A DNA stretch of 57,410 bases, counting the filler, from Basidiobolus ranarum (Eukaryota), in the NCBI GenBank assembly GCA_040143965.1. It is 7 parts of 7 records of this genome, joined end to end, with 100 filler letters (N's around TTAATTAATTAA, not from the genome) between each part and the next. Parts side by side here need not be neighbours in the genome. Positions count along the whole stretch, not along the records: positions 32,888 to 41,001 come from JASJQH010007893.1; 6 more parts are not named here. One strand, written 5' to 3'. Shown here one piece after another: positions 1-57,410 of this stretch. The translations under genes were made by a program, and so were the position numbers. The number at the start of each line of letters is the position of its first letter. Within the stretch, counting starts at the first letter, position 1. The notes beneath the pieces were generated by a model. The model saw only the letters and a program-made list of their open reading frames with translations, searched no databases and was not told where the DNA came from.

Positions 1-1
1 C

Positions 2-400
2 ACTCCTCCAAAACGCAAGCCTGATGTTATTGTCCAAGAAAAAACCAATGAAAACCAAGCCAAACTCTATCCTCTTAATGGTGATCTCAACCCATTACAT
101 ATTGATCCCGAAATGTCAGCAATGGGTGGGTTTGATGTCCCAATTCTTCATGGACTTTGTTCCATGGGAATTGCTGGTAAACATGTGTTCCAAACGTACG
201 GAAACAACAAGCCAGATGCCTTTAAATCAGTCAAAGTGCGCTTTGCCAAACATGTGTTCCCTGGCGAGACCTTGGAAACTCAGATGTGGAAAGAAGGCAA
301 CAAGGTCATATTCCAGGTTCGTGTTGTTGAAAGAGATGTTATTGCTGTCGCCAATGCCGCAGTTGAGTTGAACATCTCAAGTCCTTCTTCCAAATTGTAA
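2..400 (+). CDS. FOX2: Peroxisomal multifunctional beta-oxidation enzyme (MFE-2/Fox2), C-terminal MaoC-type hydratase-2 domain; 5'-truncated
   Basis: Frame open from base 2: ...[18 protein letters not shown]...[10 protein letters not shown]...[22 protein letters not shown]. This is the hydratase-2 motif GDxNPLH. The protein ends in the PTS1 signal SKL. Confidence 0.9.
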
Positions 401-1240
401 ATGTTGATATTTTTTGCGCACTATCTCCACCCTCCTACGTTCATTTAGGCGAGATGAACTAAACACCATCGTGAATATTTGTATCGTTTTCCATGAAACT
501 CAGAAATACTGTAACACCGATCTCAATTCGCTAATAAAGCTAATTGCAATTCTCTCATGATTCCTGTTGACTTATCCAACAACTAGAAATTGGCAGTCAC
601 CTGAAGGTGAGTTTTAGTCCATTTTGGCCAAACCTGCATAAATATGAACGCGGTTTTCGCATTTCACGATGATAAGGGAGTTAGCGCATGGCAAGGCAAG
701 ATGATTGGTTTTATTGAGAGCGTGACTTGTTTTTTGTATCTCTTGTGATTTGGAGATCCAATCCCTGATATTTCCAATTGGTGTATAGTTCCTATTCAAG
801 GTGAGTCCTCTTCAATTCCAGAGAAGCATTTGAACAATGTGACTATCAGATTGTTTACCAAAAATAATAAATTACTTAAGAGTTACTTCCCAAGGTTTAT
901 CGATGACTATTGGTCCTAGTGCTAATTCCAAGTCAATTAGTTATAAGGACTTTCTCATATATGTGACTGATTAATGCGAGTTGGTGCTTTTCCCTTAAAA
1001 GGCTTATGTGTGAATGGAATCATAGTCACATTATAGGGGTTGCAAAAAGAGGGTACAACAGTACATAGCACTGCTTGTACATCCCTAGTTTCATTCATGA
1101 TTGGAATTCAAGAGACACAATGAAGGTCCTATTGCTCGTGACCTGCTTTTTTTATTCCATCTCTAGCTACTTGTTCGACCCATTAAAAGAACAGTCTTTT
1201 CTACTTTATACAGTTTCGTTTTACTTCGAATTCAACGAAC

Positions 1241-1721
1241 ATGCTACCCGCAAAGCAAAACAAGATTGACCTAAGTGTAAGTAGAGGATAGTTACATAGG
1301 TCTGAGTCTCTTGGCTATACCATAGATATTGATTCTTTTATTGTAGAAACTAACTGAGGAAGAGCGCAGGATCTTCAAAATGTATGGCCGACTTCCTAAT
1401 GGCAAAGACCTGGTAGCCCAAAGGTTGAAGGTAACGATATTCCTTACTAGCTTTATGTTATCTCACACACACCAGTCTCTGAATGTCTGTATGATTTTGT
1501 AGGACCGTAAATATTTCGACTCGGGTGATTACGCTCTTAAGAAAGCTGGCCAAGTGTCAACTGAAGTTGGTTTACAACATCCTTCACCAGAGAAAATTCC
1601 TCATGCTAGTCCGATAGCAGCAACTAGTTCGCTCCAGAAAGAAACCAGCTTAAACCAAGTAACTGCTACATCAACTCCACATATTGAAAAATATGGACCA
1701 CCACCAGTATTCAATTTTTGA
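1241..1721 (+). CDS. IGO1: Endosulfine / Igo1-ENSA family PP2A inhibitor (3 exons; not in the ORF track)
   Basis: Exons 1241-1276, 1347-1430 and 1503-1721 with GTAAGT/GTAACG...TAG introns translate to MLPAKQNKIDLSKLTEEERRIFKMYGRLPNGKDLVAQRLKDRKYFDSGDYALKKAG..., which contains the signature KYFDSGDY. Confidence 0.92.
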
Positions 1722-2410
1722 CCCGTTGAAAGATGTGATCAAGAAGACTCATCTCCAGACTCGTTTAATCTATTCAGAGATCAAAAAATCTCGATTGTGT
1801 CATGGTTTTCTTCCTTCTACTAGTTAGCATTTGACTGTAGCTGATGTCACGTCTCCGAGGTTTCCAGCTGGGAAGATCAAACGATGATTTATCATCATAT
1901 TCGATCTTTGGTTTCCTTTCGCAACATTCTTATCCTTGAATTTATGCATCGAGCTTGTTCTGTTTGAAATATATCCGACATTTATTCTCTAAAATTTATG
2001 ATCCTTTTCAATCCTAAGAACTCGGATTAATCCCAAATCATGAATAATAAATAAGCAATGAAATAAGAAACGATGTCTACTCTTTGATGTACAAACATCT
2101 GTTGAAGGGCCAATGCAAACTTTCAATCGTTTCCATGAGTATATATATGATACTTCCAATGCTTGCTTAAACAGAGTGAATGGAGTTTTTCATGCTGTAC
2201 GCAGTTTAATTATAGTCTATAGTCTATATATATATAATTGAAGTCACTAAAGATACACAAAGATACTTCTACTTCCATCAAATATATGAATAATCAAAGC
2301 AAAGCTAATGCAAATTGCACTTTGAGGAATTACTAAAAATTACCAACGATAATAACGAACAAAATTATTTCAGTAAAATATGACTTACTGTTTAGACTGC
2401 CATGATCTTT

Positions 2411-5400
2411 TTACATGACCCTTGTCTGTTTCGTTAGCTCCATCACTTGCATTTGAGAGCGTTGAAGTTCAGATTTCATCTTACGAAGCATCGACTCTGA
2501 ATCCCGGACGTACTTTATAGCACGTTGGGTATCTTTTTCCATTTTGGCCGATTTCTTCTCTGATTCTTGTAGTTGTCGTTCAAGCTGTTGAACTTTATTT
2601 TGGTTGATTTGGATACGGGATTCCGAATCGCTGTTGAACAAGGAAGGTTTAGGACGTGATTGACGCAGCAGTTCTTCAAGAGAGTTGGCTTTGACTTGCA
2701 TTGCTAAAAATTGATCCTTTAATCTAGCAATTTCATGTTCATCTCCAGCAACTCTTGCTTTCGCTGCCTTCTCAGAATCGATTAGCGGCTGCTGCTTCTC
2801 AACAATGGTGTGCAATTCCTGCAAAGTATTTTTGTACTTCTCTTGTAATTCTTTGTTATGGCACTTTGTTTGGTTGAGGCGATCTTGTAATGATTCAAGT
2901 TGTTGTCGTAATTTAATATTGTCTTCTGGAGATTTAAGATCAATATTTAACTTGTCCGAAGCAAGTGCTACAAGCCTATGTGGGTCCAGACCTCCAGCAC
3001 AGCTGAACTCTTGCATCATATTTGCTAGAGTGGTGATTTTCAAACGAGCCCCTTCGAGTTCCAAGGATTCCGCTCTCAATAGATCCTGAGAATTCATTAA
3101 CTGTAACTTCATTTCATAAATGTTGTCTTGTGCATCTGCTAATCGAAGGCGGGACTCACTGAGTTCTGACTGTACGTCATAGTGTTTCTTCTCCAAGTCT
3201 TCTACCTTTTGTGTTAAAGCATAGTTCTCTTTTTCAATTCTATCGATAACATCACATGATTCTTCTTTTACTTGAAGTAAAAGACTAACTTCTCCCTCGA
3301 GCTCTGCCACACGATAATTGGCACGGGTTAACTTTTCCTCAATTCCTTCCTCAGAATGATTCTTGGAGTTATTGAAGACTTGTGAGATGGAGTCCAGGGA
3401 CTCCAATTGTTGCTTAGTAGTGAGCCACAAAGTTTCCATCTCTCCGGCTTGGAAATGGGCTCTAGCCAACTCCTCAGATTTCTGTTCAATAGTTTTGCGT
3501 AGCTCAATAGATTCTTTCTCGAGGGCTTGGATTTCCTGTTGCGCGTCCATCCACATCCTTTCTGCTTCATTAGCGCGTTCGTTAGCGGCACTCACTGCAT
3601 TAGATGCCAGCTCTCTAGCTTGCCTTTCTTGAGCGGATGTTTCCTCCAATGATGCTAAACGTTCAAGAATTACCGTAGCTTCGGTCTCTTTCGCGTATAG
3701 CGTGGCTTCAGCTTTGGAAGCTCTCGTATTTGCATTGGAAGCTGTTAACTGAGCTTTCTTGAGAGCATCTTCCAAAGTAGTGGTTTTTTCTCTAAGCATT
3801 CGACAGTTTTCTTCCGCTTCCACCACTCTATTTAGAGTATTCCTAGAATTCTCTTCCATTAATAATCGATTTTCTTGATCCTTAGCAGATACCTGTGTTT
3901 GAAGATCAATTCTAGATACAAGTGATTGATTCTCAGTGAGAGCTTTGACAAGGCGCTTTTCTAATTCGACAACACGATCCTGCTCGATCTTACATAATTC
4001 TTCAGTAGAGGAACTTTTGATAGCGGATATTTTCATTCTTAAATAGGCTGCCTCTTGTAGAGCGACCTGTCGACTCTTTTCACCATCGGAAATTTTACGA
4101 GCGGCATGTTCACAATTTTGGGTCATATGTGCCTAGGAATGTATTTGAAGTTAATTGATTGTGGAAAAGAAGGATTAGATTTTTGTGGAAAGAATAGCAA
4201 CCTGTGCTTTACTTAATTGATCTTTCAAGAAAAGAAGTGCTTGAAGAAGTTGAATCTTTTCCGGATCTTTCTGATCATTTGGCAAAGGTTTCAAGTATGG
4301 AGAAATGGACGCTTCTTTGGTGGAGCAGTCAGATCTCTCTGAAACCATCTTCTCTACATTACTCCATAATGCAGTTTTAGAGGCCGCATGCTTGGTGGTA
4401 TCTTTGCTAACCTTTAATATTTCAGAGGAGCATTCTTCTTGCTTCGTTAGATGCTTGGGTGGAATTCCCGAAACTTTACCTTCCTCCTCAAAGTCCGAGT
4501 CATTCGGTAACCTCTCTTCAAAGATGGAACTAGCATTTTCAGGATAACTATTCAACGAAATATTTGAAGCCATACCATGACTATTAAGACGCTGACCAGT
4601 TGGATCTCGCATGGTAATGGTGTCTTCTTGTATTCTCTCCTTCGAAGAAACCTCTAATGCAGGAGCGCTTTGACCATATGAAGACAGCTTTGAATCTGAA
4701 TCTATGAGAGAAGGTATGTTCTCCGTAGTTCGAGTAGCAGGATGCTTTCGATGGGTATTCAAAGGAGTATTTTTGTTTGAAGAAGGATGTTTTAAAGCAT
4801 GACTACGCGTACTTCCCGGTTCCGTTGACCGGGGCTGATGAACCTTTTCGGTATTTAAAGGAATGAATGTCGCAAACTGACGTAAATGATCTCTAGATCT
4901 TTCAATATTTATCTTGACAGCTGTGTCCTCGCTATTAGCGGTCGAATTTTGCAAATGGTTGGAATCACCAGAACGGATATGGTTATTCTCACGTTGAGAC
5001 GTATTCAATAGCTGGTTAGACTTGGTGATAGTACTGGAAGTAGTCGTGTATTGTCCTGGGGGGCCGGAATCCAAGCTAGTTTTTACATCATTGGGCTTCC
5101 CACCCTTGAAGGTGAAATTGGAAGGAGCTTGTAGGTGTGAGGGACTGTGAGCTCTGCTAATGTGTGGTATACCTCCAGGATTTTGCCCTGAAGAGCCATT
5201 GATTTGATTATGTTCCAATGGAGTTGGGCTAGGAGTCAACAATCGGTTAATTTCATAATCATCATTATCAGAGTTAGATGAACTTCTGCCATATTCAACA
5301 GGACTAGGTGGAGGAAGATAGTTTCTTATTTGCTTCTCATGTGCTCCATTATGCCCACAATGCTCATATGCATTAGAGAAGTATTCACCACCTGAATGAA

Positions 5401-6835
5401 GTTCCACATAACCTCCAACTTTCGCTAAAATCAAAGTTCCTTCCATTAAACAAACTATGCATATCCAGAAACACTACAGTAAGGGTACCTACCTGTGTCA
5501 AGAATATGGACCACCGACTGATTAGCTACTGAGTCATATTCGCCGACTAATACATGGATTTTCTCTTGAATAACACAAGTTTTTATACTCTTTGGCAGTA
5601 CAGAGCCCAAATGAACGCTCGGAAGAACGAACCAAGTTCTCTCTAAATAAGTTTAGAAAATTAATGGACAAGCACTCAATGAGTTTTATATACTTTCAGT
5701 ACCTAAGAAATGAAATAGATAAACTTCGTTGAGGAACTGTCCAGATTCGTCTTGACCACCCAAGATAAACATGAAATCATTATGAACGCAAGCAGTGTGA
5801 CCTGCTCTTTTGGACGGTCCCCCTTTAGCTAGAATTTGTGACCAGATATTGAACTTTGGATCATAGCACCAAAGATCATCAAATGATTTATCCACATCAT
5901 TTCCACCAAAACTGCGTATGAATTAGGTTAGATATCCGGGATTCATAAATCTTACGATTCATTAGTGACTTACATGTAGATTTGATTTTTGTATACAACT
6001 GCTGAATGGCAAGCTCTTTCAGGTGGACTGTCATATCCAGAGGCGATATAATCCCAGTGTGGAGTCTGAGTAGATACTAAGTTGCAAGGCACGATTAATC
6101 ACTAGTATTAATTCAGATAGAAATCGTAGTTACATACATGACTTTGTATCAAAAGCAACTAAGTCATTGAAATAGTAATCATCCACTTGACCACCAAATA
6201 AATACATGGTTGACTCAATAGCAACTGCCGAATGATCTCTTCTTCCTACTAAAGAGTTGCTCTGCATAGGTAATCTGGTCCAAAGTTTACTTCCTACGAA
6301 CAATTTAATCTCTAACATGTAGAGTTTCAAAAGGCTTAACTCAATAACATACCTATATTAAGCGAGTACAATGAATCGTCCCAACGACTGTTCGTTGTTT
6401 CTCCTCCGAAAACTACCAATGAAACCTTGTATTAGCATAATGTATAAAATTATGGGTCTCTTTTTGGAATTCCCTTTCATACCTAGTAGATATCTTCCTA
6501 TATTCAATGCGGTATGTCCAGCTCTAGGGCAAGGAATCTCTCCAGAAGTTTTAGCTACTTCGACAGAAAGGTCGTCTATACGTATTTGTGATAATCAGTA
6601 CCTCAATAGATCGCTTTATGGTGGTATGAGTTGATCAATATTACTAACGTGAATCAATAATGTGCAAGTCGTTTTGAGGTATGTTCTCCATACTTCCAGC
6701 AAAGACATATATATCATCAAGAATTTCGCAAATACTGTAGTCTTGTCGTGGGAAAGGGGACTGTTTGTATATCTTCTTTTGGGTCCAGAGAGTCGAGTTG
6801 GAGGTGGATTTGGAGAATTTGGCGAGAAAAGGCAT
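2411..6835 (-). CDS. Kelch-repeat cell-polarity protein with long C-terminal coiled coil (Tea1/Kel1-like), multi-exon
   Basis: Short minus-strand exons at 5490-6835 encode kelch blades (GRRDHSAVAIESTMYLFGG, KRAGHTACVHNDFMFILGG). These are followed by a low-complexity linker (4175-5446 ORF) and a 571-aa heptad-rich coiled coil (2411-4126). Internal exon limits are approximate. Confidence 0.8.
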
Positions 6836-7475
6836 CGTGTTATTTTTTTAGTGAGAGGTTTTAGTGACTGCAGTTGATGTGGCTTTCGTAACTTATGGAA
6901 TTTACGCGTTTAACGTGAAAAAATTAATTCTTGGGGAAATAGAGGGAATTAGTTCTAAAAGGGTATCACAAGGTTTTATGTAGAAGATGATATTTGTATA
7001 GGTAGCAATACTAAAAGTACAAGAAATTATTTGATAATTGGAAGGCTGAGAGTTGAAAGACGCATGTTCTTTATAGTGAGCCCAGAGAGTAAGTGAAAAC
7101 TGCAAGATCAAGGTTGTGGAAGTATTACTAGTCAGAATTATCCTTTATTGCCTAATACATGCTCCAGGAAGGAAAGTGGAGCGCACATTAGGAAGTTAGG
7201 AAATGAACATGGCAGCCCATATTGCCTAAATCCGTTCGAAGCAATGTCTTAACAATGAGCATAGTACTTTACAGATTTATTAATTAAACTGCAGGTAAAA
7301 AATTCATTGAGCATGTTACTAGGATAGCATTACACCACCGACATTCATGCTCTGTACTAACATCGCTAACTCTCTTACAGAAACCAGCATAATTTTCCTC
7401 ACCAACGACAGCAAAGCAATGGTAATACTTGACAGATAAATTGCGCATCAATTTGCTATCACTAACGGCAGACAA

Positions 7476-8026
7476 GGGAAGGATACTATATTAATACTGG
7501 TAGGCTAGAAATGCAAAGTATCGTGAGCCCAATAGAGGCGTCGGAATGAGAAAAATACTAGCTAAAGAAGGCTTCCAGCTATACCTCCTTGAAGATTTTA
7601 AAACTCCAAGTCTGTGCCCTACTTACCAGAACGGTGAACTGGAAAAGTATAAAAAAGTAGAAAATCCTAGACCATATAAAAGACAAAAGTATCCTATTGT
7701 ATATCGTCACGGCCTTTTAAGGTAAATGCTTTTTACATGCAAGTAAAAAATTCCAAATTCAAACCTAAGTTCTGCTCAGGTGCAAAAACCAACAGTGTTT
7801 AAAGGTCGTGACTAATACTACATAAGTTTCTCTCCATCGTCTTTGGAATCGTGACCTGGCTGCTATTTTGAATTTTAGATACATCCTTTTTAACTTGCAC
7901 TCAAACCGAGAAAGATCAGAACGTTTTTGCAGATTGAAGGAACCTCTCTCCACCGGCTATAAAAGAAAGGGTATCTCATCAGCCAGCAGCAGTCGACCAA
8001 CGAAAAAAGCCAACAATCCTGTGTAG
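7476..8026 (+). pseudogene. Degenerate Fanzor (TnpB/Cas12-related RuvC nuclease), C-terminal half, relic A
   Basis: Manual translation: GKDTILILVG* /frameshift/ NAKYREPNRGVGMRKILAKEGFQLYLLEDFKTPSLCPTYQNGELEKYKKVENPRPYKRQKYPIVYRHGLLR [intron 7722-7779] CKNQQCLKVVTNTT*VSLHRLWNRDLAAILNFRYIL...RSERFCR...KRKGISSASSSRPTKKANNPV*. This fits the RuvC-II / zinc finger / RuvC-III (WNRD..A..N) layout of fungal Fanzor1. Confidence 0.85.
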
Positions 8027-8125
8027 TTATCGCAACACTAAACTTTTGATACAGAGTGTCTTTGAACACTTTTTCTTTTGCCATGTGTCTCCACTTCTCT
8101 CAGATTATTTTGGCGATCATCCCAT
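8027..8125 (+). ncRNA. Candidate omegaRNA scaffold / transposon right end of Fanzor relic A
   Basis: Lies directly 3' of the Fanzor stop. Contains a hairpin AGAGTGT-ctttga-ACACTTT (8053-8072) and ends ...GGCGATCATCCC|AT just before the contig break. Called by position only. Confidence 0.35.
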
Positions 8126-8129
8126 TTAT

Positions 8130-8229
8130 NNNNNNNNNNNNNNNNNNNNNNNNNNNNNNNNNNNNNNNNNNNNTTAATTAATTAANNNNNNNNNNNNNNN
8201 NNNNNNNNNNNNNNNNNNNNNNNNNNNNN
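8130..8229. other. Artificial contig linker
   Basis: 100 nt of N with a central TTAATTAATTAA (stops in all six frames); identical to five other linkers. Confidence 0.98.
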
Positions 8230-8688
8230 TGATTCCTTACAGTTCACTACTTAAGCTTGGTATTCTTTAGGGAGAATCATATAGCAGGTATTTTATGGAT
8301 CCTAAACTACCGGTTACTCCAATAGGCTACTAAGCTTGAAATTCAGTTTGCAACAGGAGAATGAAGGCGACTATGAGATCATTTAAGATTTACTCTGCAA
8401 ACACTGGACCTGACTTATGTTTCCCGTGAAATAGAGTCATCAAGGATTTAAGAACAATTAGGTGTACATAAGCAGCATTTATATTTAATTGGGATGTATA
8501 GTTATATAAGATGGCATCTCGCTCCTCAACTTTGCTTCATTCACTTGATACTAGACTCGGTCCTTCAATACTTCTCAGTGTGAACATTGGGGCTTTCAAT
8601 CGTCGTTCTATCGATTTTGGTGTTATACATAAAATCCATCGTTTTTGAGGAAGACATAACATTTCAGGAAACCTTTTTCTTCTTCAAC

Positions 8689-11189
8689 ATGCTTGCAACC
8701 TCAATTGACATCAACAGCCATCCCGGTAAAATTATCTCTCCCAAAAATCCACTAGACATACTCTTAGAAAACACCGATAATAGCGTTAGAGCCTGTGAAG
8801 ATATCCCTTCAGTGAATAAGCCTGCCTTGTACGCAGACAGAGCGAGTGACATTCGATCATCAGAGCTGTTGGAGGTGACTCTAGTTCATAACTATTCAAA
8901 CGCTGTATTTACTAACTTTCCAAACCGCAGTGCCCACCAAAGACCCCAGAGCATTCACTCAAGTTTAGGGAGGATTTCACGTCCGACTATCTGTGCAGCT
9001 CTGTGCATAGCCTTAACAGGTATCCTAAATTTTCTGCCCCTGTATATTCGGAGCCAAAAGGTTGTAGATACTTTGAAAGTCCATTCGAATGGGGCCTGGG
9101 TTAGTTTCAAGCTTACTATCATAGTTTACCTATGGAAATTCAAACTTACCTTTGTTTCAGAGGACCAGCTAAATAAGTTGAGCTTGGAGGGATCTAAGAT
9201 ACGAAGCAATGATGAAGAAGCGAAGCATTCTTATAACGTTAAGAGCTCTCCAGAAGATATGTTGATGCTTGAGAGCGGTCGTAATCTAAGCGTGCCCTCC
9301 TTGAATGACATACGCGGTCTGTCATCTTGTTATAGTTCAGTGCCAACCCATTTCGTTTCGGTGGGTCTTTTGTCTCAACGTATTGATGCTGGAGAATTGG
9401 AATTTTTAAAGGTACAATCGATCTTGTTGCGATTGAGAATGCTGAATTACTAAAACGAATTGATGATGTAGAGTACTGGCAAAGTGTGGCAAGTACTCAC
9501 AGATCGAGTCCACGATCTCGGAATGATCATTGTTGCCTATTACGATCTACGTGATGCTATTGCAGCAGTCCAACAATTGAGATCTAGCAGAATTAAAGAG
9601 CATACAACAGTAAATTATGTTCGAATCTCTCAACTTGCCAAGTGTTCAACATTATTCAATTCTTTCCAAAATATAAACGATTTTGATGGAAAATTACTAG
9701 TGTCCTACTGTCCTCCTAATCAGTTCACTTCTAACATGCAACTAATCCTAGAATCGTGTGGAGATATACGAGAGATAAGTCAGCTTCCTTACAAATCGAG
9801 CGTGATTGTGGAGTTCTACGATATAAGGAATGCTGTTTCTGCCGAAGAAAAGTTGCACCGGATGGATCCCCACGGAGGCCAATATCAAGTAAGCTTCTGC
9901 CCAGATGAAGACTACATTGAGAGGATTATTATTTTCCACGATTATCGCGATTGTGGCAGTAGCCCTTACAAACACAACGCATTGATAAATGAGTCAATCT
10001 CAGATATGTGGAGAGACGAAGCGATCGCACCCAACAATGCCCATGGTAGGAGTGTAAAGATTCATTTCCAAATTTTTACACGCTTTTTTGACTTTGAATT
10101 TCTATAATAGGATTCTTCTATCCACCAACTGGAATGCTCTCAAATCAACTATTTCCAACTGTATCTGCCAAGTCTAACGATTTTCTAAATGATTCCAATG
10201 TATCTGTTGCAACGCCACCTGGAATCTCATTTGACTCGAGAGCTAACGGTTGGTCCAAAGTTTGGCAACAGAAGCCCAATGTTAATTATCTTTCGGGTTC
10301 ATACACACCATCGAATATGCCCCGCTTTTCCTCAAACTCAAACCCTTGTGAAAATATTGTTCCCAGCCGCAATCAAGTCGACATTTGGAAAATTGCACAA
10401 GGTATTACAAATACTTTGTTTTAGATGACCCGAGTAAAATACTAACCTGGTGTTCATATTTTCCAGGTCTTGATAATCGAACGACATTTATGATTCGCAA
10501 TATCCCTAACAAATATACTCAGGTATATACAAATTAAAAATCTATGCATGGGGCGATGTTAACCAATATCTGTACTCGTATAGAAAATGCTCCTAGAATG
10601 CATCGATGAAACACACAAAGGAGAATATGATTTTGTATATCTTCGCATTGATTTTAAAAACCATTGTAATGTTGGATATGCCTTCATTAATTTCATCGAT
10701 GTCAAGTAAGATTTTGTATAGATCATTGCTCACATCTAACTATGCTAATGATTATTATTAGCGCGGTGGTGAGCTTTATTGAGAAACGAGTGGGCCGAAA
10801 ATGGTATGGAATTGGCGAAACTGGATGTTTGAAGCTATTATTAACTTTTATATGTAGGGGCCGGTTTAATTCCGATAAAATATGTCACATCTCGTATGCC
10901 AATATTCAAGGCAAGGCTGCGCTGATCGAGAAGTTCAAAAACTCAAGGTAAATACGGCACTTAGTCATGTCACCTTAAGATAATCGCTAACTGGGTATTA
11001 AATAGTGTAATGGATAAGGATCCAACCTATCAACCTAAAATATTTCACAGCTCTGGTTCATTTAAGGGCCTAGAGGAACCGTTTCCTTCCCCTCAAAACT
11101 CTACTACTCACAACAGCTATAGTGTGTGCTGGTCGTCACCTAAAAGTAGTACAAAGTGGAAAGATGCAGAATCTTTATTAGATTACTAA
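8689..11189 (+). CDS. mei2: Mei2-like RNA-binding protein (N-terminal RRMs plus C-terminal Mei2-type RRM3), multi-exon
   Basis: Spliced 3' exons give [54 protein letters not shown]...RFNSDKICHISYANIQGKAALIEKFKNSSVMDKDPTYQPKIFHSSG. Upstream RRMs contain VAYYDLRDA and IVEFYDIRNA. The start codon is inferred. Confidence 0.88.
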
Positions 11190-12553
11190 TCAATAACTAT
11201 AATAGCAAACGCGAAAACAACTGTGAGTACCTATCAACCTCACGTTTAAACGGATCTTTTAGCCTCAACATAAAAATCATCATTGACCGTGTCAAATTTA
11301 TTCATAGCTGGAAGGCTCTAATTTCGTAAAAAACAATCCTTTTATTCTTCGCTGCCCTTAAAATTTGTCGTTTTTGGTTAGAATTATTTACACCAACCTG
11401 AGGTTTAGCGAGTGCTTTCTTTTGCTGGATTATTTATTAAGAGACTGCGCTACCTGGGTTACAAATCACTTATTTGTGCTTCAGTTTAGCTTTAAATTGA
11501 CTACACTATAAACGCTCATGAAATGTGACGTCTATTTATCGGTGCTTTTGACCTCCTAAACCTATATGTAATCACGTACTTCATATTATAAAATCTTTAT
11601 ACAAATAGGATTTACTGTGAATTTAATGGAAAATTCCAGGTCAATTTAAAAGTAGCAATATATTGTTAAAATATAGAGTAGCAGTTGGCTGGACCATTCC
11701 CAGTAGAATTAGCCACCGGCACTCGTAGGATTGCAATTTCTATTGGCTCGATATCTAGGGGTCTGTTGCCTAGCATTTGGTATTTTGATTACATGAATCG
11801 CAATACAATAAATTGCAAAATACAATGCAGCATCTTATATTTCTTTAGAGATATGCGCAGCCTGTTCGGTTCCTTGGCATACTAGCTCTTGATTTCCCTG
11901 ATCTACAAGTGTTGAACTAGAGCATCAGGGGAAGATGCAAAGGAATTTTGTATGTAAGTGAGGACCACTAAGGTGCTTTGTTCGGATCGTCCATTGAAAA
12001 CGAAAGTGCACTCAGACGTGGCCTCGTTCATGGTGCAGCTGGATGTTTATTTATAAGAGCTACCTGCTGGAGAGTGAAAAGGTTTTCGTAATTAAATAAC
12101 ATTATTAGGGTGATATTCTGGTTTTCTTGAACACACCTTTTGTCATTCGTTTAGATGCTTTTACACTTCTCAACTTGATGTCTATAAATAAATCCATGCC
12201 TCGATATATTACTTTGATCAATAAATCGACTTGTCCTAGCGCGCTATCCTCTTTCAGACTTCTAATTCAAAGAAACACTCGCATCCACAATTGGAGTCCA
12301 CTACCTCAAGTTTGTCGTATTCTCCAAGAGCCTTTTCTTAAATCAACAGATCAGCGCCAGCAACCCAAACCCCTCGGATTTTCTCGCAACCCACATAATA
12401 ATACTCACACATCTAGCCTTGGTGTTGGCCTTCGTGTGCCTTTTCTTTTTCGCTTCTTGCCTATTACACAAACACAGTAACCATACCGGTAACTCTATTT
12501 CGAAAACCCTCTCCGGTCAAGTTTGGAATCAACGATATCAGTTTGAAGATTCC

Positions 12554-14046
12554 ATGAATTCCCAGAAGAATCATACAAGGCCCATCACACCAAGCCTAGA
12601 TACCAGACATCAACTAGAGCAAATTCAAGAGGAACGCGATCAGTTGATCGCTCGTTTACACGAAGCAAACGAAAAGAATATCTCCATCAATGAAGAAAAT
12701 AGATACCTAAAGAAACAATGTCATCAACTCAATCAAGACTTAATTAACGCTGGTGATACCTCGACTCATCTAGAGCACCAAGTTCTAACTCATGAACAAG
12801 AGATCATACGTCTAACTAAGAAGAATCAAGAGCTTTTAAAAAGTAAACGAGAAACGAAGAAGAAATTGGACCTTGAAAGTGAGGAATTTGAGATAGAAAG
12901 AAACCAATGGTCCGAAAAGGTTCTAACTTTAAACAAAAAGATAAAAACACTCTTGAGTAATCAAAGTCGCGTTTCACCACAAGTATCTCGTGTCTCTCCC
13001 CGTTCTAACATTACCAAAACCACTTCTCAAGTTACTGAACACGACCACTCGCGAGATCTTCCATGTCATATCTCTTCCGACACACCACCAGGCTCACCTT
13101 TACCCAAGAAAAAACCCAAACAGCAGCCCCAACTTGAGGAATTAAAGAAAACAATACGTCAACGTGATAACGTAATCTTCAAACTACGGGAAAAACTGGA
13201 AGAAATCACAAATCAAAGAAACCTCTTGGAACAACGAGATCTAAGCAGGACTGACCAGATGGAGCAGTTACTTGTAGAAAAAAATCAATTAAGAGAAATG
13301 AATTTAACTTTAATGGAGGAAAATGAGTCCTTTCAAATGTTACTGCACGAGAAAACCATATCAGGAAATTTCACACTAAATCGTGGACTACAAGTACGCC
13401 TAATTCCTTTAATTTTTCTGATTGCTGTTGGTAACCAATATTATTTAGAGTCCTCCCGACACCTCAGAAGATGAAGAAATCGAACTAAAACTAGGCATAA
13501 ATAGCTGTAGTACTTTAGCTGCTGAATTGCTACATTCCGCTCCTCCGTCGCCTGGTTTCTCAGAAACAGAAGAAGACTCACCAGATAGTTAGTACTTTTA
13601 ATAAGATATTACTTTAGCACTTCAATTCTCACTAACTCTATTTTCCAGGCGAATTTAAAAAGTTGAGAGAAGAAATTCGTGTCCTAAGGGATGAGAATAA
13701 AGGTTTAACCCTTTACGTAAACAAAATACTGACTCGCATTATGGAAAGCGGAAAACTTGAGGAAGTACTAGCTTCGGATTACCAGGACCCGGATCCTAGA
13801 GCTTCCAGCACCTTGGATGTCCCTCCAACAATAACGGTCACACCAGTGGCATTGCGAGTACGTTCCAATACATTAGTTGGTAAAACATCTAGCGAGAATG
13901 ATGTGGACTTGATGACGGAATCACTGGCGATCGCTCGAGCGAGAAGATCTAATACAGTTAGTACCAACAGTAATCCCATCACTGGTTTTCGAGCTGCGTG
14001 GAAAAGAATGAGTGGTGCAACATGGATTGCTAAGCCTAATAGTTAG
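12554..14046 (+). CDS. Coiled-coil protein with C-terminal Rab11-FIP-RBD-like segment (3 exons)
   Basis: Exons 12554-13393, 13449-13587 and 13649-14046 splice in frame. Long heptad repeats, then LMEENESFQMLL...STLAAEL...ENKGLTLYVNKILTRIMES. Confidence 0.75.
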
Positions 14047-14869
14047 CGGTGTTCATCCCCGTACAAGCACCATAAACTATCCGACCATAGTATTGTGCGC
14101 TCTTGGGATATGAGCATGCACGTAGTAGGTACTTAAATCGGTATACAAGCAATACTGAATATAAAATGAAAGCTCTGTAGAATTTACCCTAATGTTTGAC
14201 ATCTAGCTTGCACTTATATACCACTGAAATATCGAGTAATATTGATGAAAATAAATCGTTTAATTGGAACATTTAATGGTGAGGAAAATTATCATCACAG
14301 GGACAACTTGGCCTGTCCATAAGAAATATACATCGTTATACAGGTGAGAAGTCTATACATACAGGAATATTGGTATACAACACAATATCATTCATTAGCT
14401 AGTAGCATGCACAATGTAACTTACAGATGACCTGCTTTCTACAAAATATAATACGACAAAGATAACAACATCGACTAAATCCTAGTATTAATGAAAGGTC
14501 AATAGAAATTGACTTCAACGGTCCACCTACTATGAGGAGCCAGTGGATACACCAGGGACCTAGTTTCGCCCCAATAGATCACCATATTCATGACTGAAGC
14601 AAGAAGAGTCCACTGGCCATTGAGAGAATCTTCCGAGTGTGCCTACTCTCGAATTGTCCAATAATAACCCTCGGTTTTACTGGAATCAGGCGTTTTACCA
14701 GACATGGTGTGGATGGAATTTCATTGGAATTGCTGGCTTTAAGTCAAATCAAAGAGATTCATTCGTTCTTCACCATCTGGTATGTAAAGAGAGTATAAGG
14801 GAAAGCCTGGAGTGATTTGTTATTTATAGTACTAATGTTCATCAACAGCGCTATCTCTTCAACATCTCA

Positions 14870-15304
14870 ATGTTTAACAAATCTCTTAGCCTATTTTTAT
14901 TAGCAATGCTAATGACTGCATTCTTTCACGCTCCAGTTAGTGGGCAAGCCCCTGCAAATCCTCTCACTGACTACCATGAGCAGTTTCGAATGTTAAAAAG
15001 CGTTCTCTCGGCAAAGAGATCGGACTTGAATCACCTTCAAAGTATGTTCAACGCCGGCCAGATCCAAAGCGGCGTCAAACAGCGGCAGGTTTTCATGAAG
15101 TTGCGATCCATTTATGTTACTGTCCGCAGCCGTGAGAAGATTTGGAGTGGTGCGCTTAGAACTGTGTTGAACAGTACTCTGGACAACGGATCCCATACAC
15201 AGATAGCATCCGACCAAAGATACTACATAAAGATCAAGGCTAAGTTTGATGCAATGTACGACCGTGTGTATGGCGAATTGATGTCTTCAGAAACACTCAT
15301 TTAA
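14870..15304 (+). CDS. Small putative secreted protein of unknown function (144 aa)
   Basis: Intronless ORF with a basic N-terminus and hydrophobic core (MFNKSLSLFLLAMLMTAFFHAPVSG|QAP). TATA-like TTTATA at about 14824. Confidence 0.7.
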   Translation: MFNKSLSLFLLAMLMTAFFHAPVSGQAPANPLTDYHEQFRMLKSVLSAKRSDLNHLQSMFNAGQIQSGVKQRQVFMKLRSIYVTVRSREKIWSGALRTVLNSTLDNGSHTQIASDQRYYIKIKAKFDAMYDRVYGELMSSETLI

Positions 15305-15411
15305 TCCTGTATCAGTTCGTTTGAAGAATCATTAAACTTCCTTATTTATTTTGCTTTGTCTGGATTTATTAGATACATGTGAATCAGCTAGGAATATTGA
15401 ATGTTTGTTAA

Positions 15412-16351
15412 TCATAATTTGGGTCGGAAATTCAAGACTTCGCCTCGGTTATCGTATTCGTTGAATCGTTCCCAGTCAAGGGCAATGGGCGCGAACAAAA
15501 GCTCTTGTGGAATATCAAAGGCCTCCACTATATTCAAAGCCTGTGGTGCCAAGTTGGCAATTTTCTCAATATTAAGTTGAACAATACGTTCTCCTTGGGA
15601 TGGTTGAAGAACCTGGTTGATCATGAACCATCCAAGATTGCTCTCAATAAGGTCAAGGAAAAATACAAACGCAATGTCGGTTAAGATGTTCCTATATTAA
15701 TCGAAATGTTAGCCATGAAATTTCCTACGGAAACAAAAGCGAGCTCAACTTACTTGAGAGATCCCTTAGCTTTGTTGATTACTTGCATGAATTGATCTAC
15801 ACAAATACGCTCACCATAGGCACGAGAAGTGGCTTGGATCAGATCAGATTCTTGAAGCATCCATACTTCAAAGATGGTCTTTCCTTGGCCAACCTTGGTA
15901 GCCATCTTCTGGCTTAACTCCTTAATTAAAAGATCAGATCTGAGGCGTGCAAAGTCCGCCAAATCATCGAGTGAGTCAAGTCTCCATGTATTGGGTTTGC
16001 TGCGATTTGCAATGGTAGATAAGTTTGCAGTGTTGCTTCGGACAGCATCAAGCAACTCCTTGGCTACTTTTTGCATTAATACTGAATTATCACCCTCGGC
16101 AGTAATACCCTAATGATCAATATATAGTAAGTATCCATGCTAATTAACAACGAAGAGGTAGGAATCTCAATCTTACCGCATGAGCAAAACCAATGGTGGA
16201 TGAGAATCTGGAAGATTTCAAGTATCCTTGGCCACCACATCTTTCGCGGCAAATGCTACCAAGTCTTTCGGTGTGCCAGGTGATGCGCGGCTTGATCACG
16301 CAGCAAAGGCGAACCCCCTCCGCGTGTGGGGTAGTTGGAGTCATCCTCATG
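15412..16351 (-). CDS. Peroxisomal acyl-CoA oxidase, 3' part (5'-truncated at contig end)
   Basis: Contains CRERCGGQGYL and HA|GITAEGDNSVLMQKVAKELL, then VEAFDIPQELLFAPIA. Two introns (about 16175-16111 and 15753-15692). Ends in the PTS1-like tripeptide PKL. Confidence 0.88.
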
Positions 16352-16451
16352 NNNNNNNNNNNNNNNNNNNNNNNNNNNNNNNNNNNNNNNNNNNNTTAAT
16401 TAATTAANNNNNNNNNNNNNNNNNNNNNNNNNNNNNNNNNNNNNNNNNNNN
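16352..16451. other. Artificial contig linker
   Basis: N-TTAATTAATTAA-N, 100 nt. Confidence 0.98.
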
Positions 16452-17413
16452 CCAGCATGATACATACATTACAATAGCCATCAATGGGCTCAGAGCCTAT
16501 CACAGATGTATTCGTTGATGGGGTGATGTATGATGCAAGATATTGACGACTCAAGGTAGATCGTTGTGCGGCAGTTAAATTGTGGTGCTTGAAGGTTTAC
16601 ATGCTTTCCTGATTCAGGCATCGAGAATGCAACACTGTTTGAGCGTATCAGGCCAATGAAGACGCCTGGTTCCTTTTAGAGAGAGATCTATTGTTTGATT
16701 TCTGAATATTATCCTGGAGTGGAATCAGATCGAAGGAGTAAGGAACAGTTGCTCATCGATATTATCCCATTCCACAATTTCGGTGTTCCTATCCCCTTGT
16801 TTAAGTCTAGTGGAATCGAGTCTTCTCAGTTTTGCATGCACATAGGCAATGTCAATTGCTTTCAACCCATGCATTGTATCAGAGGTTTGAAATACCAGTA
16901 ATAGTTATAAATGGGATGGCTAATAGAAACGCTTGCCACCTAATAAACATGGTGTCGGGAATTAAGCAGTGGAAACGGGGTGCTTATAGGAGCAATCGAA
17001 GCTTGTTATTCGATTGAGTCGATTAGTTTAAGGCTGGCGATTACTTAAGCGGGTGAATCATTGGGAACTAAATTGGTGTTACATCAATCGATCTATTGGT
17101 CAGCATTAGATCCCCGTGCATTCTAATACTAGTTATACTTCGACGGGCTAAAAACCGGTGACGCTGATATTTAGAGTTAATTTTGTAATATTAATAATAG
17201 CTGAACTCCATTTTTGGCCAGCTTCTGAAGGATATATAAATCCGCCTACTCTTCTCATATCGCTAAAATCACTTTTTGACTACATTCTTCTCCACTTCCT
17301 TGGGATTACTCGAATAGTCCTTATAATAGTTACAAATATTCTCTTGACTCAGCATCCATCTCTCGTTCTGTTCTACCAACGCTTATCCCCTTACTATTTA
17401 TACTCAACTCCCC

Positions 17414-18363
17414 ATGGATATTTTAGAGCTCATTCATTTGGATAATGTTGCTGAGTCTGATAAGCCTTTTCGCTGTACTTGGCCAGATTGTCGCAAAGGG
17501 TTCTCTCGTCGTTCCGACCTCTCCCGACATTGTAGAATACACACAAATGACAGACCTTTTGTATGCCAAGTACACGGTTGCGGGAAAAGCTTCATCCAAG
17601 TAGGTATTCTATCCCTGGTTCCCAATATATATAGCTACTAACTGCTGTCATTGTTTTCAGCGCTCCGCTTTAACAGTTCATCAAAGAACCCATTCTGGTG
17701 AACGTCCGCATGCCTGTGAACATGATGGTTGTAATAAGACATTTAGTGATAGTAGCTCGTTGGCGCGCCATCGTCGTATCCATACAGGCAATAGACCATA
17801 TAAATGCAAGTTTGAAGAGTGCGCCAAAAGGTACAGTTGTACGAGTCATAGCTATCACTATTCATACTAAAACCATGTTATTTTGTAGCTTTTGCCGTAA
17901 ATCAATACTAACAAAGCACTTGAAGGACGTTCACAGTGCTCATCGCAAGACCTCTCAGCGATTTTCAACTACAACTCAGAATGAGGCGAGTAATGGAAGT
18001 GGCAGTGCTAATAGTAGTATTAGTAGTAGCTCTTCCATTACAGAACATCATCCACAAACTGAAGATCCTTCTCAATTCAATCGAAACGCTATTAGTACCA
18101 ACCGGAATTTTAGTGGAGGTCCAGTGATGGCGAATACGCTGCCCCGGTTTATGGCACTCTCAAATTCGGAAGAACATTTACCACCAATGGCATCGTCGCC
18201 ACTGTCATCGATGTCCAATTCACCATACCCAGAGGCTCATGCATACAACATACAGGGCGACCCGCAGTCAGTCAATATCCTCCCCCCTTTTCAAAATTTT
18301 TCTAGTCGCACCCTTCCGGACAAGGAATTCTATCCACTTGTAATACTACCCCCGTGCTCATGA
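17414..18363 (+). CDS. C2H2 zinc-finger transcription factor (4 tandem fingers, 3 exons)
   Basis: Exons 17414-17599, 17661-17830 and 17889-18363. Fingers CTWPDC..HCRIH, CQVHGC..HQRTH, CEHDGC..HRRIH and CKFEEC..HLKDVH with TGERP-type linkers; S/P-rich tail. Confidence 0.92.
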
Positions 18364-20819
18364 CGTGACCCGAACTACTGAGCTAATCCTTTCGAACAAA
18401 CCATGTAAATTGGCTAGGACCACACTAAATCGAGTTGATTTAGGAAGGTCGCAACATGTACATATGTACCTTCGATAACTTGCACAATGATTATTGCATC
18501 TGGCATTATGTATTCGAACAATTTACTGTACTAACTACAATGGTGTTTATAGAGACTACATTGCCATCTCTTTCATTTTGCCGCAACTATACTACAGAAT
18601 CCTTTCAATATAAATGAATTAAAGCGAAAAACTGTTCCTTATTTGTTGGCATTGCTAGTAACAGTGCAGTGTAGCTGGAAATCCCTTCGTTTCCGTGATA
18701 TTTGGTCCGAGGGTAAATGGCCAATAACCATAGTAAGGTGATCTTATGTCACATTTCGGACGATGAATCTTGGCGGTTGAGAATCCATTTGTGCATAGAT
18801 GGAAAGATGAAACCTTCGTAATAGAATGTACTATTCATGGGATGAGATAATATGGAACCTTCATTACCATGTTTAGGTATGATTAGCAATCGGCTAAATC
18901 TCATTGATTTTGCGCTCTAGTAATCTTGATTGATTGAAAGTAATGATGCATATTCCAAAAACAATGAGGCAATAGATGCATGATTAATTACTTGGGACCA
19001 GTGGTTGGTGGGAGTAAGCTTTGACCCACTGGATGGTTATGATTGTTTACCGGAGCTCCGATGGCCCCTTTTCAGTGTGAGAAGTACTTTGTTTGCCAAG
19101 CATCATGCATATGCACATCAAACATCATATGGCCCGACTCAGTTGGTGGAATCGGAATCGAATTTCAAGCTTGTAAGAACGATTTATCCATATCCATCTT
19201 CTAACAGGATACGCGCATAGGAGATTTGAGTTGAAACATGTTTAGAAGGCCTATTCGTAAGGCGCCCATTCAACAATCGGAAGGGTTTGGTTATTTAAGC
19301 CAATAAACAATACAGAACTAGCTGACATAAACATTCCATTGGCTCTATCCATTGATTATGATATTTTCTTGCCTTACCCGGATCGGAAAAACTTCTCGAG
19401 GCTACAGTGCACAGCAGATGGCCAATGGCTATGAAAGTCCCACCCATATTCTGTTGTGTGCTATGTGCATTTGGTGTCACTAATCATTACGAATCATTGA
19501 GTAGTGAGCAAGTGGCCCGAGCTTGGCTATGTAACACAAAAAGCGAAGCTGTATATGGCATCGAAATAATCACATCTCGTATTAAGTTAATTACAAGCAT
19601 GAAGAAATTCCTTTCAGCGATTGAACGGTAACTGCTGGAACCAAGGCCCCTTGACTTAGAGTCACTGTTTATTCCAAAAGGAAGTATACTGGACAATATC
19701 CAAGTCGACCCATCACCCTTGAGTTGCCTGTTTGTACCCTAATAAGTATGGATCTGTATATGGGTTTGCAGTGCCTATGAACGAGTAAACAAGTATCAGG
19801 GGACTGGCATCATAAGACTTGGAACAAGAGTAAATACATATCTATTATTGTGATATGCTGGACAGGACAAGATCGGAAATATTTAATCGCTAAATGGGCA
19901 CTAATGTTGAGTAAAATGATTGTATACCAATGAAGAAAAATAAGACAGGTGACTTTTGCTGGTTTGGAGTGTGCGATTAATATTTGGGATTTTTTGCGTC
20001 GATACAAAATCGCTGCCATTTTGTGCACATGGCAGTAGTTGGAATATTCTTCTATCGCAACTAGCCACCTCCGTTGCACAGTTTAGACTTTAAAGCTATG
20101 GTAGGAATGCATCACGTATAGGCATAGCTGAATATTATCAAGAGGTGTGTCGTAGATGTAGACATACATCTTTTAGATCTAAGGTAGCATTCTAAGTGAG
20201 TATACCAGTTTAGGATCCAGCAGTGAAAAATATTGCAGTTATATTTTTTCGAGATACGGCGTCAGAAAACAAATGGGTATTTTGGTTAGTTTTAGTAAAA
20301 CACAGGTGAAACTCCCAAAATTATCCTGCTTCATCCAGTACTATAGAAACAGCCTAATCATATTTTCTTCATCCACAGCATAAAAATAAATATATATTAG
20401 TCATTCAACGAGACAATCAGTCTAAATCACACATCGCTTCTGATTATACGAAACAATCCCTTTAACTCCAGATACTTTTAACTATGAGCACTAACCTAGT
20501 AATAACTCGCCTGTCAACTAACCACCATATCCAGATCTCAACCTGCAATGGAACAAAGCTTTGGTTTGGACTTTAAACTTTACAAATTCTAAGTGAAATT
20601 GACATCAGACAAGAATAACCACAGTGAATGCGCTGCCTATGTATATCTATATTTGAATAATATAAATCACATAGAATGGAAAACGAGAGTTCTAGAAGGG
20701 TATTGTCCCCACACTAAAACATAGGATCTTGTATAGTGCATCAAAATAGAGTAAATTGCCAGGAAGGCGATTGAGAAAAATTGATACAGAATAAGGCTAG
20801 AGAGTACTATAATTTTGTA

Positions 20820-20990
20820 TATTGAAAGTTGGTCTCTTCTCAGTGAGCAATTTGGCAACGTGGCCATATTTCACTACTTTAAGGATTAGTAATGAGTTCC
20901 TGGTACTTCTTGACTGTGCCAATAGATACTCCAACCTTTTGGGCCATTTCTTATGTGAATCACCCTTCCTAAGGTATGATGCTGAGGGTG
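20820..20990 (-). pseudogene. Possible Tc1/mariner transposase N-terminal HTH relic
   Basis: Across frameshifts the minus strand reads YLRKGDSHK/EMAQKVGVSIGTVKKYQE.../KYGHVAKLLTEK, resembling the Tc1 HTH plus GRP-like motif. No catalytic domain or TIR seen. Confidence 0.35.
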
Positions 20991-21153
20991 TCCTGTCATA
21001 TGCTACAAATGACGTGGAAGAGAAACAAAGAGGCATATTTAGTATGTATGTGCATCATCCAAATGTTGACAATGTCATATTTTAACATCTAATGTTATCT
21101 AAATAATATCAGGATGTCTCATCTTAATCCTGCACATGCTCTGACCATAGCAT

Positions 21154-21775
21154 TGTTGAAATAAGCATAGCCTAAACATCTATATAGTAATATACAACTT
21201 AGTATTTAGTTATTTCATATTGACCTAAGCTATCACCTCAAGAGAAATTTCCTTGCAATATTATTACCAACTTGGAAATTCTGAGATATATTAATTATTT
21301 TGAACTTTTTCTGGGAGCTCCAAACTTTACACACATCTTTCTGGGACCTTCCTTAACATAATCTACATGTTTGTGTGTTTATGTCTTGACATAACAATAA
21401 ATGTAGACTTCACTCAATATATCAATAGATGAAATCTACTACTTCTTCTAGTTCTCCAAGTCACTTCCAAGAATCTCCTAAATCACTTTCACAGGTTATA
21501 AGCCCCAAGGATGCACTCTCCTTAATGGCTACTTCTCAAATTTCTGAACCATTTCCATCTGGTAAAAATTGGATGGATCCATATATGAAGCTTGTAAAAT
21601 AAAAAGAAAATGCTGCTATAAGAGAAAGGGCTTTGGGATGCTATTGTAGGAGAGGAAAGCAATGCAAAACTCTCTGAAACACTAGTTTTACTTCCATATG
21701 AAAAATATAAGGTGTCTTTATCAAAATTTATCTCTATGCAAAAGACAAATTAATGATTTAAGATTTGTGTTCAAG
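21154..21775 (+). mobile_element. Truncated Ty1/copia copy: LTR (21154-21493), PBS (21494-21505) and decayed gag start
   Basis: TGTTG...ACA LTR similar to 21803-22150, followed by GGTTATAAGCCC and sequence paralleling 22160-22430. Confidence 0.8.
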
Positions 21776-21802
21776 AAGGGTAATGCTAAATGTAGTTTCT
21801 AT

Positions 21803-24572
21803 TGTTGAAATTAGCATTGCCTAAGCACCCATATAGTCATATATAGCTTAATACCTAGTTATCTCATAATTCACCAAGATATTATCAATTATTCTCAATT
21901 AAAATTTACTTAGGATATTTTTACCAACCTAGAAGTTCTCAAATATACAGATTTTTCAAACTTGTGCTAGAAGCCCCAAACTCTGCAAGCATGTTCATGG
22001 GACTTTCCTTAGCACATTCTACATGTTAGTCTGTATACATCTTGACAAAACTAAAAATGTCATCTTTCTACTCAATAAATCAATCAGTGAAAACCACCAA
22101 TTCCTCTGATTCTCCAAACCACTCTCAACAAGCTCCCAGGTACTTTAACAGGCTATGAGCCCCATGCTTCCACTCTCTGTAATGTCTACTTCTCAAATCT
22201 ATGGAACTTTTCCCTCTTCAGAAAAATTAGATAGAACCAATTATCAAGTTTGGAAAATTAAAATCAAAATGCTGCTGCAAGAAAAAGGACTTTGGGACAT
22301 TGTTGTAGGGGAAGAAAGCAATGCAAAACTATCTGAAACCAAAGTTTTACTCCAAGCTAAATAAGAATAAAGTGCCTTCAACACAATTTGTCTTAATGAT
22401 AAAGACAAATTGCGAATTCAATGTTCAAGAGCTAAAACTGCCAAGAAGGTATAGAAAGCCTTGGAAGACACCTACAAAACAAGTTCTGCTGCCAAGAAGA
22501 TGTTTCTAAGAAGACAATTCTTTAACTCAAAGATGAAACCAGGAGAAGGCATTAAATTGCTAATTAATAGAGTCACTATTTTAGTGGATGAAATGGATTG
22601 CATTGGAGTATCTACCACTGATCACAATATCATAGTTACAGTCCTGAATAGCCTCCTACATGAGTTTCAGAGCCTAGTAATGGCTCCAGAATCAATAACT
22701 GAAAATTTGACCTTAAATTATGTATTTGGCAGACCTCTGCATGAAGATTTATGCAAATTAGGATCCAACCAAAAGCATGAAGAAAATGCTTTAATAGGCT
22801 ATGGGAAACTTTCCTGTAAAGGTCAAAAGCACTTTAACAAGAAAATTAACACATTCTGTGATTACAGTAAAAGAACTTGCCATTTAAGCAAAGATTGCTT
22901 TGAAAGATTTGCAACAAAAGAAAAACATACTGAATCTGGAAATGTGGTTACAACAGAAGATCACTTGTTCATATCTGCTCCATCTCTGACTATCAACAAG
23001 GATTCCCTGATGTGGTATATTCATTCTGGAGACTCCCAACATTTCACAAATGAAAAACATTGGTTTGTGGATTATCAAGAAATCCCAATTAGAAAGGTTT
23101 TCATGGGAGATAACTGCACCTTGGATGCCATTGGAATGGGAACTATTCAAGTCAATTTAACTGGTGCTTCTGAAGAGAAAATGTATACTTATAAGGGTGT
23201 GCTACATGTTCCAGATATTGCCAAGAACTTAATATCTGTATGCAAGGCCACCTCAGAAGCACTAAAATTCAATTTTCACAAGTAATGATATACAATCACT
23301 GATCAAAATGGGAATTATCTTTGGGAGAAAAGAATCAGAGCTTGTACAAACTTACATATAATCCAAGAGGTTTATATGTAAATAAAAGTTACTCCAATCA
23401 AAAAACTATTCAATTATGGCATCAGAGCTTTGGCCATATTAGATTTGATTTTTGAGCAAAATGACAAAAATTGCCTAATTTTGGTAATTCAAATTGAACC
23501 AAAATGAAAATTTGCAAGGGTTATATATATGGAAAGCAGGTCAGGCAACTGCTCAAGAGCTCTGGGTTAATGAAATCTGTCAAAAAATTGGATTTAATTC
23601 ATTCAGATTTGTGTGGACCTATGCAAAATCTATCTTTAGGCAGAAAAAGATATTCATTTGCATTTATTGAAGATCATACAAGATACACTTGGGTCTACTT
23701 TATGGAAAGAAAAGAAGAAGCTCTCTGTATCTTTAGAGACTTTAAAACACTTGTGGAGACTCAAACTGGAACTAAAATCAAGAAAATATATAATGATAAT
23801 GGTGGACAATATACTTCAACACTATTTAAGCACTTTTGCAAAGTTCATGGAATTAAGCAAGAAACTACTGCCTCCTATTCACCTCAACAAAATGGAGCTG
23901 CTGAAAGAGCTAACAAGACTATAACAGAAGTGGCATGATATATGTCAAATGCACAAAATTTATCTCATCACTTTTGGGCAGAATCTGTGGCTACAGTGGT
24001 ACATCTGAAGAATAGGAGATTTACTAGAAATCTGTCTAACTCTACACCATATCAAGCTTGTTTTGGAGTTAAACCTGATGTAAAAAATTTGAGGATCTTT
24101 GGACACATTGCTTATGTCAAAATTCTGACTAAAATTGGTCTGAATTTGTTCAAAAAAAAGTAAGAAATCCATATTCCTGGGTTTTTACACTAAAACTAAG
24201 ACCTACAGATTCTATGATATCAAAATTTCCAAGTTAATCAAGTCCAGGGTTGTTTTGTTAAACAAAAATGGAAAATTTCATCCAAAATGACCTCAGATGG
24301 TGATGAAAATCAATTTTCTCATTCTCCAAACATTCAAATTGATTCAAACCAAAACAATGAAGAAAATAGCATTCCTGTGGACCCTTTAACCAACATTTTT
24401 CACTACTGAAGTGCCCAATACAATGCCAGAAGTTGTAGAACCTTTATCCCAAACCAGAAGATCAAATTGGATCAGAAATAGCCCAGATTACTATATCAAT
24501 GAGTTGCAAAATTGGGCCTATTCCTGCACAGCTCAAATATATGAACCCCTGACTGTAAAAGAGGCCCTGAAT
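21803..24572 (+). mobile_element. Degenerate Ty1/copia LTR retrotransposon (5' LTR, PBS, gag, protease, integrase; cut by the contig end before RT)
   Basis: LTR TGTTG..TTAACA at 21803-22150; PBS GGCTATGAGCCC. Gag NYQVWKIKIKMLL; protease relic WYIHSGDSQHF; integrase LDLIHSDLCGPM...NDNGGQY...SPQQNGAAERANKT; YEPLTVKEAL. Multiple stops and frameshifts. Confidence 0.93.
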
Positions 24573-24672
24573 NNNNNNNNNNNNNNNNNNNNNNNNNNNN
24601 NNNNNNNNNNNNNNNNTTAATTAATTAANNNNNNNNNNNNNNNNNNNNNNNNNNNNNNNNNNNNNNNNNNNN
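24573..24672. other. Artificial contig linker
   Basis: N-TTAATTAATTAA-N, 100 nt. Confidence 0.98.
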
Positions 24673-24674
24673 TT

Positions 24675-27338
24675 TTCATTAGCGACAGATCAAAAGCAGT
24701 TCTTTCTTTGGACATCATGGATGAACGTGGTCTTGCTGTTGACCCACTACTAGGGGGCTTCAGCATTGGTTTGAATGAGGCTCTAAAGAGAATGGTAGAT
24801 CAAAACCAATGGTTTAGTCTTGATGGGCACTCAGCTGGTAAGGTAAGATTGTCATTTGTCTGGAAGCCTATCGATATGAAAGGTGATGTTGCTGCACCTG
24901 GTCACCTTGCCCCACCTAATGGTGTAGTGAAATTGGATATCATTGGGGCAGAGAACCTTAAGAATGTTGAAAAGATTGGTAAATCTGATCCGTACGTCGT
25001 CGTATCTGTTTCTGGAAAGCCTCTTACCAGAACCGAGGTTATCGACAACAACTTAAATCCCACGTGGAACGAAACCCACTACGTTGGTGTCAGGAGTCCA
25101 CGTGAAGTTCTATATTTCGATGTATATGACTTCGATAAGGTCGGAAAGGATAAACTCTTGGGTACTACCTCCCTTCCTGTCAGCGAAATCATTGGCAAAC
25201 AGATCAGTGATCACCAGTGGAGTCCAAGCCAGCCTAAAGATGTAAAGCTTAAGCTCTCCCATGAAGGAAAGGAAAGAGGACAGATCCATCTAAGAGTTAG
25301 CTTCAATCCAATCACAGAGCTAGTTCCTCGACGCAAGGCCATTGAGCCTAAGCGAGAGCTGACTGATGAATCATCAGAGCAGCAGAGCTTGTCAGCCGAT
25401 GTTGCTGTACCTAGAAAGGCCATAGATTACACTAAATACTCTACTGGTCTACTTTCTGTCCTTGTTTGTCATACTACGGGCATGAGACGCCATTTGGACT
25501 CTGTATACGCTGAGGTTCTTCTCAACAATAACGAATACAACGTCATTCATAGAACCAAAACTAAGAAGAGAGTTCTGGAACCCAATTTTGATGAGGAATG
25601 TGAAGTATTTATTCAAGAATCACAGTTTGCAAGAATTTCTATTTATCTTCGGGAAAGAAATGATGACAGAGTGATCATTGCTCGCAAGACCATCGATGTG
25701 CCTACTATATTGGAGCAGATGTCTGATCCTACCAAAGATCCCAAGGAAGGTTTCTGGTACGAATTCGAGAACACCGACGGCAAGATACTGCTCAAGTTCC
25801 AATTCTCCCCGGTCGAGATACAAATCGAGGAGTCAGAAAGCTGGATAAACAAAGGACTAGTCATGGTGAAGATTCTAAAGGCCCAAGGATTGCGTGCCGC
25901 TGATTCTTCTGGAACTAGTGATCCATACATTCAGGTGAAGCTGAATGCAGATAAAGTATACAAAACGAAGGTCATTAAGAAGACACTCTCCCCAGTGTAT
26001 GGTGAAGAGTTTACTGTACCAGTTCATGCCCGTAATGAATCATCATTAATCTTCGATGTATATGATTGGAACCAGCTTCAATCGAGTGAGAAATTGGGCC
26101 ATCTTCAGATCAATACAAAAAATCTTGAGCCTTTCACTTGGATTCAAGATGACTACCCTCTGCTTGAAGGCACTGGAACACTTAGCTTAAAAATAATGTT
26201 CAAGCCTGAGCATGTAGGTCGTATGACCACCGATCGTAAACAAACCTTCCATGGAGCAACCAAGAGCGCAATTGGAAAAGGCGTTGGTGGTGCTACCAAG
26301 GTCGTTGGCGGCACTCTCGGTGGTATCGGTAAAGGAGTTGGCAAGGGAGTTGGAGGGCTCTTTGGCATGAAAAAGAAAGTATTGGATCCAGGTGCTATTG
26401 TTGCCCCTCCTGCGAACACTAATATGCCTCTGGAGACATATTCTACTCACAGTAGTATTAGCAGTACCAGCATTAATTTACCCGATACGTCTAATGTGCC
26501 AAATACACCAAATACGTCTAATATGCCAAACATGCCAAACATGCCGAATATGCCAAATACACCTAATGCTCCAACAAACGCTGAAAGCACCATCGATAAC
26601 ACAGAGCCATCCAGCCCATCCAACTTGGATGAGTCTTTATCTATGAACCGCTCAGTCAATGAAGTTGAAGAACTTGCGCCTCCAGCGATTGTTGATTCCA
26701 CACTAAACCCTGGTTTGACTATCAACGAACCTCAACCTGACATAAACTCACTCTCAGCACCACAGTCACCAGTTACCGACGTATCTAATAATAGGCTATC
26801 CATTGCCAATATGGACGATGTAAGTGAAATCTCAGGTGGAAGCGGTGGCCTGGACTATCATAGTGAGGATAATCACGGCGAGCCCGGATTTTTGACGGTC
26901 GAAATTCTGCAAGCGAAAGAGCTCATTGCTGCCGATAGTAATGGATTAAGCGACCCTTATGTTCGAGTCCGATGGGGCCGTAAATCGATTTACAAGACTA
27001 AGGTCATCAAGAAAACTCTCGAACCAAAATGGAATGAAAGCTTCACGATTCCTGTAGATGGTTCTCCAGTCAGACTTAATTTCTCTGTGCGTGATCGGAA
27101 TATTCTTCAAGATGTGTACTTGGGAGAATACGAGACTAACGCCTGGGAGCATGTTCATCTCAATAACACCCAACCTAGCGAGGAGAAATGGTTTGAGCTT
27201 CTTAAAACTGATCGGGGTAAGATTCAATTGAAATTCACATTCGCCATAACCAATACTCCTGGATCAAGCGATATGATAGACTCCCTCTCCGGTTCTACGA
27301 GGAAGAAGCTTGGCTTCAGTACTTTTAAAAGAAAGTAG
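24675..27338 (+). CDS. Tricalbin / extended-synaptotagmin family multi-C2 protein, 3' part (5'-truncated)
   Basis: Several C2 domains (GKSDPYVVV, AADSSGTSDPYIQV, AADSNGLSDPYVRV, KTKVIKKTL.P.WNE). Frame is open from the contig start. Confidence 0.9.
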   Translation, partial: FISDRSKAVLSLDIMDERGLAVDPLLGGFSIGLNEALKRMVDQNQWFSLDGHSAGKVRLSFVWKPIDMKGDVAAPGHLAPPNGVVKLDIIGAENLKNVEKIGKSDPYVVVSVSGKPLTRTEVIDNNLNPTWNETHYVGVRSPREVLYFDVYDFDKVGKDKLLGTTSLPVSEIIGKQISDHQWSPSQPKDVKLKLSHEGKERGQIHLRVSFNPITELVPRRKAIEPKRELTDESSEQQSLSADVAVPRKAIDYTKYSTGLLSVLVCHTTGMRRHLDSVYAEVLLNNNEYNVIHRTKTKKRVLEPNFDEECEVFIQESQFARISIYLRERNDDRVIIARKTIDVPTILEQMSDPTKDPKEGFWYEFENTDGKILLKFQFSPVEIQIEESESWINKGLVMVKILKAQGLRAADSSGTSDPYIQVKLNADKVYKTKVIKKTLSPVYGEEFTVPVHARNESSLIFDVYDWNQLQSSEKLGHLQINTKNLEPFTWIQDDYPLLEGTGTLSLKIMFKPEHVGRMTTDRKQTFHGATKSAIGKGVGGATKVVGGTLGGIGKGVGKGVGGLFGMKKKVLDPGAIVAPPANTNMPLETYSTHSSISSTSINLPDTSNVPNTPNTSNMPNMPNMPNMPNTPNAPTNAESTIDNTEPSSPSNLDESLSMNRSVNEVEELAPPAIVDSTLNPGLTINEPQPDINSLSAPQSPVTDVSNNRLSIANMDDVSEISGGSGGLDYHSEDNHGEPGFLTVEILQAKELIAADSNGLSDPYVRVRWGRKSIYKTKVIKKTLEPKWNESFTIPVDGSPVRLNFSVRDRNILQDVYLGEYETNAWEHVHLNNTQPSEEKWFELLKTDRGKIQLKFTFAITNTPGSSDMIDSLSGSTRKKLGFSTFKRK
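26482..26580 (+). repeat. Coding 9-bp tandem repeat (Pro-Asn-Met/Thr) in the tricalbin linker
   Basis: PDTSNVPNTPNTSNMPNMPNMPNMPNTPNAPTN, with CCAAA(T/C)A(T/C)G-like units. Confidence 0.8.
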
Positions 27339-28294
27339 TAACTATTAGCAAGCTAACCATTTGGATGGGCTGGATACACCTTGCCAAAATTGCTTCCGTT
27401 CCGCTGTCAATTTTCATTTATTTATTCCGAGTTTTTAGGTTTGCATTCAACTCCATTTATTGCCATCTTGACTGGAACCCATCTTTTTACCCACAAAGAA
27501 TCGCTACAAGATGATGATTTTATATTAAAAGCTTTTTCTTCAATTATACTTGTAAGAGAATGAGTACTGTTGTTAGTTCTTGTATATAGCCAGTACATTC
27601 CATTAGCAAATACATGATCAAATGCATGTAGGGCCTATCAATATACTAGGATGTCTACCACAGCTAGTAGAAAGAGTACGTGATATTTCTTAAGTGTGGT
27701 GTTTAGAACTTGGCCAACTGTGAAGCATGAAAACGCATGAAACTAGCCTAACCATAATCATGGGTACAACATGCGTAATCAATGCGAAAAGATCTAGCAA
27801 TGACACAGGTGAGTCTAGCAATCCCTGTGGGTAAGTGCCAGAATTGATTTTTGTAACTTTTTGGCTAGCCATGTTTCTCAACGTGGCATCACAAGTGTTG
27901 GCTTCCATATATTTAACCAAAGATGGAAATATGCAGTCACGGTTTTTCAGTTCTCACGAAGATGGCTCATGTTATGATGCAAATTAGATTAACTGCATAC
28001 ACTAAAGAAGACATACCTTTTTCATTGTCACTGAATTCAACTATTTCATCAATTTCGAAGATTCCCTATAACACGATGAAATTAGTATAACCACGACGTT
28101 CCTGTTACCCCAATTTCAGTAGATAACTTCTTAGAGTGGTATTAGCCCAATCATATCCCTACTATCTGTAATATCATTGGATCACTAAACGATTCCGTGC
28201 CTGATGAGTATTAATGAGAAGTGATTGGGACTGACAAAACCCACCTTACCACATATCCTACTTTGATAATTGCAACTTTTTACATACAAGTGAA

Positions 28295-30085
28295 ATGGAA
28301 GCAACACTCTTACGATTACCAAGAGTCAATCACTTGCTAAGAAACACTAAAATTTCATATGAACTCTCTTTACGGAACAAATTTCTACGGTATAGCTCCA
28401 CTTCCATGGCGATAAACAATGAGACAGAGCTCGAGCAGAAAGCCAAACTTGGCCGTAATTATTATGTTGTCCGCACTCCCCAGAGTCATACATTTCGGGT
28501 CAACTTAAAGAATTCCCCTAATCTTGTGGGTATACGCTCAACGAGAGGAATGAGAGACTACAACGAAGACAGATACAAAAGCTCGACCGTAAAGTTTCCT
28601 AGTCATCCTAATCAACTTTTATATTTTGGAGTGTTCGACGGGTTTGCAATACGAATATTTTTTCTTAATGTTTTCTGATTACTTATATTTTCCGTATTTT
28701 TTTGTAGACATGGCGGCTCTCATTGTGTAGATTACCTCTCAGCTCACCTTCATGAAAAAATTGAAGGCATGACAACAGAAGATGCGGAGAGAGTTGTAGA
28801 TGCTTACAGAAAATTTGGTATTCGTTGGTCTAAATATACACCTGCATATATCGGCCCGCTGCTTTATCAAAAGAAATTCTCCTCCCATGAACCTACGTAC
28901 GAAAGAAAACTTTCTCTCGAACAACGCATGGTGTTAGCTTTTCTACAAATCGACTTGGAAGTAACTAAGATTTTGAGATATCATGACGGATCTACCGGAT
29001 CTATTGCATTTATTGAACCTGTGAACGGAACCCCTTTTTGGGCTTCTCCTAAATTGAACATCACTGTATCCCACGTCGGAGATACCAGGTAATTGAGTGT
29101 TAAAATTGCGCATGGCCATTCCTATACTCAACATCGTTTGCCTTTATTGTGTAGAGTTATACTTTGTAATACTGCAAACGGTAAAGCAGATACACTAACC
29201 ACCGACCACCATCCGAGTATTAAGAAGGAATTCGACCGCATCCGGAAATATGGAGGTTTTTTCACTAGAGATTCCTTTGGAGAGGAGATGACTGTTGGGC
29301 AATTCGCCAATACCAGGGCGTTTGGTGACCCGATTGGTAAGCGCTTTGGTGTCATTGCAGAACCGGACATTATTGTACGTAAAGTAGCTGGAGAAGAAGT
29401 GGCGTTTATGGTACTTGTTACTGATGGGGTATCATCAGTCATGACTGATCAAGAGATTGTCGATACGGTAAGTAGATGATTCAACAACAGCTCCAAGAGA
29501 TATCGGTCTAACCCTAGCTTAGGTCAAAGCATGTCCTGATCCTACTACGGCGGCAATGCGCATTGTATCGTATGCCGAGCAATTCGGCTCAGATGATAAT
29601 ATTACCGCGATGGTATATAGTCTCTTTTCACTCCAGTCCTGTGACGACATAGTAACGATTTTATTCATACATAGGTGGTTCGCCTTCCCGGTTGGGGTAC
29701 TCCAATGCCAGACCTTTCATCTGACATTCGTAAATATAGATTAGAGAACTCATCTTCCAGAGGTCCTCGTATGGGGTCGGGATTTTATAATGGCCTAGCT
29801 CAAGCAGCGGATATCAAGGAGAAAACCATCAGAACCCTCTTCGAAGATGGAGTCTTTCACGAGTTGTCCGAGGAGCAGCTTCACCAACAAATAACCAAAT
29901 TTAATATCAAGCTTAGCATTGGAGTTGGCGTCTTGCCGGGAGACGAACCCGAGCACGACTCCTCTGATGATGATGTCATTTCCATGTTTTACTCTGTGCT
30001 TAATAGACCCCGATCATCCGTGTTGACATCCGCTGACGTCAAAAAAGCATGGAGCTTACTCGGTGTTTCAGCTGCTATAAACTAA
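28295..30085 (+). CDS. PP2C family protein phosphatase, probably mitochondrial (Ptc6-like), 5 exons
   Basis: Motifs RDYNEDR, YFGVFDG|HGG, HVGDTR, TTDHHP, ANTRAFGD, VLVTDGV and GSDDNITAM. The R/L/S-rich N-terminus resembles a presequence. Confidence 0.9.
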
Positions 30086-31232
30086 TTACTTTCTTCTAAG
30101 CAAGGGGCTAAAGGACACTAACATTTCATAATTTTTGACGCTGTAATATAGACATTTTCTCTACTGATCTAATTGTGTGTCCCTTTATATACCTTAACTA
30201 TAGAATCCAAAAGCGTACCATTTAAATAGTCTTTATTCTCAATTCTGGACACCAGCCTACAGGTATCGCTATAAACTCAACAATCTGTGTAGATAGGCTT
30301 ATATCACAGGAAGTCTTACGTTAATAGGAAGCAGATATATACATATATATATTCATGACTATTCCGAACCCTACCTATTAACAAGTAGGGAACTATGTGC
30401 CTGTTAACAATAATAAAGACCATGCATCTCGAGAATCGTTTTATTTTGTGACTGACTTGATGACGGGGCAAAGAAGTAGAGCGATTCTCCATGTACTTAG
30501 AACGAAAAACTCTAATATAGACATAAAACTCGGCAAAAGTAAGTTACAAATCTACGTATTGTATACGTACAAGACATGACTCTTTAGATGTACGATGATA
30601 GTAAGCCTAGATAGACTCATTGAAAGTATGAAATGTCTCGTCGATATTAAAAACTACAAATCAACTCTCCTCTCTAAATTGTACAATGAGGTTTACTACC
30701 ATCGTTAGGATTTTTTGTGTGATCAACCTCTAATCTAGAATAGTAGGGGGTTCTCTGGTAGCCTTTGCATACTGCGTAAGTGGTAAAGAATAGGAGTCAT
30801 AGTATATTAAGAGAAATACAAGTTTGTTGGGCAACTTAACCACCACAATTATCCTGGGACAGCCAGAATTCACTCAGTCTGAGTCAACTCATGCTGCTCT
30901 TAACAGTACTGATTGAAATGCAATGCCTAAGCTAGATTTGCCTTCAATCGAGCTAGCAGAGACTTTGTGTACCCATTGAGACTGAATATCAATTATGATC
31001 AAGATGGCACTGCGCTAGAATAGCTTAGAGTTAGCTGTAACAAATACAATAAATATGAAAAAAATAGAATTGTTGGCTAGCTAGCAGCTCGGGAACGCGA
31101 TGCTAGAATTGAATGGATATTACTATATTCGGAATAGAAGTAGATTTGATGGGATCATGAATAAAACTAGTTGGGGAAGTAAGGAATTCCCCCCTTTTAC
31201 TTGTTACTACTCAGTTTACGGTCTAGTTTCAA

Positions 31233-31523
31233 ATGGTGCGTTCATCCAACAACTTATCCATCCATCAGCACCTTCAAGGTCACTAGTAAATTTTCACTGC
31301 TAACTAGTCTTTTGAAATGTAGGAAAAACAAGCACCCGTCAAGCACGCAAAGGTCATCAAGGTCCTCGGCCGTACCGGCTCCCGCGGTGGTGTCACCCAG
31401 GTTCGTGTTGAATTCATGGACGATACCTCTCGCTCTATCATCCGTAACGTTAAGGGCCCAGTTCGTGAAAACGATATTTTGGTTCTTATGGAATCCGAGC
31501 GTGAAGCTAGACGTCTTCGCTAA
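31233..31523 (+). CDS. RPS28: 40S ribosomal protein S28 (eS28); first coding exon is the ATG alone
   Basis: ATG at 31233-31235, intron 31236-31322 (GTGCGT...CTAAC...TAG), then [66 protein letters not shown]. Confidence 0.97.
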
Positions 31524-32603
31524 GCTTTCGTCCATCACTACAGAATCTTTTAGAAATAAAAACAGCTCATAACAGAAATCAACTGTTGTTGCCAATATCC
31601 AGACCAGGCGAAATTACGTCGTTTTCATTGTTTCTTCTTGGATTTGTAAATTCTCCATAGCACCGGCAGCACAGATACAGATTGCCGGGTATAAATAGAG
31701 AACCTCCTCGCATGTAAATCGTAGACGAGTATGGTTGATAATCGTTATATATGTGAGAGGCCTTCGAAGGACGGAGATCGCCGTTGCTGGGTGGCAAGGT
31801 CATGCTTCATCAATTGTCCACTTGCATGGTCACTTTCTCTGAGTTGCACGTTCAGTCATTCTGACTAAGGATTTGTGGAAGTTTCGGAATGATGTCGCAG
31901 AGTAATTTAAATCCTGCTCGCCTACAGGTACTTCGGTGCATTCATGTTCTCTCACCCCATTATGATTCTAAAGAGGGCCCCACAAAAACATTGGATACTG
32001 CCTTCTTAGCCTATGTTGTAAGCAAATCGATTTCATGAGAAACAGAACATCCCTAAACCTAAATGATGACGTGATCGTTCTCTCAGAATGAGGTTGGCCT
32101 GCTTGATTAGAGTGAGAGGTGTGCGTGTGCGTGCCAGTGTCACCCAGTGAAGCCCCCTTGACAGGATTTTATGTTGATGATTTATATTCCTTATCCTTTG
32201 GTTGGCTGGTAATTTTCACCTGCTATGTAAGAGAAACAACCCAAAGAATAAGCCACGTTTCTCTTGAACAACAATGCAAAGATCAAGAATTGGAGTGGAA
32301 ATATGATATTAAATATTGGCTGAATTTGGCACATGCCGAACAAATAGGAATCGATCCTACTTACTGTCAAGCCAACTCTGATGTCAACTCAAGCTGATGC
32401 AGCAGCGCTCCAATAATTGTAATTTCTTCGACCATTCCACAATACTACTTTATCTGTTGTCTCAGTCACCTTCTGTTTAGAATACACTTTTGGGAAAGCC
32501 ACCTCAGAGACTGCTTTCACCTGATCCCCTTTGCCAAACACCCTAGTGGTAGAAGCCTTGTGATTATAGCGATTCTTTAGTATTTGTACTATAGCTAGCT
32601 ACA

Positions 32604-32787
32604 ATGAGTGAATCTTCCTCACACAGCCCATTGGTATCGGCTAAACATCAACAGAGCAATACCAGAAACCCGACTTTTAACCAAAATGAACTTGATTTTA
32701 CACCCAAACGTAGTCCACCACCCCCACCCAAACTATCAAAGCCGGATTCCGCTAGAGTGCGTCATCGCTTTGGCCCCAAATCCGCTT
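32604..32787 (+). CDS. Possible 5' end of an unknown gene with a disordered Pro-rich N-terminus, cut by the contig end
   Basis: ACAATG start context; open frame MSESSSHSP...SPPPPPKLSKP up to the linker. Confidence 0.4.
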
Positions 32788-32887
32788 NNNNNNNNNNNNN
32801 NNNNNNNNNNNNNNNNNNNNNNNNNNNNNNNTTAATTAATTAANNNNNNNNNNNNNNNNNNNNNNNNNNNNNNNNNNNNNNNNNNNN
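32788..32887. other. Artificial contig linker
   Basis: N-TTAATTAATTAA-N, 100 nt. Confidence 0.98.
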
Positions 32888-34047
32888 CAAGACCCAAACA
32901 AAAAGAGAAAACTAGCATTTTCAAATTTGATCAGAACTGACGGTTTCACTGCAGATGTTGTCCTTCAAAAAAGTGTCAAAACAAATATTGATGACTATGC
33001 TCATTATTCTGGCCAAGATCTTGACATTTCGCTGGTGGGTGATGTTATGAAAAACGAAAACATGAACGATGTTTCTCTTTGTGCAATAGATCTTAATCGA
33101 AACCAAGTATTCGCTGCCTCGTATGGTGATGGTGATATTTCTCACCAGCTTAGAAGGTGTTCTACTTTGGAGTACTATACATACACAGGCTCCAAAAGGC
33201 ATGCAAAGCGGGAAATGGAAATAATGTGTGTTGAAGATATGAGCACCATTTTTAACCAACAGCAAAAACAGTTAACACTTCGTCATACTTACAATATGTC
33301 ACTTACATTTTGCTGCACCTTCAGAAAATACTGGCATTCAATCACCATTCTAGAGCCAAGAATCGTTTTCATTTGTACCAAGGCGTGCAAAGGGCTAGAC
33401 AAGAAATGGTAAACATTTTGGTTAACAGTGGTAGAAAGTATAATAAATCAAAACGAAAAAACACAAAGAAGAATAGGAAGAAAAGAAAGAGGGAATAAGA
33501 AAGAAACATGCAAACTATAGCAGTAAACAAGAAGCACAAATAAATTCAAAGTCCAGGAAAGATAGAAGTGATTACCATATTCATTTTAGTGTTTTTTTAG
33601 AAGAGCCACCAGATACTGGAAGCCAGAGCAATTCTAACAACATAAAGACAAGTTGTCCATCATATCTTCCGGTAATGGAATGTTTGGAAAAGATTCAGTC
33701 AAGTTCAACGGCCTCAGAACTGGGGTCACTGGGGTACTTGGGCGTCAGCTTAAATACAGACAAAAATCTGATGATTTATTACTTGCTATTGTAGACGAAT
33801 TTCGTACTTCACAGTCTGTTTTTATTTTACGATTATACATCTAACACTTTTACTCATATAGACATGCCATTCATGTAATGAAATGTCTCCCATTGAAGTA
33901 ATCACTGATTTAAATAGTGTTCTCACTTGCAAAAGTTGCGGAATGATATAGCAACGTGATGTCAATGCTTCAAAGGACATCTTCAAGATTTCCAAAGACG
34001 TAATCAGAGGTCATGGGCGCCCAACAGCGTTTTCTCGAAGTCAGTAA
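32888..34047 (+). pseudogene. Degenerate Fanzor (eukaryotic TnpB-like RNA-guided nuclease), relic B; 5'-truncated by the contig start
   Basis: FSNLIRTDGF...CAIDLNRNQVF (RuvC-I D, 33089-91)...RRCSTLEYYTYTG /frameshift/ TAKT...RFHLYQGVQRARQEMVNIL...IISSGNGMFG...AIVDEFRTSQ (RuvC-II E, 33797-99) [intron relic to 33861] TCHSC...LTCKSCGMI*QRDVNASKDI (RuvC-III D, 33958-60)...GHGRPTAFSRSQ*. Confidence 0.9.
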
Positions 34048-34241
34048 CTTCTGTTACCGTTTTTACTACATTGCCGTCTCGAACACGATTTCTCTTTTCA
34101 AAGAGATTTAGATTTTTACAGGTAAATTGTCTACAAAATATTCCTTATTTGTCTAAAAACTAACATTGTTTCGTCTCAAATCAAATTCTCATTCGTCTAA
34201 AAAGATTTCCATTCGTCTCAATTTTAGGTTTAAATACTGTA
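34048..34241 (+). mobile_element. Tc1/mariner-type right end (TIR region plus TA target site) of the Fanzor-carrying element; candidate omegaRNA region
   Basis: Ends ...TTTTAGGTTTAAATACTG|TA, which reads TA|CAGT from outside. Five TT(C)GTCT-core repeats at a 20-22-nt period (34127-34221). Hairpin TCTCTT-ttca-AAGAGA at 34091-34106. Confidence 0.7.
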
Positions 34242-35390
34242 CTCTTGCATATTTCAAGCAATGAGAGAATTAAATAAAATATAAATTTCCTTGTTACATA
34301 TGAAAACTCATTTGACCAGAGCTGATTGAGATTACGCTAAGTAAGGCATGATGTATACTTTGTACATGTTTAATTTGGCATACAATAGGACTGTTTCCAA
34401 AAGGAATGGTGCATAAGTTGGGTGGACCAACTAGTATGCCAACAGCTATTCGACGGTACATAGTTTCCGTAGTCGTTACCAGGCTCTAAGTATGGAACAT
34501 TCCATGTTGTTGGGAGGGGGGAGGAGGAGTTGATGAGCACATCCTTTTTGCTCACTCAATTTACAACTTTGCATTCAGCTTTCAGCTCGTGTTGCATAAG
34601 CATCTAGCTGTCTTTCTGAAATTGAGCATCGGCTATAGTAGTGTGTATACAGCTCAAATGGAACATAGTGAAATAAAGGACAATCTCATACGCAAAAGCG
34701 TAGTATTGTCATAGCAATTGGTGGTTAAAAACATGGCTGGCATAGTACGATGAAAAGCTTATGTATGGCTATAGTTATCCATTCTGTTTCGCTTATTACA
34801 GTCGCTATTGATAGTTGCTAATCAACAATCAAATATATATGTGAGATCAATTTGTGGGCTAGAATGAAGTGGTCCAGTCAAACCGCGGTTATTGTTTGAA
34901 GGAATAAGCAGCGGTGATGTAACTTGTACTAATAGCCAATTTATCGCCGATAAATCATCTCAAACAAATTCAACACAATAACCTATAGTTCGGGAAAATA
35001 AGTTCTCCAACTATGTTAAGAGAGAGGGACATGAAACAGCATATCTATTTATATGTAGAGGCGGCCGCTTGGATTCCGGCAGCACTGGTTGACTGTTGGC
35101 TTCTACTTCTTTCTTTTCATAACACACCTCGTCTATCCCTTTATTGAAGTCCACTCGATTTCATATCTTAATTCAGTAATTTCGTGACATACAAATTCAG
35201 CACCTCAAACTCAGAGTGTTGATAAGTCTGAAAGCTACTCCTTCTCCCATAGAGAATATACATTGACCGATAACGTATATTTAATCATATATCTTATACG
35301 AGATAGTTGCCGTCTCTTTCATTCCACTCTAACGACATAAAAGGAGTCAAAGCCTAAATCACGTATTGCTTCATAGAAGTTATTCGAGTT

Positions 35391-36433
35391 ATGATTGACC
35401 AACCTACTTCTTCATCGGCTCAAAACATCTTGACCAAGTATTTTCGTCGATCTACCGCTTCCAACTCTGATCTTAAGTCTAGTTGTGTGGCTTCTAGTAC
35501 AACCAGTCGCTCCTCCAAAACCTTAAATCCTGATAATTCACAAGACCCAGCATATCAACTTAGACGACATCTGATAGGTACGCTCATTTCTTACTTATGG
35601 CGTATATACTATGATAATCGAAGTTTCTCCCAACTAACGTGAATATGTATATGTTTGTATGTTTAGAAATTGCTGCTAAGATAGTTAACTGCTTGTTTCA
35701 GTGTGGAAGACCAAAATCAAAAGAGCCAGGAGAGCACGATCTTCCCAAATTAACCGATTTTATCTATCGCCTCTTACGCCGAACAAACCTATCCAACAAT
35801 AACCTTTTGACTGCCCTGATCTATCTCATCCGACTTAAACAACGACATCCAGGCTGCAAAGGAGCATACGGCTCAGGCCATCGATTATTTTTAGCTGCCT
35901 TGATCAGTGCTAACAAATATCTCCATGACGATGCCTACCACAATAAATCGTGGGCAATTGTAGCAAATGGCTTATTTAACTTGGAAGAAATTAACCAAAT
36001 GGAATCAGAACTGCTGTTCTATTTAAACTTCAAGCTAGTTGTCACAAAGGACCAATGGCTAGATTTCCTGAGGCTGATGGAGCCAAAGGTTTTGAAGTGC
36101 TGGAATCGTAATGATTATAACGGTCCAGATAACTATCTTTTCGACTCCTGTACGGCTAATATCGACGGTCCTCTGGGAAATATAAACGACGCCAATAACG
36201 GTACATCCCCCCATCACTCTCTTTCTGAAATCATGAAACTAACCGTATTTCTGAAAGCAGCACCAGTAGAAAACCATTCATCTATCGCCTCCAAGCGTGC
36301 AAAGCTAAGCACAACCATAGAGAACTTAGACCTTGCCTTGTTAAGTGGAGGTAAAGCACGACGTACCAGTATTCCAAGTCTGCCACCGGTGTGGGAGCTC
36401 CTATCACAGAAGAATTCAGCCAAATATGCTTAG
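35391..36433 (+). CDS. Pho85-type (Pcl/Pho80 family) cyclin, 2 exons
   Basis: Intron 35578-35666. Cyclin box LPKLTDFIYRLL...LLTALIYLIRLK...HRLFLAALISANKYLHDDAYHNKSWA...EINQMESELLFYLNFKL. Confidence 0.9.
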
Positions 36434-37188
36434 ATATGAGTGCATAGACCTATCAAGTTTAGCAAATTTAGCCAGGAGTCAAGCGCTTAAACTGCCTTGA
36501 TGTGTCCCTATGTACTGGGCTTATTGGATCTAGTCAATAGTATCCATCCATCTTCCATCTATTTTAACTTTGCTATGTCTAACCATTTTTGTAATAGAAA
36601 TACACCAATTTATAGATTGTTTCCCGAAATGTATATAAAACTCTGTCTATAAGTATTTAAATATAAATAAACACAAATCTAAACCAAACTATCTTATGCA
36701 TCTCTGCAGCAATAGAAAGGATAATCTACGCACTTGCTTCACTAGTTTATAGGGGCATTACTCTAGTGTTGAGAGACATCATACAGTTGCTCTTCAGTGC
36801 CTATTTATTAATACCAGCCATAAGCAGATCGTTGGAATACGTTTATACGACATGTCAACTCTGTCCCTACTCGGAAGAGTACACCAGTTCTTGGACAAAG
36901 GTCTGAAACACTGTTCTATCTGTATAGATTCTGTTTATTTGAACAAACGAAGGTTAGATCAGATTTCATCATTTTAAATGAGATAGTGGCTATCTGTCTC
37001 ATTGTATCCAAGCATACATTATGTCCAGATGCTGCTTTCTCTTTTGAACTATTCAGCACACTTCGAATATGCATGGTATTTATCACTATTGAACCGACAA
37101 CATCACTTTGGTGCAATATCAACTTTTATTTGAACAAGTACTTTTCAGATCAATGTTGCATTCAGAAGATAAGTACACAATGACGGTA

Positions 37189-38168
37189 TTAGTACTTTTC
37201 TTTGCTGGGACTCAGCTCCTCACGTCTCTGTCGAGCAATATTGTAGAATAGGGTGCCATCATACATTTGTCTGATGTGCTCCTTGTTTATCAAGCCACCG
37301 GTTTGAGTTAACAGATATAGAGCTCCCCATTCAAAGAAGGCAGCGAACCTGGTTGAATAACCTTATTAATACATTTTCCAGTAATGCTCACACAAGAGTT
37401 ATTACCATCCAAACGGGTCTCCAGCATTTCTAGCTCCTTTCAGCATATTAGTCATTTCCCAAAAATCGAGCGCGCTACGCTTGTTCACATCATATTTGCT
37501 AAACATTTCCTCAAATTTCTGAGGGACGAATCGGCCCTGTTTAGGAAGACGTTAGTGTTAGATAAAGAACGGTGGATAGAAACAGGGCTAACCTCAGTAT
37601 CATAGACTTCCTGGTCGGAACCGTGCTTGGCCTTATGAATATTTTTCGTGTAAATAATGAAAAAAGGGCTTGGGATGTACGAATCTTGGGTGGGATACGC
37701 TAAACCTCCATGGATAATAACAACTGCTAGGAGAGTGAATAGGAGATTGAAGCCCAATTCACGGAATCCTAGTTGCGCAAACATTAGAACTCAGTTACCA
37801 GGTATTCTGTAAACCAAGCACCTTACCAAGATATGTTCCATAAGGCGTTATCTTTCCGTCGCCGTTTCTATAAAGAACACCAATTAGATCTTTAGGACAC
37901 AAGAATGATAGCCAAGGTGCTTACTTGTCGAAAAAGTCCACATGTTGCTGCAGTACTGTGCGTGAAGGAATATTCTTTGAATTAGAACCATAGGGATTTT
38001 AATTAATCACGGCTTTTGACACACGTGGTTGTCCTTCAAAAAGTTTTAATATTGCATAGAGTAAGTTACTTGTCAGCCAAAGTTACCTGGGTTCTCAATC
38101 TTCTTCTCCAGATCGACGGGAAGTGGACGTTGACGTAATACATCCGGCAGATCGTTGTCGCTCGACAT
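37189..38168 (-). pseudogene. Caleosin / peroxygenase gene (6 exons) with one in-frame TAA in exon 2
   Basis: Spliced: MSSDNDLPDVLRQRPLPVDLEKKIENPGQPRVSKAVIN*NPYG...[33 protein letters not shown]...YPTQDSYIPSPFF...IHKAKHGSD...DTEGRFVPQKFEEMFSKY...DPFGWFAAFFEWGALY...YDGTLFY. The stop is at 38001-37999. Confidence 0.88.
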
Positions 38169-39217
38169 TTAATATGTTCACTTTTTGTATGGCGACCTGG
38201 ATGAACCATGATGCTTTATATAAGTACCAGACAAACGTCAGCAATCTATTTTGCCATTTTGGCAAGGCATGAGTGGCTTACACGTGAAAGTGGCTGTAAA
38301 AATCATCTGGAGATCAGTCACCCCCAGATATTAACTCTTATCTTTTTGTTGGTATATCTGACTTCTCTCCGGGATTGGCTTACCAATATCTGATACTAGA
38401 TTACGTAGGAGGATACTACGTTTCGTTCATCATCCAACACCAGAGACGTTGCTCAAGTGATTTCTTGATCGTACGAAGCCTGTCACTGTCATCTCAGGGA
38501 AGTCACCTGATAAAGCATATTAAACATTTAGGAAGATAGATTTTCAAAAAGCTCACTTCAGCACGTGTGCATTGATGATATTATATTGATTGTTCTTCCA
38601 CTTTACCATGCTGTGTTGCGTCCATGGCGACTTGAACTCAGTGGACTGCATACTATCCGTGCGCCGCAGCAAATTCTGGTGATGTAAAGCTTCTCTTTCT
38701 TCCGAGAATCGTGCGGCTGACTGTGACGTACTATATGCCATACCTGCTCAGGATCAATATGACTATGCACATCTAAGCCGAAAATCCAGTTTGGAGGTGG
38801 TTTACAGATGTCGGCTAGTGATATTCATAATTAATGCCAGTATGGTGCTATGCATCGAAGAATTTGTTCTAATCATGCGTCGTAAATAATTTCAAAATAT
38901 TTAATATGCTAAACGTGATCTATGAATTGGTAGGCCCTTAATTCTAATATTTCATCATTCATTTTGCCCAATAATTCTATTAAATATTGCGATTAAGGGC
39001 CAAAATATTGATATATCATATAAGACAAACATAATGTGCTTTGCTCAATGTTGCAAGTAAAAGTTGTATTAATTAACCAATATCTATCTCAAAACATTAA
39101 TAACAGATAACCCCAGTTTATATTCAGAGAAGCTGTGATTAGTGGAAACAGCTTTTTCAATATAGGATTACTTTATACTGGAAAAACTATATTTATTGCT
39201 CTTGATTGTGTGGAAAT

Positions 39218-40403
39218 TTTTGAAATTAGCATTGCCTAAGCTCCTAAACAGGTGTATATAGTTTAGTACTTAGTTATTCTATATTTCACTAAGATATTGC
39301 TCACTATTCTCAAGAGGAATTTACCTAGAATATATACAACAACTTAGAAGTTATAGATATAGAGATCTTTAAAGCTTGTGCTAGAAGCCCTGCACTTTGT
39401 AAATATGTTCCTGGGATCTTCCTTAGCATATTCTACATGTTTGTTTATTTACCTCTTGAATACAGTACATGTCAACTTTATGCTCAATAATTCAATAAGT
39501 GAAAACACCAGTTTCTCTGAAGTAAGCAATGCATAACTATCTGAAACAAAACTTTACTTCAGGTTGAAAAAGAAAAAAGTACCTTTAACACAATTTGTCT
39601 CAATGTTAAAAACAAATTGCTAATTCAATGTTCAAGAGTCAGAACTGCCAAGAAGGTATGGCAAGCCTTGGAAGACACTCACGAAACATTCTGCCAATAA
39701 GATACTTCTGAGACAACAATTCTTAGAATTAAAAATGAAGCCAGGAGAAGACTTGAAATCACCTTTATATATAGTCACTATTTTAATGCATAAAATAGAA
39801 TTACTGGAGTACACTGATTAGGATTTTACAGTTATAGTCCTGAATAGCTAGCCAGACAAGTTTCAGAGCTCACTAATTGCTCCAGGTTTCAGAATAAGTA
39901 TTTGACCTTGAAATATATATTGATCCAACCTTAAGAATGAAGAGAATGCTTTAATTGGCTATGCTTAACCTTCTTACACAGACAAAGCACTTTAAGTAGA
40001 AAGGTTACATACTCAGTGACTACTTTGACAGAACTGGTATTTACATAAAGATTGCAATGAGAATTGCATAAGAAGAAAAAGAGTGAATCTGGAAATGCTG
40101 TTACAGCAAATGATCATTGTTGATATCTGATCTATCTACAACTATGAACAAGAATTCTTGGATGCAGCATATTGTTTATTAAGCCTCCAAGCATTTTGCA
40201 ATTAAAAAACATTGGTTTGCAAATCATGAAAGATTCCCAATTATAAAGATTTTTGAAGGTGTTAGCTATACTTTGGATGCTTTTGGAATGCAAGCAATTC
40301 AAATCAACTTAGGGGGTATTTCTGAAGAGATATAGTATTATTTTAAAGATGCACTATATGTACCAGATACTGCAAAGAATTTAATATATGTCAGCAAGGC
40401 CAC
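39218..40403 (+). mobile_element. Heavily decayed copy of the same Ty1/copia family (LTR plus gag/protease relic with an internal deletion)
   Basis: 39218-39520 parallels LTR 21803-22110 (GAAATTAGCATTGCCTAAGC, CTTGTGCTAGAAGCCC). 39520-40403 parallels about 22310-23250. Confidence 0.85.
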
Positions 40404-40670
40404 TTTGGAAGGACTATATACAAACTTGATGAGACATAATGCATCATGCCTGATCCAAGTGGTAATTATTGAGCTTTTGGAGGAAACTATCAAAACTTGT
40501 AGAAACTCCTATATATGTAGGTATTGGGAAAATATGGGCTGTTTGGAGGAACTTGAGAAAAGTGAAGTTGTGAATAGCTTTGTTAGATAATTATTTATTG
40601 TCCAGAAATAAAGCATTTGTACATTTTGGTGGAAATACAGAAAACTAACGCTGGGGTTGTGTTCAGAACA
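40404..40670 (+). repeat. Possible LTR of a second retroelement family interrupting the copia relic
   Basis: Copia similarity stops abruptly. The segment has TATATAT, a downstream AATAAA, ends in ...AACA and is CpG-poor. No second copy in the window. Confidence 0.3.
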
Positions 40671-41001
40671 TCTGTGGAAGTAAAATGAGCTATGGTTGGG
40701 GAAATTTGGACAGGTTTGAAATTTCCAATATGGAATTGGTAATTCTCACATTATTCACATAATTTTATAATATATGTTCTGGTTTGCAGTTAAGTGATAT
40801 ATAACAAAGTAATGCTAACTAACTTATATGTGATATATAAAATAGTTAGATGTATAAAAATAGAGATAAAAAATATGATAAAGAAAATAATGTTGAAGTT
40901 TATTGTCTTTATCATATATGTTATCCCTATCTTTATACACCTAACTATTTCATATATCACATATTAGTTAATCAACATTATTTAGTCAAATATCACTTAG
41001 C

Positions 41002-41101
41002 NNNNNNNNNNNNNNNNNNNNNNNNNNNNNNNNNNNNNNNNNNNNTTAATTAATTAANNNNNNNNNNNNNNNNNNNNNNNNNNNNNNNNNNNNNNNNNNN
41101 N
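41002..41101. other. Artificial contig linker
   Basis: N-TTAATTAATTAA-N, 100 nt. Confidence 0.98.
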
Positions 41102-41345
41102 TACTTAGAATATTTTTACCAACTTAGAAGTTCTCAGATATATAGATTTTTCAAACTTGTGCTAGAAGCCCCAAACTTTGCACACATGTTCCTGGGACCT
41201 TTCTTAACATATCCTACACGTTAGTTTGTTTACATCTTGACAAAACTATAAATGTCAACTGAATACTCAATAAATCAAAAAGTGAAAAACACCAATTCCT
41301 CTAATTCTCCAAACCACTTCCAACAGGCTCCCAAATACTTTAACA
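41102..41345 (+). mobile_element. 3' part of a copia LTR (3' LTR or solo LTR)
   Basis: Closely parallels 21907-22150, ends TACTTTAACA and is not followed by the PBS. Confidence 0.88.
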
Positions 41346-42653
41346 CATTCATTTCCAAAATCACTGTAAGTATAGTCTCCATACGCATCCTTGGATCAAT
41401 TGATCCAAATTGATCATTGGTCCCATCACTCCTTGATAAGACTAAGGAGTCAGGGTAAAAGTAAATGTTACTTTATGTTTTTCTGTTTCTTGAAATTTCA
41501 ACATACATCCATGAGTATTATATAAGTATGAAGAGAAGGATAGCGGAATCCAACTGTCAACCCTCAATAGATGTCCTGTACCTGTTATTCCTTAACTACT
41601 TCCTAATTTTTGTCTTGAATTTTAAAATTACTAGGAACTATTTCTTCAACTTCTATAGCGGATAGACTGATATCGATATAATATATATAAGCACATCAGT
41701 ATGTATGTTTATCTTTGTTGAACATTTCTACAATATATCTAAAATATCCAAGACGCAAATTGTGAGTCAAGCTACACTGATAGAGGAATGCAGACATCAC
41801 GAAATGAATATCAGATTGAATATTGAGAATCTAATCAGTTTAAGGCCTGCTTTCCTTATCAATTAAGAAAATCTAGAGTATCATATAACTAAGCCTACTA
41901 TGAATTACACAATTGATATAATTCGTGCTAACTACAGGTTCACTGACACTTATAGTAATAACAAGTGGATGTCAAAATCACATATAACAAGTGGAAGCAC
42001 ACGGAAAGCAGTGATTTATGAGGAACATGAGAAGAGAATGTGTATAAGGATGTTCATATGCGAGAACTCTGAAATGGTTTGTATTGTTTGATTTCCATCG
42101 ACATCGGCCCTTTCTACCAAGTAAAGACTACTAATAGCCCTCTGTATTATACAATACTGGCATCCCGCATCTCTGCGTAGAAGCTTGCTACATTATCTAC
42201 ATGTTGATATATAGTTAACATACGGTATCCAATCTTTCGACAGTACAAATAGTGTTGAATCAATAGTATACTTTTGGAAAGTTCCGCTCTTCGTGTTTAA
42301 AATCAAGAAATTCGAAAGTTATATACAGATATTATTACCAGAGCATCTCGCTCAAAATGCCTAGCATTATGCTAGACAAACTATCGGAAGTTGTTAGCCG
42401 ATGCCGTCCCGTGTTCCATGGATGTGGATTCAATGCTGAAAATTTCCAGATTAGGGACTTTCTTTGCCTCATCAGGTGAAAAGCTAATCAGATTAAACAA
42501 ATTCAGGAATAAAAACAATCCAAATATATTTTATTTCTCCCGATTATTCTGGAAGTGGATAAATACGTTATATTGGAAAATTCTTCCACTATAAAGCAAA
42601 CGCGATCCCGCTCATCGCACCATACAATACAATACTTTACCAAATAATCCATC

Positions 42654-43229
42654 ATGACCAAACTCTTCCGTATTGCTGGTATTTGTGGTGCTCTTCGCAA
42701 GGACTCTTGGAACATGAAACTCCTTTTAGAGGCCAAGAGACTAGCTCCTGAAGGATCTGTGGTGGAAATTATTGATTGGTCTGAACTCCCAGTTTACAAT
42801 GGTGATCTTGAAGCAGAGCCACCCAAGTCAGTGGTAGATTTCAAAAACTCAATCGCTGCGTGTGATGCAATCATCATTGCTACTCCAGAATATAATTTCT
42901 CATTCCCCGGTGCACTTAAGAATGCCATCGACTGGGCCAGTCGTCCACTCGGTACTACAAACTCATTTGCTGGTAAAGCCTATGCATTGATGAGTGCTGG
43001 ACCCGGTGCATATCCTGGTTCTAGTGGTGGGCATCGTGCTCAACTTCATTTACAACAAGTGTTAAGTATTCTGGACACACACCTTGTTAGCTTGCCAATG
43101 ATTTGTGTTACCGGAGCTGGATCAGCTTTTGATGAAACCACAGGCAAATTGATTAGTGATAATACTCGTCAGAATATAGCTCTTAAGCTAAATAATTTGA
43201 TCAATCTGTCGAAGAAACTTCAGCACTAA
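42654..43229 (+). CDS. NAD(P)H-dependent FMN reductase (flavodoxin-like, ChrR/YieF/SsuE family), intronless
   Basis: Motifs GICGALRKDSWN, ATPEYNFSFPGALKNAIDWASRP and GGHRAQLHLQQV. TATA (CTATAAA) at about 42589. Confidence 0.92.
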   Translation: MTKLFRIAGICGALRKDSWNMKLLLEAKRLAPEGSVVEIIDWSELPVYNGDLEAEPPKSVVDFKNSIAACDAIIIATPEYNFSFPGALKNAIDWASRPLGTTNSFAGKAYALMSAGPGAYPGSSGGHRAQLHLQQVLSILDTHLVSLPMICVTGAGSAFDETTGKLISDNTRQNIALKLNNLINLSKKLQH

Positions 43230-44078
43230 TAAGCTGGCTCTACAAATGTATTAGAAGATTATTGCCTGAATATCTATAATAAATTATTACTATTACACTT
43301 TTTATGCTATTATTAAAGCAATAAGTACACGTGATGATAGTTACTTTGGATGTTGAAGAGAGCAGAGAAGCGTTGGCTATGGTAAAGCCATACCAATAGA
43401 AGACTTTTCAAGGGGAGCTGCTAGAAATAGGTTACAGACCATTGGAATATTATTAAACTATTTGAGATGAATGGGATGTGTCAAGGATGATTGGAATAAA
43501 TTGATAATTTGCACTTCATTTTGAAATTGAATGGTTAAGTTTCTGTTGGAAATGTCGAAAAGGTAGAGATTTCACGGGTTTTTAAGAAAGCCAAAATATG
43601 ACAAATATTCCGTTTTCGGTATAGCAGATATTAGGAACAAGCATAGTACATGAATGCTTTGTTATATCAACAAACATTAAGCCCTGCCAGTAAAGACAAG
43701 GTAATAAGTAATGTTTGGTGAAAATTGTAACCTGGTAGTTGAAGTATGTGTGTGATACATACTCTTCCCCTATAGTACAATACCTCGTTATTCTCTTGTT
43801 GATGTAAAAATATACGATTATCAATACTGCTTAGGAAATTTGAATACCATATTACTAAACCCTCTAGCCTGAGGAGATAATGAAATATTGAGACGAATAC
43901 TATATATTTAAAATATCTATTCTACAACAAGGTGCATTTACACAACGAATCCAGTATACGTCAAATAATGTTATTTTCAGAAATGTCTTGACACATTTAC
44001 TTGGAGGGTTTGTATAGATTGCGGCGTGAATACAGATCGAAAACATAAAATAGGATATTCTAAAGGCCCTATAGTGTC

Positions 44079-44731
44079 TTAATCATCTGATTTTTCATAG
44101 AGACAAAATTCATAGGGTATTCCATTTTCTTCAAGTAGTTTACGAGATAAAGTGGTATCAGTAAACTGTTCAAGGTTTTCAATGGGAAGTGAAGTAAAGG
44201 AGGGTGGAATCTCGGGGAAAAAAGTGTCACATTCAATGTTGGAATGAACTTTAGTGAGGATGATCCTCTTACAAAAGTTCGATTGTATACCTTGGTTATA
44301 AACCTCCCCACCTCCTATCAAAAAGACTCGGAATATATCAGTAGTCTTTTGAAGTTCCCCAAGTGCTTCTGAGAGGGAGGAATGAACTCTCACATCACTT
44401 AGACCTTCTGTCTGAACACTAGAATCAAACGAGTTCTTTATTTAGAGTGAAGAAAAAAGGAAAAGGGGTAAATTAGAACATACCGTAAATCCTTCGCATT
44501 TCTTGATAAAATTACGTTTAAACGGCCAGGTAAAGGTCTAAATTTCGCTGGGATAGACTCCCACGTTTTTCTTCCCATTATGACAGCGTTTTTTCTATTG
44601 GGTTCAGTTGAAGGTACAAAAGAGGTGACTTTTTTGAAGAAAGCCATATCTCCTTTGAGTCTCCAAGGTAAAGAACCGGCTTTACCTATACCATTATTTT
44701 GAGCAGTAGCGACAACGATGTTGAAATTCAT
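44079..44731 (-). CDS. DFR1: Dihydrofolate reductase, 2 exons
   Basis: MNFNIVVATAQNNGIGKAGSLPWRLKGDMAFFKKVT...NAVIMGRKTWESIPAKFRPLPGRLNVILSR; intron 44483-44419; VFLIGGGEVY...ECDTFFP. Confidence 0.96.
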
Positions 44732-45087
44732 TAGGAAGTCAAGACTATGTACATGGTTTCTTGCGGAAATGTTTATCATAATTTTAAAAATATTATAGGA
44801 ATATGTAAACAATATGAATATCATAATAATCGATCAATATTTAGACATGAAATGATGAGGAATTTTAGAGAGTTGCATATATATTTGTTTATGATAGTCA
44901 ATAAGTTAATTTATGTACAAAATTGAATAACGTCATAGCGCTATTTATAATGAGTATTCCAATCTAGTAACCGGTAAATAAGGTATTCTGAAGCTCTGTG
45001 CGCTATATAACAATGATGGGCAGTCAAAAAGATTCGCTTCTTTGGACCAATTGAACCCATTTTCAAAAGGGTACGTAACAGAGATCT

Positions 45088-46492
45088 TCAGCGACGACGC
45101 TTAGTGAAAGGTAAGTAATCAAATCTGTTGATGTGATACCACCGTTTGTTCTTTTCTACACCAGATGAATTATTGTTTAAAAGGTTTCTCGGACGAGCAT
45201 CAACTTTACAGAGTGGACATTTGTTGGATTTGGAAGTAAGCCACATATCTACGCACTTGGTATGAAAATCATGCTGGCAGGGTAACCTTCTAACTTGATC
45301 GCCGTCGCGAAAATCGTCAAGACAAACGGAGCAAACCGGGTGGATAGCGCTTTCATCACCAGATATCCGATCCAAAAGCGGGGTTTGAGAAGCAGTGCGA
45401 AGTTGAATGACAGGACTTCCCGACAGATAATTTACATTATTAGAACTCTCTTCGGGAATATTCACATTTTTAGGCTCCAGCTTGGTGAGCATCACCATCG
45501 GCTGAGAGGCATCGTCTCCCATATGGCTGGGATTATCATTCCTTCGCCATGAACGAACTGGAAAATCTTCCAAATGGATTTTTTGGAGAACCAAAGTTTC
45601 ACTAGTTCCAATAAAAGCAGTATGATGAGTTGAATTTTTCTTTAAATAACGTCGACGGTATCTTATAATCACTATATCAAGAATTGGAGTGGTTAGAATT
45701 TCTCCTAGTATAATATGAAAATATCTCTAATTACCAAAGAGAATGACTGAACATATAATAAGTGCTAATCCAATGATTATTGTGAGCTCCCAGACGCCTG
45801 GCTGGAACTTTCCATAAGGGATGATGGTTAAATTAAGATATCTCTTCCAATGTGACGTTGTATTTACTGGAGTGGAAGCCGAGTCAATATTCATTAAATC
45901 ATTGTACAACCGTTCTCCAACCTCCTTCGTCACAATAACAACTGGAATAGAAATGGAGGCCGGAAGTTTCAAATTTTCAACATCGATGGGTTGATTGTCG
46001 TAAATGATGGCGCCAATAGCAAGATCATCTTGTGCTCTATTAATCTTCCACTCCATTGTACAGTCATTTAGAGATAGAAGAGCTATGTGTTTTATGTGAG
46101 TAACATTTTCCGGCGCATTAGAAATCAAGGAAGCTTGACTTTGTACACAGGAATCAGCTTGAGAATATAATATTCCCTAAAAGTAGCGAATTAAAGGTTA
46201 GACCACAGATACTCCTGACTGATAAAAGGGTAATAATAAAATAAACCTGCAATCCCTCTGAAGGTGGAGCTGGTGAATCAGGTAAGAAGAAAATATCTTT
46301 CAAATATTCTACAGTTTTCGAGGTTTTATCTTGCTTAAACGAAGAGGAGTTGACTAAAACATAAACTACTTCCTGAATAATACTAGGTTTTCTGTCACTA
46401 AACAAAGGAGCAGGAGAAACCAGACTTTGGTGATGAAGTATTAAAAATGCAAGCAAGGTTACTAGCCAACAATGTTGAAGTCGCCAAACCAT
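45088..46492 (-). CDS. PA-TM-RING E3 ubiquitin ligase (RNF13/GRAIL/RMR-like), 3 exons
   Basis: Signal peptide; PA domain (IALL...KINRAQDDLAIGAIIYDN...ISIPVVIVTKEVGERL); transmembrane helix; RING-H2 CSVCLDDF...LPCQHDFHTKCVDMWL...CPLCK. Confidence 0.9.
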
Positions 46493-48306
46493 CAGAATAC
46501 TGTATGCTTATTATAGTAACGCTCGTGAGCTACTGACACTATTCCCGAAGTATGAAGAAAGAATCTTGAACGAGAGAAGCCAAGGATCATAGCATATATA
46601 TATGCAAAAAAACTAGCTCTGAAAGTGTAGACTTGAATATTACAATTTCTATATCAACTCTCAGTTTCCTATTGGTCTACCCATATAAGCTTATTTTCTA
46701 CATAACCAGCAAGAGGACGAATGGAATCGACAGGCGCCAAAGCTTATCTCAGTTAATATTTATCCCAGTGTACCTTCGATCATCACAGTTGTGATATCGA
46801 AGTTCATTTGTGTCTCCAAATTTGTTCGAGAGTTGTTTCTCAATGAATCATAGCTATGTGAAATTCCCTCGTCATATTGTACGAATTATGTTGTACAGCA
46901 GAATATAGAAATCTATCATAGAAACCGACTCCAATTATAGAGCGTCATTCAACTTGCTGTGCCCCGTGTCACTGTTAATCAATTTAAGCTTAATACCATT
47001 TGCTCCTTTCCATCAATTATCCAATTTTCTTCTTTCGCTCAATTTCTTTTTTACTCGTCAAATTCTTTCCTACACCAATGATCTGTGTAAATCCCTTCGA
47101 GTTGACACGCTTTGTTAATGCTAACATACTGAGTTATGGTAACTCTTAGTTTAAACTATATTTAACTTTTCAAAGACGGAGTCCATAAATGAGGTTCTTG
47201 GTGTTTAATATAATGATCATTACATGTACCAAATCCTATCCTGATCCGGAGTAACAACAAGAATCCAATGCTGTTCATCAGCAATTTAATTTCTGCAAGC
47301 CAGCTCGGCTAATTTCTACCAAGACAATGGGTTGTGGCAGCATCTTCTTAGACAATGCTTAAATCTGTTGCTCTCTCTAACATGAACATGAGGTTTTAGT
47401 GGAACTTCCAATTACGAGGAGATGAGTGACCCATGTCATCTCTATGAATTGGTACATCGAGGCTCCAAGCAGAGTGATAACAGTCTGGAAATCTCAATTG
47501 AGGCTGAGCTAAGTTTCCTCACATTGCACTATCAGACTTACAGAGTATCCCGTTAGTATTCTGGTGACTTGTAAAGGATCTGGATATCTAGCCTTCTGGA
47601 GAAGGCCCACTGAATGCAATAACAAACGTGGAAAACCATGCTATGCCATGATATCACACGTTCATGAGAGTATTGGCCATGAGTTTGTCATCATTACCTC
47701 TATATTGCCATACATGTTTATAGTGTCAGGTGCGACCTGATCAGTTGTTTTCACTCAAGAGTAGGGTATTCGCCAGTATTAAAGAGACACAGAGAGAGTT
47801 TTGGTATAGTAGAGTGGATCTATATTCCCAGTACGGTCTAATTCTAACTCCACTCGGGTAAACCTCAATCAGTTGGTGAGACATTTGATGTCGGCTAGAG
47901 ATGTGCAGCTACGGCACACGGAGCCTTGTCTGTCAAGACTAATTGACAACTGAAGCTATGCACACTCTAGAACACCGAACCATAGTGAGATAAAGGCATT
48001 CATGTCGTGTGTTGCGTATGTTGGGGAGACTAACCAGGCTAAATTCACAAGCAAGGAGTGAGTCTAATTACCATTTTATGCTCGCCCGATGAAACCGATT
48101 GTATGCAGCTAGGACTGGCCGCTCATCTGTCGCTCAAAAATCAGTTCTATATAAGCCTCACTCCTCTCGGTCCTCAATATTCATTAGCAAACAAACCAGC
48201 ATCATCGTTCTATTTCATTTCAATCCAATCCAATTCAAACATCTGTCCTGATCATTCAACGAAGCTCAGCGGTACTCATCAGTCAAATACAAACAAGAAG
48301 CCTAAC

Positions 48307-48678
48307 ATGACCTTTCTATCTATCTTCACCGAGTGCTACTCCGACAATACCGGATCACCTTCATCTTACAACAAATCACGTAGACCATCAGCCACTCCAC
48401 TACTCTCAAAGTCCAGCTTACCAGACATGCGTAGAGAGAGTAAAACTCCACTAGCCAAGTCAAAGTTATCCAAATTTTGTCTATCCAGATTTTGTATGAA
48501 AACCAACTCATCAGAATACGGGATCACTCTAGATTGTGGAAACAACCTAGATAAGGTTAGGGAGAAGATGCGAGAAGTAACCTTTGATGAGGTGATACAC
48601 CAAGGTTTCAAAGGAGCTCTTGGAAGTCCTCGACCCGTCACAGTCCAATGCACCTTAACCCCAGTTTTGGTTCGCTAA
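48307..48678 (+). CDS. Small hypothetical protein (123 aa)
   Basis: AACATG start downstream of TATATAA (about 48148) and a CAA/CAT-rich leader. S/K-rich sequence ending FDEVI...VTVQCTLTPVLVR. Confidence 0.6.
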   Translation: MTFLSIFTECYSDNTGSPSSYNKSRRPSATPLLSKSSLPDMRRESKTPLAKSKLSKFCLSRFCMKTNSSEYGITLDCGNNLDKVREKMREVTFDEVIHQGFKGALGSPRPVTVQCTLTPVLVR

Positions 48679-49210
48679 TATGGACGTTCTATTTGTTAAA
48701 AACTATACAAAACTTAACTTAGTAGACAATTTTAACGTCATGTCTCAACCTTTAATACCTTTAATGATTTTTGAATGCTGGGCATTCCGACAGTACTTTA
48801 ATTATAAAATAGCATCCATATAAACTATTACACTATCTACTCTACTAGTATTCACTCGCATTATCATCCAGTAATGAGTAACTCTACTTTAATCATTAGA
48901 TCGATTCATGGTTTCATCAAATATAAACAATAGAAATAATGGAAGGAAAATATCTTAAGTACTTAGACTCAGCATCAGTTTATTAATTTACTTAATATAA
49001 AATGACGAATCCATTCCAACAAGTCATTGATAATTTGATTCAATTTGATTGTTAAGAAAGATTATATCGGTAAATCTAGATGTAATAGACAAAATTATTC
49101 CAATCTCGCTAATGAAACCGTGAATTCCCAAAAATTTCGTAGTTTTATTGAATGTATATAATGTTCTGATTTTACGAAGTTAGAGTTAGAGAAGTGCCCA
49201 GCATTTTGTT

Positions 49211-49310
49211 NNNNNNNNNNNNNNNNNNNNNNNNNNNNNNNNNNNNNNNNNNNNTTAATTAATTAANNNNNNNNNNNNNNNNNNNNNNNNNNNNNNNNNN
49301 NNNNNNNNNN
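49211..49310. other. Artificial contig linker
   Basis: N-TTAATTAATTAA-N, 100 nt. Confidence 0.98.
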
Positions 49311-49947
49311 TCATCAAATTTCGTAATATTTGAATCCTCATTAATTTTTATCTTTTAGTCAAGAGTATGCAAACAAAATAAATTAACAAAAATGTCTAAA
49401 AATACTCAGTAAAAATGGCTATTGATACTGTATGTAGGAAGGTTGTTTATAAAGTGTGAAATCGTAGTCAAAATCTAACCCTGAATGTGTGCACTCATCA
49501 TGATGGTAGAACCCTTTTATGTGTATGCAATCAATTTCATTGTGGCAGTTTCTGTTGTGACATGTTAGGCTAATCTTGTGGAAGAAGCTGGTAGTAGAGT
49601 TGCATATCAGAGACTGACCGCACGGTCAACATTGAGAATTCTTATACACTGTTCTACGATACTAAAAGAATTCTTTAGCGCGGTTCCGTGAAATATTATC
49701 AATCAACTTTTCTCTAATCTTACACAAGTGTTCTCGAAAGTGGCATTCTTTTTTGGCGAAGTAAAGCCATGATTATCTTAAACGCTTGGCAAGAATTTGA
49801 CACTTCTAGTATATGTCTCTGATCAAAAGAATCCAGGCTGCGGGAGATCACCACGTCTAGGCGCGGTAACATTGGAAAAGGAGTTAGCTAAGAACACCGG
49901 GTATATTGTAGGGAGCAAACACTTATTATGTAGTAGATAACTTTATC

Positions 49948-49999
49948 ATCTACATATATCCCACCACACACATATCTACATATATCCCACTACACACAT
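49948..49999. repeat. 26-bp tandem duplication (2 copies, 1 mismatch)
   Basis: ATCTACATATATCCCACCACACACAT / ATCTACATATATCCCACTACACACAT. Confidence 0.9.
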
Positions 50000-51162
50000 A
50001 AAAGGAAGTCAAGTTTAACCTATATGATTCCCGACTGGGTCTTTTTCTATAGTTTGGATGACAAAAAAGATTTACTTGACTACGATTGCTAATTATATGA
50101 TTATTAATTATATTTTACCCATTCCATCAACTTGTGCTGGTCAAATATTGAGTCATGATAAATATATTCCATATAACCCTAACCCTAATCCTTAACTAGA
50201 CCAAGTTGAACAACCAACTAATATCAATGGTGCTTGATTCCTGAAATCCCAGCCTAAGCGCACTAAGTGATACCACAAGTGCCTGGCTAAAAGATCGAGT
50301 GGCATGTTGGTCAAATACAGAACCTGACATTCACCTTCCCTTCCCTTGCCGATCCCGTTGCGCCGTCATGCACTGAAAGTATAATGTATAGAGCGAACAA
50401 CGACCGTGAACAACGACTGCAATGCAAAGAATATCGAAGGCCAACATGTAAACAAAGCAATTAATTCGAAAAAGAATTCCCCCGTGATCTCGCACATCTT
50501 AACCCGTCCAATCATTATAACGTACATTCAATAACTATTGACCCCAAACCTCTTTTGCTTAGACCAGACCATCATGTGACCTTCTTTTTACCCATCACCC
50601 GCGATGTCTCGCCCATGACTTACGACTGCTATCAGAAACCAGTTAAGAATATATGCACATTTACCTGTCTCAAACTAAGCTTCTGGAGGAAGAATTGGAT
50701 TTTTATTAGTTTCGTCAATCTCTCGAGTCCAATAATATGCTGACTATGGTGATTCAGATTACAGATTATATGTAATCTTGGAATGAAAGCATTGAATCGA
50801 ATTAAATCCTCTAACTATCAATTGGGACGCTTTCCAATTTGATGACTTTTTTATTACTTTAGAATAAGCAAGTCCGATTTTAATGGAAAATTACATCATC
50901 CTGAATAGCCACCGTCACATCTGTAGCTGAACAATTCGATGTCACTCCTTTTTTCCATCAATCTCTTCATTTTTAAAAGAGATCCCTGATTCCTATTTAA
51001 TACTCTTTAGGTTACCTCTCTTACGTTTACATCTATCCTGTTAATAGTTGACATATTATTTCGGTTCAGCACACTAATATTACTTTACATTCCTTCCTGA
51101 ATAGCGTGAAGCTTCCATTTGCTCAGTTTTTTCACAAACATCAGAGTATTGCAGCCCTCATT

Positions 51163-52680
51163 ATGGTTTCTTTTTTCCCTGTTATCTCAGCGTGTGTTCA
51201 ACTATGGCGCTCAACAGTATTCTGGGTCGTTAATCCGCTATTTGAGCTTTGTGAGTCTTTATTGACCGAAGGACTTCAAGAATCCGATTTACTAGCAATA
51301 TTAAGTTTTTCGAATCAGATAGAGTCAGAATCAGCCCAATATTTCCGACAAAAAGAATCTCTTAAAGCTCACTTTAAAACTCCTACAGTTACAAGTCTTC
51401 AGTTTAAAAGGGGTCCGGTTGAAACTGGGACTGGGGAGCACTCTTCGTTTTCTCGTATCACAGTGAGAGATTTACCTCAGGAGATTCTCTTCCACATTCT
51501 TTCTATGGACGAAAATCCCGTTGCTTTGCGTAACCTAATACTCGTGAACAAACTCTGGTACCGACTGGTTGTGCCTCTTCTTTATAAAAGCCCAAAGATT
51601 TATCCCAACAACACGTACCAAAACATTTTCTCGACGCAATCTGTTTGGAATACTATAACTCGGCCTATTACCTCTAGATTTGATTCACAAGGATTGCCAA
51701 AAAACTTTCCAATAAAAGTATACGGAGGACTTATTCAGAGCCTTAACTTGACCGATGGTCAAGAACTCGTCACGGATGCTACCATTAAAGCATTGGCCTG
51801 TTTTTGTCCCAACTTAAAAAGGATAAACCTCAGCTCCTGTTTCAACATTACTGACAATTCACTGGTTGACATACTGGAGGCCTGCTCCCATTCTCTCGAA
51901 TCTATTAATCTAAATGGCTGTAGCAAAATAACCGATAACGGAGTAGCTTTAATTGGCCTCAAGTGCTCCAGAGTCGAAAGTGTTAACCTTGCGGGCTGTC
52001 ATGAAATTACGGACTCAACCATCATTTCGATCTCCGAAGGTTGTCGCTCCTTAAAACAACTGAGAATTTCCGATTGCAGCTCTGTCACCCACAAATCTAT
52101 TTTGACACTCGTTCTAAATTGCCCCAGATTGCAGTGGTTAGATATTGCCCGTATAGGGTCAATGTCAGACAGGTGTGTTCGAGCCATCGCAGATACATGT
52201 CGTGAACTTGAATGGATCAATCTCGCACGTCCCTCTTTCTTCCATGCACTCTTTCCTCATTCAGCAAGTAATATTGCCCTTTTACCAGAAGAACCGGATA
52301 TAAGCGACGACACAATACATCGTCTCGTCACCAATTGTCCTCGTCTTCAGTTACTCGACATCAGCTATGTGCCTTCCATTACCAACTCGTCCATTGAGTC
52401 CATATCAGAACATGCATCACAATTGGTCTGCCTAACCATCATTGGATGTCGTCAAATTACTGCCGAAGCATTAAGAAGCCTAGCCAAGTTACGAAAGCGA
52501 GCAGGTCGTTTAGGGTGTATAACAATGGGGGACTCACCAAATTTAAGCGAAGAAAATATAGAAGAAATCACTAATGAACCTGAAGGGTTATTGAGTGGAT
52601 GGCAAAAGAGTGCTGTTGATGAAGGATCCCTCAAAGAAGTTCTCGGAGGTATGTCGTGGGATGATGTAGGCTCATGGTAG
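51163..52680 (+). CDS. F-box / leucine-rich-repeat (Cys-containing LRR) protein, intronless
   Basis: F-box DLPQEILFHIL...LVNKLWYRLVVPLLYKSP; repeated L..L.L..C..ITD LRRs. ATG at 51163 is used rather than the GTG in the ORF track. Confidence 0.9.
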   Translation: MVSFFPVISACVQLWRSTVFWVVNPLFELCESLLTEGLQESDLLAILSFSNQIESESAQYFRQKESLKAHFKTPTVTSLQFKRGPVETGTGEHSSFSRITVRDLPQEILFHILSMDENPVALRNLILVNKLWYRLVVPLLYKSPKIYPNNTYQNIFSTQSVWNTITRPITSRFDSQGLPKNFPIKVYGGLIQSLNLTDGQELVTDATIKALACFCPNLKRINLSSCFNITDNSLVDILEACSHSLESINLNGCSKITDNGVALIGLKCSRVESVNLAGCHEITDSTIISISEGCRSLKQLRISDCSSVTHKSILTLVLNCPRLQWLDIARIGSMSDRCVRAIADTCRELEWINLARPSFFHALFPHSASNIALLPEEPDISDDTIHRLVTNCPRLQLLDISYVPSITNSSIESISEHASQLVCLTIIGCRQITAEALRSLAKLRKRAGRLGCITMGDSPNLSEENIEEITNEPEGLLSGWQKSAVDEGSLKEVLGGMSWDDVGSW

Positions 52681-54237
52681 TTACCGACAAAAACGAGGGC
52701 AATGGTCTGATGGTTGACTAGAAAAGAAAAGTCAATAATCACAGCACTCCTTTGAATATTCCTATGTAACTCTATTTGTTTGATATATATGTAAATGTAT
52801 GTTATAATTTTCAATCCACACCCTTTCTCATTCCAATTATCATAATCGTACAAATTGACTTGTAATTTTCAGATCGGTTTACATTCTCCAAGACCCCCTC
52901 CCCCTCCCCTCACAAGTCATATCACTTATTCACTGTTGTATTTAGCTACTACTCATGACTCTTGAAAAATGAACACTCCCACCCACCTTCACCTTCACAA
53001 ACCGTTGTTATGCGTTTTATATCTTTATACATTCAGCGATCTCTATTACTGCCATTAGCATAACCCTAACCATCATTTGCTAAGCCTACTTTACAAATCT
53101 GTAAATAAATCTACGACCACTTTATTCTAACCCAGACAAATGAAATAGTTTACGAGATGAATCTTAAACTTAAACTGATTAAATTATAATGCGTGGATGA
53201 AACACTTTATCGCAAGATAAATCATGTACCCTTCTCCACTCGACTCCACCCATCCATCTTTTAAGATGATACTTCAATTAAACTACTGATAGATGAAACA
53301 ACCAGTTTGAATTGAACTTTAAATTATCCACGACATGCATGAACCATCCAAGTCAAAAATTTAAAAATTATGACATAATTTGAAAGCAATCAAAATTTCC
53401 CACTAAATAAATAGAATAGTAGATTAAATTTCGCCATAGGGAAGAAATGAATCTGAAACGATATATTGAAATTCATGAAACTAATATTCATTTAATTGAA
53501 GTGAATAACAAACACCCACACCCACATCAAACTTTAACTTTTTGTGAACAAAAAATTTCACTCTCATCCAACAAATGTATTTTTGGCCATGGACATCTGT
53601 AGAAAGTATGAGGTCGACGTCTTACCATTTAAACAAAATGGAAATTAACTCAGGTTTACTATCTATTTCCCAGTTTTTCTCACCATGAGCGTTAGCTCAA
53701 TACTGATGTCCCTAACTGAAGTAATCATCATTGTGAATTTCCGACTGGCAAGGATTCGATCATTCAACCTCGAGGGTTGACCTAACCGCCTAAGACCATG
53801 AGAATATACTCTTGATCTATTTAATTATGAAATACTGATATTATTATTAGGACTGATTCAATAATAAACACGAGTAAAATCACTTCAAGTCCTCAATCAG
53901 TTTGGCACAGTTGTATCTGGTTCGACACTGTGGATCGGAGGGATTGTAAACGATAATTCTAAGCATTATTTATCGAGTGTAATGTTGATTCTAGTATAGG
54001 TCTATTCATTCAACGGCGGAGAAGTAGTGCGACATGAAGAGTAAGAATCGTTGTTGGTTATTTACAAAGGCAAGTTTGAACATACAGAATGAAAAACTTG
54101 AGTAAAAGTACATCATTAATCGACCAGGATGTTAAGTAAAAGTACATGATTAATCAGCCAGGATTCCAAGCAAAAGTAGGTAGAAGTACACGAAAGAAAA
54201 GTACAGGTAATGATTACAAGTAGGAATTAGAAGAGGA

Positions 54238-54891
54238 TCAGAAATATTCCGATAGCAATTCCAGATCCCAAGTTGGTAGTGAGTCATCAAAGCAAGTATT
54301 AGCTTGAACTTCTAAATCCAATGGACTGACTGGTAAATCATCCAAAAAAGAGGGTAATTGGGTAGGGAAATACCAAGTTTGAATTTTTTCTACGTGGGAT
54401 AGGAATTCTTCCAAGAAGAGTAACCATGTCTGGTATTGCTCACAACTTAAACATAAATCTAAATTGCTACTTAAAAAGTGCATCTCTAACTGATTTAGCT
54501 CCTCTATGGGGATCCCACTTGCGATAGACCAAGAGCGATTGTTGTAAGCTACATCTTCGTGGAACTTCATAGCTAGCATCAACGAGACGGTGATCAATTG
54601 GCATTCGTCGTATAAATCCTTCTCGTCGGGATGGCATTGCCGATAGCGGTGTAGGTACATCAGACCTATGATGATAACAGACCACGAGAGCTGTGTACGA
54701 TTTAAAAGGAACTGACAGAACTGTTTAAAATCTAATGGGGCAAAGCAAGTAAAGGGCACATCGTTCATGTGCCAAATAGAAAAGCACAAGTCCGATACAA
54801 CATCAACTAACTCCGAATAATCCATGATGTCATCGGGACAAGACAGGGATAGTTTGGACATAGTTAAATCATCTTCGAGTAATGTATTCAT
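54238..54891 (-). CDS. Pcl/Clg1-like cyclin (Pho80 family), intronless
   Basis: FKQFCQFLLNRTQLSWSVIIIGLMYLHRY...SLMLAMKFHEDVAYNNRSWSIASGIPIEELNQLEMHFL. Confidence 0.88.
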   Translation of the reverse strand: MNTLLEDDLTMSKLSLSCPDDIMDYSELVDVVSDLCFSIWHMNDVPFTCFAPLDFKQFCQFLLNRTQLSWSVIIIGLMYLHRYRQCHPDEKDLYDECQLITVSLMLAMKFHEDVAYNNRSWSIASGIPIEELNQLEMHFLSSNLDLCLSCEQYQTWLLFLEEFLSHVEKIQTWYFPTQLPSFLDDLPVSPLDLEVQANTCFDDSLPTWDLELLSEYF

Positions 54892-56775
54892 GATAGTGTG
54901 AGAAGGCTCAGTTCATTGATATAAGTGTATGTGCTGCACAATTCGAGGGTACCTGGCTCATCTTATATACGCTCCCACAAGCTCTTACACGATCCATGCC
55001 ACAGTGGATGTTTCACTAAACAGAGTTACTAAGGCACATTCAACCAGCCATTCTCCGGCCGTGTTACATAACATCCCCTCACCTCAATGTAAAAGGCAGA
55101 AGCAGAGCATATCAATCATTTCCTAAACTAAAAGCTAAACATAATATAAAAGGCAACCGCATCCATACAGAGCATATCGATTGGATCCAAGCAACAATAA
55201 CAAGAAAATTAAACTAAATTTGATTGGCATCAACTGATTAGACATTCAGGCAATTCTCAGATTCTTGTCCTCCTTAACGGGGTAAAGTAGGGAAGGGGCT
55301 GATTGGTGTAGTATATATATATACTCATAGAGGACTAAATGGACTCACAAACTATGATTTTCCCGCCGAATCACATAATTACTTCAGAAGAGAATGATGC
55401 ATGAATCTGCAGGCGGATAATTATTTCCCATAAATGTGACAAAGGAGTCACCGACATGAATCATCTGGTAAAACGATCTCGATCCCGCGTCTCAATTCAT
55501 AGCCAATGACAATGCATGCGCAAACATTCATTGAAATGAACATTCCACGAGGCACGCAAGCTAACCCTAAGATTCGATGATGGCAATCGCTAACCCAACC
55601 TATCCCTTACCTATCCCCATCCACTCAGACCCACCATCCCCAATCAGTAAGATATATATCAATGATCATTGCTTGCTGAAACTTCTGCCTATTGACAGCC
55701 CTTTGCCCCATCTTTGGCAATTTATCTGTTAATCAGCACGTAGTTTCAACGTCTGTATCCCCCTGATACACAGGTTCAGTCTCCTGTCACATCAGTCCAG
55801 TCAGAATTAGGGCTGAGCCCATCTAAATTTTGATATCTGCCTTTGAAACCCATCTCAACTTGTACGCAACCAAATAGAACATATATTTGGCTGGTGGCGT
55901 TTGGCAAATTGGTTCTGGATGAGTACAGACTAACCGCTTTATTCACCTTGTTCCCCTTACCACACTATTCGCTTTATTCGCTTTATTCCCACCCATGATA
56001 TCATTTTTGATTGGGAAGGTTTAGTTTGCCAAAGCCTGTTCTTTCCCCATCACTTTGCGATAAAAGAAGCGTTATTAGCACAGAATCTTCATCAAAACTA
56101 GTTGATTTTGCCTTACATATATATCGTACAACCCTAAAATCGATATTAATTGGCTGATGAGTATTGCATTTGGTGGCAAAAATTCAATAAACATCAACTA
56201 AATACGTACATATATATATATAGCCAACATTAAGTAGCATCAACTAATTGTATATATTGCCAATTGAGTAGACATCAACGAGCATTCACACTTTTTAATA
56301 CAATATCATTGCCACCAAAGTATATATTCTAGTGGCTGGTGTATACGAAAAGGACATAGTCAACACATATATTAAAATTAAGAAATAACCCCTCTGCAAT
56401 GCACATTAACTCGGTTCATCTAACTATAATCTGTCGAGTCTTAGCGTAAAGTTACAGAAGGAGAGAACAGTGCGAAAGTACTCTCCTGGATAGTTGCGAG
56501 GGTTTTTCATCTCGTGCCTACCGTGGAGATCCCAAGTGACTGACCAAAACTAGATTGATGGATTATCGAATCAAAGTTGCATTAAAGGTGATTTAAGTTA
56601 GATAAGGGGAGACACACAATGGGTGCATTAAATTAGCTTTGATTATGCTATTCACTTTGTTGTTGATCAGATTACTCGGATCCATTTGGTTGGTTTTTTT
56701 TTCTTGCGCTATCTTGGTTTTCCAATTATTTAGTAACCATAATTTTATTTCGGCTTTTCCTGTTCATTCGTCGTC

Positions 56776-57293
56776 ATGTCTGATATCAACGCTATCGCCA
56801 AGTCCTTCGTTGACTATTACTACAACACCTTCGATGGTAATAGAGCTGAGCTCAGCCCTCTTTACGTACGTATATCGACTATAATACCTGAATAGCACGA
56901 AGATCAATTTGTTCATTTCCATTTTCTTTTCCTTCAGAGAGAGGCCTCTATGTTGACTTTCGAAGGTCAACCTTTCCAAGGTGTTAAAAACATCGTTGAG
57001 AAATTGACTTCCCTTCCTTTCCAACGTGTTCAACACCGCGTCTCCACTCTTGATGCTCAACCATCCCACCCACAACAAGGTTCCATTGTCATCAGTGTTA
57101 CCGGACAACTCTTGGTATTAATTTTATAGCAACTTTTATCAATGTAGATGTTTATTAACTTAACATATTTCTCTTTTTACCGTAGATCGATGAAGAATCC
57201 AACCCCCAACAATTTACTCAGTGCTTCCAACTTGTACCTGAAGGTAACAATTACTGGGTATTCAACGATGTTTTCCGTCTTGTTTACGGTTAA
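56776..57293 (+). CDS. NTF2: Nuclear transport factor 2, 3 exons (not in the ORF track)
   Basis: Exons 56776-56865, 56938-57114 and 57186-57293 give MSDINAIAKSFVDYYYNTFDGNRAELSPLYREASMLTFEG...IVEKLTSLPFQRVQHRVSTLDAQP...VTGQLLIDEESNPQQFTQCFQL...YWVFNDVFRLVYG*. Confidence 0.97.
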
Positions 57294-57410
57294 ATATTTT
57301 CAAATGATGGATTTCAGTGATTCCTCGACTATTAATAAACAATGGTCGAAGTATTTGCATATAATATATCATTTTATGCTGGCATTTCATTTGAATAAAT
57401 AATAGTAATT

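Follow-up and report, generated by a model that had tools for sequence, protein, structure and literature searches.

Gene content of the analysed stretch

We analysed a stretch of 57,410 nucleotides from an assembly of Basidiobolus ranarum (below, the window), which consists of seven pieces of about 8.1 kb each, separated by linkers of the form N44 + TTAATTAATTAA + N44 (e.g. at 8130-8229, and at five other junctions). The features found in it are listed in Table 1. Relic A, a decayed Fanzor gene, occupies the right end of piece 1 (positions 1-8129), approximately 460 bp upstream of the Kelch-repeat gene and in the opposite orientation. A second decayed gene of the Fanzor/TnpB type, relic B, was found in another piece. 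Where a feature stops with its piece, as relic A does on the right and relic B on the left, the cut is due to the layout of the pieces and not to biology.

Table 1. Positions of the features in the window
Feature	Position	Strand	Evidence and remarks
Fox2-type (peroxisomal multifunctional enzyme) MaoC domain, end fragment	2-397	+	Pfam
Kelch-repeat gene, long	2414-6909 (ORFs)	-	Kelch Pfam matches on 5689-5922 and 6133-6357
Relic A, degraded upstream coding remnant	7372-7503	+	matches the Rhizopus Fanzor1 protein P0004 at approximately residues 377-417; read in three frames and compared with P0001, P0002 and P0004
Relic A, exon 1, open remnant	7504-7721	+	73 codons including the split Arg; phmmer against PDB, local HMM
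Relic A, GT-AG intron (58 nt)	7722-7779	+	sequence; splits Arg codon AG/G; position conserved across the family, ROr-3 included
Relic A, exon 2 remnant	7780-8026	+	CKNQQC 7781-7798, TAA 7823-7825, WNRD, basic Ser-rich tail, TAG 8024-8026
Relic A, putative omega-RNA scaffold remnant	8021-8070	+	hairpin 8021-8038, loop UUAUCG; weak by-eye evidence
Relic A, 3' non-coding region	8071-8129	+	aligns by eye to the 3' region of ROr-3 and the inner part of its right 133-bp TIR; two deletions
Copia-type LTR retrotransposon fragment	22149-24160	+	Pfam DUF4219, Retrotran_gag_2, Pol_BBD, rve, SH3-like
Relic B, second decayed Fanzor/TnpB-type gene	32888-34047	+	motif scan, Pfam; start of piece 5

When the 132 stop-to-stop ORFs of at least 70 amino acids of the whole window were compared with Pfam, no TnpB-type match was observed, and all recognisable matches belonged to host genes or to a copia-like element. 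The Copia-type fragment is probably decayed too, as its domains are spread across several ORFs in different frames.

The Fox2 fragment at the beginning of piece 1 is 84% identical to its counterpart in Basidiobolus meristosporus and 78% identical to that of Rhizopus arrhizus, and no match exceeds 84%. Together with the B. ranarum relative of relic A described below, it suggests that the host of relic A is Basidiobolus-like and not Rhizopus, Fox2 being very conserved and thus discriminating weakly. The same fragment matches three different proteins of B. meristosporus, with 84%, 80% and 79% identity. This is consistent with reports of extensive paralogy in Basidiobolus, and it implies that the fragment does not come from the closest copy of the B. 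meristosporus strain.

Coding remnant of relic A and its lesions

The original prediction placed at 7476-8026 of the plus strand a Fanzor-type peptide interrupted by a clean 58-nt GT-AG intron, a frameshift and stop codons, with RuvC-II reading ED instead of DE and one zinc-finger cysteine replaced by tyrosine. All these elements are present, and the peptide corresponds to the C-terminal approximately 160 residues of a Fanzor1 nuclease. The core interval is real, but the relic is larger, extending from about 7372 to at least 8129: detectable homology begins at about 7372-7402 and, as judged by eye, goes on after the stop codon as far as the piece extends. Besides this 3' extension, the prediction overlooked the type of the element, that of ROr-3 of Rhizopus oryzae, and its nearest relatives in another fungal phylum.

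In frame +1, positions 7504-7722 encode ARNAKYREPNRGVGMRKILAKEGFQLYLLEDFKTPSLCPTYQNGELEKYKKVENPRPYKRQKYPIVYRHGLLR. The intron begins with GT at 7722-7723 and ends with AG at 7778-7779; its removal completes the arginine codon, joining HGLLR to CKNQQC, and the reading continues as CKNQQCLKVVTNTT. The two motifs are contiguous in the homologues, as they are in relic A after splicing. Beyond the TAA codon, the unchanged frame gives VSLHRLWNRDLAAILNFRYILFNLHSNRERSERFCR (VSLHRLWNRDLAAILNFRYIL) through to the terminal TAG, and in tblastn the segment 7772-8035 is read in one frame. The piece with CKNQQC and the piece with WNRD are separated only by the in-frame stop and not by a frameshift. The terminal TAG coincides with the stop position of the Rhizopus proteins, the last residue (577) of protein P0004 being aligned by tblastn to position 8023.

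The degraded region upstream of exon 1 is reached in tblastn by P0001 (to 7402) and by P0020 (to 7438). Frameshift-aware alignment and hand comparison with the DNA of ROr-3 placed three stop codons here (7390-7392, 7423-7425, 7501-7503) and two changes of frame, one near 7440 and the other near 7499. The latter is the one predicted originally; it separates GKDTILIL, read from 7476, from W*ARNAKY, read from 7498, and corresponds to an 8-nt deletion relative to ROr-3 (hand comparison), by which the conserved Gly-Asn of GNWS is removed. In total, relic A contains four in-frame stops, two of which (at 7501 and 7823) lie within the interval predicted originally, and two frameshifts (at about 7440 and 7499).

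No Fanzor homology was found upstream of about 7372. Almost all collected family proteins (173 of 174) match the window only within 7402-8035, and the local profile constructed from 31 long members, applied to 2416 ORF pieces of the window, matches only with its positions 556-707 of 828. Since all these matches are confined to the C-terminal part, approximately 375 N-terminal codons, including RuvC-I, are missing. Neither inverted repeats nor a target duplication nor a second copy were observed by repeat search and self-BLASTN in 6800-8129 and in the window.

Two pairs of direct repeats, 7072-7084/7519-7531 (13 nt) and 7290-7305/7738-7753 (16 nt), have a spacing of 447-448 nt, as might be expected of an older upstream duplicate. 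This candidate was rejected as a chance similarity: the local alignment score of 27 was equalled by 5 of 200 shuffles, and identity along the diagonal is 35%.

Assignment to Fanzor1

As originally proposed, relic A is identified as a Fanzor relic, more precisely as one of Fanzor1. This follows from direct matches to two experimentally characterised proteins with solved structures, the Fanzor1 nucleases of Parasitella parasitica (PpFz1) and Spizellomyces punctatus (SpuFz1), and from a profile of the relic's own family, which finds its relatives. When PDB was searched with phmmer, the segment 7504-7722 matched PpFz1 (9cf0, E 3e-18) and SpuFz1 (8gkh, E 2e-5), and the segment 7826-8023 matched the C-terminus of PpFz1 (E 4.4e-4). 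Among the 2416 ORF pieces, the local HMM of 31 long members recognised 7504-7722 with E 9.8e-34 (positions 556-628 of 828) and the exon 2 piece with E 4e-12. Chance similarity is excluded.

When the 73-aa piece was used in a word-based search, two proteins out of 12 candidates were retained, P0001 (B. ranarum, 81% identity) and P0002 (JGI, 63%). Searching with P0002 led to 25 longer proteins, 24 of them from Rhizopus arrhizus, R. delemar and R. microsporus and one from Thamnidium. Finally, when 1.84 billion proteins were searched with a three-sequence profile, 1344 representatives matched at E<=1e-3.

PpFz1 (PDB 9cf0; PMC11423790) has the same C-terminal arrangement as relic A, that is, RuvC-II-alt, zinc ribbon (TNB) and RuvC-III. 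Unlike relic A, it is active as a nuclease, has 849 residues and contains an FRI insertion, and its 3' end is, by eye, closer to ROr-1 than to ROr-3.

Nothing relevant was found by Pfam in the pieces of relic A, in P0001 and P0002 or in the intact Rhizopus proteins. In particular, the model PF07282 (Cas12f1-like TNB / OrfB_Zn_ribbon) has no match to the pieces of relic A at E<=10, and the intact Rhizopus relatives are likewise unmatched at E<=0.01. Thus the silence of this model on relic A is uninformative, since intact Rhizopus Fanzor1 proteins are missed too; the Pfam TnpB zinc-ribbon model has a blind spot and does not cover the Fanzor1 clade of relic A. A weak match of relic A and its relatives to EF-hand_like (E 0.14-0.19) was dismissed.

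Conserved motifs

The motif of Fanzor1 was described as D-X(125,275)-[TS]-[TS]-X-X-[C4 zinc finger]-X(5,50)-RD (Bao & Jurka 2013, PMC3627910). The RuvC-I aspartate is absent from relic A because the corresponding region is missing, not because it is mutated. In the middle part of the motif, relic A reads T-P-S-L-C-P-T-Y...C-K-N-Q-Q-C, whereas the Rhizopus proteins read T-S-S-L-C-P-S-C...C-K-N-Q-Q-C. The second [TS] position is proline, and three of the four cysteines are retained: of the first zinc-ribbon pair, one Cys is kept at 7615-7617 and the other is replaced by Tyr at 7624-7626 (CPTY against CPSC in the relatives). These mismatches are read as decay of a former match. The C-terminal RD of RuvC-III is present in WNRD (Asp 7853-7855), which aligns with LWNRDQAA of PpFz1.

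In Fanzors, the canonical glutamate of RuvC-II is replaced by Gly or Pro, and an alternative conserved glutamate is situated downstream (Jiang et al. 2023, PMC10530073). The relatives of relic A have the Gly in GNWS and the alternative Glu in LLDEF. In relic A, the Gly codon falls inside the 8-nt deletion and the alternative Glu is shifted by one place in LLEDF (Glu 7591-7593, Asp 7594-7596). The ancestral state of relic A would thus fit the rearranged RuvC site, whereas its present state does not.

Relic A is non-functional, inert DNA. It cannot work, since the first approximately 375 codons (REC, WED and RuvC-I) are missing, four stops and two frameshifts interrupt the remaining part, the Gly of GNWS and one zinc ligand are lost, and the alternative catalytic Glu has moved from its place. 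The product of an intact copy would be a RuvC endonuclease guided by an omega-RNA, and this RNA would be specified by the 3' end of the gene and the sequence following it.

Comparison with ROr-3

Four Fanzor1 families are listed for Rhizopus oryzae by Bao & Jurka (2013, PMC3627910). One of them, ROr-3 of R. oryzae RA 99-880, is 2862 bp long and present in 16 copies, has 133-bp TIRs and a TA duplication, and carries a two-exon gene for a Fanzor1 of 720 aa. Relic A was aligned by hand to approximately the last 900 bp of the printed ROr-3 sequence, and small errors are possible in the counts given here.

The first exon (here 7476-7721) is identical to ROr-3 at 209 of 246 positions, with the 8-nt deletion in relic A, and the second at 202 of 247, with deletions of 12 and 6 nt; overall DNA identity of the exons is about 83%. 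Both genes consist of two exons with the intron after HGLLR, the site in ROr-3 being located by eye. The intron site is identical, the intron lengths are 58 nt in relic A and 64 nt in ROr-3, and the intron ends match at 25/28 nucleotides (5') and 14/16 nucleotides (3'). The TAA at 7823-7825 corresponds to AAA (Lys) in ROr-3. Mismatches in exon 2 are distributed over codon positions 1, 2 and 3 as 12:12:21 (hand count), which indicates largely relaxed constraint.

The coding order, the single intron site, the stop position, the Ser-rich basic C-terminal tail and the 3' hairpin loop UUA(C/U)CG are common to relic A and ROr-3. With the relatives of ROr-3 from R. arrhizus and R. delemar (P0003-P0019), the amino acid identity of relic A is 67% over 154 residues. 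On the other hand, only the last approximately 760 of 2862 bp are represented in relic A, which has stops, frameshifts and deletions of 8, 12 and 6 nt, the substitutions of ED for DE and of Tyr for Cys, and an upstream insertion in common with the B. ranarum copy; it also resides in a host of another phylum. The region from about 7372 to 8129 on the plus strand thus appears to be the dead, 5'-truncated last quarter of a ROr-3-type Fanzor1 DNA transposon, a reading to which we assign a probability of about 0.9.

3' non-coding region and candidate guide RNA

The omega-RNA of PpFz1 starts with a 7-bp stem-loop (Xu et al. 2024, PMC11423790, Table S3). The loop of the hairpin at 8021-8038 resembles, by eye, this stem-loop 1 and the 3' ends of ROr-1, ROr-2 and ROr-3, and short motifs in common with ROr-3 are seen, also by eye, 3' of it. 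The region 8021-8070 is a probable remnant of a guide-RNA (omega-RNA) scaffold. The predicted fold of 8008-8080 is no better than that of shuffled sequences (z -0.02; 86 of 200 shuffles folded equally well), and no matching Rfam family was found in 7300-8129 at E<=10, ctRNA_p42d (17 bits) and cyano-S1 (15.2 bits) being at the level of chance.

At the very end of the piece, 23 of the last 32 nucleotides to 8129 match a stretch of the ROr-3 TIR (hand comparison). The right end of relic A lies beyond the end of the piece and the left end is absent, and the visible part of the TIR is its inner stretch only.

A second Fanzor lineage

The first ORF of relic B (32888-33409) contains CAIDLNRNQVFAAS, and the next one, extending to 33817, contains LLLAIVDEFRTSQS. 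They are followed by a 44-nt GT-AG intron (33818-33861), after which the sequence reads TCHSC...LTCKSCGMI, a stop codon, and QRDVNASKDIF... to 34047. The gene retains the RuvC-I-like CAIDLNRN, DEFRTS, an intact CxxC...CxxC and RD, and has one in-frame stop. With X at this stop, it scores 28.7 bits with PF07282, above the curated cut-off of 26.3.

Both relics are decayed genes of the Fanzor/TnpB type with a short GT-AG intron. However, the intron of relic B precedes the first CxxC, whereas that of relic A lies between the two zinc-ribbon pairs; the RuvC-I region is kept in relic B and missing in relic A; and PF07282 matches B and not A. No BLASTP alignment between equivalent pieces of the two relics was observed at E<=100, and matches of the family A profile to relic B were insignificant (E 0.53-65), though colinear. 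The absence of such an alignment, the insignificance of the profile matches and the different intron sites support the presence of two distinct Fanzor lineages in the genome, both copies seen being dead. The two lineages of the original prediction are thus upheld, but the term "unrelated", used there for the two relics, should be replaced by very distantly related within Fanzor/TnpB.

In ESM Atlas, the first ORF of relic B is placed beside a Mucoromycota cluster (score 0.98), 25% of whose members have DUF8286, a domain that also occurs in Rhizopus Fanzor1 proteins. Comparison of relic B with solved structures gave no Fanzor match, and no family close to its motifs was found in the protein file of Bao & Jurka (PMC3627910).

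Phylogeny and origin of relic A

The closest relative of relic A is the B. ranarum hypothetical protein K7432_007251 (P0001, 181 aa), with 81% identity over the 73-aa piece and 83% over 132 columns. Both have, in contrast to the Rhizopus proteins, extra residues before AKNLREKFGN, and both have lost the zinc cysteine. P0001 differs from relic A in being annotated as a gene, in having DQ where relic A has ED, and in having Phe in place of the zinc Cys. The spliced peptide of relic A (154 aa, X at the stop) has a full-length identity of 71% with P0001, 66.9% with P0003, P0004 and P0006 of R. arrhizus/delemar, and 40-50% with most other members of the family.

In the carefully constructed tree of 32 rows, most of which are representative sequences, relic A is grouped with P0001 (support 100/99). 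This pair is situated inside a clade of 16 rows from R. arrhizus/delemar (98/81), and R. microsporus is outside (98/96). A quick tree of 73 rows agrees with this. In the AU test, a single group of the 14 named Rhizopus rows, chosen after a tree had been inspected, was not rejected (p 0.086), and the pair may branch beside the Rhizopus copies, as their sister group, and not from within them.

These observations point to horizontal transfer. The element would have reached a Basidiobolus-like lineage from a Rhizopus-like mucoralean donor and then decayed. We consider such a transfer likely, since relic A falls inside the Rhizopus clade while the linked host gene is closest to Basidiobolus, and since alignable intron and 3' non-coding DNA are unexpected after the split between phyla. 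It is also fairly likely that the transfer of the ROr-3-type element was recent, as suggested by the intron, the 3' guide-RNA region and the terminal repeat, which are alignable at approximately 75-89%, and that remnants persist in at least two Basidiobolus genomes. A transfer between phyla fits the transposon-mediated gene transfer suggested for the group of Parasitella and Rhizopus Fanzors by Xu et al. (2024, PMC11423790).

One alternative is vertical descent, that is, an old Fanzor1 subfamily present in the ancestor of Mucoromycota and the Basidiobolus lineage, retained by Rhizopus and Basidiobolus, lost elsewhere and only recently dead here. Fanzor1 is indeed widespread in early-diverging fungi (PMC3627910), there are many paralogous lineages (1344 representatives), and monophyly of the Rhizopus rows is not rejected, as noted above. 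However, across phyla the intron and the 3' non-coding region would be expected to be saturated, whereas by the hand counts both can still be aligned with ROr-3. Moreover, the path in the tree from relic A to R. delemar P0006 is 0.41, about like that from R. microsporus P0020 to P0006 (approximately 0.32, i.e. 0.24+0.062+0.02), and other Mucorales members are merely 40-50% identical. Hence we regard vertical descent as unlikely.

Very unlikely, too, is a living short gene, i.e. a domesticated C-terminal piece of Fanzor comparable to the 181-aa model P0001, which is an annotated protein covering the matching region. Four stops and two frameshifts in relic A argue against this, as do the exon 2 mismatches to ROr-3 at all codon positions (hand count). 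P0001 itself, besides DQ for DE and Phe for the zinc Cys, omits 22 residues holding RuvC-III. That the fragment is Rhizopus DNA in a contaminated or chimeric assembly, as might be thought given that the nearest intact relatives are all from Rhizopus, is hardly credible, because relic A is broken in ways absent from the Rhizopus proteins and is just about 83% identical to ROr-3 at the DNA level, the Basidiobolus-closest Fox2 fragment is on the same 8.1-kb piece, and another B. ranarum assembly has an annotated copy that is diverged (83% over 132 columns).

In the literature library searched, no paper joins Fanzor and Basidiobolus, and the copy lists in two supplementary files of Jiang et al. 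(2023, PMC10530073) contain no Basidiobolus, Rhizopus or Parasitella. Relic A itself is inert, and its family has been known since 2013, with a structural characterisation following in 2024. It is of value as a marker, by which a Fanzor1 element of the Rhizopus type is located in the genome of a Basidiobolus-like fungus. If the horizontal transfer is true, it would be a documented case of a transposon with an RNA-guided nuclease crossing between fungal phyla. The similarity of the intron and flank makes this directly testable with whole genomes.

Gene models of the family

The model of P0001 aligns to 7402-8035 of the window, and its RuvC-III stretch has been spliced out. Most likely, K7432_007251 is a mis-annotated transposon pseudogene. 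In the collected family (P0001-P0174), 137 gene models extend as far as the intron site, and 19 of these terminate no more than one residue away from it. It would seem that in many public annotations of the Fanzor1 clade of relic A the short intron is overlooked, and the protein is cut off before the second half of the zinc ribbon and RuvC-III.

Follow-up and report, generated by a model that had tools for sequence, protein, structure and literature searches.

On the plus strand of a 57,410-base stretch of Basidiobolus ranarum DNA (the whole stretch analysed, hereafter the window), three short and unrelated-looking ORFs (32840-33412, 33256-33498, and 33638-33844) lie side by side. The question raised by this locus is whether they are the remains of one gene, what that gene encoded, and whether anything functional could still be made from it. 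A sequence-only reading had joined the three ORFs with an unlisted last exon (33862-34047) into a single protein and had recognised in it the TnpB/Fanzor1 architecture. We consider it very probable that the locus is a decayed and truncated copy of a Fanzor1 gene in Basidiobolus, Fanzor1 being a transposon-borne RNA-guided nuclease of the TnpB type.

How much of the gene can be expected depends on how the window is built. It is composed of seven pieces of ~8.1 kb, connected by six identical linkers (44 N + TTAATTAATTAA + 44 N) at a spacing of ~8.2 kb, and such linkers are the usual way in which unplaced contigs are strung together. The fourth linker (32788-32887) joins two unrelated ~8.1-kb pieces, and the Fanzor1 gene fragment begins directly after it, at 32888, the first base past the linker and the start of a contig. 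Since the linker separates the pieces, the ORF upstream of it belongs to another contig, and the missing 5′ half of the gene, encoding the REC half of the protein, is a limit of the assembly rather than a demonstrated deletion. The retained part (32888-34047, plus strand) corresponds to approximately the C-terminal 45% of a Fanzor1 protein.

Similarity to Fanzor1 proteins and the RuvC triad

The four pieces (the three ORFs and the last exon) occupy three different reading frames. In a MAFFT alignment they follow one another in the order seen in full-length relatives (690-744 aa), which bears out the proposal that they form one protein. The order of domains is kept throughout, from WED/RuvC-I via a helical insert and a K-rich linker to RuvC-II, the TNB zinc ribbon, and RuvC-III. 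Among the five window pieces searched singly against Pfam, the last exon passes the cut-off for Cas12f1-like_TNB (PF07282; 28.7 bits vs 26.3, E = 1.5e-6), whereas the other four have no Pfam match on their own. Against PDB sequences, the last exon alone finds ApmFz2 (9b0l) at E = 7.5e-4. The same domain, PF07282, was found in four of the ten longest relatives scanned, in three of them above the cut-off.

Of 107 candidates for the first piece, eight proteins matched at E <= 1e-3. The best of these, P0001, is a hypothetical protein from Basidiobolus ranarum with 92% identity over all 122 residues (E = 2.7e-66). A profile built from the first-piece matches retrieved 686 cluster representatives at E <= 1e-3 from 1.84 billion proteins, 300 of them at <= 1e-10 and 80 at <= 1e-30, the majority of the 686 being fragments. 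When a profile of ten long family members was searched against PDB sequences, SpuFz1 came first (8gkh and six further entries) with E = 1.5e-17 over two stretches, followed by LaTranC (3.2e-6), the mimivirus Fanzor2 ApmFz2 (7.6e-5), a TnpB (2.9e-4), and Cas12f/Cas12m.

The sequence-only reading had also proposed a structural comparison with SpuFz1. The fold was compared using the relative P0060 and not the broken window copy. The AlphaFold model of P0060, spanning exactly the part retained in the window, has a pLDDT of 89.2 and a pTM of 0.81, and its four best Foldseek matches are all SpuFz1 (E = 1e-12 to 3e-11, TMq 0.51-0.55). Further matches include PpFz1 (E ~ 2e-6), GtFz1, Cas12f, Cas12j, Fanzor2, and TnpB, with 19 chains in total at E <= 1e-3.

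It might be argued that the likeness to Fanzor is superficial and consists of a generic zinc ribbon plus acidic motifs that occur by chance. The last exon alone does score modestly, both in Pfam and against ApmFz2, and further zinc-ribbon families turn up on it, although each falls below its own Pfam cut-off. This explanation has next to no probability, as it is already refuted by the colinearity of ~300 residues with proteins bearing the whole Fanzor1 architecture and by the profile and fold matches to SpuFz1 (best E = 1.5e-17 and 1e-12, respectively). Bacterial contamination can be set aside for practical purposes, given the introns and the fungal relatives.

With the Fanzor1 assignment preferred, the position of the catalytic site can be considered. 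Every motif named in the sequence-only reading was found where it had been placed. IRTDG is encoded at 32930-32944, AIDLNR at 33083-33100, and VDEFRTSQ at 33791-33814, and QRDVNAS (33952-33972) is immediately preceded by TAG (33949-33951). Between RuvC-II and RuvC-III, CHSC (33865-33876) and CKSC (33928-33939) keep all four cysteines of the zinc ribbon. The codons of the triad are Asp 33089-33091, Glu 33797-33799, and Asp 33958-33960.

In the structural account of SpuFz1, GtFz1, and PpFz1 by Xu et al. 2024 (PMC11423790), the catalytic residues of SpuFz1 are given as D383, E541, and D606. The SpuFz1 chain carries an N-terminal MBP fusion, and the residue count gives an offset of 394. Chain residues D777, E935, and D1000 fall on the family motifs DPGR, DE[YF]xTS (DE[YF]KTS), and W(Q/N)RD, which are the columns of AIDLNR, VDEFRTSQ, and QRDVNAS in the window. 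By this alignment, the Asp/Glu/Asp of the window are taken to correspond to D383/E541/D606, in line with the earlier claim that the D-E-D triad and the zinc finger are kept. This correspondence is transitive and runs via the family profile, because the N-part and RuvC-II pieces have no relevant PDB sequence match when used singly: the N-part profile A1 gave no match at E <= 1, and the RuvC-II piece (33638-33817) had just one irrelevant match, at E = 0.9. The same RuvC-II piece matched none of 54 candidates among longer database proteins.

Jiang et al. 2023 (PMC10530073) describe intron gain, nuclear localisation signals (NLSs), and a rearranged glutamate in Fanzors; in their description, the "alternative" RuvC-II glutamate lies ~45 residues from the canonical position, which has Pro or Gly. 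Judged from the alignment, the Glu in VDEFRTSQ is this alternative RuvC-II glutamate, adjoining the TNB domain. The canonical position falls within the (V)FGxG motif, which reads SSGNG in the window; it holds G/S, not Glu, and is situated ~42 residues upstream of the alternative Glu as counted in the alignment.

Exons, introns, and lesions

The reading of introns and lesions draws on this single copy together with database relatives, among which L001, a 3.2-kb metagenome contig with 33-45% protein identity, was the one relative confirmed from 109 pattern matches in a metagenome scan with profile A2. L001 ends at the end of the gene, without 3′ flank.

The first part of exon A (32888-33253, 122 codons) encodes WED/RuvC-I with IRTDG and AIDLNR and is the piece with 92% identity to P0001. 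At 33254/33255 the residues KNI of P0001 are absent and the frame changes, with a loss of about 7 nt (frameshift 1); the sequence-only reading had placed a frameshift near 33255. The second part of exon A (33256-33495, 80 codons, 86% identity to P0001) runs from the RuvC helical insert into a Lys/Arg-rich, NLS-like linker, and its frame is closed by TAA at 33496-33498. The linker then continues in a third frame as the last part of exon A (33477-33550), and in a frameshift-aware alignment the tail of the relative P0002 follows this third frame once 2 nt at 33496 are skipped. As the third frame is open only from 33477, the second frameshift must lie within the purine tract 33477-33498, and it brings TAA 33496 into the incoming frame. 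This lesion may be common to both Basidiobolus copies, since P0001, as annotated, terminates at the same ...KKRK(K/R)E.

Intron 1 is predicted at 33551-33600 (50 nt, GT..AG, phase 2) on the basis of the sequence and of the homologous intron in L001, which is also GT..AG and phase 2 and lies in the linker, immediately ahead of the segment preceding the (V)FGxG motif. The window intron has a weak donor, GTCCAG, and would explain the change of frame into RATRYWKP. An alternative donor, GTAAAC at 33523, was rejected, as the sole frame that splices correctly from it has a stop at 33518-33520. On an interpretive reading, several short ORFs of the close subfamily end in codons able to encode the donor at intron 1, and the tail of one relative, P0007, is the next exon read one base out of frame.

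Exon B (33601-33814) contains YWKP (33614-33625), an in-frame TAA (33635-33637), SSGNGMFGKD (33665-33694), and, at its end, VDEFRTSQ. It is followed by intron 2 (33815-33861, 47 nt, phase 0), with a CTAAC branch-like motif and an AG acceptor, in which the donor reads TC (33815-33816) and not GT. L001 has a 64-nt GT..AG phase-0 intron between ...EFKTSK and ICNNC, and the window shifts frame at the same codon boundary. The earlier claim of a damaged splice donor is plausible but not certain: TC does stand at the site homologous to the L001 donor, yet an in-frame GT occurs at 33818, 3 nt downstream of TC, from which a 44-nt intron and one extra Ser would result. Exon C (33862-34047) comprises the TNB zinc ribbon, TAG 33949-33951, RuvC-III, and the C-terminal GHGRP motif, and ends in a natural stop (TAA 34045-34047). 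L001, a distant relative, has both introns at matching positions and in matching phases, and two intron positions common to the window copy and a relative of 33-45% identity fit a long residence of the family in eukaryotes.

Five lesions are therefore to be weighed: the two frameshifts, the in-frame TAA at 33635, the TC at the donor of intron 2, and the TAG at 33949, which replaces a Trp (of WQRD) found in 11 of 12 relatives. The stops at 33496, 33635, and 33949 agree with the several stops described before, and the sequence-only account of the breaks was right in its frameshift and its stops but had overlooked the contig junction, intron 1, and the second frameshift. Conserved positions are also substituted. 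Leu stands in place of the Pro beside the RuvC-I Asp, a position at which 10 relatives show no variation, and Ser stands in place of the Phe of VFG. Changes in the window affect 2 of 36 invariant N-part columns (4 of 36 in P0001) and 8 of 26 near-invariant C-part columns, although some of the changes in the C part may be peculiar to the subfamily, given that the reference sequences for that part are more distant.

Could the gene be alive here, with breaks that are sequencing or assembly errors of a fragmented draft? The assembly is indeed highly fragmented, with its ~8.1-kb pieces joined by linkers, the second frameshift lies inside an A/G-rich tract, and neither the catalytic residues nor any of the four zinc-ribbon cysteines have been lost. 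However, both TAA 33635 and TAG 33949 (the family Trp) are base substitutions at conserved sense positions, the first frameshift is a loss of ~7 nt and not a homopolymer slip, the donor of intron 2 reads TC, and conserved residues are swapped at RuvC-I, in VFG, and in the C-part columns. We regard a living gene as very unlikely, and an assembly error is conceivable for the second frameshift only, in its purine-rich tract.

Another explanation would be domestication, in which the N-terminal ORF, covering WED/RuvC-I and the helical insert in ~220 aa, is a protein that has no nuclease. In favour of this, the database entries for many relatives are proteins of 218-270 aa ending just past the K-rich stretch. 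Yet the very segment that would encode it is split by frameshift 1 in the window, and longer relatives run on into RuvC-II/TNB. Moreover, the short models stop where the conserved phase-2 intron starts, their last codons could encode its GT donor, and the tail of P0007 reads like the next exon taken one base out of frame. The ~220-aa models look like gene-calling truncations, since their ends coincide with the start of the conserved phase-2 intron, and a domesticated protein is extremely unlikely.

The reading we prefer, a decayed Fanzor1 gene, makes the window copy a pseudogene, a member of the family by descent and not a functional one, as judged from its sequence. Its two frameshifts and two internal stops, together with the mutated donor and the substitutions at conserved sites, mean that no nuclease can be made from it.

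Relatives, flanking DNA, and possible movement

Fanzor1 is already known as common in early-diverging fungi. Among 3347 candidates, 106 proteins were related at E <= 1e-5, one of them from Basidiobolus ranarum. Named relatives come from Rhizopus, Mucor, Parasitella, Phycomyces, Mycotypha, Cokeromyces, Gilbertella, Pilobolus, and Benjaminiella, nine genera which we take to be Mucorales. Several members bear the UniRef name "Cas12f1-like TNB domain-containing protein". The catalogue of Bao & Jurka (PMC3627910) listed Fanzor1 in Mucorales in 2013, with the families ROr, PBl, and MCi. On sequence evidence, the family can be described as large, centred on Mucorales, and related to SpuFz1. The sequence-only reading had expected a probably uncharacterised fungal Fanzor family; it is a fungal Fanzor family, but not an obscure one, given the 686 representatives, the nine genera, the 2013 catalogue, and the UniRef TNB labels.

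Public annotations split genes of this family at the first intron, and the halves bear unrelated names, so the family is hidden from name-based surveys. In the full-text literature, no joint main-text mention of Fanzor and Basidiobolus was found, and the supplementary tables of surveys may already list copies; two papers name Fanzor along with Mucor, and a single, unrelated one names it along with Zoopagomycota.

The placement of the window copy was assessed in a tree of 113 rows and 198 columns, limited to rows with 150 or more residues in the P0001 region (quick IQ-TREE, unrooted, with SH-aLRT as the one measure of support). In it, the window copy groups with P0001 as its sister (SH-aLRT 98). 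They belong to a 19-row clade (SH-aLRT 100) consisting of the Basidiobolus copies, three named Mucorales sequences (Gilbertella, Rhizopus stolonifer, and Mucor mucedo), and 14 unnamed rows. Finer nesting of the Basidiobolus copies among Mucorales has a support of only 88-90, in an unrooted tree in which most rows are unnamed. Along the tree, the Gilbertella protein is only 0.55 changes per site away from the window copy. For the C-terminal pieces of the window the closest database protein has ~52% identity, and for the N-terminal pieces the values are 92% and 86%; because the closest C-terminal match is this distant, an annotated intact C-terminal half of the Basidiobolus subfamily has not been seen.

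Basidiobolus is placed in the phylum Basidiobolomycota (NCBI taxonomy). The tight clade, the nesting within it, and the short path to the Gilbertella protein suggest a tentative proposal that we hold to be possible though rather doubtful: a Fanzor1 transposon may have moved horizontally between Mucorales and Basidiobolus, which are of different phyla, and intact members of the subfamily could then be active nucleases with a TAM and ωRNA of their own. Under this proposal, giant viruses, which predominate in related clusters indicated by an Atlas lead, could be vectors.

The DNA around the gene was searched for features of a carrier element. Neither tblastn with eight relatives nor self-blastn returned any copy in the window other than the locus itself. 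About 100 nt 3′ of the stop, an array with a 22-nt period (34146-34218, plus strand) has 3.4 copies with 70% matches. Four of the seven matches to TYGTCTMAA in the window fall within this array, and the total of seven is not unusual, having been reached in 4 of 100 shuffles. A subterminal repeat of the carrier transposon is one possible identity for the array, a piece of the 3′ non-coding region another. With regard to terminal inverted repeats, three weak inverted pairs were found in 32888-36000, none of them bracketing the gene, and the left end lies beyond the contig start. No excess folding energy of the kind expected from an ωRNA-like fold was found in 33960-34250 (z = -0.42). In Rfam, no family scored above threshold, with one match at 19.3 bits vs a gathering score of 50, and the five opposite-strand and flanking small ORFs scanned likewise gave no family above threshold. 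A host ORF for a PHO80-type cyclin (Cyclin_N 2.5e-12, Cyclin 6e-12) follows on the same strand, approximately 1.5 kb further downstream.

What can be said of the ωRNA, the TAM, a role in transposition, and the type of carrier transposon is drawn by analogy with characterised Fanzor1 enzymes. By that analogy, the intact ancestral element would have encoded a protein that binds an ωRNA transcribed from the 3′ end of the element. The ωRNA-protein complex would have cut double-stranded DNA adjoining a TAM through a single RuvC site (Asp/Glu/Asp), and cleavage presumably would have helped the transposon to persist.

By itself, the window copy carries little weight, being a further example of a transposon gene in decay. 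Intact copies of the subfamily, should there be any, would extend the list of candidate compact genome editors from eukaryotes, an incremental gain.

Comparison with known systems

Fanzor2 (ApmFz2, 9b0l), TnpB, and Cas12f share with the window copy the RuvC-II Glu by the TNB domain, the CxxC..CxxC ribbon, and the RDxNA motif. The likeness to ApmFz2 and TnpB is, however, limited to the last ~70 residues and is more than 12 orders of magnitude weaker in E-value than that to SpuFz1. Fanzor2 and TnpB are compact proteins of ~400-520 aa encoded without introns, whereas the relatives in this family have 690-805 aa, introns, and a K-rich linker. Membership in Fanzor2 or bacterial TnpB was rejected on protein size, the two conserved introns, and the weaker similarity.

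With regard to the Fanzor1 elements of Mucorales, the named relatives (from Rhizopus, Mucor, Phycomyces, Parasitella, and others) come from the organisms of the first Fanzor1 catalogue, but the present host belongs to Basidiobolomycota and not to Mucorales. PpFz1 of Parasitella parasitica (PMC11423790) matches in fold at E ~ 2e-6 yet is absent from the sequence-profile search at E <= 1, and it is therefore assigned to another subfamily.

The best solved relative, by both sequence profile and fold, is SpuFz1 of Spizellomyces punctatus (8gkh, 9ceu-9cez). It has the same order of domains, and the motifs DEYKTS..C, W(N/Q)RD, and GHGRP are common to it and the family, although its structural-alignment identity to the family member P0060 is only ~17%. 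Compared with SpuFz1, the window copy is truncated by the end of its contig and is a pseudogene.

Introns of a distant relative

The Fanzor relic, a broken copy of a Fanzor1 nuclease gene (32888-34047, + strand), carries two introns, a probable one at 33551-33600 (phase 2) and a second at 33815-33861 (phase 0). L001, a 3.2-kb metagenome contig encoding a distant relative, likewise has a GT..AG phase 2 intron at about 2686-2753, located in a K-rich linker, and a GT..AG phase 0 intron at 2953-3016, directly after TSK. Both L001 introns match those of the relic in position and phase, at a protein identity of only 33-45%.

Among the database relatives, public gene models of the family are mostly halves. 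The N-terminal half models are approximately 220 aa long and end where the linker intron starts, and some members bear unrelated names such as “CCHC-type zinc finger transcription factor”, “dTDP-fucopyranose mutase”, or “nitrous oxide reductase”. These half models and names look like annotation artefacts which conceal the family.

Surroundings of the relic

The window is made up of seven pieces of approximately 8.1 kb each, the lengths of which fall in order from 8129 to 8100 nt. The pieces are joined by identical linkers (8130-8229, 16352-16451, 24573-24672, 32788-32887, 41002-41101, and 49211-49310), each consisting of N44 + TTAATTAATTAA + N44, and therefore no feature should be read across the junctions.

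Directly 3′ of the relic lies an array with a 22-nt period (34146-34218, + strand; 3.4 copies, consensus about TATTCGTCTAAAAACAAATTC), which may be a candidate subterminal transposon repeat. A PHO80-type cyclin ORF (35618-36430; Pfam Cyclin, 6e-12) follows the relic on its strand at a distance of approximately 1.5 kb, and another is found at 54241-54912 on the minus strand (2.7e-10). Part of the polyprotein of a copia-type LTR retrotransposon (22455-23282, + strand; Retrotran_gag_2, 1.1e-14; Pol_BBD, 3e-22) is on a separate contig piece from the relic. A long tricalbin-like ORF with four C2 domains (24675-27335, + strand; 2.7e-80) begins where its contig does. Like the F-box/LRR ORF at 51052-52677 (+ strand), it looks like an ordinary host gene.

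Related protein clusters

An Atlas look-up of P0011, one of the database relatives, returned among its nearest language-model clusters one which is 76% viral (Nucleocytoviricota) and includes PF26935 (DUF8286), a domain not matched by any of the relic's translated pieces in the Pfam scan. In another nearby cluster, Zoopagomycota are commonest and PF07282 (Cas12f1-like_TNB), the family matched by the last exon of the relic, is present. Both clusters are regarded as leads only.
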